From: Escherichia coli
GTDB lineage: Bacteria; Pseudomonadota; Gammaproteobacteria; Enterobacterales; Enterobacteriaceae
Direction: 5' to 3' (one strand)
DNA length: 64,000 bases
Assembly: GCF_044324785.1 (NCBI RefSeq)
Contig: NZ_CP172127.1
Shown here: positions 1-64,000 of the stretch, in pieces
Position numbering within the stretch: position 1 is the stretch's first letter
Layout of the letters: every line of letters starts with the position of its first letter
Program-made: the position numbers and the translations under genes
Notes under the pieces: generated by a model
Seen by the model: only the letters and a program-made list of their open reading frames with translations
Databases searched by the model: none
What the model was told of the DNA's origin: nothing

Positions 1-916
1 GTCGTAGCCAGTAATCTTCCCCGGTTAACCACGGGAAATTTTTCAGGAACGCGGGATCAGCCCAACGCCGCATTAGCCAGGCAAGATAATAAACCAAACG
101 CATGGCGCGTAAAGGTTCAATCAGTCCGATTTCAGCGGTGTCGAACTCGCTAAATTCTTCATAAGCTTCAATAATAGTTTCCAGTTGCATCCGCTGCTCG
201 GCTTTATCGCCATTGAGCAACATCCACAAATCCTGAATAGCTGGACCATTACGTGCATCATCCAGATCAACAAACATTGGACCATCGCGCCAGAAAATAT
301 TCCCGGCGTGGCAGTCTCCATGTAGCCGCAGAACGGTGAAATCTTCCCGCCAGTGTGCTGTAACGGCGGCGATCAGCTCATCTGTCGCTTTCAGAAATGC
401 CGCTTTCAACCCGGAAGGTATCAGTGTAGCGTCCTCAAACAGCTTGCGAGGCTCAATGAGATATTCATTCAGACCGATGGTCGGGCGATGGATAAAAAGC
501 TGTTTGCGCCCCGTCTGGTGCATACGCCCTAAATAACGCCCAACCGCTTCCATCTGATCGATATTATCAGCTTCGAACTGGCGACCACCGACGCTTGGAA
601 AAACAGCGAAATAAAATCCCTGATGATTCAATAAAGTCTGACCGTTAAAGGCCACAGGTGCTGCGACCGGAACTTCATCATTTACCAACTGCAACGCAAA
701 TTGATGTTCTTCGAGGATTTGATCGGGTGTCCAACGTTCAGGACGATAAAATTTGACGACAAAACGTCGACGATCTTCGTCCTGAAATTGATAGACACGG
801 TTTTCATAGCTGTTAAGCGGGGTAAGACCGGAATCCACCCGGATCCCTTGCTCAAACAGAGCATCCATGATGGTATCCGGGTGTAGTGTCTGGAAAGTAA
901 AAGCGCTGTTGTTCAT
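1..916 (-). CDS. srkA: Stress response Ser/Thr kinase SrkA (YihE/RdoA), 3' end runs off window start
   Basis: Reverse-strand translation from ATG at 914-916 gives MNNSAFTFQTLHPDTIMDALFE..., matching the YihE N-terminus as I recall it; not in ORF track because the ORF leaves the window. Confidence 0.8.
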   Translation of the reverse strand, partial: MNNSAFTFQTLHPDTIMDALFEQGIRVDSGLTPLNSYENRVYQFQDEDRRRFVVKFYRPERWTPDQILEEHQFALQLVNDEVPVAAPVAFNGQTLLNHQGFYFAVFPSVGGRQFEADNIDQMEAVGRYLGRMHQTGRKQLFIHRPTIGLNEYLIEPRKLFEDATLIPSGLKAAFLKATDELIAAVTAHWREDFTVLRLHGDCHAGNIFWRDGPMFVDLDDARNGPAIQDLWMLLNGDKAEQRMQLETIIEAYEEFSEFDTAEIGLIEPLRAMRLVYYLAWLMRRWADPAFLKNFPWLTGEDYWLR

Positions 917-992
917 CCCATCATCCGGAAAACATTACGAATGATGAAGGATATCATTTCACGATGATTTTGGTGGCACCGCTTACAAGCTT

Positions 993-1262
993 TTACTCTT
1001 TAATTACGCCGCGAGCGCGTAACAGCGCCGTTTTGAAGTCTTCTTCATAATCTTTCTGCAAACCCGGGATCACCGCATCTTTCGCGGAATCACGCATTTT
1101 CAGGTGATAGATCAGAATGTCATCCGTCAAATCCGCCAGTTCGCCGTCAAAACCTGACTCTTTCGCCAGTTTCTGCAAAAATTGCAACAGGTTAAGGTCT
1201 GGCTCTTTTTGCCAGGCTGGCTGGAGGAGTTCAATAACTTCATTCAGACGTTTACATTTCAT
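993..1262 (-). CDS. yihD: YihD, small conserved protein (DUF1040)
   Basis: ORF 993-1292; internal Met gives [26 protein letters not shown]..., the YihD sequence; conserved position beside mobA. Confidence 0.85.
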
Positions 1263-1331
1263 AGTGATGCTCCTTACTCTTGAGACAGACACGTTAGCAG
1301 GGTCAATCCCACAATAAAAGAGGCGATATCG

Positions 1332-1916
1332 GTGAATCTGATGACGACGATAACAGGCGTTGTGCTGGCAGGCGGTAAAGCCAGACGAATGGGCGGCGTA
1401 GATAAAGGATTGCTTGAATTAAACGGCAAACCATTATGGCAACATGTCGCTGACGCGCTTATGACGCAGCTCTCTCACGTCGTGGTTAATGCTAATCGTC
1501 ATCAGGAAATCTATCAGGCAAGCGGTCTGAAAGTGATTGAAGATTCACTGGCGAATTACCCAGGCCCTCTGGCAGGAATGCTTTCAGTAATGCAGCAGGA
1601 AGCTGGTGAGTGGTTTTTGTTTTGTCCGTGCGATACGCCTTACATTCCCCATGATTTAGCCGCCCGGCTTAATCATCAGCGCAAAGATGCGCCTGTCGTG
1701 TGGGTCCATGACGGTGAACGCGATCACCCGACTATTGCTCTGGTAAACCGCGCTATTGAGCCTTTATTACTAGAATATCTGCAAGCAGGAGAACGCCGGG
1801 TAATGGCATTTATGCGTCTGGCTGGCGGGCATGCGGTTGATTTCAGCGATCATAAAGATGCATTTGTTAACGTGAATACGCCAGAGGAGCTTGCCCGATG
1901 GCAGGAAAAACGATGA
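1332..1916 (+). CDS. mobA: Molybdenum cofactor guanylyltransferase MobA
   Basis: 194-aa ORF with [11 protein letters not shown] nucleotide-binding motif; overlaps mobB start. Confidence 0.9.
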
Positions 1917-2425
1917 TACCGTTACTCGCCTTTGCCGCGTGGAGTGGTACCGGAAAAACTACGCTTTTGAAAAAACTGATCCCGGCATTATGCGCCAGAG
2001 GGATCCGTCCAGGGCTGATTAAGCATACGCACCATGATATGGATGTTGATAAGCCAGGCAAAGATAGCTATGAGCTGCGCAAGGCTGGCGCGGCACAAAC
2101 CATCGTTGCCAGCCAGCAACGATGGGCCTTGATGACGGAAACACCAGACGAAGAAGAGCTGGATCTACATTTTCTCGCAAGTCGAATGGATACCTCAAAG
2201 CTGGATTTGATTCTGGTCGAAGGGTTTAAGCATGAAGAGATCGCAAAGATTGTGCTGTTTCGCGATGGAGCCGGACATCGACCGGAAGAATTAGTGATAG
2301 ACAGACATGTTATTGCTGTAGCCAGTGATGTGCCGCTTAATCTTGATGTCGCGTTACTGGATATTAATGATGTTGAGGGGCTGGCTGATTTTGTGGTGGA
2401 GTGGATGCAAAAGCAGAACGGATAA
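1898..2425 (+). CDS. mobB: Molybdopterin-guanine dinucleotide biosynthesis adapter MobB
   Basis: 175-aa ORF with Walker A GTGKTT; mobAB operon arrangement. Confidence 0.9.
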
Positions 2426-2452
2426 GCAAGAGTAGGCTGGATAAGACGCGCC

Positions 2453-3359
<907 letters not shown>

Positions 3360-3915
3360 TTTCCAGGAGATGCTCCTGCATGGCTTTCAGATATGCATTT
3401 TCTGCGCGAAGATAACGCAGCTCATTCTTCATCTCTTCCGGCGTCATGTTTGCCTCGTTTTCATGGGTATCATCAGAACGGGTCATGCTTTTCTCCTTCC
3501 TGCGCCTGATAAAGGCCTCATTACCAGATTTGCGGTAGCCTTTTATCCAGTTTTTAACCGTGTTGTGGCTGGGAATGTTAAACCGGGCAGCTACCCGGGG
3601 TAGAGACTCAGAATGCCCGAGAGCATAAAGAACCACGCAAAGTTTATCTTCAGGAGAATAGCTACGCTTGTGTCTGCAATCCAGTGCCCGAGGACCGTGA
3701 AGAAGAAAAAGATTAATCCAGTGTGAGAGGCTGGTGTGAGAAAGTTGAAAGAGTTTTGCCGTAGAAATGATGCCTGCATGACCGGCCAGGTAATGATTTA
3801 CAGCGGCAAGTTTTACTTCAAATGAATGTTTCATAAACTGCACCTTCAGATGTCAGATTGTGTCCAACATTTGGGGTGCAGTTCAGCCAGCGTCGCATCC
3901 GGCATTTTTTTCACC

Positions 3916-3952
3916 AACGCAAAAAGGCCATCCTGACGGATGGCCTTCTGCT
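3916..3952 (-). terminator. rrn operon terminator T2
   Basis: Minus-strand hairpin AGAAGGCCATCC-TGAC-GGATGGCCTTTTTGCGTT, matching the classical rrnB T2 as I remember it. Confidence 0.8.
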
Positions 3953-4080
3953 AAATTTGATGCCTGGCAGTTTATGGCGGGCGTCCTGCCCGCCACCCTC
4001 CGGGCCGTTGCTTCGCAACGTTCAAATCCGCTCCCGGCGGATTTGTCCTGGTTGGGAGAGCGTTCACCGACAAACAACAG

Positions 4081-4127
4081 ATAAAACAAAAGGCCCAGTC
4101 TTTCGACTGAGCCTTTTGTTTTATTTG
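4081..4127 (-). terminator. rrn operon terminator T1
   Basis: Minus-strand CAAATAAAACAAAAGGCTCAGTCGAAAGACTGGGCCTTTTGTTTTAT hairpin plus U-run directly downstream of 5S. Confidence 0.85.
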
Positions 4128-4247
4128 ATGCCTGGCAGTTCCCTACTCTCGCATGGGGAGACCCCACACTACCATCGGCGCTACGGCGTTTCACTTCTGA
4201 GTTCGGCATGGGGTCAGGTGGGACCACCGCGCTACGGCCGCCAGGCA
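4128..4247 (-). rRNA. rrfA: 5S ribosomal RNA
   Basis: 120-nt match (reverse complement) to E. coli 5S: TGCCTGGCGGCCGTAGCGCGGTGGTCCCACCTGACCCCATGCCGAACTCAG... Confidence 0.95.
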
Positions 4248-4340
4248 AATTCTGTTTCATCAGACCGCTTCTGCGTTCTGATTTAATCTGTATCAGGCTG
4301 AAAATCTTCTCTCAATCCGCCAAAACAGCTTCGGCGTTGT

Positions 4341-7245
<2,905 letters not shown>

Positions 7246-7419
7246 TCACAACCCGAAGATGTTTCACTTCAGAGTTGCGAAAATTTGAGAGACTCACGAA
7301 CAACTTTCGTTGTTCAGTGTTTCAATTTTCAGCTTGATCCAGATTTTTAAAGAGCAAAACTTCGCAGTGAACCTTTGCAGGTACACTCTGAAGTATTTTT
7401 TATTTAATCACTACAGAGA

Positions 7420-7495
7420 TGGTGGAGCTATGCGGGATCGAACCGCAGACCTCCTGCGTGCAAAGCAGGCGCTCTCCCAGCTGAGCTATAGCCCC
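7420..7495 (-). tRNA. alaT: tRNA-Ala (UGC) in the 16S-23S spacer
   Basis: Reverse complement reads GGGGCTATAGCTCAGCTGGGAGAGCGCCTGCTTTGCACGCAGGAGGTCTGCGGTTCGATCCCGCATAGCTCCACCA. Confidence 0.95.
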
Positions 7496-7537
7496 ATAAC
7501 ATGTAGTTAAAACCTCTTCAAATTTGCGGTGCAAATT

Positions 7538-7614
<77 letters not shown>

Positions 7615-7682
7615 GTAGAGGTTTTACTGCTCATTTTCATCAGACAATCTGTGTGAGCACTGCAAAGCACAGTTCTTTAAGG

Positions 7683-9224
<1,542 letters not shown>

Positions 9225-9395
9225 AAAAGTTTGATGCTCAAAGAATTAAACTTCGTAATGAATTACGTGTTCACTCTTGAGACTTGGTATTCATTTTTCG
9301 TCTTGCGACGTTAAGAATCCGTATCTTCGAGTGCCCACACAGATTGTCTGATAAATTGTTAAAGAGCAGTGCCGCTTCGCTTTTTCTCAGCGGCG

Positions 9396-9434
9396 CGGGG
9401 TGTGCATAATACGCTTTCCCGCTACAGAGTCAAG
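9396..9434 (-). promoter_or_regulatory. rrn promoter P2
   Basis: Minus strand TTGACTCTGTAGCGGGAAAGCGTATTATGCACACC (-35 TTGACT, -10 TATTATG). Confidence 0.8.
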
Positions 9435-9514
9435 CATTTTTTGCTTTTCTCTGTTGAGATTCTCAGGAGAACCCCGCTGACCCGGCGGCGTGTTTGCCGT
9501 TGTTCCGTGTCAGT

Positions 9515-9575
9515 GGTGGCGCATTATAGGGAGTTATTCCGGCCTGACAAGAGGAAATTTAAAATAATTTTCTGA
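9515..9575 (-). promoter_or_regulatory. rrn promoter P1 with AT-rich UP element
   Basis: Minus strand CTTGTCAGGCCGGAATAACTCCCTATAATGCGCCACC (-35 TTGTCA, -10 TATAAT) preceded by AAATTATTTTAAATTTCC. Confidence 0.85.
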
Positions 9576-9599
9576 CCGCGCATTTTTTATTCTTTATGC

Positions 9600-10145
9600 T
9601 TATTTCAGCGTCGGTTTGTCGGTTAAATGGGCGATTTCTCGGGCGAAATTCGCCACCTGCTCCCAATCGGTATAGACAACTTCTTTGCGCGTATCCGTTT
9701 CACCGCCTGACATCTTCATAATCAGCTTGATCATAAAACGGTCGTACCAGCGGTAACGTGGATAACGCAGCGCCCCGGCAATGACGGCACAGCGATCGGG
9801 ACGCCATTGTGAATTCATCAGAAACTTCCGCGCGTAGCTGTTGGTCTGTGGAGTACGCTTCTCCGGTTTACGCGCCACCAGGTTTACGGAGTAAAAGGCG
9901 CTCGGCATCGAATTCAGCCGCGTCGCATGCTTTTTAACAAATTCCTGGAACGCAGAGTGGTAGTGACCATAGCGAATAGAAGCACCAATGACCACACGGT
10001 CATAGTTTTCCCATTGTGGTTCTTCAATGCGGTGCACATTGGCGACATCCGCCTGGATCCCCAGTTCTTTCAGTTCCGAAGCCAGGTAGGAGGCAATCTC
10101 GCGCGTTTGTCCGTCCCTTGTTGAGAAAAGAATTAATGTTTTCAC
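9600..10145 (-). CDS. hemG: Protoporphyrinogen IX dehydrogenase (menaquinone-dependent), flavodoxin-like
   Basis: 181-aa [25 protein letters not shown]... flavodoxin-type fold; conserved position next to trkH. Confidence 0.9.
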
Positions 10146-10156
10146 GTATTACTCCA

Positions 10157-11608
10157 TCATTCACGCCAGAAAGTCGGGGTAAAGAGCACCAGCAATGTAA
10201 AGACCTCGAGACGACCAAACAGCATGTTGGCAATCAGGATCCATTTAGCCACCGGGTTCATACTGGTAAAGTTATCAGCAACCACGCCAAGCCCTGGCCC
10301 CAGGTTATTCAATGTCGCAACAACTGAGGCAAAGGCAGAAAAGTCATCCACGCCCGTGGCGATAATCGCCAGCATACTGACAATAAACACCAATGCATAG
10401 GCGGAGAAAAATCCCCAAACGGCTTCGAGGATACGTTCCGGCAGTGCGCGATTCCCCAGCTTAATGCTATAGACGGCGTTCGGATGCACCAGTCGTTTCA
10501 GCTCACGGTTCCCCTGCTTAAACAGCAGCAGGATGCGGATCACTTTCAGGCCACCGCCCGTTGACCCGGCGCAACCGCCGATAAAAGCTGAACATAAAAG
10601 CAGTACCGGCAAAAAGAGCGGCCAGCGGGCAATGCTGTCAGTCGTAAACCCGGCGGTTGTCGCCATCGATACCACCTGGAAAAACGCCTGGTTAATTGTC
10701 ATCAGCGCCGAACTGTAGACATTATGAAACCACAGTACGAGTGTACAAATAACCACCAGCGTAAACTGTACGCCGATAAACATGCGAAATTCCGGATCGC
10801 GCCAATAAACCTTCAGACTACGCCCACTTAACAGTGAAAAGTGCAGACCGTAGTTACAGCCGGAGATCAGCAGGAAGATAGCAATGATAGTGTTAATAGT
10901 CGGGCTGTCGAAATAACCGATACTGGCATCATGTGTCGAGAAGCCGCCAATAGCGATAGTCGCAAAGCTATGGCCGATGGCATCAAAGGCATCCATTCCG
11001 GCAAACCACAACGCCAGCGCACAGGCGACGGTCAGCAAGACATAAATCAACCATAGGGTTTTCGCCGTTTCCGCAATTCGCGGGCGCATTTTGTTATCTT
11101 TCAGCGGGCCGGGCATTTCTGCGCGATAGAGCTGCATCCCACCCACGCCGAGGATAGGCAGTATCGCAACCGCCAACACGATGATCCCCATCCCGCCAAA
11201 CCATTGCAGCATCTGGCGATAAAAGAGGATGGCGTGAGGGAGCGAATCCAGCCCCACCAGCGTAGTGGCCCCCGTGGTGGTCAGGCCAGAGAAAGATTCA
11301 AAAAACGCATCGGTAATCGTGAGGTTCGGGCTTTCCGAGAAGATAAAAGGGAGCGCACCGACGCTACCCAGCACGGTCCAGAACAGCACCACTATCAGAA
11401 ACCCCTCACGGGATTTCAGTTCGCCCTTCTCTTTGCGGTTCGGCCACCACAGCATAGAGCCAATGGCGAGGGCGACAAAAAAGGTCTGGGTAAAAGCGCG
11501 GCCCGCTCCATCCCGGTAGATGAGTGCTACCAGTCCAGGGATAATCATGGTCCCTGAAAATAAGATGACCAGTAGTCCAACGATTCGGGTAATGGCGCGA
11601 AAATGCAT
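10157..11608 (-). CDS. trkH: Trk system potassium uptake protein TrkH
   Basis: 483-aa polytopic membrane ORF; synteny. Confidence 0.9.
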   Translation of the reverse strand: MHFRAITRIVGLLVILFSGTMIIPGLVALIYRDGAGRAFTQTFFVALAIGSMLWWPNRKEKGELKSREGFLIVVLFWTVLGSVGALPFIFSESPNLTITDAFFESFSGLTTTGATTLVGLDSLPHAILFYRQMLQWFGGMGIIVLAVAILPILGVGGMQLYRAEMPGPLKDNKMRPRIAETAKTLWLIYVLLTVACALALWFAGMDAFDAIGHSFATIAIGGFSTHDASIGYFDSPTINTIIAIFLLISGCNYGLHFSLLSGRSLKVYWRDPEFRMFIGVQFTLVVICTLVLWFHNVYSSALMTINQAFFQVVSMATTAGFTTDSIARWPLFLPVLLLCSAFIGGCAGSTGGGLKVIRILLLFKQGNRELKRLVHPNAVYSIKLGNRALPERILEAVWGFFSAYALVFIVSMLAIIATGVDDFSAFASVVATLNNLGPGLGVVADNFTSMNPVAKWILIANMLFGRLEVFTLLVLFTPTFWRE

Positions 11609-11646
11609 CTCTGCCGCTTCCTTAGTTCTGCAAAACGAAGTGGGGA

Positions 11647-12264
11647 TTATTCTTCAATCGCTAACAATTGCAATGAACCACGGCTAAAATCCGCCAGCTT
11701 CGCGGAAAATTCAGCCACTTTCGCCGCCGGAAGCGCCACCCGCAGCAGAACGAATGCCTGATAATCACTGTTGATAATTTTGCCGTCACACTGCCCCAGC
11801 AACGCTTCAATGCCGGTTAACTGACTATATTCACATTGCAAAGTATATTCGGTTAATGGCGTCTTGCGTTGGGTCGTTAGCTGGCGCAGCGCCTGATTCA
11901 CGCCGCCGCCATACGCTTTCACTAACCCACCGGTGCCAAGCAATATGCCGCCGTAGTAGCGCACTACCACAGCGGTAATTTCCCCGACGCCGCTGCCCAT
12001 TAGCTGGGCGAGCATCGGTTTACCTGCCGTTCCCGCCGGCTCCCCGTCGTCAGAGAAACCCAGCTGTTGAGAATCATCCGGCGCACCCGCCACCCACGCC
12101 ACGCAATGGTGGCGGGCATCGGGGTGTTCTGCCCGCACCGATTCAACAAACGCTTTCGCCGCCTCAACGCCATCGGTATGCGCCAACATCGTTATGAAGC
12201 GGCTTTTTTTGATCTCTTCAACGACCGTGACCGGTGCCGCAGGAATTAACCAGCTTTCCATCAC
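11647..12264 (-). CDS. yigZ: IMPACT-family protein YigZ
   Basis: 205-aa ORF; position between trkH and pepQ. Confidence 0.85.
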
Positions 12265-13592
12265 GCCAGTTTCAGATCCCGGGTCATGTTTTCCACGTTG
12301 TTTTCGTGGATCACCACGTTGTCTTCGATACGAATGCCGCCGAACGGTTTCAGTGCTTCAATTTTCTGCCAGTTGAAGTGCTTGCTGAACTGCCCTTCAC
12401 GCCACGGTGCCAGTAGCGATTCAATGAAGTAGATACCCGGTTCGATGGTTAACACCATGCCCGGCTGGAGAATACGGGTGCAGCGCAGGTACGGATATTT
12501 TGCCGGTGCCGCGAGGTGCGTACCGCTATCATCCTGCATAAAACCAGCGACGTCATGCACCTGCAGGCCCAGCGGATGGCCGATACCGTGCGGCATAAAC
12601 GGTCCGGTGAGATCGTTTTCGACCATCGCTTCTTCACTCATATCGGTGATGATTTGATGTTTACGCAGCAATTTGGCGATGCGCTGATGGAACTGGATGT
12701 GGTAATCCACATAGCTGACGCCTGCTTTCATGGTGGCGATTAGCGCCAGTTGTTCATCATTTACGTCTTTCACCAGCTGTGCGTAGTCGTTGTCGCTTTT
12801 TGCCGACCAGGTACGGGTCAGGTCAGCCGCATAGCCGTTATATTCGGCCCCGGCATCCAGCAGGAAGCTGCGCATCTCTTCCGGCGCCTGATGATCCAGT
12901 TTGGTGTAATGCAGCACCGCAGCGTGTTCGTTGAGCGCCACAATGTTGCTGTAAGGCACGTCGGTATCACGATGACCGGTCGCGGTCAGATAGGCAATGT
13001 TGATATCGAACTCGCTCATGCCAGAACGGAACGCTTCTTCTGCCGCGCGATGACCGTTGACCGCCATTTTCTGCGCTTCACGCATACAGGCCAGTTCGTA
13101 CTCGGTTTTGAAGGAGCGATAGTAATGCAGGTAGTCGATCACCCCTTTCGGGTTGATGTTGCTGGCCTCAATACCCAGTTGCAGCGCACGTTCCGGCACC
13201 GGACCGATATAACCGATATTGCCGCGCGCAGCAGGCAACAGACTACCAATGCCATCGGCTTTCGGCAGCGCGATCACTTCCACGTCTTCAGTCCAGAAAG
13301 AGGTCGGCAGCGGTTCGACGTTGTGCCAGTAATCAACCGGCAGATAGAACCACAGTTTCGGCTTGTTCACGCCATCCACCAGCAGCCAGCAGTTTGGCAC
13401 CTGAGTTACCGGCACCCACGCTTTGAATTGCGGGTTCACTTTAAACGGATAGGGATGATCGTCGAGAAAAACGTTGAACAGTTCGCCGGAGTGAATAAGT
13501 AACGCATCCAGCTTGAAGCGCGCCAGCGCATCGCGAGTCCGTTCTTGTAAGGTAGCTATATGATTTTTATAGAGCGAGGCCAGTGATTCCAT
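12261..13592 (-). CDS. pepQ: Xaa-Pro dipeptidase (prolidase)
   Basis: 443-aa ORF with M24-peptidase metal-binding features ([13 protein letters not shown]). Confidence 0.9.
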
Positions 13593-13781
13593 TTTTTACC
13601 CTTCTGTTTTTTTGACCTTAAGTCTCCGCATCTTAGCACATCGTTCATCCAGAGCGTGATTTCTGCCGAGCGTGATCAGATCGGCATTTCTTTAATCTTT
13701 TATTTGCATATTTTTAACACAAAATACACACTTCGATGCATCTGGTACGACCAGATCACCTTGCGGATTCAGGAGACTGAC

Positions 13782-15971
13782 ATGCTTTACAAAGGCGACA
13801 CCCTGTACCTTGACTGGCTGGAAGATGGCATTGCCGAACTGGTATTTGATGCCCCAGGTTCAGTTAATAAACTCGACACTGCGACCGTCGCCAGCCTCGG
13901 CGAGGCCATCGGCGTACTGGAACAGCAATCAGATCTAAAAGGGCTGCTGCTGCGTTCGAACAAAGCAGCCTTTATCGTCGGTGCTGATATCACCGAATTT
14001 TTGTCCCTGTTCCTCGTTCCTGAAGAACAGTTAAGCCAGTGGCTACATTTTGCCAATAGCGTGTTTAATCGCCTGGAAGATCTGCCGGTGCCGACCATTG
14101 CTGCCGTCAACGGCTATGCGCTGGGCGGTGGCTGCGAATGCGTGCTGGCGACCGATTATCGTCTGGCGACGCCGGATCTGCGCATCGGTCTGCCGGAAAC
14201 CAAACTGGGCATCATGCCGGGCTTTGGCGGTTCTGTACGTATGCCACGTATGCTGGGCGCTGACAGTGCGCTGGAAATCATTGCCGCCGGTAAAGATGTC
14301 GGCGCGGATCAAGCGCTGAAAATCGGTCTGGTGGATGGCGTAGTCAAAGCAGAAAAACTGATTGAAGGGGCGATGGCGATTTTACGCCAGGCCATTAACG
14401 GCGACCTCGACTGGAAAGCGAAACGTCAGCCGAAGCTGGAACCGCTAAAACTGAGCAAGATTGAAGCCACCATGAGTTTCACCATCGCTAAAGGGATGGT
14501 CGCACAAACGGCGGGGAAACATTATCCGGCCCCCATCACCGCAGTAAAAACCATTGAAGCGGCGGCCCGTTTTGGTCGTGAAGAAGCATTAAATCTGGAA
14601 AACAAAAGCTTTGTCCCGCTGGCGCACACCAACGAAGCCCGCGCACTGGTCGGCATTTTCCTTAACGATCAATATGTAAAAGGCAAAGCGAAGAAACTCA
14701 CCAAAGACGTTGAAACACCGAAACAGGCCGCTGTACTGGGCGCAGGCATCATGGGTGGCGGCATTGCTTACCAGTCTGCGTGGAAAGGTGTGCCGGTTAT
14801 CATGAAAGATATCAACGACAAGTCGTTAACCCTCGGCATGACCGAAGCCGCGAAACTGCTGAACAAGCAGCTTGAGCGCGGCAAGATCGATGGTCTGAAA
14901 CTGGCTGGCGTGATCTCCACAATCCACCCAACGCTCGACTACGCCGGATTTGACCGCGTGGATGTTGTGGTAGAAGCGGTTGTCGAAAACCCGAAAGTGA
15001 AAAAAGCCGTGCTGGCAGAAACCGAGCAAAAAGTACGCCCGGATACCGTGCTGGCGTCTAACACTTCAACCATTCCTATCAGCGAGCTGGCCAACGCGCT
15101 GGAACGTCCGGAAAACTTCTGCGGAATGCACTTTTTTAACCCGGTACACCGGATGCCGTTGGTAGAAATTATTCGCGGCGAGAAAAGCTCCGACGAAACC
15201 ATCGCGAAAGTCGTCGCCTGGGCGAGCAAGATGGGCAAAACGCCGATTGTGGTTAACGACTGCCCCGGATTCTTCGTTAACCGCGTGCTGTTCCCCTACT
15301 TCGCGGGTTTCAGCCAGCTGCTGCGCGACGGCGCGGATTTCCGCAAGATCGACAAAGTGATGGAAAAACAGTTTGGCTGGCCTATGGGTCCGGCATATCT
15401 GCTGGACGTTGTGGGCATTGACACCGCGCATCATGCCCAGGCTGTCATGGCAGCAGGCTTCCCGCAGCGGATGCAGAAAGATTATCGCGATGCCATCGAC
15501 GCGCTGTTTGATGCCAACCGCTTTGGTCAGAAGAACGGCCTCGGTTTCTGGCGTTATAAAGAAGACAGCAAAGGTAAGCCGAAGAAAGAAGAAGACGCCG
15601 TCGTTGACGACCTGCTGGCAGAAGTGAGCCAGCCGAAGCGCGATTTCAGCGAAGAAGAGATTATCGCCCGCATGATGATCCCGATGGTCAACGAAGTGGT
15701 GCGCTGTCTGGAAGAAGGCATTATCGCCACTCCGGCAGAAGCGGATATGGCGCTGGTCTACGGCCTGGGCTTCCCTCCGTTCCACGGTGGTGCGTTCCGC
15801 TGGCTGGACACCCTCGGTAGCGCAAAATACCTCGATATGGCACAGCAATATCAGCACCTCGGCCCGCTGTATGAAGTGCCGGAAGGTCTGCGTAATAAAG
15901 CGCGTCATAACGAACCGTACTATCCCCCGGTTGAGCCAGCCCGTCCGGTTGGCGACCTGAAAACGGCTTAA
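13782..15971 (+). CDS. fadB: Fatty acid oxidation complex alpha subunit FadB
   Basis: ATG at 13782 ([23 protein letters not shown]...), 729 aa; NAD-binding [10 protein letters not shown] motif. Confidence 0.95.
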
Positions 15972-17144
<1,173 letters not shown>

Positions 17145-17147
17145 CCA

Positions 17148-17270
17148 CTTGCCGGATGCGGCGTAAACGCCTTATCCGGTCTACCGATCCTGCACCAATG
17201 TAGGCCTGATAAGACGCGCCAGCGTCGCATCAGGCATCGTGTGCCGAATGCCGGATGCGACATAGATCTA
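17148..17270. repeat. BIME/REP palindromic units
   Basis: Several GCCGGATGCGGCGTAAACGCCTTATCCGG-type palindromic units between fadA and fre. Confidence 0.8.
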
Positions 17271-17294
17271 AATGCCACTGTATAAAGTTTTAGT

Positions 17295-17320
17295 TGCCGT
17301 TCTTCCCGCCTGTCAGGGGC
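17295..17320 (+). terminator. Rho-independent terminator after fadBA
   Basis: CCCGCC-TGTCAG-GGGCGGG hairpin followed by TTTTTT. Confidence 0.75.
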
Positions 17321-17334
17321 GGGTTTTTTATATC

Positions 17335-18036
17335 TCAGATAAATGCAAACGCATCGCCAAACAGGCGATCTTCCCGCGCATTACGCTCACTGCAAAACAG
17401 GTCACGGGCAATTTTCGCCATCTCAAAACGTCCGGCAATATAGATATCATGCTCTGCCAGCGTACCGTGATCCTGCAATACCGCCGTTAACACGGTGCCA
17501 GTACGCCCACGCCAGCCCGCTTCCGGTTGTTCAACCACCGGCACCACTTGCAGACCAGGGTGCTTTAACGAAAGCGCTTCAAGCTCGGAGAGATCATAAA
17601 GATGCTGCTCTTCACGCCCGCCCCAGTAAATGGTGATATCACGGTTTGGGTTACGCGCCAGCGCCGTCAGCAAAATCGAGCGCGCATAAGAGAACCCGGT
17701 GCCACCCGCAATCAAAATCATCGGACGTTCTTCATCATCACGCAGCCACGCTTCTCCGTGGGGAATATCGACCACGATTTGATGATCTTTAAGAATGCGG
17801 TCCATGACTGCTTTCGCGTAAAGGTTGATTTCAGAAGCGCCAATATGCAGCTCGATGAAACCTTTTTCATCCGGCGTCGAAGCCATTGAGAACGGACGTT
17901 TGTCGCGCTCATCCATCACTACCATCAAATACTGACCAGCACGAAAAGAAAAGGCCGCGTCTGGTACGATTCGGACACGATATACGGTATCCGTGATAGC
18001 TTCTACCGAGGTCACTTTACAGCTTAAGGTTGTCAT
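17335..18036 (-). CDS. fre: NAD(P)H-flavin reductase Fre
   Basis: [26 protein letters not shown]..., 233 aa from internal ATG. Confidence 0.9.
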
Positions 18037-18081
18037 GCGCTTTCTCTGTCGGATCGATAAATAGGGCAAAACAAACGCGCA

Positions 18082-19575
18082 TCAGGCGCTTTTACCGTTG
18101 TTAAAAATAGCCAGTTCATCCCAGATGGCGTCAATATGCGCGACAACATCCGGATCTTTTTTGATGGGACGTCCCCATTCACGCTGGGTTTCCCTTGGCC
18201 ATTTATTCGTGGCATCCAGCCCCATTTTTGAACCCAGCCCGGACACAGGCGAGGCAAAATCCAGATAATCAATAGGCGTATTTTCGACCAACACCGTGTC
18301 CCGCGCCGGGTCCATACGGGTGGTAATCGCCCAAATCACATCGTTCCAGTCGCGTGCGTTGACGTCATCATCGCAAACGATCACAAATTTAGTGTACATA
18401 AACTGGCGTAAGAACGACCAGACGCCCATCATGACGCGCTTCGCGTGTCCGGCGTACTGTTTTTTGATCGTCACTACCGCCAGGCGATAAGAGCAGCCTT
18501 CCGGCGGCAGGTAAAAATCGACAATTTCCGGGAACTGTTTTTGCAGAATCGGCACAAACACTTCGTTCAGTGCGACACCCAGCACCGCAGGTTCATCCGG
18601 CGGACGCCCGGTATAGGTGGAATGATAAATCGCATCTTCACGCTGGGTAATATGCGTCACAGTAAATACCGGGAAACTATCGACTTCGTTATAGTAACCG
18701 GTGTGGTCGCCATACGGCCCTTCCGGCGCAGTTTCGCCTTGTTCGATATACCCTTCCAGCACAATCTCCGCACTGGCGGGCACTTCGAGATCATTGGAAA
18801 TACACTTTACTACTTCGGTTTTGGTGCCGCGTAGCAATCCGGCAAACGCATACTCTGAAAGCGTATCTGGAACGGGCGTGACTGCACCGAGAATTGTGGC
18901 GGGATCAGCACCCAGCGCCACAGAAACCGGGAAACGTTCGCCCGGATGCGCCGCACACCACTCCTGATAATCCAGCGCGCCGCCGCGATGCGACAGCCAG
19001 CGCATAATCAATTTGTTTTTACCAATTAGCTGCTGGCGATAAATGCCCAGATTCTGCCGCTCTTTATGCGGGCCGCGCGTCACTGTCAGCCCCCAGGTAA
19101 TCAGCGGCGCGGCATCTTCTGGCCAGCAGGTCATAATGGGGATACGGTGAAGATCGACGTCATCGCCGGAGATAATTTTTTGCTGACACGGCGCACCACG
19201 CAGTCGCTTTGTCGGCATGTTCAATACTTGCTTGAACTGCGGCAGTTTATCAAACAGGTCGCGAAAGCCTTTTGGCGGCTCCGGCTCTTTCAGAAAGGCT
19301 AATAATTTACCGACTTCACGCAGCGCCGAAACATCTTCCTGCCCCATGCCCATCGCCACGCGCTTTGGCGTACCGAACAGGTTGCACAGCACCGGCATTG
19401 AGTAGCCTTTAGGGTTTTCGAACAACAGCGCAGGCCCACCGGCACGCAAAGTGCGGTCCGCAATTTCAGTGATTTCCAGATGCGGATCCACCGGGAGCGT
19501 GATACGTTTTAGCTCACCCTGCTGTTCAAGCAGCGTCAAGAAGTCGCGTAAATCGTTATATTTCATGGCGTCCAT
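18082..19575 (-). CDS. ubiD: 3-octaprenyl-4-hydroxybenzoate decarboxylase UbiD
   Basis: 497-aa [28 protein letters not shown]...; synteny. Confidence 0.9.
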
Positions 19576-19696
19576 TGTAGCCTCTTAATCTGCGCCCATT
19601 ATACGGCGTTCATCTTTGCGATGCTGTAAATTTGTTAAATTAGCGTGAACTCTGACGGTATAACGCAAACCGGGGAATATAATTAACTTAGCGTAA

Positions 19697-21009
<1,313 letters not shown>

Positions 21010-21050
21010 CCTGTACTCCATATGACAACCGCCCTGACGGGCGGTTGAAT

Positions 21051-21827
21051 TTATTCTTCAGTTTTTTCGCTTTCTGCTTCCGCGTCGTTTTCCTCTTCCC
21101 GATTTCGCCCTTTACCAACGTAAAAGCGTGAGAAGAAGACACCGATTTCAAACAGGCAGTACATCGGGATCGCCAGCAGCGTTTGCGAGAAGACATCCGG
21201 CGGCGTCAGCAGCATCCCGACAACAAATGCGCCAACCAGCACATACGGACGTTTTTTGCGTAAGTCTTCTGGCGAGGTAATTCCCATCCAGCACAGCAGC
21301 ACAATTGCCACCGGCACTTCAAAGGAGACACCAAACGCCATAAACAGCGCCATAACGAAGCTTAAATAGCTGGCTATGTCGGTGGATACCTGTACCCCTT
21401 CCGGCGCAGTATTGGCAAGGAAGCCAAATGCCAGCGGAAAGACCACAAAGTAGGCGAACGCCATGCCGATATAAAACAACAGAGAGCTGGAAACCAGCAG
21501 CGGCACCACCAGGCGACGTTCATGCTTATACAGCGCTGGGGCGATAAACGCCCACACCTGATAGAGAATCACCGGCGCTGACAGAATCAGCGACACCATA
21601 AAGGTCAGCTTGATCGGCGTAAAGAACGGTGAGGCCACGTCGGTGGCGATCATCGTTGAACCTTGCGGCAACTGCTTGATCAATGGCGCGGATACCAGGT
21701 GATAGATGTCATTGGCGAAATAGACCAGACACAGGAATATCACGATCACCGCGATAATGCAGTTCAGCAGACGCTTACGCAGCTCAATCAGATGCGTGAT
21801 AAGCGGTTGAGTATCTTCTACAGACAT
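21051..21827 (-). CDS. tatC: Twin-arginine translocase subunit TatC
   Basis: 258-aa polytopic membrane ORF. Confidence 0.9.
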
Positions 21828-21829
21828 GT

Positions 21830-22345
21830 TTACGGTTTATCACTCGACGAAGGGGAAGGTGCAGCGGTTTTCGGTTCAGCGTCCGCAGCAGGTTTTACCA
21901 CCGGCTCTGGCGTGGTTTCTGGCTTCTGTTCCGGCGAACTGGCCTGCGTTTGTGCAGCAGCAGGCGTTACGCCTTCATGCGCAGCTTCATTGCCTTTCAC
22001 CACCGGGTTGTGGATGGTGTGCGCTTCATCGCTCGCCTTTTCAGGATCGTTTGCAACGTAGGAACGCTTCATCGACTCCGCGGCCTGGCGTAGTTCATCC
22101 ATCGACGCTTTCAGTTCGGGCGTCAGGTTAGTGAGGCTCGCCTTTTCAACCTTTTTCAGACTGTCCTGAAACTCCTGGAGTTTTAACTCCTGGGTCAGTT
22201 CGTTCTGCACCGTTGTCGCCAGTGAACGCAACGCGCGAATCCAGCCCGCGACCGTTTTTACCGCCACAGGCAGTCGTTGCGGCCCCAGAACAACGAGGCC
22301 GATGATGAACACCAATAGCAGTTCGCTAAAACCGATATCAAACAC
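21830..22345 (-). CDS. tatB: Twin-arginine translocase subunit TatB
   Basis: 171-aa [29 protein letters not shown]... Confidence 0.9.
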
Positions 22346-22348
22346 GGA

Positions 22349-22618
22349 TTACACCTGCTCTTTATCGTGGCGCTTCGCGTCTTCTGTTTTAGCCTGTTCC
22401 TGATTCGTATCCGCCTGCTTATCGGCGATAGTTTTCGCAGTAAAATCAGCATCCTGACTGGTTTTATCCTGCTTTGGTTCATCATCGCTCATTGCTTTTT
22501 TAAAGCCTTTGATCGACGCACCAAGATCGGAACCGATGGAGCCGAGCTTTTTGGTGCCAAAAAGCAGTACAACGATGACGGCAATAATCAATAACTGCCA
22601 AATACTGATACCACCCAT
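22349..22618 (-). CDS. tatA: Twin-arginine translocase subunit TatA
   Basis: [27 protein letters not shown]... 89 aa from internal ATG. Confidence 0.9.
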
Positions 22619-22696
22619 ACATGTTCCTCTGTGGTAGATGATGATTAAACAAGGCCGCATTATACGTTACACGGCCCGCCTTGAGCGATGAAAAAA

Positions 22697-24939
<2,243 letters not shown>

Positions 24940-24952
24940 TTCCGGTCTCCTG

Positions 24953-25708
24953 TCAGAACTTATAACCACGATGCAGCGCCACAACCCCTGCCGTCAGATT
25001 GTAGTAGTCGACACTTTCGAATCCGGCATCCTGCATCATGGCTTTCAGGGTATCCTGATCGGGATGCATACGGATGGATTCTGCCAGATAACGGTAGCTG
25101 TCGGCGTCGTTCGCGACCAATGAGCCAATACGCGGCAGCACATGGAAGGAGTATGCATCATAGGCTTTGCTCAGCGGCTCGATAATTGGCTTCGAGAACT
25201 CAAGCACCAGCAGGCGGCCGCCGGGTTTCAGCACGCGATACATTGAACGCAGTGCTTTATCTTTGTCGGTGACGTTACGCAGACCAAACGAAATGGTGAT
25301 GCAATCAAAGGTGTTATCCGGGAATGGCAGCGCCTCAGCGTTCGCCTGAACATACTCAACGTTGCCAATCACACCGATATTACGCAGCTTCTCGCGGCCC
25401 ATTTTGAGCATGGATTCATTGATATCAGCAAGGACCACTTTGCCAGTTTCTCCGACCAGGCGGGAGAATTTCGCTGTCAGGTCGCCGGTGCCACCAGCCA
25501 GATCCAGCACGGTCTGCCCACGGCGTACGCCGCTGCAATCAATCGTGAATCGCTTCCACAAACGATGAATACCAAATGACATCAAATCATTCATGACATC
25601 GTATTTTGATGCCACGGAATGGAAAACGTGGGCGACCATATCCGCTTTTTGTTCCTTCGCGACGGTCTGAAAACCAAAGTGCGTCGTTTCTTGTGACTTA
25701 TCCACCAT
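24953..25708 (-). CDS. ubiE: Ubiquinone/menaquinone C-methyltransferase UbiE
   Basis: 251-aa ORF with SAM-binding motif [11 protein letters not shown]. Confidence 0.9.
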
Positions 25709-25802
25709 CTCAATGCCTGCTCATCAAAAAATTGTTCCAGAAGTGTAACAGATTGGGCGTCGATGCCCTAGATTTCTACCCGGCTTAACTACCCCCAATG
25801 GG

Positions 25803-27230
25803 CTAGCGCGACTGCTGATTATATTCATCATCGCGTTGATAAGCTTCATCATTCGGCTGCTCCGGAACCGACCGCAGTCGATACTCTTCATCCTGGCTCA
25901 CCGCTTGTTCAGCCAAATCCGGATTAATCTCGCGTTTAATTTCTACCCCTAAACCGCGAAACGCTTCTGCCTGCGCCAGCACATTTCCGCGACCTGAAGA
26001 GAGTTTTTTCATTGCCTGGCGATAGTTATCCTGCGCTTTGTCGAGACTTTGACCAATCGCTGACATGTCATCGACGAACAAACGCATCTTGTCGTACAGC
26101 TTGCTGGCGCGATCGGCTATTTTCTGGGCGTTACGACTTTGATGCTCATAGCGCCAGAGGTTGGCGATAGTGCGCAGCGCCACCAGCAGCGTGGTCGGGC
26201 TAACCAGCATGATATTGTTTTTCAACGCTTCGGTGATCAGCTCCGGCTGGCGGTCCAGCGCCAGTAAAAAAGCGGGTTCAACGGGAATAAACATCAGCAC
26301 GTAATCCAGGGTTCGCAGCCCCGGCAGCTGTTGATAATCTTTGCGTCCCAGCAAACGGATATGGTTACGCACCGACGCGATATGTTCCTGTAGCGCACTT
26401 TCGCGGGTGTAGTCATCTTCGGCGTTGAAATAGCGTTCATAGGCGACCAGCGTCATTTTGGCGTCGATCACCACATCTTTTCCCTGCGGCAACCGCACGA
26501 TGACATCCGGCTGCATCCGCGAGCGGGCGTCATTTTCGATGCTGACCTGAGTTTCATATTCATACCCTTCACGCAGACCGGAAGCCTCCAGCACCCGCGT
26601 CAATACCACCTCGCCCCAGTTGCCCTGAGTTTTATTGTCGCCTTTCAGCGCACGCGTCAGGTTGATCGCCTCCTGAGCCATTTGCGCGTTGAGCTGCTGG
26701 AGATTGCGAATTTCGTGGGTCAGGGTATGACGTTCCTGTGCTTCTTTACCGAAGCTGTCCTGAACCTGACGGCGGAAACCGTCCAGTTGTTCACGTAGCG
26801 GCGACAACAGGCTGTTCAGACTCTGACGGTTTTGCTCATCAACCCGGCGATTGCTGTGCTCAAAAATACGGTTGGCGAGGTTTTCAAACTGCTCACTGAG
26901 GCGCTGCTCGCTGTTAATCATCTGGCGAATTTTATCGTCAGCATGTTGCTGTGCGGCTTCCATCCGCGTGGTTACTTCGCGCAGATCGGCCTCCAGAGAG
27001 GTGTTAATACTTTGCAGGCTGCGCACTTCGTTATTGAGTAACTCGCACTCAGCGCGCCAGTGCTCGCTTTGGGTAATTTGTTGTTTTGCCGCGCTTAACT
27101 CCGCGACCATCTCTTCACGTTCAGCTAATTGCTCGGCTTTTTGCTGCGCATGTTGATAACTGGCAAACAGCCAGCCAATTGCCACACCCACCAACGCAAT
27201 AACTGCGTAAACCATGATTGAGAAATCCAC
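25803..27230 (-). CDS. rmuC: DNA recombination protein RmuC
   Basis: 475-aa ORF with N-terminal TM segment and long coiled coil. Confidence 0.9.
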   Translation of the reverse strand: MDFSIMVYAVIALVGVAIGWLFASYQHAQQKAEQLAEREEMVAELSAAKQQITQSEHWRAECELLNNEVRSLQSINTSLEADLREVTTRMEAAQQHADDKIRQMINSEQRLSEQFENLANRIFEHSNRRVDEQNRQSLNSLLSPLREQLDGFRRQVQDSFGKEAQERHTLTHEIRNLQQLNAQMAQEAINLTRALKGDNKTQGNWGEVVLTRVLEASGLREGYEYETQVSIENDARSRMQPDVIVRLPQGKDVVIDAKMTLVAYERYFNAEDDYTRESALQEHIASVRNHIRLLGRKDYQQLPGLRTLDYVLMFIPVEPAFLLALDRQPELITEALKNNIMLVSPTTLLVALRTIANLWRYEHQSRNAQKIADRASKLYDKMRLFVDDMSAIGQSLDKAQDNYRQAMKKLSSGRGNVLAQAEAFRGLGVEIKREINPDLAEQAVSQDEEYRLRSVPEQPNDEAYQRDDEYNQQSR

Positions 27231-27370
27231 AACGCCTCCTGACGCAACAACTTACCCGCACAAAATAGAATTGTGCTGTACAAACGTCCAGTTGGAAAGG
27301 CATTTCCTGCGAGGCGCTACGCAAAAATACAAAAGGCCGAACGCGTCGGCCTTCAGACAGGAGAAGAGGA

Positions 27371-28132
27371 TTACAGCAGACGACGCGCCGCTTCCACCAC
27401 GATTTTCACCGCTTGGCTTTCAGTTTGTTTCATCGTCTCAGCATTCGGGATCTCTTGCTGGGTGCGGTTAACGATAACACCCGCTACCATACCGGCACGC
27501 AGGCCCTGACTTGCACACATGGTCAGCAGGGTTGCAGATTCCATTTCATAGTTCATTACGCCCATCGCCTGCCACTCTTCCATAGAACCTTTAAAGTGAC
27601 GAACTACGCGACCAGAGTAAGTATCGTAACGTTCCTGGCCTGGGTAGAAGGTATCAGAAGAAGCCGTCACGCCAACGTGAGTCGTCGCGCCAATGGATTT
27701 CGCCGCTTCAACCAGCGCAGTCGTACATTCGAAATCAGCGACAGCCGGGAATTCCAGCGGTGCGAAGTGCAAGCTCGCGCCATCCAGACGAACAGACGCC
27801 GTGGTAACCAGGACATCGCCAACATTAATATGCGGCTGAATAGCGCCCGTTGTACCGATACGCAGGAAGGTGCGAATGCCCAGCTGTGCCAGCTCTTCAA
27901 CAGCAATAGAGGTAGACGGGCCGCCGATACCGGTAGAGCAGACGATAACAGGTTTACCATCCAGCTCTGCACGCCAGGTGGTGAATTCGCGGTGAGATGC
28001 CAGCTTAACCGGCTTATCCATCAGCGCGGCGATCTTTTCCACACGATCCGGGTCGCCAGGGACGATGGCAAGCGTAGCCCCTTGTAAATCGTTTTTAGTG
28101 AGGCCGAGATGAAAAACATCAGACTTGGACAT
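27371..28132 (-). CDS. udp: Uridine phosphorylase
   Basis: [31 protein letters not shown]... 253 aa. Confidence 0.9.
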
Positions 28133-28393
28133 ATACAACTCCTCTGTGAATCGGTTTAGTCAGAAGAAGCAAAAAGACACTTTACCGAAGGGTTTAACAT
28201 TTTTTCGTGATACTCATCACCATGACGCAAATGCGTTGCATAAATTTACCCACCAAAAGTGATGCAAATCACATAAATCACTCTTCATTCTGCAGGACTG
28301 CATAAAAGATGAGCCGATTCAGGCAATGTGATTTGTTGCATGCTGACTATAGTTAACATTGCGCAACATTTTTATAAGGGTACGGAGAATACC

Positions 28394-29206
28394 ATGGCAA
28401 CAACACAACAATCTGGATTTGCACCTGCTGCATCGCCTCTCGCTTCGACCATCGTTCAGACTCCGGACGACGCGATTGTGGCGGGCTTCACCTCTATCCC
28501 TTCACAAGGGGATAACATGCCTGCTTACCATGCCAGACCAAAGCAGAGCGATGGCCCACTGCCAGTGGTCATTGTAGTGCAGGAAATTTTTGGCGTGCAT
28601 GAACATATCCGCGACATTTGTCGCCGTCTGGCGCTGGAGGGGTATCTGGCTATTGCACCTGAACTTTACTTCCGCGAAGGCGATCCGAATGATTTTGCCG
28701 ATATCCCCACGTTGCTTAGCGGTCTGGTAGCAAAAGTGCCTGACTCGCAGGTGCTGGCCGATCTCGATCATGTCGCCAGTTGGGCTTCCCGCAACGGCGG
28801 CGATGTTCATCGTTTAATGATCACCGGATTCTGCTGGGGTGGGCGCATCACCTGGCTGTATGCCGCGCATAATCCACAGCTAAAAGCCGCGGTGGCGTGG
28901 TACGGCAAGCTGACAGGCGATAAGTCGCTGAATTCACCGAAACAACCTGTTGATATCGCAACCGATCTTAACGCGCCGGTTCTCGGCTTATATGGTGGTC
29001 AGGATAACAGCATTCCGCAGGAGAGCGTGGAAACGATGCGCCAGGCGCTGCGGGCTGCTAATGCGAAAGCAGAGATTATCGTGTACCCGGATGCCGGGCA
29101 TGCATTCAACGCTGATTATCGCCCGAGCTATCATGCCGAATCTGCGAAAGACGGCTGGCAGCGAATGTTGGAATGGTTTAAGCAGTATGGTGGGAAGCGG
29201 AGTTAG
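28394..29206 (+). CDS. dlhH: Dienelactone hydrolase-family protein (YsgA/DlhH)
   Basis: ATG at 28394 (MATTQQSGFAPAASP...); alpha/beta hydrolase with GFCWGG nucleophile-elbow-like motif. Confidence 0.85.
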   Translation: MATTQQSGFAPAASPLASTIVQTPDDAIVAGFTSIPSQGDNMPAYHARPKQSDGPLPVVIVVQEIFGVHEHIRDICRRLALEGYLAIAPELYFREGDPNDFADIPTLLSGLVAKVPDSQVLADLDHVASWASRNGGDVHRLMITGFCWGGRITWLYAAHNPQLKAAVAWYGKLTGDKSLNSPKQPVDIATDLNAPVLGLYGGQDNSIPQESVETMRQALRAANAKAEIIVYPDAGHAFNADYRPSYHAESAKDGWQRMLEWFKQYGGKRS

Positions 29207-29598
29207 TTTCCTCTTAGTCTATATTTGAGATGGTGAGTGAACGAGTGCGTTTTGCTGCCATCTCTGTCCCCCAAAAAATAATCAGTATGAATTGATTGGA
29301 GATTACGACTCCGCTATTTGACCTTAAGAAAGTCGGCAAGTCATAGTCATAAATGAGTCTCTTCAATGGCAGACACCTTAGAGATTTACCATCAACTCCC
29401 ATTCACAAACAAACATTAATTATTATCAACACATTCACATTAATTATAAATCATCTCAGACCTTCCTGATAAAAAGATATTAAAGTGAAACATTTTGTTT
29501 TTCACATTTTAGTTCATCACTTTTAGGCGTAAATAAAGGTAAAAAAACAACAATACTATTTCTCTTTCACAAAAGAATTAACAAAAGGTTTTTCAAGG

Positions 29599-30747
29599 AT
29601 GAGTGATATTATTTACCTGAACATAACCGGAGAACAACAAGGATGTATTTCCTCTCGTTGTGGAACGAGCGCATCAATAGGTAATCGCTGGCAGATTGGC
29701 CATGAAGATGAAATCTTCGCGTTCTCGCTCTCTAATAGTATTACGAATACAGGCAAAGGGTCACAATTGCATGGCCTTAGTTTCTGTAAATTGATTGACA
29801 AAAGCTCCCCGTTACTTATTAACGCTATTAACAATAACGAGCAGTTGTTCATGGAGTTTGACTTCTATCGGATCAATAGATTTGGTCGATGGGAGAAATA
29901 TTACAACATTCAACTTCGCGGCGCGCTCTTATCAGCAATCAATCACCTGTTTACTGAGAACAATCTGGATACAGAAACCATCACTGTCAGTTATGAATAT
30001 ATACTCTCCAGGCATCTGATTGCTAATACTGAATTTAGTTATTTGGCATTTCCCGATAACTACAACCGTCTGTTTATACCACGGCCAAAAACTAAAGATG
30101 ATAATGGCCTCAAAACACTCAATAGTAAAGCGGTTGGCAGACTGCTTGCTGCTGGCGGCATATACAATGGGAATATCGAAGGATTCAGGGAAACAGCAAA
30201 CAAGTTGGGAGGAGATGCACCTGCTGGTTACGATCAAGTTATGGATAACAAAGGGTTACTCATCGCTGGTGCTTCAATAGTTGCTGGAGTTGTTCTGGGA
30301 AGAATGAGATTCCCTGATTTGGAATCACTTGAGCATTTCGGAGCCAGAGGAGCAGTATCAGGAAGACCATTTAATCCCGACCTTGCCGGTGGTCCAATAG
30401 AAAATCTGACGACAGATGGCGTAACAATCAACAGGGAAGGTATCGCTATTGTTGAAAAACACATAGCCAGATTTGGTCATGACCCTGTAAATGAAGTGAT
30501 GATCAATAGACTGAAAGACATTGAGAAAGGAAAAATCCCCCCAGAACAAGTAGATCTTAACTTCTATACTCATGAATGTCGGGAATATCAGCGTTACTGT
30601 AATCTTGGTTGGGAAACAGGACAACCTGATGGTGACGCAGGCTATGCACTCTGGAATCATACGCATACTGCTACTCTAGAAGATTATAAACTTAAGGGAG
30701 AACTTAATGACTTATACCACCAGGATGCACTTGACTATGATAACTGA
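29599..30747 (+). CDS. Hcp (T6SS tube protein, TssD) fused to a ~230-aa C-terminal extension; putative Hcp-ET-type effector, toxin domain unassigned
   Basis: 382-aa ORF with RBS AAGGA; N-terminal ~150 aa show Hcp1-family hallmarks (IYLNITGEQQG...TGKGSQLHGLSFCKLIDKSSPLLINAI...FMEFDFYRIN...EKYYNIQLRGA...TITVSYEYI); C-terminal part has no motif I recognise. Confidence 0.7.
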   Translation: MSDIIYLNITGEQQGCISSRCGTSASIGNRWQIGHEDEIFAFSLSNSITNTGKGSQLHGLSFCKLIDKSSPLLINAINNNEQLFMEFDFYRINRFGRWEKYYNIQLRGALLSAINHLFTENNLDTETITVSYEYILSRHLIANTEFSYLAFPDNYNRLFIPRPKTKDDNGLKTLNSKAVGRLLAAGGIYNGNIEGFRETANKLGGDAPAGYDQVMDNKGLLIAGASIVAGVVLGRMRFPDLESLEHFGARGAVSGRPFNPDLAGGPIENLTTDGVTINREGIAIVEKHIARFGHDPVNEVMINRLKDIEKGKIPPEQVDLNFYTHECREYQRYCNLGWETGQPDGDAGYALWNHTHTATLEDYKLKGELNDLYHQDALDYDN

Positions 30748-30982
30748 AACTGAAATTAACGTACTGAAAGTTATGGCTGAGAAAGATATAAACTGGAACT
30801 GGATGAATCTCGATCGCACACTATCTATAAGGCAAATTCCAGGATTCGGTAATGTTGTTAACATTGTTAACAAATTAGCTAACGAGGGTTTGGTTATTAT
30901 TGAGGATAGCGGACATAAGTCTATGCCTCACTACCACGTTACTGAAAAGGGATACAATCTCGTGAAAAGTGAGAATAAATAA
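30737..30982 (+). CDS. Small cytoplasmic protein, candidate cognate immunity protein (possible winged-helix fold)
   Basis: ATG at 30737 overlaps the 3' end of the Hcp-fusion gene by 11 nt (translational coupling); 81 aa, no signal peptide. Confidence 0.5.
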   Translation: MITETEINVLKVMAEKDINWNWMNLDRTLSIRQIPGFGNVVNIVNKLANEGLVIIEDSGHKSMPHYHVTEKGYNLVKSENK

Positions 30983-31128
30983 CGTAGCGTTGATTACTGA
31001 ACAAATCGCTCAGGATTATATTTTGCGAAAAAAATGATTCGGTTATTTCTGTGTCTGAACGGCCGCAGATAGCAAAATGGCTTCCGGTGATGGAAGCCAT
31101 CAGATTATTGGCAAAGTGCGTGTTGTTC

Positions 31129-31225
31129 ATGCCGGATGCGGCGTGAACGCCTTATCTGGCCAACTAAATCTTGAAAATTCAATAAATTGAAGAAATTATG
31201 TAGGCCTGGTATCAGGCAGTTTTGC
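31129..31225. repeat. REP/BIME palindromic units
   Basis: GCCGGATGCGGCGTGAACGCCTTATCTGGCC and GTAGGCCTGGTATCAGGC downstream of metE. Confidence 0.75.
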
Positions 31226-31268
31226 CTCTTTCATCGTACTGCAATTTACAGTGACTCGTTAATACTCA

Positions 31269-33530
31269 TCACCCCCGTCGCAAATTCTGCGCCGCCTGCA
31301 CCATGTTCGCCAGTGCCGCGCGGGTTTCTGGCCAGCCGCGCGTTTTCAGGCCACAGTCCGGGTTTACCCACAGACGCTCTGCCGGAATGCGTTTTGCCGC
31401 TTTCTTCAGCAGGGCTTCAATCCATTCCACGCTCGGTACGTTTGGCGAGTGAATGTCATAGACGCCTGGACCGATTTCATTCGGATAATCAAACTCTTCG
31501 AACGACTCCAGCAACTCCATGTCAGAACGCGAGGTTTCGATGGTGATGACGTCTGCGTCCAGCGCCGCAATCGAATCCATGATGTCGTTGAACTCGCAGT
31601 AACACATGTGAGTGTGGATTTGTGTGTCATCTTTCGCCACGGCGGCGTTGATACGGAAAGCCTCCACGCCCCACTGGAGATAGGCATCCCAGTCGCTGCG
31701 ACGCAGCGGTAAACCTTCGCGCAGTGCCGGTTCATCAATCTGGATGATGCCAATTCCAGCGGCTTCCAGGTCCGCCACTTCATCACGCAGCGCCAGCGCA
31801 ATTTGTTTGGCGATGGTTTCACGGCTGACATCTTCACGCGGGAACGACCAACAGAGTATGGTAACCGGCCCCGTCAGCATCCCTTTCACCGGTTTGTCGG
31901 TCAGCGATTGTGCATATTTCGCCCACTCCACGGTAATTGGTGCCGGGCGGCTAACGTCACCAATGACAATCGGCGGCTTCACGCAGCGGGAACCGTAGCT
32001 CTGTACCCAACCGTTTTGCGTAAAGACAAAACCGTCGAGATGCTCGCCAAAGTATTCCACCATGTCATTACGCTCGGCCTCGCCATGCACCAGCACATCC
32101 AGACCTAAACGTTCCTGCTCAACAATGGCCTGCTTGATATGTTCCGCAATGCCCGTACGGTAGTTGTTGGCGTCGAGATTACCCTTTTTGAAATCCAGAC
32201 GCAGGGTACGAATTTCCGTGGTTTGCGGGAAGGAACCAATCGTGGTGGTCGGCCACGCGGGCAGTTTAAAACGCGCACGCTGGGCTTCAGCACGCACTTC
32301 ATAGACATTCGCACGCTGACTGTCCTGGGCGGTGATCGCCGCCAGACGCTTTTCTACCGCCGGATTATGGACACGGGTAGAGTGACGACGCGCCTGAATC
32401 GGAGCGCTCCACTCTGCCAGAGCTGCCGTATCACCACTGTTCAGCGCATCGCGCAGTAGTGCCAGTTCGTGACATTTTTGTAGAGCGAAGGCAAACCAGC
32501 TTTTCACTTCTGCATCAAGACGCGTTTCCACGCTCAGGTCGATGGGGCTGTGCAGCAGTGAGCAGGAAGATGCCACCCACAAATCACGTTTGCCGACAAA
32601 GTCCTTAATTTGCGCATATTTCTCGGTAAGATCGGCGCGCCAGACGTTACGACCATTGATAAGACCCGCAGACAGTAGCCAGTCTGAAGGCAGACGCTTG
32701 TGCAGTTCAGCAACGTCATCTTTACCATGTACAAGGTCCACATGCAGCCCCTGAACAGGCAGCGCAGTAATCGTGTCGAGATTTGGCGTTACGCCTTCAA
32801 AATAGGTAGTCAGCAGCAGTTTCACCTGGCCCTGGAGCGCGTCGTAAGCGGGTTTGTATGCGTCCAGCCACGCCTGCGGCAGTTCCAGAACCAGCGCGGG
32901 TTCGTCGATCTGTACCCACTCAATGCCGCGTTTTGCCAGTTCTGCCAGCACTTGCTGATAAACCGGCAGAATGTCGTTCAGCAGGCTAAGGCGATCAAAC
33001 TGTTCACCTTTCACTTTACCCAGCCACAGGTAGGTAATCGGCCCCAGCAGCACAGGTTTCACCTTGTGGCCCAGCGCCAGCGCCTCGTCCACTTCCTCCA
33101 GCAGCTGCGTCCAGGTCAGTTTGAACTGTTGGCCTTTAACGAACTCCGGCACCATGTAGTGATAGTTGGTGTTAAACCATTTGGTCATTTCCGCTGCCGC
33201 CGCAGGTTCGCCAGTCGGTGCACGTCCACGACCAATACGGAACAGGGTGTCGATATCTACCGAACCATCGTTGTTCTGATGACGTGGCGGAACATTACCC
33301 AGCAGCAGACTGGTGGTCAGTACATGATCGTACCAGGCAAAATCGCCCACCGGCAGCAGGTCGATACCCGCTTGCTTTTGTTGATCCCAGTGACGAGCAC
33401 GCAATTCACGCCCTACTGCCAGCAGTTCTTCACGCGTGGAGTTCCCCGCCCAATAACTCTCTTGCGCTTTTTTCAGCTCGCGACGCAGGCCAACGCGAGG
33501 GAAACCGAGGGTGTGATTAAGAATTGTCAT
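31269..33530 (-). CDS. metE: Cobalamin-independent methionine synthase MetE
   Basis: 753-aa [30 protein letters not shown]... Confidence 0.95.
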
Positions 33531-33647
33531 TATATGCCCCTTATGGAATTTTTAGTATTTAGCCGTCCAGATGTTTACACATCCATAATTGGCGGTTACT
33601 GTATATTCCTCAAGCGCAAATTATTCATGCCGAAGTGAAGGACTTTC

Positions 33648-34601
33648 ATGATCGAAGTAAAACATCTGAAAACGCTACAAGCGTTGCGGAACTGCGGCTC
33701 GCTCGCAGCCGCTGCGGCGACGTTGCATCAGACGCAATCCGCCCTGTCTCACCAGTTTAGCGATCTGGAACAACGCCTTGGCTTCCGGCTATTTGTGCGT
33801 AAAAGCCAGCCGCTTCGCTTTACACCGCAGGGAGAAATCCTGTTGCAACTGGCAAATCAGGTGCTGCCGCAAATCAGCCAGGCACTGCAAGCCTGCAATG
33901 AACCGCAGCAGACGCGTCTGCGCATCGCCATTGAGTGCCATAGCTGTATTCAGTGGCTGACGCCCGCGTTAGAAAATTTCCATAAGAACTGGCCGCAGGT
34001 CGAGATGGACTTTAAATCGGGCGTGACATTTGACCCGCAGCCCGCCTTGCAACAGGGAGAGCTGGATCTGGTAATGACGTCCGATATTCTGCCGCGCAGT
34101 GGCCTGCATTATTCGCCGATGTTCGACTATGAAGTACGCCTGGTGTTAGCACCTGACCATCCATTGGCGGCAAAAACGCGTATTACACCGGAAGATCTCG
34201 CCAGCGAGACGCTGTTGATTTATCCGGTGCAGCGTAGCCGACTGGATGTCTGGCGGCATTTTCTTCAGCCGGCAGGCGTCAGCCCGTCACTGAAAAGCGT
34301 CGATAACACCTTATTGTTGATTCAGATGGTTGCCGCGCGGATGGGTATTGCCGCCCTGCCGCATTGGGTAGTAGAGAGTTTTGAGCGCCAGGGTCTGGTG
34401 GTGACCAAAACCCTGGGCGAAGGCTTGTGGAGCCGACTGTACGCCGCCGTGCGCGATGGCGAGCAGCGTCAGCCGATTACTGAAGCGTTTATTCGCTCAG
34501 CGCGCAATCACGCCTGCGATCATCTGCCGTTTGTGAAGAGCGCGGAGCGACCCACTTACGATGCACCCACAGTGAGGCCAGGATCACCAGCGCGCCTGTA
34601 A
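33648..34601 (+). CDS. metR: LysR-family transcriptional regulator MetR
   Basis: 317-aa [40 protein letters not shown] (LysR HTH); divergent from metE. Confidence 0.9.
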
Positions 34602-35388
34602 TGAACGTTGGCCAGTGCGGCTGTTGGTGCCAGATAGCCAGGTTTACCAGCAGCCCTGCCGGAACGTGCATATTATTCATAATGCCCAGCGTTCCGGCGT
34701 CCACCTGCGTCGCGCCGTAGTTCCACATAAAGTAGCCAATCCCGGAAGCCACCACGCCAAGAAACACCAGAATGCCCCATTGCAGCGTGGTTTGCGGCAT
34801 TTTCTGCGCATTTCCCAGCAAGAACCATGCAATCACCGCCACCAGGAACGCGCCAAGATAGAACCACGCAAAGGCGTTATGCTGCGGCATCGGGCGAGTT
34901 TCCATCAGACGTTTGTAACCCACCATGCCGATGGCAAAAGTGATATTGGAGAGCTGCACCAGCAGCAGGCCAGTCCAGAAGTGGTCGGTGACCTGATCAT
35001 AGCGAATAATCCCGGCACCAATCACCGCCAACAAGGCGCTAAAAGCATAGCCCCAGCGCAGACGGCGCTGACTCATGATGTCATAAATCAACGTGATGTA
35101 GAGCGGCGTCAGTACGGTGAACAGCAACAATTCGGAGACCGTCAGGTAGAGATAGGCGCGAAAACTCAGCATATACATCACGCCGAGCTGCATCGCGCCC
35201 ACCAGCATATACAGGCCGACCGTTTTCAGGCTATTGCCACGGGTACGCAGAAACGGTAAAAAAACGAGTGCCGCCAGGCCAACGCGCACCAGCACCGCAA
35301 AATAGCTATCGACGTGCCCCGCAAGGTACTCGCCATAAAAGCTAAAGGAGAAGGCCCACAGAATCGTGGTGATGATAAGTAGCGCCAC
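34489..35388 (-). CDS. yigM: DMT/EamA-family inner membrane transporter YigM (BioP)
   Basis: 299-aa polytopic ORF; 3' end overlaps metR convergently. Confidence 0.85.
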
Positions 35389-35463
35389 AATGGAAAACTC
35401 TTTGATTAACGAGTATCCATTGTAGCGAAGTATCAGGTTGACAACTGACCAAATAAAGAACGA

Positions 35464-36264
35464 TTACGATAAATAGAGCTTACGCAGATAATGCGGCACT
35501 GCGTCCTCGGCGTTAGTACCAATCACTTCCAGCTCCGGATGCAGATCTTTCAGACGCTGGTGCGCACTGCCCATAATGCAGCCTTTCCCCGCCATCGACA
35601 GCATTTCGGCGTCGTTCATGCCATCGCCAAAGGCAATGCAATCTTGCAGGCTGTAGCCCAGTTTCTTCGCCACCGCTTCCAGCGCATGACCTTTCGACAC
35701 GCCGCCCGCCATCACTTCCAGACAGGTTAAGGTAGAGAAACTAACGTTGACGCGATCGCCCCAGCGAGCGTTGATCGCCTGCTCCAGCGGCAGAAGTTGT
35801 TCATGGGAATCGCAGGTGAAGAACACTTTGCTGACGCCTTCCGGCTCCAGTAATCCCGGCTCATACAGCGCATATTTGAACACCGCTTCTTTAAAAAAGC
35901 GCATCTCTTCCGGGCGATGGCGATTCATAAACCATTCGTCGTCGCGATAAACATTAGTAATGATGTCCGGATTGTCGTTGACTACGCCAAACAGATCGCT
36001 GGCAATGTCGCGATCCAGGTTATGAGCAAAAATCAGATTGCCATCCAGATCGTGAACGCGCGCGCCATTGGAGGTAATCATGTAAGACTTAATCTCCAGA
36101 TTATCGCGAATTTGCCCCACATCAACGTGGTGACGACCGGTCGCAAACACAAAGTTGATGCCGCGCGCGGTGAGCAGCTTCAGAGTTTCTTTGGCGTAAG
36201 GGGATAACGTATGGTCGGGAGAAAGTAACGTGCCATCTAAATCAGACGCAACAACCTGGTACAT
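35464..36264 (-). CDS. yigL: HAD-superfamily Cof-type sugar phosphatase YigL
   Basis: MYQVVASDLDGTLLSPDH... (DxDGT HAD motif), 266 aa from internal ATG. Confidence 0.85.
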   Translation of the reverse strand: MYQVVASDLDGTLLSPDHTLSPYAKETLKLLTARGINFVFATGRHHVDVGQIRDNLEIKSYMITSNGARVHDLDGNLIFAHNLDRDIASDLFGVVNDNPDIITNVYRDDEWFMNRHRPEEMRFFKEAVFKYALYEPGLLEPEGVSKVFFTCDSHEQLLPLEQAINARWGDRVNVSFSTLTCLEVMAGGVSKGHALEAVAKKLGYSLQDCIAFGDGMNDAEMLSMAGKGCIMGSAHQRLKDLHPELEVIGTNAEDAVPHYLRKLYLS

Positions 36265-36271
36265 AAGAAAT

Positions 36272-37294
36272 TTAAACCTCTGTAGAGCGGTTTCCGCTGG
36301 GTGAGTTATGCCTGTTGAAAAAATCAACGATGGCGTGGAGCGCGACTGAGCGCATTGCGTCCTTTTCAAAAAGGATCTCATGGTACGCACCTTTAATTAC
36401 CAACGGCCGTCCTCCTTCGACAGGATGGCCCGCGGCGGTGCGGAGTTCACAAAAACGATCGTGCATGCGGTTATCCACCACGCGTTCCTCTTCAGCTTGT
36501 AAGAGAAGCGTTGGCGTGGCGTCATCACCCGCACCGGCTAACACCTGTTCGCCAGCCAGAATACTTTCGCGTACCCAATGGTAGGTTGGCCCACCGACGC
36601 GAATCGTTGGGTCATCAGCATAGAAGCGTAAGTTACGTCGATATCGCTGTCTGCTGTGGGTCAGTACGTTGATAGCAAACGGCAACGCGCGCCAGCGCCC
36701 GGTGCCTATTGCATAGCCATCACGGAAACGTGGATGCGCTTCGGCCCAGTTGAGGATTTGCCGTGCCATAAATGACGGCATACGAATCACGATCCCAAAC
36801 ATTGGCGCAGTTAGCGCAATGGCGTCACATACACCTGGATGGCGTTGCAGAAATAATGTGGAGATCGCACCGCCCATTGAATGTGCCAGTATATAGCGTT
36901 TACGCCACGGACCGGGCTGAACCTCCTGTTGCCAGAATGCCGCCAGATCATCAACATAATCATTAAAGCGATTAACATGCCCGAGATGCGGATCGGCTAA
37001 CAGGCGACCGGAACGTCCCTGCCCGCGATGGTCGATGATTAAGACATCAAACCCCAAATGGAACAGGTCATAGGCCAGTTCCGCATATTTTACGTAGCTC
37101 TCAATACGCCCCGGGCAGATGACTACCACCCGGTCATGGTGCTGTGCGCGAAAACGGACAAAGCGCACCGGAATGTCATCCACACCAGTAAATTCTGCTT
37201 CATCACGCTGACGCCAGAAATCAGTCAGCGGTCCCATGGTAAAAGCAGCAAACGCGTTTTCTCTTGTTTCCCAGTCTTTTTGCTGCTGAAACAT
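36272..37294 (-). CDS. pldB: Lysophospholipase L2
   Basis: 340-aa ORF with alpha/beta hydrolase HSMGG nucleophile elbow. Confidence 0.85.
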   Translation of the reverse strand: MFQQQKDWETRENAFAAFTMGPLTDFWRQRDEAEFTGVDDIPVRFVRFRAQHHDRVVVICPGRIESYVKYAELAYDLFHLGFDVLIIDHRGQGRSGRLLADPHLGHVNRFNDYVDDLAAFWQQEVQPGPWRKRYILAHSMGGAISTLFLQRHPGVCDAIALTAPMFGIVIRMPSFMARQILNWAEAHPRFRDGYAIGTGRWRALPFAINVLTHSRQRYRRNLRFYADDPTIRVGGPTYHWVRESILAGEQVLAGAGDDATPTLLLQAEEERVVDNRMHDRFCELRTAAGHPVEGGRPLVIKGAYHEILFEKDAMRSVALHAIVDFFNRHNSPSGNRSTEV

Positions 37295-37404
37295 CGGGTA
37301 ATCTGCCTCTTAAACCACGTAAAATCGTTTTTTTAAGCGTGCCTGACACAACGCTGCGACAGTAGCGTATTGTGGCACAAAAATAGACACACCGGGAGTT
37401 CATC

Positions 37405-38025
37405 ATGACCTTAGAATGGTGGTTTGCCTACCTGCTGACATCGATCATTTTAAGCCTGTCGCCAGGCTCTGGCGCAATCAACACCATGACCACCTCGCTC
37501 AACCACGGTTATCGCGGCGCGGTGGCGTCTATTGCTGGGCTTCAGACCGGACTGGCGATTCATATTGTGCTGGTTGGCGTGGGTTTGGGGACGCTATTTT
37601 CCCGCTCAGTGATTGCGTTTGAAGTGTTGAAGTGGGCGGGCGCAGCTTACTTGATTTGGCTGGGAATACAGCAGTGGCGCGCCGCTGGCGCAATTGATCT
37701 TAAATCGCTAGCCTCTACTCAATCGCGCCGACATTTGTTCCAGCGCGCAGTGTTTGTGAATCTTACCAATCCCAAAAGTATTGTGTTTCTGGCAGCGCTA
37801 TTTCCGCAATTCATCATGCCGCAGCAGCCACAACTGATGCAGTATATCGTGCTCGGCGTCACCACTATTGTGGTCGATATTATTGTGATGATCGGTTACG
37901 CCACCCTTGCTCAACGGATTGCTCTATGGATTAAAGGACCAAAGCAGATGAAGGCGCTGAATAAGATTTTCGGCTCGTTGTTTATGCTGGTGGGAGCACT
38001 GTTAGCATCGGCGAGGCATGCGTGA
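37405..38025 (+). CDS. rhtB: LysE/RhtB-family homoserine/homoserine lactone exporter
   Basis: 206-aa membrane ORF; divergent from pldB. Confidence 0.85.
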
Positions 38026-38040
38026 AAAATAATGTCGGAT

Positions 38041-38075
38041 GCGGCGTAAACGCCTTATCCGACTTACTCTGATGA
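38041..38075. repeat. REP palindromic unit
   Basis: TGTCGGATGCGGCGTAAACGCCTTATCCGAC between rhtB and rhtC. Confidence 0.75.
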
Positions 38076-38086
38076 CGCGTCTGGCA

Positions 38087-38707
38087 TCAACGCGAAATAA
38101 TCAAATGAATGCCAAATCCGGCAAATAACGCCCCGGCAAAACCATCAATCCACTTCGCCAGACGTTGATAACCACGGCGCATTTGCGGCAGGGCAAACAG
38201 GCTGGCAACGACGGTAAACCACGCCAGTGTTTCGATAATAATCAACGCGAAAATGCCCCAGCGCTCAGTGGTGCCGACGTTATCGCCGACAAACAGCGAG
38301 AATACCGAACCAAAGTAGATAATCGCTTTCGGATTAGCGAGATTGGTCAGTAAGCCTTTCAGGAAACTGCGTCCGCTTTTTGCCAGTTCTACCTGTGGCG
38401 CAGGCGCAGAAACGACCTCTTTTTTCAGTGCGCTACGCAGCATCTGATAACCCATCCAGCAGAGATACAGGCCACCGCCCACCATAATCAGCGTATGCAG
38501 CCAGGCCATTTTTTCGATAATCAAATGCAGGCCAAGCAACGCAATCCCAGCCCAAACCATTACGCCGCAGGTAATGCCCAGCACGCCCATCATCGCTTCT
38601 TTACGGGAACGACTGACAGCGGTCTGAGAGACAAAAAAGAAATCGGGACCGGGGCTCATAAGCGCCACAATGTGCACCATGGCGACGGTGAGGAATAACA
38701 TCAACAT
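38087..38707 (-). CDS. rhtC: LysE/RhtB-family threonine exporter
   Basis: 206-aa membrane ORF. Confidence 0.85.
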   Translation of the reverse strand: MLMLFLTVAMVHIVALMSPGPDFFFVSQTAVSRSRKEAMMGVLGITCGVMVWAGIALLGLHLIIEKMAWLHTLIMVGGGLYLCWMGYQMLRSALKKEVVSAPAPQVELAKSGRSFLKGLLTNLANPKAIIYFGSVFSLFVGDNVGTTERWGIFALIIIETLAWFTVVASLFALPQMRRGYQRLAKWIDGFAGALFAGFGIHLIISR

Positions 38708-38770
38708 ACATTAGACTCGCGGGGGAAACGTTTACGGAGTCTTCATCCTGGCACTTTTTTATCCTGCTGA

Positions 38771-40606
38771 CTACTCTTCGTCATCGCCATCAACATGCGC
38801 ACGAATCAGCGCCATGAACGGTTTGCCAAAGCGTTCCAGCTTGCGCATCCCAACGCCGTTAACGCTGAGCATTTCGCTGGCAGTGATCGGCATCTGTTCC
38901 GCCATCTCAATCAAGGTTGCGTCGTTAAATACCACGTACGGCGGGACATTGCTTTCATCGGCAATCGATTTACGCAGTTTGCGTAATTTGGCGAACAGTT
39001 TGCGATCGTAGTTGCCGCCGAAGGATTTCTGCATCGCTTTCGGTTTGAGCGCCACGATACGCGGCACGGCAAGTTGCAAAGAGGATTCGCCGCGCAGCAC
39101 CGGGCGCGCGGCCTCTGTCAGTTGTAGGGCAGAATGCTGGGCAATATTTTGCGTCACCAGGCCGAGGTGAATCAGCTGGCGGATCACGCTAACCCAATGT
39201 TCATGGCTTTTATCACGGCCCATGCCATAGACTTTCAGTTTGTCATGACCATAGTCGCGGATACGCTGGTTATTAGCGCCACGAATCACTTCCACCACAT
39301 AACCCATCCCAAACCGCTGATTCACACGACCAATGGTGGAAAGGGCAATCTGAGCATCGGTTGAACCATCGTATTGTTTCGGCGGATCGAGGCAGATATC
39401 GCAGTTCCCGCACGGCTCCTGCCGCCCTTCGCCAAAGTAGTTCAGCAGCACCAGACGACGGCAAGTTTGCGCTTCGGCAAACGCGCCCATCGCATTGAGT
39501 TTATGGCGCTCGATATCCTGCAACTGCCCCTGCGGTTTCTCTTCCAGACAACGGCGCAGCCACGCCATATCCGCTGGATCGTAAAACAGCATCGCTTCCG
39601 CGGGCAGGCCATCACGCCCGGCGCGTCCGGTTTCCTGATAATAGGATTCGATATTGCGCGGAATATCAAAGTGGACCACGAAGCGGACGTTTGGTTTATT
39701 GATGCCCATGCCGAACGCCACCGTCGCCACCACAATTTGCAGGTCATCGCGCTGGAATTTCTCCTGCACGTCGGCGCGAATATTATTTTCCAGCCCGGCA
39801 TGATAGGCCGCCGCGCTAATTCCCTTGCTTTGCAGGCGCGCAGCGGTGTCTTCTACTTTCGCCCGGCTGTTGCAGTAAATAATCCCCGACTTACCGCGTT
39901 GTTCCTGCACGTAGCGCATCAGCTGATCGAGAGGTTTGAACTTCTCCATCAACATGTAGCGAATATTCGGACGGTCAAAACTGCTAATTTGAATCAGCGG
40001 ATCGTTCAGCCCCAGCAGGCGCACGATATCCTGCCGCGTGGTGTCGTCGGCGGTGGCAGTCAGCGCCATAAACGGCAGCGTCGGAAAACGCTGACGCAGC
40101 TGACCGAGGGCAGCGTATTCCGGGCGGAAATCGTGGCCCCATTGGGAGATACAGTGCGCTTCATCAACGGCTAATAACACCGGATTCCAGTGCGCCAGAT
40201 GCTCAAGAAAGTTATCCAGCATCAGGCGTTCCGGCGCGATATAAAGCAGGCGGATTTGCCCGGTGCGACAGCCTGTCATAACTTCAAGTTGCTGCTCGCG
40301 GGTTTGCGTCGAGTTAAGGCACGCCGCCGCCACGCCGTTGGCTTGCAGTTGATCCACCTGATCTTTCATCAACGAAATCAGCGGTGAAACAACCACGGTA
40401 AGGCCGTTTAGCAATAAGGCAGGAATTTGATAGCAAAGGGATTTTCCGCCACCAGTGGGCATAACAACCAGGCAATCGCGACCGGAAAGTACGGTGTCGA
40501 TAATCTCTTCCTGGCCGGGGCGAAACTGTTGGTAGCCAAAGGTTTCTTGTAAAACCTGTTTAGCCCCTGACTCCAGATTCAACACTTCCGCCTGCGCCAC
40601 ATTCAC
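38771..40606 (-). CDS. recQ: ATP-dependent DNA helicase RecQ
   Basis: Helicase motifs ([16 protein letters not shown]), zinc-binding CGNCDIC, HRDC C-terminus; true start may be the GTG two codons in. Confidence 0.95.
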
Positions 40607-40608
40607 CC

Positions 40609-40637
40609 CGATTGCCTGAAATAAAAACAGGCGCTAT
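40609..40637 (-). terminator. Rho-independent terminator just upstream of recQ
   Basis: Minus strand CAGGCGCT-GAAAAT-AGCGCCTG followed by TTTTTAT. Confidence 0.65.
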
Positions 40638-40669
40638 TTTCAGCGCCTGCGCGAGAAACTGCAATGCTT

Positions 40670-41128
40670 TTAGCGTCTGGCTGGATAATGTTGGATGCTG
40701 GATTCCAGATTTGCCAGGATCAAAGCGACATCGGCATCCGCCAAACGAAATTCCGCCTGCCATATATTCTCTGACGTATGAAATGTAGGGCATAGCCCGC
40801 AAGCCAGTATCACTTTGATAATAATGACATCACCGGAATACCCTGTGTATTCGAACTCCAGGCATGGCTCGGTAAATTCCAGATTTTTCTCCGGGTAGCC
40901 ATCGGGAGAAGGGCGCTGCAACAATGTGGTAAACCACCTATGAAGCTTTGTTAAGTCATATGTCCCTATTGCCGGATCTATCTTTTCAAACCGCTGATTT
41001 CCCTGCGTCACGCCCACTTTGAGGAATAACCAGTTACCATCCCAGAAATTACTGGCATCAGGATACTGATACCCCATAACATCCAGCGTCAAAGTAACGG
41101 CCAGCTCACTATTGCTTAACGTAATCAT
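40670..41128 (-). CDS. Hypothetical 152-aa cytoplasmic protein between pldA and recQ
   Basis: Intact ORF with ATG start, no obvious SD, own terminator; no recognisable motif. Confidence 0.5.
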   Translation of the reverse strand: MITLSNSELAVTLTLDVMGYQYPDASNFWDGNWLFLKVGVTQGNQRFEKIDPAIGTYDLTKLHRWFTTLLQRPSPDGYPEKNLEFTEPCLEFEYTGYSGDVIIIKVILACGLCPTFHTSENIWQAEFRLADADVALILANLESSIQHYPARR

Positions 41129-41176
41129 ATCATTTGATTTTTAAACAAAAATTAGGTGCTGGCACTCTACCATGCA

Positions 41177-42046
41177 TTAAAACAGGTCGTTTAGCATAAC
41201 CCCCACACCAACGCGGGTCTGGTTGAAGTTATAGTCGATGAGCGATTCGCCATAGCCGCTGTAAACCTGAGTATAAAGGCGCACATGTTTGGTGATCGGG
41301 TAACTTAAGCCTAACTCCGCACCGCCGTAGCCCGTGTTCCAGTTGTACTGCCCTTTCGCACTGAGCACCGCATCACCGAGGTGATAGCCGATTTTAAGCT
41401 GGTAGTAACCCATATATTTGGTGATATCCGGGTTATCGTCAGTATTACCCACCACATACCACGGCTTCACCTCTACCAGCCAGTTACCGTTTTCTGCCAT
41501 CAGGCGTGTATAAAGGCGGTTCCAGCTGCGGGAGGTCGGGTCTGAACGCCCGTTAGAGTCGTGGTTATACCCCATCTCCACATCGCGCAGCGTCCAACCT
41601 GCAAAACGGTAATCGGTGGCAAAACCGAGGAACAATTGCGGTTCGTAGTTGGTTTCACGAAACGGTGAAGACTCTTCGCTATTGGACAGTTGCCACCAGG
41701 ATTTTTGCGTGTAAGACGCACCCAATACCGAGTTCGGGCCTAAAATCCCACGCCACAGCGGAAATGCCAGGCTCAACTGAAACTTTACTTCATCCTTACG
41801 CGCATTTTCCGCCCAGTCGTAACTGGCAATCGCTTCTTTATTCAGATCGCTGGTTTGGGTGTAGATGAGGTAGTTAGTGTCATAAGGATAGAGTGTGAAC
41901 GGATTGTCATGCTCCTGCAGCATATTGGCGATAATACTGCCACGCACCGCAGGCGCGTCATGCACCTCTTTCACCGTTGCCTCTTGTGCATATACTGCCA
42001 TAGGCAACATAAACACCGGCAACAACCAGCCCTGCAGAGTCCGCAT
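41177..42046 (-). CDS. pldA: Outer membrane phospholipase A
   Basis: 289-aa ORF with signal peptide and beta-barrel-like composition. Confidence 0.9.
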   Translation of the reverse strand: MRTLQGWLLPVFMLPMAVYAQEATVKEVHDAPAVRGSIIANMLQEHDNPFTLYPYDTNYLIYTQTSDLNKEAIASYDWAENARKDEVKFQLSLAFPLWRGILGPNSVLGASYTQKSWWQLSNSEESSPFRETNYEPQLFLGFATDYRFAGWTLRDVEMGYNHDSNGRSDPTSRSWNRLYTRLMAENGNWLVEVKPWYVVGNTDDNPDITKYMGYYQLKIGYHLGDAVLSAKGQYNWNTGYGGAELGLSYPITKHVRLYTQVYSGYGESLIDYNFNQTRVGVGVMLNDLF

Positions 42047-42210
42047 CGGTCGTGTTCTCCGTAACGAATTATTGATAAGGTGAATATTTTTCTGCGGGCT
42101 ATTTTACATACTTAACTCCATAGCCGTTAGTTATCCCTTCCTAAAGTAGAAACCAACAACAAAGAAGCATAAAATCAACATTTCATTAACTAATGAAGTG
42201 TAAGGATGAT

Positions 42211-42678
42211 ATGTCTGCCGTACTGACCGCTGAACAAGCCCTGAAATTAGTGGGTGAGATGTTTGTTTATCACATGCCATTTAACCGCGCATTGGGGATG
42301 GAACTGGAGCGTTACGAAAAAGAGTTCGCACAGCTGGCCTTTAAAAATCAGCCAATGATGGTGGGTAACTGGGCGCAAAGCATTTTGCACGGCGGGGTCA
42401 TTGCATCGGCGCTGGATGTCGCCGCCGGTCTGGTGTGCGTGGGAAGTACCTTAACCCGCCACGAAACCATCAGTGAAGATGAACTACGCCAGCGGCTATC
42501 GCGAATGGGGACCATTGATCTTCGCGTTGATTATCTGCGCCCTGGCAGAGGCGAGCGTTTTACTGCTACCAGTAGCCTGTTGCGGGCAGGCAATAAAGTC
42601 GCCGTCGCCCGCGTTGAATTACACAATGAAGAACAGCTTTATATTGCCAGCGCTACCGCCACCTATATGGTAGGTTGA
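42211..42678 (+). CDS. yigI: PaaI/YigI-family acyl-CoA thioesterase (hotdog fold)
   Basis: [34 protein letters not shown]... 155 aa. Confidence 0.85.
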
Positions 42679-42729
42679 TAACGTAAAAGCAGGTAAACTG
42701 CTGTTACCAATTAAAAATGAGTATTCCCG

Positions 42730-43620
42730 ATGGATGCAAAACAAACGCGGCAGGGCGTATTACTCGCTCTTGCCGCTTATTTTATTTGGGGTATTGCGCC
42801 AGCGTACTTCAAGCTGATTTACTACGTGCCCGCCGATGAGATCCTGACGCATCGCGTGATCTGGTCGTTTTTCTTTATGGTGGTGCTGATGAGCATCTGC
42901 CGCCAGTGGTCCTATTTAAAAACGCTGATTCAGACGCCACAGAAAATTTTTATGCTGGCAGTCTCTGCCGTGCTGATTGGTGGCAACTGGCTACTGTTTA
43001 TCTGGGCGGTGAACAATCACCATATGCTGGAAGCGAGCCTTGGTTACTTTATTAACCCGCTGGTGAACATTGTGCTGGGGATGATTTTCCTCGGCGAGCG
43101 ATTCCGCCGGATGCAATGGCTGGCGGTGATTCTGGCGATATGTGGCGTGTTGGTTCAGTTGTGGACTTTTGGTTCACTGCCGATTATCGCGCTGGGGCTG
43201 GCGTTTAGTTTTGCCTTCTACGGCCTGGTACGCAAGAAGATTGCTGTTGAAGCGCAAACCGGCATGTTAATCGAAACTATGTGGTTGCTGCCCGTGGCGG
43301 CGATTTACCTGTTTGCTATTGCCGACAGCTCAACCAGCCATATGGGGCAAAACCCGATGTCACTGAATTTACTGCTGATCGCCGCCGGGATTGTCACTAC
43401 CGTACCGCTGTTGTGTTTTACTGCGGCTGCGACACGCCTGCGTCTCTCAACGTTAGGCTTTTTTCAGTACATTGGCCCGACGCTGATGTTCCTGCTGGCT
43501 GTGACGTTTTATGGTGAAAAACCGGGTGCCGATAAGATGGTGACCTTCGCCTTTATTTGGGTGGCGCTGGCAATTTTTGTGATGGATGCGATTTATACGC
43601 AGCGTAGAACGTCCAAATAA
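42730..43620 (+). CDS. rarD: EamA/RarD-family membrane transporter
   Basis: 296-aa polytopic ORF. Confidence 0.85.
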   Translation: MDAKQTRQGVLLALAAYFIWGIAPAYFKLIYYVPADEILTHRVIWSFFFMVVLMSICRQWSYLKTLIQTPQKIFMLAVSAVLIGGNWLLFIWAVNNHHMLEASLGYFINPLVNIVLGMIFLGERFRRMQWLAVILAICGVLVQLWTFGSLPIIALGLAFSFAFYGLVRKKIAVEAQTGMLIETMWLLPVAAIYLFAIADSSTSHMGQNPMSLNLLLIAAGIVTTVPLLCFTAAATRLRLSTLGFFQYIGPTLMFLLAVTFYGEKPGADKMVTFAFIWVALAIFVMDAIYTQRRTSK

Positions 43621-43714
43621 AAAATAAATATATTCTGAAAAAATATGCCGACTCTTGCATGAGAGTGGGCATATTGCCATGCTGACAGGAGACTCACACA
43701 AGGATGTAAAATTT

Positions 43715-44095
43715 ATGTTACGTATGTTTATCCCAACATCTAATGGTAAGATTTCCAGACGCCGTTATATATTTTCATTTATTTTAATAAATTTCATTTT
43801 TGCCTTTCTTATTATCTTTTTTAACGATGGGGAAGCAGATTTTCTTGTTATAGTCTCTACCATCGTACTCCATTATCTCGTCATCAACTTGAATTGCCAA
43901 CGACTCCGTGATAGTGGTTTCGTCTATATAAAAACTTATGTTTTTGGTACATTAGCAGTATATATCATCTCTATCATCACAATGATAGCCGAAGATTTTG
44001 CCTGTTCAGGCAATGGTTCGATGATTTTTTTGATTTGTTATTTTTCCACTTTCAGTATGCTAATGCTTGCACCTACTGATTCATCAAAACAATAG
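43715..44095 (+). CDS. yigF: Small inner membrane protein YigF (DUF2628)
   Basis: [22 protein letters not shown]..., AT-rich, two TM segments. Confidence 0.75.
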
Positions 44096-44108
44096 TTATG
44101 GAGTATTT

Positions 44109-44489
44109 ATGAGTAAGGAATATATGAACGATGGTTCATTAAGTGAAAAATGGAAATACCGATTTAATTTTTATGATCAACATGGCTTTCCAGGATTCTG
44201 GGGGGCAACACCAGAATATAAAGCAGCATTTAAAACATTAAAAGTAAGACAACGATTAACTATTCAAATGAATTTCATTGCTTTCTTCTGTTCCTGGATC
44301 TATTTATTTGTTCTGGGATTATGGAAAAAAGCAATTATAGTTCTATTACTTGGCATTCTATCTCTATTTGTTGGTGCACTAATTGGCGTTAACATTCTGG
44401 GAATTGCCGTAGCAGCCTATGTTGCTGTTAACACGAACAAATGGTTTTATGAGAAAGAGGTAAAAGGGTTAAATACCTGGAGCCTTTGA
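44109..44489 (+). CDS. yigG: Small inner membrane protein YigG (DUF2628)
   Basis: MSKEYMNDGSLSEKWKYRFNFYDQHGF...; paralogous architecture to yigF. Confidence 0.75.
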   Translation: MSKEYMNDGSLSEKWKYRFNFYDQHGFPGFWGATPEYKAAFKTLKVRQRLTIQMNFIAFFCSWIYLFVLGLWKKAIIVLLLGILSLFVGALIGVNILGIAVAAYVAVNTNKWFYEKEVKGLNTWSL

Positions 44490-44529
44490 ATAACAGGTGG
44501 CTTAGCCAGGCTAAGCCACCGCCTTCTTT

Positions 44530-44672
44530 TTACAACCAGTTCTTCCGCTTAAAGTACAGATACGGTGCCAGGCCCGCGAGGATCATAAAGATAATCGCGC
44601 CAGGGTAGCCGAAACTCCACTTCAGTTCCGGCATAAACTCAAAGTTCATGCCATAGCTGGAGGCAATCCGCG
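44530..44672 (-). pseudogene. Diverged duplicate of the corA 3' end (last ~47 codons)
   Basis: ~143 bp at ~95% identity to 46241-46383; encodes the same ...[44 protein letters not shown] with only synonymous changes; homology begins exactly at the stop codon. Confidence 0.8.
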
Positions 44673-44856
44673 TAGGAAAAAGTTTCCTAATCGGTAAATT
44701 CAACATTTTGTTATTAACAATGAGCAAGACCAATCATTAACGACGTTCTCTTCAGAGATGTAATGAAAAAATGTGAAGTGTACTTCTTTTCTAAATATTT
44801 TTTTACCCTAGCATTTGTTCTCGAATTGATATTGAGCTTAAATATAACTAAGGCAA

Positions 44857-45711
44857 ATGCAAATGAATAACATATTACTTCCGCCAATTAATATTCCCTG
44901 TACACTTTTCGAAACTATTAGTTTATTCGATGATTTTTCTGCTGATGATATGCAATATGGTGATATGGTAGAACAAGACTTTCTCTCACTCGGCCTAAGC
45001 GATATCTCAGCAAAAGTTGATCCTTACCGACTTATTAAATACCATTTCCCTGGCCCAGGTTCTATTAATGTTGCTTTTAGTGCCTCAAGTTCCGGAACAA
45101 AAATATCACAACGTGAATGCACTGATATTTTATTTGCAGAAATGAAAGAACTAGCAAAAATGTTTTCCTTTTTTGGACAATATAAAACACTTATCGAAGA
45201 TCTGATTGAAAATTTTAGATATGGAAATGGCAGCAATTTTCATAGCCAACAATTAAATTTATCTTTTCATGAAAAAATAAATAAATATGGTTATAATAGT
45301 CCAATACGAATAATCAAAGAATGTATCGAAAATGGCATTAATTCAACTCCCTCGACAGGATACCAACCTCTTATCCTGCAAAGCATTAAAACCAAATTAC
45401 TTTCATCAAGACTAAATAAATTTAATGACTTCAAGGACAGTTTTAATGGCTTAGGAATCAGTGTTCATGATATTTCAGCTCAAAAAATATCTCTTTTAAG
45501 TTTTCAAAAATACGCTATAGGATGGAGTGCAACAATTCATTTTGTAGCACAGGACCACTTCGGTCTCGATGTAACTGATATCAAAAACAAGACTTATAGC
45601 AAATATAGATTTTTTCGCATATGGTTCTTTTTACAACGGCATAAAGACTTTGCTTTCAAACCTTTTTTCACCAATTTTAACACTATAGAAAGAATCGAAA
45701 ATTATCTATGA
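44857..45711 (+). CDS. Hypothetical 284-aa protein, AT-rich, no signal peptide; candidate effector/toxin-like protein
   Basis: Intact ORF in low-GC DNA inside the corA-repeat-bounded insert; stop overlaps the start of the next gene (ATGA). Confidence 0.5.
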   Translation: MQMNNILLPPINIPCTLFETISLFDDFSADDMQYGDMVEQDFLSLGLSDISAKVDPYRLIKYHFPGPGSINVAFSASSSGTKISQRECTDILFAEMKELAKMFSFFGQYKTLIEDLIENFRYGNGSNFHSQQLNLSFHEKINKYGYNSPIRIIKECIENGINSTPSTGYQPLILQSIKTKLLSSRLNKFNDFKDSFNGLGISVHDISAQKISLLSFQKYAIGWSATIHFVAQDHFGLDVTDIKNKTYSKYRFFRIWFFLQRHKDFAFKPFFTNFNTIERIENYL

Positions 45712-46199
45712 AAAGCAAACTCCAGAAAATTATATTATGTTTATTTCTTCTATGCTGCATCTATAATTTATGGACATTGCGTCCTGTACAGATTTTGTAT
45801 ACATACTCTGATGCTGGCAATTCAGTCTTTCTGGTCGTTGATCATCTGCCATGGACTGACAGCGATAAAATAAATTGGTATCTGAAGCATCAGAATGAAA
45901 TTAAAAATCAACATCCCCTACCAGAAGGTAGTTGGCATACCTGGTATGTCATTGATATCGGTAATGGCTTCACTGACTATAAAAAATATATTGAAGGGCC
46001 GTATGAAGATCTCTACTGTTTCCCGACAATTAAGAGCAATGATAATTGCATCGTGAAAAATTACTTAATGGTTATTAATGAATACCCTTATCGTAACACT
46101 CATATTGGTATTAACGATTTTACTGAGTATCAATTAACACAAGAAAATAAAATAGAGCGAGTTTTCAATCCGCATGACTTTAAAAAAGACAATTTTTAG
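45708..46199 (+). CDS. Hypothetical 163-aa protein with N-terminal signal peptide/membrane anchor; candidate periplasmic immunity-like partner
   Basis: N-terminal hydrophobic KIILCLFLLCCIYNLW; translationally coupled to the upstream gene. Confidence 0.5.
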   Translation: MKSKLQKIILCLFLLCCIYNLWTLRPVQILYTYSDAGNSVFLVVDHLPWTDSDKINWYLKHQNEIKNQHPLPEGSWHTWYVIDIGNGFTDYKKYIEGPYEDLYCFPTIKSNDNCIVKNYLMVINEYPYRNTHIGINDFTEYQLTQENKIERVFNPHDFKKDNF

Positions 46200-46240
46200 A
46201 AATAAGCCGGATAAAAAAATAGCTTTATCCGGCACTCATA

Positions 46241-47191
46241 TTACAACCAGTTCTTCCGCTTAAAGTACAGATACGGTGCCAGGCCCGCGAGGATCATAAA
46301 GATAATCGCGCCTGGGTAGCCGAAACTCCACTTCAGTTCTGGCATAAACTCAAAGTTCATCCCGTAGCTGGAAGCAACCAGCGTCGGTGGCAGGAACACC
46401 ACGGATACCACCGAGAAGATTTTGATGATGCGGTTCTGCTCGATGTTGATAAAGCCCATAGCCGCCTGCATCAGGAAGTTCACCTTCTGGAACAGGGATT
46501 CGTTATGCGGCAGCAGGGATTCGATATCTCGCAGGATTTCACGCGCCTGCTCCAGTTGCCCACCCGGTAAGCGTGCTTTACGTACCAGGAAGTTGAGCGC
46601 GCGCTGGGTATCCATCAGACACAGGCGAACTTTCCAGCCGATATCTTCCAGTTCCGCCAGCGTGGAGAGCGCCTCGTCGTACTCATCGCCCTGATGCCCT
46701 TCCATAATTACCCGGCTCAACTGCTCCAGGTCGCTGTAGATATTTTCAATTTCATCTGCCAACTGTTCGATTTTGGTTTCGAACAGATCCAGCAGCAGCT
46801 CGTAGGCATTACCGTCTACCATCGACTGGCTACGGGCACGCATACGATACAGACGGAATGCAGGCAATTCACGCTCACGCAGAGTAAACAGACGACCATC
46901 ACGGATGGTAAATGCCACAGTGGAGTTACCGGCGTGATCTTCCGCATCTTCAAAGAAGAAGAAGGAGTGAATATGCAGGCCGTCATCGTCTTCAAAGAAA
47001 CGTGCCGATGCTTCGATGTCTTCCAGTTCCGGGCGGGTTGCCAGGCTCTGGCCAAGTTCAGATTGTACGCGCAGTCGCTCGTCGTCGTCCGGTTCGACAA
47101 GATCAATCCATACTGCATTTACAAGGGGTTGTGACTCTTCGACTTCCAGCCGGGTCAGTCGGTTATTTTCCAGTTGAAATGCGCTCAGCAT
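46241..47191 (-). CDS. corA: Magnesium/cobalt transport protein CorA
   Basis: [19 protein letters not shown]..., 316 aa, GMN motif ([12 protein letters not shown]). Confidence 0.95.
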
Positions 47192-47560
47192 GACCGGGAC
47201 TCCCAATGCTTAAAATATCGGACAGTTCGGTGGGCACACAGAAACAAATTGGGTTTCAGACCATTAAACAGCCTGACTCAGCGCGACGGGAAAAATTGAG
47301 GTCGCTGACAACCGCTAAGGCTATCAGCAAAAAGGGATAGCCTTAGGAGTTGATCCTGGATGACAGGATAGTGAGCCAGTATCTACTGGGTGTGTCCAAG
47401 GCGAATGTCCTCTTAGAGTGATCGTGCGCGCATGTTACGCCAGCAAAATTTTGCCGTCAACACGCAACAGAACACCACAGAACAATAGTTGAACTTCGCG
47501 CTTTTTGGTACTCGTCAAGGTCGCTAACAGGATAAAAAAATCCCACATCCAGGACCTATA

Positions 47561-48325
47561 ATGGCGCATCGGCTACTCATTGGTAAAGGAATGATCACCT
47601 TGAATCTCAAACGGATTTTTCTCGCCCTCACCTTACTTCCCTTGTTTGCTGTTGCCGCTGATGATTGCGCACTCTCAGATCCGACGCTGACCGTACAGGC
47701 GTATACCGTTAATCCTCAAACAGAGCGGGTGAAAATATACTGGCAAAAAGCCAATGGCGAAGCGTGGGGAACGTTACATGCTCTGCTGGCGGATATGAAT
47801 AGTCAGGGTCAGGTGCAGATGGCGATGAACGGCGGCATCTATGATGAAAGCTATGCGCCGCTCGGTTTGTACATCGAAAACGGTCAGCAGAAGGTGGCGT
47901 TAAATCTCGCTTCAGGTGAAGGGAATTTCTTTATTCGTCCTGGCGGCGTGTTTTATGTCGCGGGAGATAAAATCGGCATCGTTCGTCTGGATGCCTTTAA
48001 AACCAGTAAAGAGATTCAGTTTGCGGTGCAGTCAGGGCCAATGTTGATGGAAAACGGCGTAATTAATCCGCGTATTCATCCCAACGTCGCCTCACGTAAA
48101 ATTCGTAACGGTGTTGGGATTAATAAACAAGGGAACGCCGTGTTTTTGTTGAGCAAGCAGGCGACAAATTTTTATGATTTTGCCTGTTATGCCAAAGCGA
48201 AACTGAACGTTGAGCAGCTGCTTTATCTTGATGGCACGATTTCACATATGTATATGAAAGGCGGGGCAATCCCGTGGCAACGCTATCCTTTTGTCACCAT
48301 GATTTCCGTCGAGCGGAAAGGTTAA
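47561..48325 (+). CDS. yigE: YigE (DUF2233, secreted)
   Basis: 254-aa ORF with signal peptide; position between corA and uvrD. Confidence 0.75.
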   Translation: MAHRLLIGKGMITLNLKRIFLALTLLPLFAVAADDCALSDPTLTVQAYTVNPQTERVKIYWQKANGEAWGTLHALLADMNSQGQVQMAMNGGIYDESYAPLGLYIENGQQKVALNLASGEGNFFIRPGGVFYVAGDKIGIVRLDAFKTSKEIQFAVQSGPMLMENGVINPRIHPNVASRKIRNGVGINKQGNAVFLLSKQATNFYDFACYAKAKLNVEQLLYLDGTISHMYMKGGAIPWQRYPFVTMISVERKG

Positions 48326-48407
48326 GCATTGTACACTCGAGGAGGCCAGACAAACTGGGGCTGGCTACACAGCTGGAAAATCATCAGATAAATGAAGGGA
48401 AACAAAA

Positions 48408-49310
48408 ATGAAAAAAACGCTCGCAACGTTATTTTTATTAACGTGTCTGGGATCATCATCCGCTTATGCGGATAACGCTTTGATTTTACAAACTGATTTT
48501 AGCCTGAAAGATGGTGCCGTCTCGGCGATGAAAGGGGTCGCATTCGGTGTTGACCATAATCTTAAAATATTTGATTTAACACACGAAATTCCACCGTATA
48601 ACATCTGGGAAGGCGCTTACCGCCTGTATCAGACCGCCAGTTACTGGCCGCAAGGTTCGGTATTTGTCAGTGTGGTCGATCCTGGTGTTGGTACAGACCG
48701 TAAATCGGTAGTGCTGAAAACCAAAAACGGTCAATACTTCGTTTCACCAGATAACGGTACGCTCACTTTGGTGGCACAAACTCTGGGTATTGATAGCGTC
48801 CGGGAAATCGACGAAAAAGCTAACCGCCTGAAAGGTTCTGAAAAGTCATATACCTTCCACGGTCGTGACGTGTATGCCTACACCGGTGCGCGTCTGGCTT
48901 CCGGGGCGATTACGTTCGAACAGGTGGGGCCAGAGCTTCCTGCAAAAGTTGTCGAACTTTCTTATCAGAAAGCAAAAGCAACAAAAGGTGAAGTGAAGGG
49001 CAATATCCCGATTCTCGATATTCAGTACGGCAACGTCTGGAGCAATATCAGCGACGAGTTGCTGAATCAGGCAGGAATCAAACTCAACGACACGTTGTGT
49101 GTGACCATTTCCGAAGGTTCCCAGCAAAAATACGCAGGGAAAATGCCGTATGTCGCAAGCTTCGGCGATGTGCCGGAAGGCCAGCCGATGGTGTATCTGA
49201 ACAGCTTGTTGAATGTTTCCGTGGCGCTGAATATGGATAATTTTGCGCAGAAACATCAGGTTGCGTCTGGTGCTGACTGGAATATTGATGTGAAGAAGTG
49301 CGCTAAGTAA
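48408..49310 (+). CDS. Secreted DUF62-family protein (SAM hydroxide adenosyltransferase/halogenase-like fold)
   Basis: Signal peptide MKKTLATLFLLTCLGSSSAYA; motifs TDFSLKDGAVSAMKGV, DLTHEIPPYNI, VVDPGVGT, VSPDNG resemble the DUF62 family as I recall it. Confidence 0.65.
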   Translation: MKKTLATLFLLTCLGSSSAYADNALILQTDFSLKDGAVSAMKGVAFGVDHNLKIFDLTHEIPPYNIWEGAYRLYQTASYWPQGSVFVSVVDPGVGTDRKSVVLKTKNGQYFVSPDNGTLTLVAQTLGIDSVREIDEKANRLKGSEKSYTFHGRDVYAYTGARLASGAITFEQVGPELPAKVVELSYQKAKATKGEVKGNIPILDIQYGNVWSNISDELLNQAGIKLNDTLCVTISEGSQQKYAGKMPYVASFGDVPEGQPMVYLNSLLNVSVALNMDNFAQKHQVASGADWNIDVKKCAK

Positions 49311-49354
49311 GGTGCTGATGCGGAATGCGGTGTGGCGCACCGCATTCCGCAACG

Positions 49355-51517
49355 TCACACCGTCTCCAACCGGGCGTAAGCCGCCACCAGCCATTTAATA
49401 CCCTGGCCCTGGAACGCCACCTGCAAACGGCTATGCTCACCGCTGCCTTCCATATTGACGATGGTGCCTTCACCAAACTTAGCGTGGCGTACGCGCTGGC
49501 CGAGCTTGTAGCCGCTGTCGTTCTCGACCATCGGCGTACCCATCCGTTGATGGCTGACCGGGCGGCTTACCGTGGCGCGCAGGCGCACCTCTTCCACACA
49601 CTCTTCCGGCAACTCACCGATAAAGCGCGACGGGCGATGGTAAACCTCTTTGCCATACAGACGGCGGGTTTCCGCGTAGGTCAGCGTCAGTTTCTGCATC
49701 GCGCGGGTTACGCCAACGTAGGCCAGACGGCGTTCTTCTTCCAGACGTCCGCCTTCATCCAGCGACATCTGACTTGGGAACATACCCTCTTCCATACCGA
49801 CGATAAACACCTGCGGGAACTCCAGCCCTTTCGCCGAGTGTAGCGTCATCAACTGCACCGCGTCCTGCCAGGTATCCGCCTGCCCTTCACCTGCTTCCAG
49901 TGCCGCATGGGAGAGGAACGCCTGCAGCGGCATTAAATCTTCGTCTTCTTCGTTGTAGCTGAACTGGCGCGTCGCCGTCACCAGTTCCTCCAGGTTTTCG
50001 ATACGCGTCTGACCTTTTTCGCCCTTCTCCTGCTCGTACATGGTGCGCAAGCCGGAGTCTTTAATTACCCGGTCAGTCTGTACATGCAGCGGCATATCGG
50101 CAGTTTCCTGCGCTAAGGCGTCGATCAGTTCCATAAACCGTTGCAAGGCACTGGCAGCACGTCCGGCGAGGGCTTTTTCCTGCAACAGTTCACGACATGC
50201 CTGCCAGAGTGTTAACTGACGATCGCGCGATGTCTGACGTACCACGTCCAGCGTCCGGTCACCAATACCCCGCGTTGGCGTATTCACCACGCGCTCAAAC
50301 GCCGCGTCGTCGTTGCGGTTGGCAATCAGGCGCAGATACGAGAGCGCGTCTTTGATTTCCTGGCGTTCGAAGAAGCGCATCCCGCCGTAAATACGGTACG
50401 GCATACTCGCCTGCAACAGTGCTTCTTCCAGCACACGCGACTGGGCGTTACTGCGGTAGAGAATGGCGCACTCGGCGAGCGCCCCGCCGTTGTCCTGCCA
50501 GGTCTTGATACGGTTAACCACAAAACGCGCTTCGTCGAGTTCGTTAAAAGCGCAATAGAGGGAAATCGGCTCACCGTCCGCGCCATCGGTCCACAGTTTT
50601 TTACCCAGACGCCCGTTGTTGTTTTCAATCAGGGCGTTAGCGGCGCTCAGAATATTGCTGGTAGAGCGGTAGTTTTGCTCCAGACGAATAGTTTCGGCAC
50701 CGGGGAAATCATTAAGGAAACGCTGAATATTCTCCACCTGCGCCCCGCGCCAGCCGTAGATTGACTGGTCGTCATCGCCAACGATCATCACTTTGCCGGT
50801 GTCGCCCGCCAGCAGGCGGATCCACGCGTACTGAATGTTGTTGGTATCCTGGAATTCGTCCACCAGGATGTTAGTAAAACGTTCGCGGTAGTGTTGCAGG
50901 ATATGCGGCTTGTTAAGCCACAACTCGTGAGCACGTAGCAGCAGCTCGGCGAAGTCCACCAGGCCCGCGCGGTCACACGCTTCCTGATACGCCTGATACA
51001 CCTTCTGCCAGGTCTGCTCCACCGGATTACCGTAGCTTTGAATATGATGTGGACGCAGGCCTTCATCTTTCTGGCTGTTGATGTACCACATTGCCTGGCG
51101 CGGCGGCCACTGCTTCTCGTCGAGGTTCATCGCCTTGATTAGGCGTTTGAGCAGGCGTAGCTGGTCCTCGCTGTCGAGGATCTGAAAATCCTGCGGCAGA
51201 TTGGCGTCCATATGGTGCGCACGCAGCAGACGGTGCGCCAGCCCGTGGAAGGTGCCGACCCACATGCCGCCCTGGCTGGTGCCCATCAGCTGCCCGATAC
51301 GATGACGCATCTCCGCCGCCGCTTTGTTGGTAAACGTTACCGCCATAATCGAGTATGGCGAGCAGTTTTCCACGCTCATCAGCCAGGCGATACGATGCAC
51401 CAATACGCGCGTCTTACCACTGCCCGCGCCCGCCAGCACCAGAAGGTTGCTGCGTGGCGCGGCCACCGCTTCGCGCTGTTTGTCATTAAGGCTGTCGAGC
51501 AGGTAAGAAACGTCCAT
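49355..51517 (-). CDS. uvrD: DNA helicase II UvrD
   Basis: MDVSYLLDSLNDKQREAVAAPRSNLLVLAGAGSGKTRVL... 720 aa; the ORF-track extension upstream is probably untranslated. Confidence 0.95.
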   Translation of the reverse strand: MDVSYLLDSLNDKQREAVAAPRSNLLVLAGAGSGKTRVLVHRIAWLMSVENCSPYSIMAVTFTNKAAAEMRHRIGQLMGTSQGGMWVGTFHGLAHRLLRAHHMDANLPQDFQILDSEDQLRLLKRLIKAMNLDEKQWPPRQAMWYINSQKDEGLRPHHIQSYGNPVEQTWQKVYQAYQEACDRAGLVDFAELLLRAHELWLNKPHILQHYRERFTNILVDEFQDTNNIQYAWIRLLAGDTGKVMIVGDDDQSIYGWRGAQVENIQRFLNDFPGAETIRLEQNYRSTSNILSAANALIENNNGRLGKKLWTDGADGEPISLYCAFNELDEARFVVNRIKTWQDNGGALAECAILYRSNAQSRVLEEALLQASMPYRIYGGMRFFERQEIKDALSYLRLIANRNDDAAFERVVNTPTRGIGDRTLDVVRQTSRDRQLTLWQACRELLQEKALAGRAASALQRFMELIDALAQETADMPLHVQTDRVIKDSGLRTMYEQEKGEKGQTRIENLEELVTATRQFSYNEEDEDLMPLQAFLSHAALEAGEGQADTWQDAVQLMTLHSAKGLEFPQVFIVGMEEGMFPSQMSLDEGGRLEEERRLAYVGVTRAMQKLTLTYAETRRLYGKEVYHRPSRFIGELPEECVEEVRLRATVSRPVSHQRMGTPMVENDSGYKLGQRVRHAKFGEGTIVNMEGSGEHSRLQVAFQGQGIKWLVAAYARLETV

Positions 51518-51600
51518 TGGCACCGCCGCGTAAAAATAGGTTGGGCGGAGAAGCGCAACGCCCTCCGCCAAAAAGCTGGGTATATATACAGATTTGCTGA

Positions 51601-52317
51601 TTATATCAGCGAGGTCAGAGATGCCAACCGGGAAATTTCCAGATGCGGGAGTAAACGGCTGTCCCAGGTTTGCATCAGATCGCCATTTTCCGGTCTGATC
51701 CAACAGGCCTGCATTCCGCTGCGAATTGCCCCACCCACGTCAGTGGTGAGATCGTCCCCGACATGTAAGATCTCGCCGATCGGCACGTTGAGTTTTTCCG
51801 CCGCCAGGAAGTACATATCGCTGAACGGTTTTGAGCGCCCGTGCGGGCCAGCGCGCAACACAAACTCAAAATAATCCCCTAAACCAAACAGCTCCGGCTG
51901 GGCGTTACCGTTGGTGATCGCCACCAGCGGCCATTTCTTCGCCAGCTGTTTTAAGGTGTCGTGGGTTTGCTGCGGGACCTCGATCCGGCTGCGCCATTTG
52001 GCAAAGTTGATCATTGCTGCATGTGCGCCTGCACTGGCTTCTTCGGCACTCAACCCGGCGTCGAGCATCGCTTGTTCAATCGAACGAAAACGCCAGCGCG
52101 TCACGTCGTGATAAATCTCGGGTTCCGCTTCCCGTACCGCCTGGCGCAGGCGTTGCAGATCTTCATTCTGGAAGCTGCGCAGCGCCGGATGGTAATTTTG
52201 CACAAAGGTAAGCGCCTCTCGCTCGGTGCGCAAAATCACCGGACGGTTATCGTAAAGGGTATCATCCAGGTCAAAGGTGAGCGCCGAGATGCGCCCCAAA
52301 GGCCGGTAAAAACGCAT
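51601..52317 (-). CDS. yigB: HAD-family 5-amino-6-(5-phospho-D-ribitylamino)uracil phosphatase YigB
   Basis: 238-aa ORF with [12 protein letters not shown] motif. Confidence 0.85.
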
Positions 52318-53213
52318 TATTTCCCCCGTTTGGCGCGTGGATGCGCCGCATCGTACACCGAGGCAAGGTGTTGAAAATCAAGATGAGTATAGATTTGCGT
52401 GGTGGAGAGGTTGGCATGACCCAGCAGCTCCTGCACACCACGAAGATCGCCGCTCGACTCCAGCATATGCGTGGCGAACGAGTGACGTAATTTATGCGGG
52501 TGAACGTGATTATTCAGCCCTTGTTTTATGCCCCATTCGGCAAAGCGTTTCTGCACATTACGCGCGGAGATACGCTTGCCCAGTTTCGACAGAAAAAGCG
52601 CGTCGTCTTCGCTACCAAACAGGTCGCGCAAATCAAGCCAGTGCTCAATCCACGCCACAGCGTTGCGACCAATCGGCAGGCGGCGCTCTTTGCTGCCTTT
52701 CCCCATCACCCACACTTCGCCGGACTCCAGGTCGAGGTGTTTGATATCGAGCCCCACCAGTTCGGAAAGACGTAGACCCGCGCCGTACATCACTTCCAGC
52801 ATTGCCCGATCGCGCACGGCGAGGGGATCGTTGATATCAATATCCAGCAGCCGATTCATATCATCGACGTCGATGTTTTTCGGCAGATGACGCGGCGCTT
52901 TCGGTGCCGAAACACCTTTCGCCGGGTTGGCTTTGAGTTCGTTCTGGCTGACCAGCCAGTCAAAAAAGCTACGTAGCGCAGAAAGCCGTAACGCCAGACT
53001 TGCAGCTCCCAGCCCTTTACGGCGACTGCGTACAGCGAAATTGCGCACCATCGTCACATCACATTGCTGCCAGCTTTGCAGGCCGTTTTCACTGGCAAAA
53101 TTGATGATCGCCTCAAGCTGACGCTGATAGTTAAGCAGGGTTATCGGGCTAAGCTGACGCTCCACGCTCAGATAACGTAGGTAGCGTTCTACATCGGTGT
53201 GTAAATCGGTCAT
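52317..53213 (-). CDS. xerC: Tyrosine site-specific recombinase XerC
   Basis: 298-aa ORF with C-terminal HxxRHxxAT...Y catalytic region ([11 protein letters not shown]...[13 protein letters not shown]). Confidence 0.95.
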
Positions 53214-53917
53214 ACGCGTTCAATCCAACGCTCCAGAAGCTCCGGCAACATCAGCGCAATTTCATGAAGTAACTGCGTTCCCTGCCCTTGTTGATAGTGA
53301 CTGGCATCGCGACTGGTAAACAGCACGACACCCAAATCAGCATCGCTTCCCAGCATCGACATCGCCACCGATCCCACCGCTTTCGCTTCCGGTAGCACCA
53401 CCAGAAGCTCCGGTCCGTTAAGCGGCCCCAGATAGTGCTGTTCCTGCCCCAGACGCTGAATACGCAGCGGTTCGAAAGACTGACGGCTTAATGCCAGATG
53501 AGTGTGGTTCGACGGCGCACCTAAGCGCCAGCGATCTGGAAACAGCCGCAAACTCGCCCCTGCCAGGCCGAGATCGCGCGCCCAGCGGTGAAAGCGCATC
53601 AGCATATCATCGAGACTGCTGGCGGCGGTGAGACTACGCTGCAAGTAGAGTAAGCGATAAAACAGGCCTTCGTTGGCGATAGCCTGTTCCATCAACAGCG
53701 CCATGTTCTCTTCCAGAACATGAATATGATTACGTGCGCGGGCCATGTGCCATTCGACCAACGAAACGGTGCCGCGTACCGGATGCGGCACACGTATCGC
53801 TTCAACTGCGCGCGCATTGCGGATAAAAAACTCAGGATTTTTAATCAGATAATCGACAACCGCCCGGTCATCAAGCTCCGTGAGTGTTTCCTGCAGTTCT
53901 TCCCCTGGTTGCTTCAT
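53210..53917 (-). CDS. yigA: DUF484-family protein YigA
   Basis: 235-aa ORF; synteny between dapF and xerC. Confidence 0.85.
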
Positions 53918-54738
53918 AGATGAATAAATCCGTCGTAGACATGTACCGCCGGGCCAGTCATATATAACGGGTGACCCGGACCTTTCCAGGCGATATCAAG
54001 ACGACCGCCGGGGAGATCCACGCGTACTTCTTCGGCCAGCAAACCTTGCTGGATCCCTACCGCCACCGCCGCACATGCGCCGCTGCCGCAGGCCTGGGTT
54101 TCTCCTGCCCCACGCTCATAAACGCGTAAACGAATATGCTCGCGCTTAACCACTTGCATAAAACCGATATTGGCGCGCTCCGGAAAACGCTCGTGGCTTT
54201 CCAGAACAGGACCAAGCGTTTCTACCGCCGCGGTATCGACATCATCGACCTGAATCACGCAGTGCGGATTTCCCATCGACACCACGCCGCATAAGATTGT
54301 CTGCTCGGCGGCGCGCATAATATAGGTCTTTTCCGCTTTGTTAGCGCGAAACGGCACGGCAGAAGGTTCGAAGTTGGGTTCGCCCATATTTACGCGGACC
54401 AGATCATCATCGGTGACGGTAAGAACCATCCGCCCGTTGGCGGTGCTGACGCGGATATCGCGCTTATTAGTCAGCCCTTTCAGACGCACAAAACGGGCAA
54501 AGCAGCGTGCGCCGTTGCCGCACTGCGCCACTTCACTGCCATCAGCATTGAAAATGCGATAGTGAAAATCCAGTTCAGGATCATACGGCGGCTCAACCAC
54601 CAGCAGTTGGTCAAACCCTACCCCCAGGTGCCGATCAGCCAGGCGACGAATCAGCTCCGGTGAAAAAAAGACATTCTGCGTTACCGCGTCGACGACCATA
54701 AAATCGTTGCCAAGGCCATGCATTTTCGAGAACTGCAT
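53914..54738 (-). CDS. dapF: Diaminopimelate epimerase
   Basis: [17 protein letters not shown]..., 274 aa. Confidence 0.95.
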
Positions 54739-54774
54739 CATTTACTCCAATCACGCGGGTACAGAAACTGACTT

Positions 54775-54978
54775 TTAGTAATTCACCTGGGATGGACCAT
54801 CGCCAGTGGCGCGGTCGTTTTTATCCGGCAACGTGGATTGCGTTTGCGTCTCTACCGGTTTGGTCGGCGGCGGTGTGTTTTTATCTGCAGGCGGGAAATA
54901 GAGCGGACCTTTCAGACCGCAGCCCGTCAGGCTGAAGAGAGTAAGTAATACAGTGAGTGCCTTAAACACGTTTTTCAT
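54775..54978 (-). CDS. yifL: Small lipoprotein YifL
   Basis: 67-aa ORF with lipobox LTGC and Pro-rich tail. Confidence 0.8.
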   Translation of the reverse strand: MKNVFKALTVLLTLFSLTGCGLKGPLYFPPADKNTPPPTKPVETQTQSTLPDKNDRATGDGPSQVNY

Positions 54979-55166
54979 TATGGATTGCCTGTAAAGTTCA
55001 TCGCTTTCTGCTTTCTATCATCGCAGGAGAAGGCGTAAAAGCAAGCGTTTAGCGACTCTTTATGAAGTCTGAAAAGTGAGGAAATGCTGCGAGTATAACG
55101 CTTACTCGTGGGGATTTATGTTTTGCTGGTAGTTTCGTGATCGGCACCTCGCGCCAGGATGGCTTT

Positions 55167-56645
55167 ATGCACTATCGCAATGTGGTTTGTTTGTTGTCTT
55201 GTTCGTTGTTTTTATCGTCGGCATGGGGATGTCGGCTTTCCGCGCCTGAACATAATATTTACCAGAAACAGGGAAAAGGCGTGGTATACCTGCGCCCTTA
55301 TAAAGAAACAAATCTTTCTCTTCCTGACGTGAATTACAAAAGTTTGCGTCGGTTACCCAATTTATTAATAGACCCGACAACACTAGACGAATGGGATAAA
55401 GAACCGCCTCTGACTGATTTGACAACCGACTACCTCTATGAAGGCGCACAGGCCTGGTATCCTCATTACTCCTGGCATAGCGATGGTCGCTATATCCTTT
55501 ACGCGGGTGAAGTTGTGCAAAACCCGCCAGACAAACCTCCCGTCGATGTCGCCTCGTTCAAGGCGTGGGGTGATTTTGCCGCAGATAAACACAGTCTCTA
55601 TTTCGAAGGCAAGCGCACCGATAACAATGGCGGGGGAAATAGCTTAGATATCAAAACACTGCATCAGGTGGAATTCCGGCCTCCCTGGAAACCTGACTTA
55701 CTGGGGCTGATATTACGTGACGCTAATTTCTTATATATCAATGGGCATCGCCTCGCTGACCCCGAGAGTTTCCGTGTGCTGGCGCAGAAGTCCTGGGATC
55801 AGCGAGGAAAGTTTTCTACCGCGTTTAATCCCTGTGTGGCTATGCCATTTGGCCCCTGGGATACCCTGGCTCGTACACGGACCAAAATCCTGATCAACGG
55901 CGAACAGCTTGATGCCGACCCGGACACCTTTTCCGTCGTGCGCTGGATGCCCGGCTCACTCTTGACCTGGCGTGATAAAAACGGGCTACAGCGTAAAGTC
56001 CTCGACAAGGAAAATCTGGCGTGGGATGAAGATTTAACAAAGCACTGTCTGGATTTTTCTCTGCTGGAAAAGAAAGTGTTCTGGCGTAAAGGGCCTGACT
56101 GTAAACAGGAAGAGTTACCGGGGCTCGATCCTGAACAGTTCCACCCCATCAGTGATGCTGTCGCCCAGTATCAGGATTCGCTTTATACCATCATCGAAAC
56201 AGAGTCTGGTGACCGCAAGCTGGAGATCGTGAAACTTGATGATCCCAATCTTATTATCAACAAACGTTTCAACGCCGGGAAACGCCACGGCTATTTACTT
56301 ACGCGTGCCGAAGGGTGGCCATACCATTCCGGTTTACACGTGTTTGAATCTGACGGACCGCTGATCTTACTGGATAACCGCTCTCCGGATGAACGCGAAG
56401 CCCATCTTAATGACCATCCCTTTTTGCGCAGATGGTATGCCCGCGATAACCGCTACATTTACAGCTTTGATGGCGCGCAGCTCTGGCGATACCGCATCGC
56501 TGATCCGAAACAAGTTCGCTTAATCTGGAAGGAACAACATTCGGGATATGGCTATGGCGTAAATTACAAAACGGGATATCTGGACGGAAAAATTACTGAT
56601 GACGGCGAATTTATTCCTGCCCCGCGCAATGAGGCGACAAAATGA
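55167..56645 (+). CDS. Secreted DKNYY-repeat family protein, paralog 1
   Basis: Signal peptide then repeated D-x-N/H-x-hydrophobic-Y-hydrophobic-x-G motifs (DKHSLYFEGKRT, DANFLYINGHRL, DNRYIYSFDG); an upstream GTG at 55137 is an alternative start. Confidence 0.65.
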   Translation: MHYRNVVCLLSCSLFLSSAWGCRLSAPEHNIYQKQGKGVVYLRPYKETNLSLPDVNYKSLRRLPNLLIDPTTLDEWDKEPPLTDLTTDYLYEGAQAWYPHYSWHSDGRYILYAGEVVQNPPDKPPVDVASFKAWGDFAADKHSLYFEGKRTDNNGGGNSLDIKTLHQVEFRPPWKPDLLGLILRDANFLYINGHRLADPESFRVLAQKSWDQRGKFSTAFNPCVAMPFGPWDTLARTRTKILINGEQLDADPDTFSVVRWMPGSLLTWRDKNGLQRKVLDKENLAWDEDLTKHCLDFSLLEKKVFWRKGPDCKQEELPGLDPEQFHPISDAVAQYQDSLYTIIETESGDRKLEIVKLDDPNLIINKRFNAGKRHGYLLTRAEGWPYHSGLHVFESDGPLILLDNRSPDEREAHLNDHPFLRRWYARDNRYIYSFDGAQLWRYRIADPKQVRLIWKEQHSGYGYGVNYKTGYLDGKITDDGEFIPAPRNEATK

Positions 56646-57952
56646 AGGGTCAAATAATCACAGTTGCACTCATCCTGTTGGGGCACACATTTCTGACACC
56701 TGCTGTACAGGCCATAGAGTTCGACTATTACAATGATCACGGTGTCATGTCTTACGGTAAAGGTTATTGGGGGGATAAGAAAATCATTGCCCAATTTCCG
56801 AAGATGAACAGGGCCGATTTGCGCCTTGTGAAAAATATATCCGGGGAGACGGATTATATACCTTCCGATGAAATGAGCATAAAAAATGAGGAATACCACT
56901 GGGTGACAGACGGCCACGTTATTCTCTGGCGTGGCAAAATCGTTAGCAATCCACCGGGAACACCCACTGTCGATATTGCCAGCTTTCAGGCTATGGGCCG
57001 CTTCGCGGTCGATAAATATAGCCTCTATTTTGACGGACAGCGCACCGAAAGTAATAGCGGCGCGTCACGTGTTGATCTGGCGACACTAAAAGCTATCGAA
57101 GGTAACTCTACCACGCTGGTGGATAGTAAAAATCTCTACTTGTCCGGTAGACGTCAGGGGAGCAGCAGTAATGTTACTGTATTAGAAAAAAGATGGTGGG
57201 GTATTAATCCACGTCTTATGAGTGTAAACAGAAATTTGTATTCCAATGATCTGCTTATCCGCAGTGGGCAGAATATTTATTTAAATGGCGTTCACCTTAC
57301 GGCGAATGCAGACTCATTTGAGATAATTCGCTGGATACCTCATTCACTGCTGGTTTTTCGCGATAATAAGGGTATGCATCGTTATCCCTTTGGGCAATTG
57401 TCTGGCAAAGCGATACCCGTAGATGATGACGTCTCTTTTGAAGTAGGAGAAAGTCGCGTTCGCTGGCGTAAACAGCTCACGCCCGACCGTCAGTGGAGCA
57501 AGTGGATAGACCTACCAGGTATTGAACCTGAACAATTCCATCTGATTACTGGCAATATTGCGCAATATAAAGATCGGTTGTATGTAACAAAATTATCGAC
57601 ATTTGGTGAAGACCAGCTTGAGATAATCCCGCTGGATACGCCAGACCTGGTCATTGATCGCTCATTTAATAGCGGCAAACAGCATGCTTATTTTATCCGC
57701 CAATTACGGTCAAAGAGCGTGCAAATTATTCCAGTTAACGGTCCGCTAACTAAAAACGATCGCTTCGCTTATGACGATCGCAATGTTTATACATGGACCG
57801 ATACAGAGGTAAGGATTACGCCCTCCCCCTGCCCGGCGAAAACACGCGTCAGAGAAGAGAATGTGCGTGAACTTCACAACAGAGACATTATTATTCCGTT
57901 GACGGATGAATCATGCCAGAACGCAGCAGACGAGCAAACTTTGAAGCCCTGA
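56642..57952 (+). CDS. Secreted DKNYY-repeat family protein, paralog 2
   Basis: Start overlaps paralog 1 stop (ATGA); signal peptide ...LTPAVQA; collinear similarity to paralog 1 (GKIVSNPPGTPTVDIASFQAMGRFAVDKYSLYFDGQRT vs GEVVQNPPDKPPVDVASFKAWGDFAADKHSLYFEGKRT). Confidence 0.65.
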   Translation: MKGQIITVALILLGHTFLTPAVQAIEFDYYNDHGVMSYGKGYWGDKKIIAQFPKMNRADLRLVKNISGETDYIPSDEMSIKNEEYHWVTDGHVILWRGKIVSNPPGTPTVDIASFQAMGRFAVDKYSLYFDGQRTESNSGASRVDLATLKAIEGNSTTLVDSKNLYLSGRRQGSSSNVTVLEKRWWGINPRLMSVNRNLYSNDLLIRSGQNIYLNGVHLTANADSFEIIRWIPHSLLVFRDNKGMHRYPFGQLSGKAIPVDDDVSFEVGESRVRWRKQLTPDRQWSKWIDLPGIEPEQFHLITGNIAQYKDRLYVTKLSTFGEDQLEIIPLDTPDLVIDRSFNSGKQHAYFIRQLRSKSVQIIPVNGPLTKNDRFAYDDRNVYTWTDTEVRITPSPCPAKTRVREENVRELHNRDIIIPLTDESCQNAADEQTLKP

Positions 57953-57999
57953 CCCCATGCCGCTATACTGCCGCCATCACTTAAAAACAGGATACAACA

Positions 58000-58320
58000 A
58001 TGAACGACAGTGAATTTCATCGCCTGGCTGATCAACTCTGGCTGACCATTGAAGAGCATCTGGACGACTGGGATGGCGATAGCGATATCGACTGCGAAAT
58101 CAACGGCGGCGTACTGACCATTACCTTTGAGAACGGTAGCAAAATCATTATCAACCGTCAGGAACCGCTGCACCAGGTGTGGCTGGCAACCAGGCAGGGC
58201 GGCTACCATTTCGACCTGAAAGGCGATGAGTGGATTTGCGATCGCAGCGGCGAAACCTTCTGGGATTTGCTGGAACAGGCGGCGACGCAGCAGGCGGGTG
58301 AAACAGTCAGTTTCCGCTAA
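58000..58320 (+). CDS. cyaY: Frataxin homolog CyaY
   Basis: 106-aa [36 protein letters not shown]... Confidence 0.95.
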
Positions 58321-58359
58321 TATTGCATGCCGGATAAGCTTCGCTTTCCGGCACGCTCA

Positions 58360-60906
58360 TCACGAAAAATACTGCTGTAATAGCGGCGTGTCGTGATCCT
58401 GATTGGCAGGCGGCATGTTGCCGATAGATTTGGTGCGGAACGGAATCACCTGTTCACGACCATCAACCTTCACAATCTGATAGAACTGCGGCAGGTTGAA
58501 GTTGATGAAGCTTGAGCCGTAGGTAAAACGGTCGTGCGATGACGAGTAGAAGCGACTGACGTCACGCACCAGCTCCTCTTTGCTGCCTTCGCAGTGGTGA
58601 TACACCTCAACCCGGTTGCTTTCGTCGAGAATGTAGATATTAAAGCCATTCTCGTCTTGCGTTTCTTCGAAGAAGAACTGGATGATCCCTTCGCTGGCAA
58701 AGCCGTCCACCACCGCCGGTAATTTGACGTGATTGGTTTCAACCTGCACTGACAGGCCGTGCAGTTTGTTATGCGAAATAGCGCCATAAAACTCGATGGC
58801 GTTTTCCAGTTTCTGTACCGATACATTCAGGCGTTCGAAGAACAAGCCCCAGGTTTGACCAGAAACGCGCAGCGCCTTGAAACGTCCGGTTTCCTGGCGG
58901 GTGCTGGAAAGACGCAATTCAATACACTCAGAAACCAGTTGCTGCACGCGAGTACGGATTAAGCCGCGCAGATGCTGGCTGTAGCAGAAGACTTCCACGC
59001 TATCTGGCGGTGCGGCGTCCTGATGCATTTTGCCGAGAATAGTTTTCAGGGCTTCGATCATCGATTGCTCGCCGTTGAAGTGCAGCGTACGCACTTCGTT
59101 CCACGAGTTGCGGTACAGCAGGTCCACGCTACCCACCAGGCAATTTTGGTTTTCGCCAAAGCTGAAGACATCCAGCTTACGGAAATCAAAATGCACCACC
59201 TGATTGCGGAACGCAGCTGTCGGGTCATATTCCAGGTTAACGATAATCGCCAGATGGCGAATTTCACACGGGCTGTAGAGCGCTTTTGGCGTCGGTGCAG
59301 GCAGGCGCAGCGGGAAATGGTGTGACACATCGGCGACCATCTCCTGCAACTTAGGCAAATCGACAATGCCGTTACCTTTAATATACAAACGGGTACGCGA
59401 GGTCAGCAGGCCGTTAAACCATGCCCACGCCACCAGTTTATTCAGGTAACGGTTATATTCCAGCGGCTGATGGCTGATGATCGACTCAATATTTGGCGCG
59501 CGGTTATACAGATACCAACCTGAACGGTTAGCCCGGCCCGGCGGCACATAAATAAAGGTCAGATTCGGTTCCGAGAGATCGGGTGAAATCTGCGGGTTTA
59601 CCAGCGTCACTTTACCCGGCAATGCTTCAAACGCGGCATACAGCTTACGCGTCAGCACGCCGATATCCTGCGGACTGGCGGAGACGCTCAGGTTATTGCG
59701 ACGCGCAAAGCGGATCAGATTGCGGTAGCTCTGCATCATCGCGTCGAGCAACTCGTTGTGCGCCTCACGCACCTGATCAATCTTCCAGTTAGCGCGGTTA
59801 TCGAGCATTGCCAGACGCGCATCGTCCCATTCCCACTCTTTCACTAACTGGGTTAGCACTTCACGACGCCAGCCTACACAGGCGCGTTCACGGCTGAGTT
59901 TTTCGCACACTTTTAAATAGAAGCAGCGACGTACTAAATCCAGACGGGTGAAATCTTCAATCGCCGTCAGGTATTCAGTAACACGCTCCAGCATCATGCA
60001 GTACGGATCGAGGCCAAACGATACAATCTCGCCGTCGTGCAAACGCTGTTTGATATCTTTCGCCAGCAGTCGTGGGTTCGGGTATTCCCAGGAATAGGCT
60101 TCCAGCAGCAGTGTTTTCAGCACCGCTTTGTATGGGGAATCGATACTCTTATAGAGCTGCCAAAGGCTGGCACCAAAGTACTCTTCAGCAGAAAGTGAGC
60201 TTAAGCCACCGAGATCCAGCCATTCATTTGGCGTCAGCACGCCCTGCGCGTAAAGCGTCATCACATAGTCATCGTAATGCTCTTCTTCGTCGCACGGCAC
60301 CATATTCCACAGAATACGCTTACCGGCGAGACGCACGGCGGTACGATAAAATTCGTCAAGCAGCAGTATATGCTGGGTGGAGCCACAATCTTCGCCCCCC
60401 AGGCTGCCGCTTTCATTATGACGGAAGCGGTTTTCATCAATCAGGAAGAAGCTAACTTCCACGCCCAGCGAGGCGGCCCAGCTTTCCAGCAGGCTGCATT
60501 TACGTTGTAGTAACTGGCGCTCTTCGCTATCAAGCCAGGATTGATGACAGACCCAGATATCAAGGTCAGAGGAACAACTTTGCCCTACGGACGAGGTGCT
60601 GCCCATGGTGTATACACCAGTAATTGGAAGCTCACCTTTCGGCGGGTCCTGTACTGACATTCCACGATACAGTTCAAGCTCGTTCAGATAGTGGCGTTGA
60701 GTTTCATCAGGCGTGTAAAGGCAAATGCCTTTGGGAACGTTACCATCAAGGTAACCCGGCATTAGCGGATGGTGATAGTGCAACAATGTCGGCAGTAGAC
60801 TGTAGACCTGTTGGAATGCAGGCCCCATAGCAGCAAGCGCGCGATCCACACGCAATTGATTTATGGCATCCAGTCTCTGTTTCAGAGTCTCAATATAGAG
60901 GTACAA
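58360..60906 (-). CDS. cyaA: Adenylate cyclase (class I)
   Basis: 848-aa [32 protein letters not shown]... Confidence 0.95.
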
Positions 60907-61292
60907 GACGTATCGCCTGATTTGCTACCCGTCATGACTGTGATTCCGCCAACATCAACGGTAACACGCGGCATTCGGGATATTTCGTATGTCAAAGGTA
61001 ACCGTTACCACTTTTCGCGCCTGGTTTTTTTAGTTTCACGACGAAAAAATGGTCTAAAACGTGATCAATTTAACACCTTGCTGATTGACCGTAAAGAAAG
61101 ATGCGCTACATACAAGTGTAGCACCGTTTATTCTCTGTAAATTCCTTATTACGACGGCGTGAAACGCCTGTCAGGATCCACTGCCAGACCTCATTTTACG
61201 GTTTGCGCAGGCGTCTACGTTTCACCACAACACTGACATCGCTCTGGCAAGGATGTTAGGATGGACCACGGATGATAATGACGGTAACAAGC

Positions 61293-62234
61293 ATGTTAGA
61301 CAATGTTTTAAGAATTGCCACACGCCAAAGCCCACTTGCACTCTGGCAGGCACACTATGTCAAAGACAAGTTGATGGCGAGCCATCCGGGCCTGGTCGTT
61401 GAACTGGTACCGATGGTGACGCGCGGCGATGTGATTCTTGATACGCCGCTGGCGAAAGTAGGCGGAAAAGGCTTATTTGTAAAAGAGCTGGAAGTCGCGC
61501 TCCTCGAAAATCGCGCAGATATCGCCGTACATTCAATGAAAGATGTGCCGGTTGAATTCCCGCAAGGTCTGGGGCTGGTCACCATTTGCGAGCGTGAAGA
61601 TCCTCGCGATGCCTTTGTGTCCAATAACTATGACAGTCTGGATGCGTTACCGGCAGGCAGTATCGTCGGGACGTCCAGTTTACGTCGCCAGTGCCAACTG
61701 GCTGAACGCCGCCCGGATCTGATTATCCGCTCCCTGCGCGGCAACGTCGGCACTCGCCTGAGTAAACTGGATAACGGCGAATACGATGCCATCATTCTTG
61801 CCGTAGCCGGACTAAAACGTTTAGGTCTGGAGTCACGCATTCGCGCCGCGTTGCCACCCGAGATTTCTCTTCCGGCGGTAGGACAAGGTGCGGTGGGCAT
61901 TGAATGCCGCCTTGATGATACACGCACTCGCGAGCTGCTTGCCGCGCTGAATCACCACGAAACTGCACTGCGCGTTACCGCAGAACGCGCCATGAATACC
62001 CGTCTCGAAGGCGGATGTCAGGTGCCAATTGGTAGCTACGCCGAGCTTATTGATGGCGAAATCTGGCTGCGTGCGCTGGTCGGCGCGCCGGACGGTTCGC
62101 AGATTATTCGCGGTGAACGCCGCGGTGCGCCGCAAGATGCCGAACAAATGGGGATTTCGCTGGCAGAAGAGCTACTGAATAACGGCGCGCGCGAGATCCT
62201 CGCTGAAGTCTATAACGGAGACGCCCCGGCATGA
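61293..62234 (+). CDS. hemC: Porphobilinogen deaminase (hydroxymethylbilane synthase)
   Basis: [27 protein letters not shown]..., 313 aa. Confidence 0.95.
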
Positions 62235-62971
62235 GTATCCTGGTCACCCGCCCGTCTCCCGCTGGAGAAGAGTTAGTGAGCCGTCTGCGCACACTGGGGC
62301 AGGTGGCCTGGCATTTTCCGCTGATTGAGTTTTCTCCGGGTCAACAATTACCGCAACTTGCTGATCAACTGGCAGCGCTGGGGGAGAGCGATCTGTTGTT
62401 TGCCCTCTCGCAACACGCGGTTGCTTTTGCCCAATCACAGCTACATCAGCAAGATCGTAAATGGCCCCGACTACCTGATTATTTCGCCATTGGACGCACC
62501 ACCGCACTGGCACTACATACCGTAAGCGGACAGAAGATTCTCTACCCGCAGGATCGGGAAATCAGCGAAGTCTTGCTACAATTACCTGAATTACAAAATA
62601 TTGCGGGCAAACGTGCGCTGATATTACGTGGCAATGGCGGTCGTGAGCTAATTGGGGATACCCTGACGGCGCGCGGTGCTGAGGTCACTTTTTGTGAATG
62701 TTATCAACGATGCGCAATCCATTACGATGGTGCAGAAGAAGCGATGCGCTGGCAATCCCGCGAGGTGACGACGGTCGTTGTTACCAGCGGTGAAATGTTG
62801 CAGCAACTCTGGTCGCTGATCCCACAATGGTATCGTGAGCACTGGTTACTACGCTGTCGACTATTGGTCGTCAGTGAGCGTTTGGCGAAACTCGCCCGGG
62901 AACTGGGCTGGCAAGACATTAAGGTCGCCGATAACGCTGACAACGATGCGCTTTTACGGGCATTACAATAA
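62231..62971 (+). CDS. hemD: Uroporphyrinogen-III synthase
   Basis: 246-aa ORF overlapping hemC stop; hemCD operon. Confidence 0.9.
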
Positions 62972-62992
62972 CTCTCATAACAGGAAGCCATA

Positions 62993-64000
62993 ATGACGGA
63001 ACAAGAAAAAACCTCCGCCGTGGTTGAAGAGACCAGGGAGGCCGTGGACACCACGTCACAACCTGTCGCAACAGAAAAAAAGAGTAAGAACAATACCGCA
63101 TTGATTCTCAGCGCGGTGGCTATCGCTATTGCTCTGGCGGCGGGCGTCGGTTTGTATGGCTGGGGTAAACAACAGGCCGTCAATCAGACTGCCACCAGCG
63201 ATGCCCTGGCTAATCAACTTACGGCACTGCAAAAAGCCCAGGAGAGCCAAAAAGCCGAGCTGGAAGGCATTATCAAGCAACAGGCTACGCAGCTTGAACA
63301 GGCGAATCGTCAGCAAGAAACGCTGGCAAAACAGTTGGATGAAGTCCAACAAAAGGTCGCCACCATTTCCGGCAGCGATGCTAAAACCTGGCTGCTGGCT
63401 CAGGCTGATTTCCTGGTGAAACTCGCCGGACGGAAGCTGTGGAGCGATCAGGACGTCACGACCGCTGCAGCGTTGCTGAAAAGTGCAGACGCCAGCCTGG
63501 CGGATATGAATGACCCGAGTCTGATTACCGTTCGTCGGGCAATTACCGATGATATTGCCAGCCTTTCTGCGGTATCGCAGGTGGATTATGACGGCATTAT
63601 CCTTAAGCTGAATCAGCTTTCAAATCAGGTAGATAACCTGCGTCTGGCTGATAATGACAGCGATGGTTCGCCGATGGATTCCGACGGTGAAGAGCTTTCC
63701 AGTTCCCTCAGCGAATGGCGTATCAATCTGCAAAAAAGCTGGCAGAACTTTATGGACAACTTCATTACGATTCGCCGTCGTGATGACACCGCCGTACCGC
63801 TGTTAGCGCCGAATCAGGATATCTATCTGCGCGAAAATATTCGCTCTCGCCTGCTGGTCGCTGCACAAGCTGTACCGCGTCATCAGGAAGAGACTTATCG
63901 CCAGGCGCTGGAGAATGTCTCCACCTGGGTACGTGCTTACTACGATACTGATGATGCCACCACCAAAGCGTTCCTCGACGAGGTGGACCAGTTAAGCCAG
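62993..64000 (+). CDS. hemX: HemX (putative uroporphyrinogen-III C-methyltransferase-like membrane protein), 3' end runs off window
   Basis: ATG at 62993 ([19 protein letters not shown]...), TM segment [22 protein letters not shown] then Q/A-rich coiled coil; not in ORF track because there is no in-window stop. Confidence 0.85.

What the first reader, a model, noticed from the sequence alone, without database searches (positions are those of the whole stretch)
48408..49310. Signal-peptide-bearing DUF62 (SAM hydroxide adenosyltransferase/fluorinase-like) protein between yigE and uvrD
The motif set (TDF..., DLTHEIPPYNI, VVDPGVGT, SPDNG) resembles the SAM-cleaving DUF62/fluorinase-chlorinase fold, yet the protein has a clear Sec signal peptide, which would place a nominally SAM-dependent enzyme in the periplasm where SAM is not expected. 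I do not recall a K-12 gene here, but I am unsure.
Basis: partly seen in the sequence, partly recalled or inferred. Interest (0 to 1): 0.4.

Follow-up and report, generated by a model that had tools for sequence, protein, structure and literature searches.

The report
Exported SAM-hydrolase-family enzyme in E. coli
This accessory E. coli gene encodes a member of the enzyme family that splits S-adenosylmethionine into adenosine and methionine, but unlike every studied member it carries a conserved export signal, belongs to a large unstudied exported branch of the family, and has a 91%-identical copy in Helicobacter pylori.

Summary
Window 48408..49310 (+) is a 300-aa ORF with strong Pfam hits to both DUF62 domains, SAM_HAT_N (4.9e-53) and SAM_HAT_C (3.9e-18). 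Its model has the DUF62 fold (TM 0.87-0.91 to 2zbu). It lies between yigE and uvrD in 2293 of 5426 complete E. coli genomes; K-12 has a REP-like spacer there instead.

The signal peptide is real. It has the K/R, hydrophobic and AYA|D layout, and 78 of 79 close species-level homologues from at least eight phyla carry an equivalent N-terminus. Two cysteines (C231, C298) co-occur perfectly in the proteobacterial subclade.

The Asp-Arg-His triad that defines the hydrolase type (PH0463 D68/R75/H127) is intact as D91/R98/H151. The halide-binding residues of the halogenases are absent. Scores fall far below the NCBIfam cut-offs for the characterised cytoplasmic (R)-SAM hydrolases.

My best reading is a periplasmic SAM hydrolase that turns non-importable SAM into adenosine plus methionine. 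The chemistry and the role are inferred, not shown.

Unexpectedly, the closest relative is H. pylori HP0709: 91% aa, 84% nt, dS 0.94, dN/dS 0.04. This indicates cross-class transfer of a single-gene cassette. I found no paper describing exported DUF62 enzymes. Verdict: new variant of a known kind, moderate interest.

The parts
48394..48399 (+). Shine-Dalgarno-like GAAGGG, 8 nt upstream of the ATG
   Evidence: Read directly from the sequence. It lies inside the 26-nt 5' stretch that is also conserved in the H. pylori copy.
48408..49310 (+). Complete ORF, 300-aa precursor of an exported DUF62 / SAM hydroxide adenosyltransferase family protein
   Evidence: ORF list. Pfam hits. RefSeq names it 'SAM hydrolase/SAM-dependent halogenase family protein', WP_000751627.1, in strain A10.
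48408..48470 (+). Signal peptide, residues 1-21 (MKKTLATLFLLTCLGSSSAYA), with a predicted SPase I cut between A21 and D22
   Evidence: Tripartite layout seen by inspection. An equivalent N-terminus occurs in 78 of 79 homologues. Identity to H. pylori is 62% here against 93% in the mature part, and dN/dS is 0.475 against 0.040. It is not a lipobox: the residue at -1 is T, and the Cys is replaced by Q in H. pylori L009.
48483..48929 (+). SAM_HAT_N domain, residues 26-174
   Evidence: PF01887, 4.9e-53.
48999..49280 (+). SAM_HAT_C domain, residues 198-291, containing LDIQYGN (the family's IDxxFGN motif)
   Evidence: PF20257, 3.9e-18. The motif is defined in PMC4859513.
48678..48680 (+). Asp91 codon, first residue of the catalytic triad (PH0463 D68)
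   Evidence: HMMER alignment to 1wu8/2wr8. Invariant in the 77-sequence alignment A1, where it is D67.
48699..48701 (+). Arg98 codon, second residue of the triad (PH0463 R75)
   Evidence: Invariant in A1, where it is R74.
48858..48860 (+). His151 codon, third residue of the triad (PH0463 H127), within TFHGRD
   Evidence: At least 90% conserved in A1, where it is H127.
49098..49100 (+). Cys231 codon, proposed disulfide partner
   Evidence: The same 34 of 79 sequences carry Cys here and at residue 298; the other 45 carry neither.
49299..49301 (+). Cys298 codon, proposed disulfide partner
   Evidence: The distance between the two cysteines in the model could not be read.
49311..49361 (.). Strong hairpin with a perfect core at 49320-49350, between the converging stops of this gene and uvrD
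   Evidence: RNA fold gives -35.4 kcal/mol with z = -4.5. It has no T-run, so a terminator role is inferred.
48326..49333 (.). About 1-kb segment that K-12 replaces with a REP-like spacer of about 125 bp
   Evidence: Alignment of the window against K-12 derivative CJ236, locus L001.
48382..49316 (+). Stretch with nucleotide homology (83.7%) to the H. pylori HP0709 locus: the gene, 26 nt upstream and 6 nt downstream
   Evidence: blastn of the window against L003.
47561..48325 (+). yigE, the upstream same-strand neighbour, 82 nt away. It is a NAGPA-type phosphodiester glycosidase and also has a hydrophobic N-terminus
   Evidence: PF09992, 1.5e-18. RefSeq name. No terminator-like site was found in the spacer, so co-transcription is possible but not shown.

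Best explanation
The gene encodes a Sec-exported, periplasmic member of the DUF62 (SAM hydroxide adenosyltransferase) family. Signal peptidase I removes residues 1-21. The 279-residue mature protein adopts the two-domain DUF62 fold, probably as the trimer typical of the family. In the proteobacterial subclade a C231-C298 disulfide probably stabilises it. The intact Asp91-Arg98-His151 triad activates water for SN2 attack on C5' of an adenosyl-sulfonium substrate, most likely S-adenosylmethionine, giving adenosine and L-methionine. Its likely role is scavenging: SAM released by other cells cannot cross the inner membrane, but both products can be imported. Shown here: family, fold, triad, export signal and its conservation, purifying selection. 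Inferred: cleavage site, disulfide, trimer, substrate, physiological role.
For: - **Family and fold.** Pfam N and C domains hit at 4.9e-53 and 3.9e-18. The AF2 model has pLDDT 94.3, and Foldseek gives TM 0.87-0.91 to 2zbu, followed by SalL, FlA and PH0463.
- **Hydrolase chemistry.** D91/R98/H151 align with PH0463 D68/R75/H127, the triad said to activate water in the hydrolases (PMC4859513). D91 and R98 are invariant and H151 is at least 90% conserved in 77 exported homologues.
- **Ligand motifs.** D30 (FlA D16), PDNG, and LDIQYGN with N209 (FlA N215) are all kept.
- **Export.** 78 of 79 species-level homologues from Proteobacteria, Bacteroidota, Verrucomicrobiota, Synergistota, Firmicutes, Fusobacteriota, Thermotogota and Planctomycetota have a K/R, hydrophobic, small-residue N-terminus before ALVxQTDFG. 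Of the 150 nearest 50%-identity clusters, 72 have one, and they group on the tree.
- **Cysteine pair.** Co-occurrence is perfect: 34 sequences have both cysteines, 45 have neither.
- **Selection.** dN/dS is 0.04 for the mature part and 0.475 for the signal peptide.
- **H. pylori.** HP0709 is listed in an outer-membrane-vesicle proteome (PMC8756444). H. pylori lacks de novo purine synthesis and imports adenosine through NupC (PMC3368855).
- **Fusions.** Exported homologues are fused to other hydrolases: Y_phosphatase3, Peptidase_M15 and alpha/beta hydrolase.
Against: - No enzyme assay or localisation experiment exists for any exported member.
- No SignalP-type predictor was available, so the export call rests on inspection, a hydrophobicity heuristic and conservation.
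- NCBIfam scores are far below the cut-offs of the characterised (R)-SAM hydrolases: 131.5 against 350, and 116.9 against 470. Substrate or stereoselectivity may therefore differ.
- No conserved gene neighbour, such as a nucleoside or methionine transporter, supports scavenging.
- The vesicle proteome also lists ribosomal proteins, so it is weak evidence for location.
- The cysteine pair is essentially one clade-level event, and I could not measure the distance between the cysteines in the model.
- The availability of SAM in the periplasm is assumed, not shown.
Confidence: 0.55

Rival explanations
1. The protein is exported and catalytically active, but its physiological substrate is another adenosine compound with a good leaving group at C5', not SAM. 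Candidates are decarboxylated SAM, another adenosyl-sulfonium compound, a 5'-halo- or 5'-sulfamoyl-adenosine natural product, or mainly the inactive (R)-epimer that builds up in aged extracellular SAM.
For: The protein scores well below the equivalog cut-offs of the known SAM hydrolases. The exported clade has its own invariant residues, for example W67 and W80 within NIW and YWP. SAM is not an established periplasmic metabolite. The characterised family members prefer the (R)-epimer (bioRxiv 10.1101/2025.08.29.672840).
Against: All residues the literature names as ligand-binding or catalytic for SAM hydrolysis are kept. No biosynthetic or resistance genes sit nearby.
Confidence: 0.22
2. The start codon is mis-called, and the real product is a cytoplasmic (R)-SAM hydrolase that begins at TTG codon 25 (M-ILQTDF...), like the studied family members.
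For: Cytoplasmic homologues start 2-8 residues before TDF. An in-frame TTG lies at that position.
Against: There is no SD before the TTG, while GAAGGG lies 8 nt before the ATG. The 5' extension is open, indel-free and hydrophobic in 78 of 79 homologues, with dN/dS 0.475 between E. coli and H. pylori. Nucleotide homology with H. pylori begins upstream of the ATG and includes the SD.
Confidence: 0.04
3. It is a SAM-dependent halogenase, an adenosyl-chloride synthase as some H. pylori annotations say, working in a chloride-rich compartment.
For: It has the same fold as SalL, ClA1 and FlA. One source names HP0709 'adenosyl-chloride synthase' (PMC6090961).
Against: The halogenases lack the D-R-H triad and use T80/S158 (FlA) or Y70/G131 (SalL). 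This protein has the triad, and where the chlorinases have Y-P-E-T-G and W-Y-G-K-D it has D-P-G-V-G and F-H-G-R-D. The TIGR04507 fluorinase model scores 83.9 against a cut-off of 400.
Confidence: 0.04
4. It is a non-catalytic exported adenosine- or SAM-binding protein, or a decaying accessory gene with no current role.
For: The gene is dispensable: 58% of complete E. coli genomes lack it. It has no conserved operon partner.
Against: The catalytic triad is conserved and purifying selection is strong, with dN/dS 0.04 over dS 0.94. The gene is kept at the same locus in Escherichia lineages that differ by 5-7% in flanking nucleotide sequence.
Confidence: 0.08

Closest known systems
SAM hydroxide adenosyltransferase PH0463 (Pyrococcus horikoshii; PDB 1wu8/2wr8) and the related T. 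maritima protein 2zbu
   Same: Both Pfam domains, the fold (TM 0.80-0.91), the D68/R75/H127 triad, the PxNG and ID..[FY]GN motifs, and the ribose-binding Asp are shared.
   Different: Those proteins are cytoplasmic and begin a few residues before TDF. This protein has a 21-residue cleavable signal peptide, a C-terminal extension ending in Cys298, and only about 30-35% identity to them.
(R)-S-adenosyl-L-methionine hydrolases (Salinispora StDUF62, MJ1651 / PDB 22uy, S. acidocaldarius and H. volcanii SAMH; NCBIfam NF058624 and NF053629)
   Same: Same family and the same predicted chemistry, SAM to adenosine plus methionine.
   Different: Their role is removing the inactive epimer from the cytoplasmic SAM pool, which an exported enzyme cannot do. 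Scores are 131.5 and 116.9 bits against cut-offs of 350 and 470.
SAM-dependent halogenases SalL, ClA1/ClA2 and fluorinase FlA
   Same: Fold, probable trimeric architecture, and SN2 displacement at C5' of SAM.
   Different: The halide-binding residues are replaced here by the hydrolase triad. The halogenases are cytoplasmic, sit in biosynthetic gene clusters, and the fluorinase model scores 83.9 against 400.
H. pylori HP0709 (jhp0648; UniProt O25413)
   Same: It is 91% identical over all 300 residues, with the same length, an equivalent signal peptide, the same cysteine pair and the same triad.
   Different: It lies in another bacterial class and another context, between HP0708 and homA, and it appears to be core there rather than accessory. 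It is also functionally uncharacterised. It is known only as a gastric-cancer GWAS hit, a serology antigen and a vesicle-proteome entry.
Periplasmic nucleotide-scavenging enzymes of E. coli (UshA, CpdB, AphA, RNase I). This comparison rests on my own knowledge, not on a test here.
   Same: The proposed logic is the same: an exported hydrolase turns a charged adenosine derivative that cannot be imported into a nucleoside that can.
   Different: The folds and chemistry are unrelated. This is a working analogy only.

Membership tests
Pfam SAM_HAT / DUF62 superfamily | Significant match to both the N-terminal (PF01887) and C-terminal (PF20257) domain models | tested here: met
   4.9e-53 and 3.9e-18.
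Pfam SAM_HAT / DUF62 superfamily | Two-domain fold: an alpha/beta N-domain plus an antiparallel beta C-domain | tested here: met
   AF2 model with pLDDT 94.3. Foldseek gives E = 3.6e-31 and TM 0.87/0.91 to 2zbu, and the 40 hits with E <= 0.001 are all DUF62 family structures.
Pfam SAM_HAT / DUF62 superfamily | Conserved motifs PxNGL and IDxxFGN, and active-site residues D16 and N215 in FlA numbering (PMC4859513) | tested here: met
   PDNGT at 114-118, LDIQYGN at 203-209, D30 and N209. These are invariant or nearly so in A1.
Pfam SAM_HAT / DUF62 superfamily | Homotrimer with active sites at subunit interfaces | not testable with these tools
   Only a monomer was modelled.
SAM hydroxide adenosyltransferase (hydrolase type) | Asp-Arg-His triad (PH0463 D68/R75/H127) | tested here: met
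   D91/R98/H151, from the HMMER alignment to 1wu8/2wr8 and conservation in A1.
SAM hydroxide adenosyltransferase (hydrolase type) | Catalyses SAM + H2O to adenosine + L-methionine | not testable with these tools
   This needs an enzyme assay.
(R)-SAM hydrolase equivalogs (NCBIfam NF058624, NF053629) | Whole-protein score above the curated cut-off | tested here: not met
   131.5 against 350, and 116.9 against 470.
(R)-SAM hydrolase equivalogs (NCBIfam NF058624, NF053629) | Cytoplasmic location, so the enzyme has access to the cellular SAM pool | tested here: not met
   A conserved N-terminal signal peptide is present. This rests on sequence only.
SAM-dependent halogenases (fluorinase TIGR04507; SalL-type chlorinase) | Halide-coordinating residues (FlA T80/S158, SalL Y70/G131), no D-R-H triad, and a score above the cut-off | tested here: not met
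   The triad is present. TIGR04507 scores 83.9 against 400. The alignment to SalL and ClA1 shows hydrolase-type residues at those positions.
Sec/SPase I-exported periplasmic proteins | Positively charged n-region, hydrophobic h-region of about 10-15 residues, and a c-region with small residues at -3 and -1 | tested here: met
   MKK / TLATLFLLTCLG / SSSAYA|D. The maximum 9-residue hydropathy is about 2.6 in the near-identical E. coli copy L007, which differs from the window protein at T7A. No dedicated predictor was available.
Sec/SPase I-exported periplasmic proteins | The signal is conserved across orthologues | tested here: met
   78 of 79 homologues. 72 of the 150 nearest cluster representatives.
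Sec/SPase I-exported periplasmic proteins | Experimentally shown export and cleavage | not testable with these tools
   The only indirect evidence is that HP0709 appears in an H. pylori vesicle proteome that also contains cytoplasmic proteins.

The most novel reading that the evidence does not exclude
Exported DUF62 enzymes form a widespread, unrecognised class of extracytoplasmic SAM-harvesting hydrolases. They let bacteria use environmental or host-derived SAM, possibly its accumulating inactive (R)-epimer, as a combined purine and methionine source. One such single-gene cassette moved between an Escherichia-like gammaproteobacterium and the ancestor of H. pylori. There it became a core gene in an organism that cannot make purines, and it now carries a gastric-cancer-associated variant.
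Probability: 0.3. Interest if true: 0.65.

Novelty: new variant of a known kind. Interest (0 to 1): 0.45.

Why it matters
Every characterised DUF62 enzyme works inside the cell, either cleaning up the inactive SAM epimer or making halogenated nucleosides. A large exported branch of the family means there is either a substrate pool of SAM-like molecules outside the cytoplasm or a new substrate for this chemistry. Neither possibility is discussed in the literature I could search.

The hypothesis is easy to test with a small soluble enzyme, an HPLC assay and auxotroph growth on SAM. The near-identical H. pylori copy, HP0709, has been flagged by a gastric-cancer GWAS and by serology while carrying contradictory names (acetolactate synthase, adenosyl-chloride synthase). 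A correct functional assignment would clear that up. The 91% identity between E. coli and H. pylori is also an unusually clean case of single-gene transfer between bacterial classes that share the human gut.

Tried and rejected
- **Gene neighbourhood.** I called and clustered ORFs across 80 loci. No partner is conserved beyond genus level. In Aeromonas a GGDEF protein, a DEAD-box helicase and an RNase T2-like gene recur nearby, but that is within-genus synteny and not independent evidence. The yigE adjacency is specific to Escherichia.
- **Defence or phage origin.** PADLOC and PHROGs gave no hits.
- **Plasmid vector for the transfer.** The E. coli and Aeromonas hits in the plasmid collection are multi-megabase records (about 4.9 Mb), chromosome-sized rather than plasmid-sized. 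The true plasmid copies, in Enterococcus, are the form without a signal peptide. One H. pylori 'phage' record contains the gene, and the separate HpGP prophage study reports a prophage hotspot flanked by homA and this gene; whether that record simply includes host flank was not checked.
- **Disulfide geometry.** The structure tool does not expose coordinates, so I could not measure the C231-C298 distance.
- **Literature.** Searches for DUF62, 'hydroxide adenosyltransferase', 'SAM hydrolase' plus 'signal peptide', HP0709/jhp0648/O25413, and MJ1651/PH0463 found no description of an exported member.
- **Lipoprotein reading.** Rejected: LLTC is not a canonical lipobox, and the Cys is not conserved.
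- **Promoter and terminator scan.** Counts were no higher than in shuffled sequence, so I make no claim about a promoter.

Full report
**1. The observation**

A GAAGGG Shine-Dalgarno sequence lies 8 nt upstream. All four quoted motifs are in the translation. Pfam matches both halves of the DUF62 architecture: SAM_HAT_N (PF01887, 4.9e-53, residues 26-174) and SAM_HAT_C (PF20257, 3.9e-18, residues 198-291).

An AlphaFold2 model of the mature part, built on 77 homologues, is confident (pLDDT 94.3, pTM 0.88). In Foldseek, all 40 hits with E <= 0.001 are DUF62 family structures. They are led by T. maritima 2zbu (TM 0.87/0.91), then ClA1, SalL, fluorinase, PH0463 and MJ1651. Sequence searches of the PDB agree.

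**2. Where it sits**

The window is E. coli. The local order is DUF943 gene, corA (-), ysgD, yigE (+), this gene (+), uvrD (-), yigB, xerC.

The gene is at this locus in 2293 of 5426 complete E. coli genomes. The others, including the K-12 derivative CJ236, match only the flanks. In K-12, homology stops at the yigE stop codon and resumes at about window 49334. The roughly 1-kb cassette is replaced by about 125 bp with REP-like palindromes.

Two divergent Escherichia lineages carry the gene at the same place (L007 and L008). Their flanks are only 93-95% identical to the window, and dS within the gene is about 0.3. The gene is therefore old in the genus, and the K-12 state is more likely a loss. 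That direction is an inference, because no outgroup could be scanned.

RefSeq already calls the product 'SAM hydrolase/SAM-dependent halogenase family protein'. Other sources call it 'S-adenosylmethionine hydrolase' or, wrongly, 'acetolactate synthase'.

**3. The signal peptide is real**

Residues 1-21 are MKK / TLATLFLLTCLG / SSSAYA, followed by D. This is the n, h and c layout with small residues at -3 and -1. The Pfam domain and the first beta-strand begin only at about residue 25, which is where cytoplasmic homologues start.

An in-frame TTG at codon 25 could in principle give a cytoplasmic form, but it has no SD. More important, the extension is conserved as a signal peptide:

- A scan of one genome per species returned 80 loci at 55-98% identity.
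- In 78 of the 79 loci that could be scored, the ORF continues upstream of ALVxQTDFG into a start codon, one to four K/R residues, a hydrophobic stretch (9-residue hydropathy of at least 2.0) and an AxA-like end. A few have lipoboxes instead.
- These genomes span Proteobacteria, Bacteroidota, Verrucomicrobiota, Synergistota, Firmicutes, Fusobacteriota, Thermotogota and Planctomycetota.
- Among the 150 best representatives of 50%-identity clusters from 1.8 billion proteins, 72 have such an N-terminus and 49 do not. The two kinds separate on a neighbour-joining tree.
- Between E. coli and H. pylori the signal region is 62% identical with dN/dS 0.475, against 93% and 0.040 for the mature part. 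That is the usual pattern for a translated signal peptide whose sequence is only loosely constrained.

One further hint comes from the two cysteines of the mature protein, C231 and C298. They co-occur perfectly: the same 34 sequences have both and 45 have neither. This fits a disulfide formed in an oxidising compartment. It is essentially one clade-level event, however, and I could not read the distance from the model.

I had no SignalP-type tool and no experiment, so export is strongly supported by sequence but not proven.

**4. What chemistry it should do**

PMC4859513 lists the family's defining features:

- motifs PxNGL and IDxxFGN;
- active-site residues D16 and N215 in fluorinase numbering;
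- for the hydrolases, a D68-R75-H127 triad that activates water;
- for the halogenases, T80/S158 (fluorinase) or Y70/G131 (SalL) instead of the triad.

The HMMER alignment to PH0463 puts D91, R98 and H151 of this protein exactly on D68, R75 and H127. D91 and R98 are invariant, and H151 is at least 90% conserved, in the 77 exported homologues. D30, PDNG, LDIQYGN and N209 are also kept. Against SalL and ClA1, the halide-site positions carry hydrolase-type residues.

So the protein is of the hydrolase type, not the halogenase type. The fluorinase model scores 83.9 bits against a cut-off of 400. It is also not an equivalog of the characterised cytoplasmic (R)-SAM hydrolases: it scores 131.5 against 350 and 116.9 against 470.

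**5. The best mechanism and its limits**

I propose the following sequence of events:

1. The precursor is exported through Sec and cut after A21.
2. The mature enzyme folds in the periplasm.
3. It hydrolyses SAM, or a close adenosyl-sulfonium analogue, to adenosine plus methionine.
4. Both products are imported.

This resembles the logic of other periplasmic scavenging hydrolases of E. coli, an analogy that rests on my own knowledge. It would suit H. pylori, which lacks de novo purine synthesis and takes up adenosine through NupC (PMC3368855).

Characterised family members prefer the inactive (R)-epimer, which should accumulate in aged extracellular SAM. An (R)-selective scavenger is therefore an attractive variant of the idea.

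Three things weaken this reading:

- No neighbour gene points to transport or salvage.
- Fusions of exported homologues are to assorted hydrolases: Y_phosphatase3, a D-Ala-D-Ala dipeptidase and an alpha/beta hydrolase. That fits an extracytoplasmic hydrolytic lifestyle but does not identify the substrate.
- No assay exists.

I put about 0.55 on 'exported SAM hydrolase', more on export alone, and less on the scavenging role.

**6. An unexpected relative**

The closest homologues outside Escherichia and Shigella are not other enterobacteria. They are H. pylori and H. acinonychis, at about 90% identity over all 300 residues. The H. pylori gene lies on complete chromosomes between rsmH/HP0708 and homA, which makes it HP0709.

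- Against the window gene it is 91% identical in protein and 84% in DNA. Third codon positions are 66% identical, dS is 0.94 and dN/dS is 0.055.
- Nucleotide homology covers only the gene, 26 nt upstream including the SD, and 6 nt downstream. This is a single-gene cassette, nearly the same segment that K-12 lacks.
- The next relatives are Aeromonas (72-76%), Edwardsiella, Pasteurellaceae, Thorsellia and beta-proteobacterial MAGs.
- On the tree, the E. coli and H. pylori pair is nested among these relatives as sister to Pasteurellaceae. The Helicobacter copy was therefore acquired from a gammaproteobacterial source, or both copies came from one unsampled donor.
- Base composition is intermediate in both hosts. 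In E. coli the gene is 47% GC with GC3 of 50%, against GC3 of 70% in uvrD. In H. pylori it is 43% GC with GC3 of 45%, against 30-43% in its neighbours.

HP0709 has no assigned function in the papers I found. It appears as a gastric-cancer GWAS hit (D/N at residue 49; PMC6090961), as a serological marker and in a vesicle proteome. A prophage integration hotspot in H. pylori is often flanked on its 3' side by homA and, less often, by this gene (PMC11321410).

**7. Verdict**

- Already known: the family assignment, which is in RefSeq.
- New as far as I could search: the protein belongs to a large, phylogenetically coherent exported branch of DUF62 with an intact hydrolase triad, and it is shared almost unchanged between E. 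coli and H. pylori.

I rate it a new variant of a known kind, of moderate interest. The function is testable with simple experiments.

Noticed in passing
window 48382-49316; L003 5981-6909: H. pylori HP0709 is 91% identical in protein and 84% in DNA to this E. coli gene. Homology is limited to the gene plus its SD region, and the pair nests inside gammaproteobacterial sequences on the tree. This looks like a clean single-gene transfer between bacterial classes.
   Followed up: partly
window about 45000-46200 (DUF943 gene at 45708..46199, +): A low-GC islet (30-38% GC) next to corA carries genes of the DUF943 and 'YPO3983' families. The 40000-46300 stretch is found at 80% coverage or more in only 301 of 5426 complete E. 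coli genomes. K-12 has yigF directly beside corA.
   Followed up: no
L001 2427-2572 (K-12 derivative CJ236): The K-12 yigE-uvrD spacer consists of REP-like palindromes (gccggatgcggcg ... cgcatccggca) in place of the 1-kb cassette. No direct repeats or mobile-element remnants were seen at the junctions.
   Followed up: partly
window 49311-49361: A very stable hairpin (-35.4 kcal/mol, z = -4.5) lies between the converging stops of the DUF62 gene and uvrD. It has no T-run, so it may be a bidirectional terminator or a REP-like element.
   Followed up: partly
L073 4971-6887 and L080 (Fervidobacterium); P0204; P0161: Exported DUF62 proteins occur fused to other hydrolase domains. One has a duplicated SAM_HAT_C plus a Y_phosphatase3 domain, one has a Peptidase_M15 D-Ala-D-Ala dipeptidase, and one has an alpha/beta hydrolase.
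   Followed up: partly
database names for the protein: Many records call this protein 'acetolactate synthase' and one paper calls HP0709 'adenosyl-chloride synthase'. Neither name fits the residues seen here, and the conflict has already confused a GWAS interpretation.
   Followed up: partly
L012, L019, L027, L029 and other Aeromonas loci, 2-3 genes downstream of the DUF62 gene: An exported RNase T2/RNase I-like gene (HGLWPQ motif, with its own signal peptide) recurs near the Aeromonas copies. This could hint at a nucleoside-scavenging neighbourhood, or it could simply be genus-level synteny.
   Followed up: no
H4, NZ_CP172336.1: In one E. coli genome an IS4 element is inserted within the yigE to DUF62 to uvrD stretch.
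   Followed up: no
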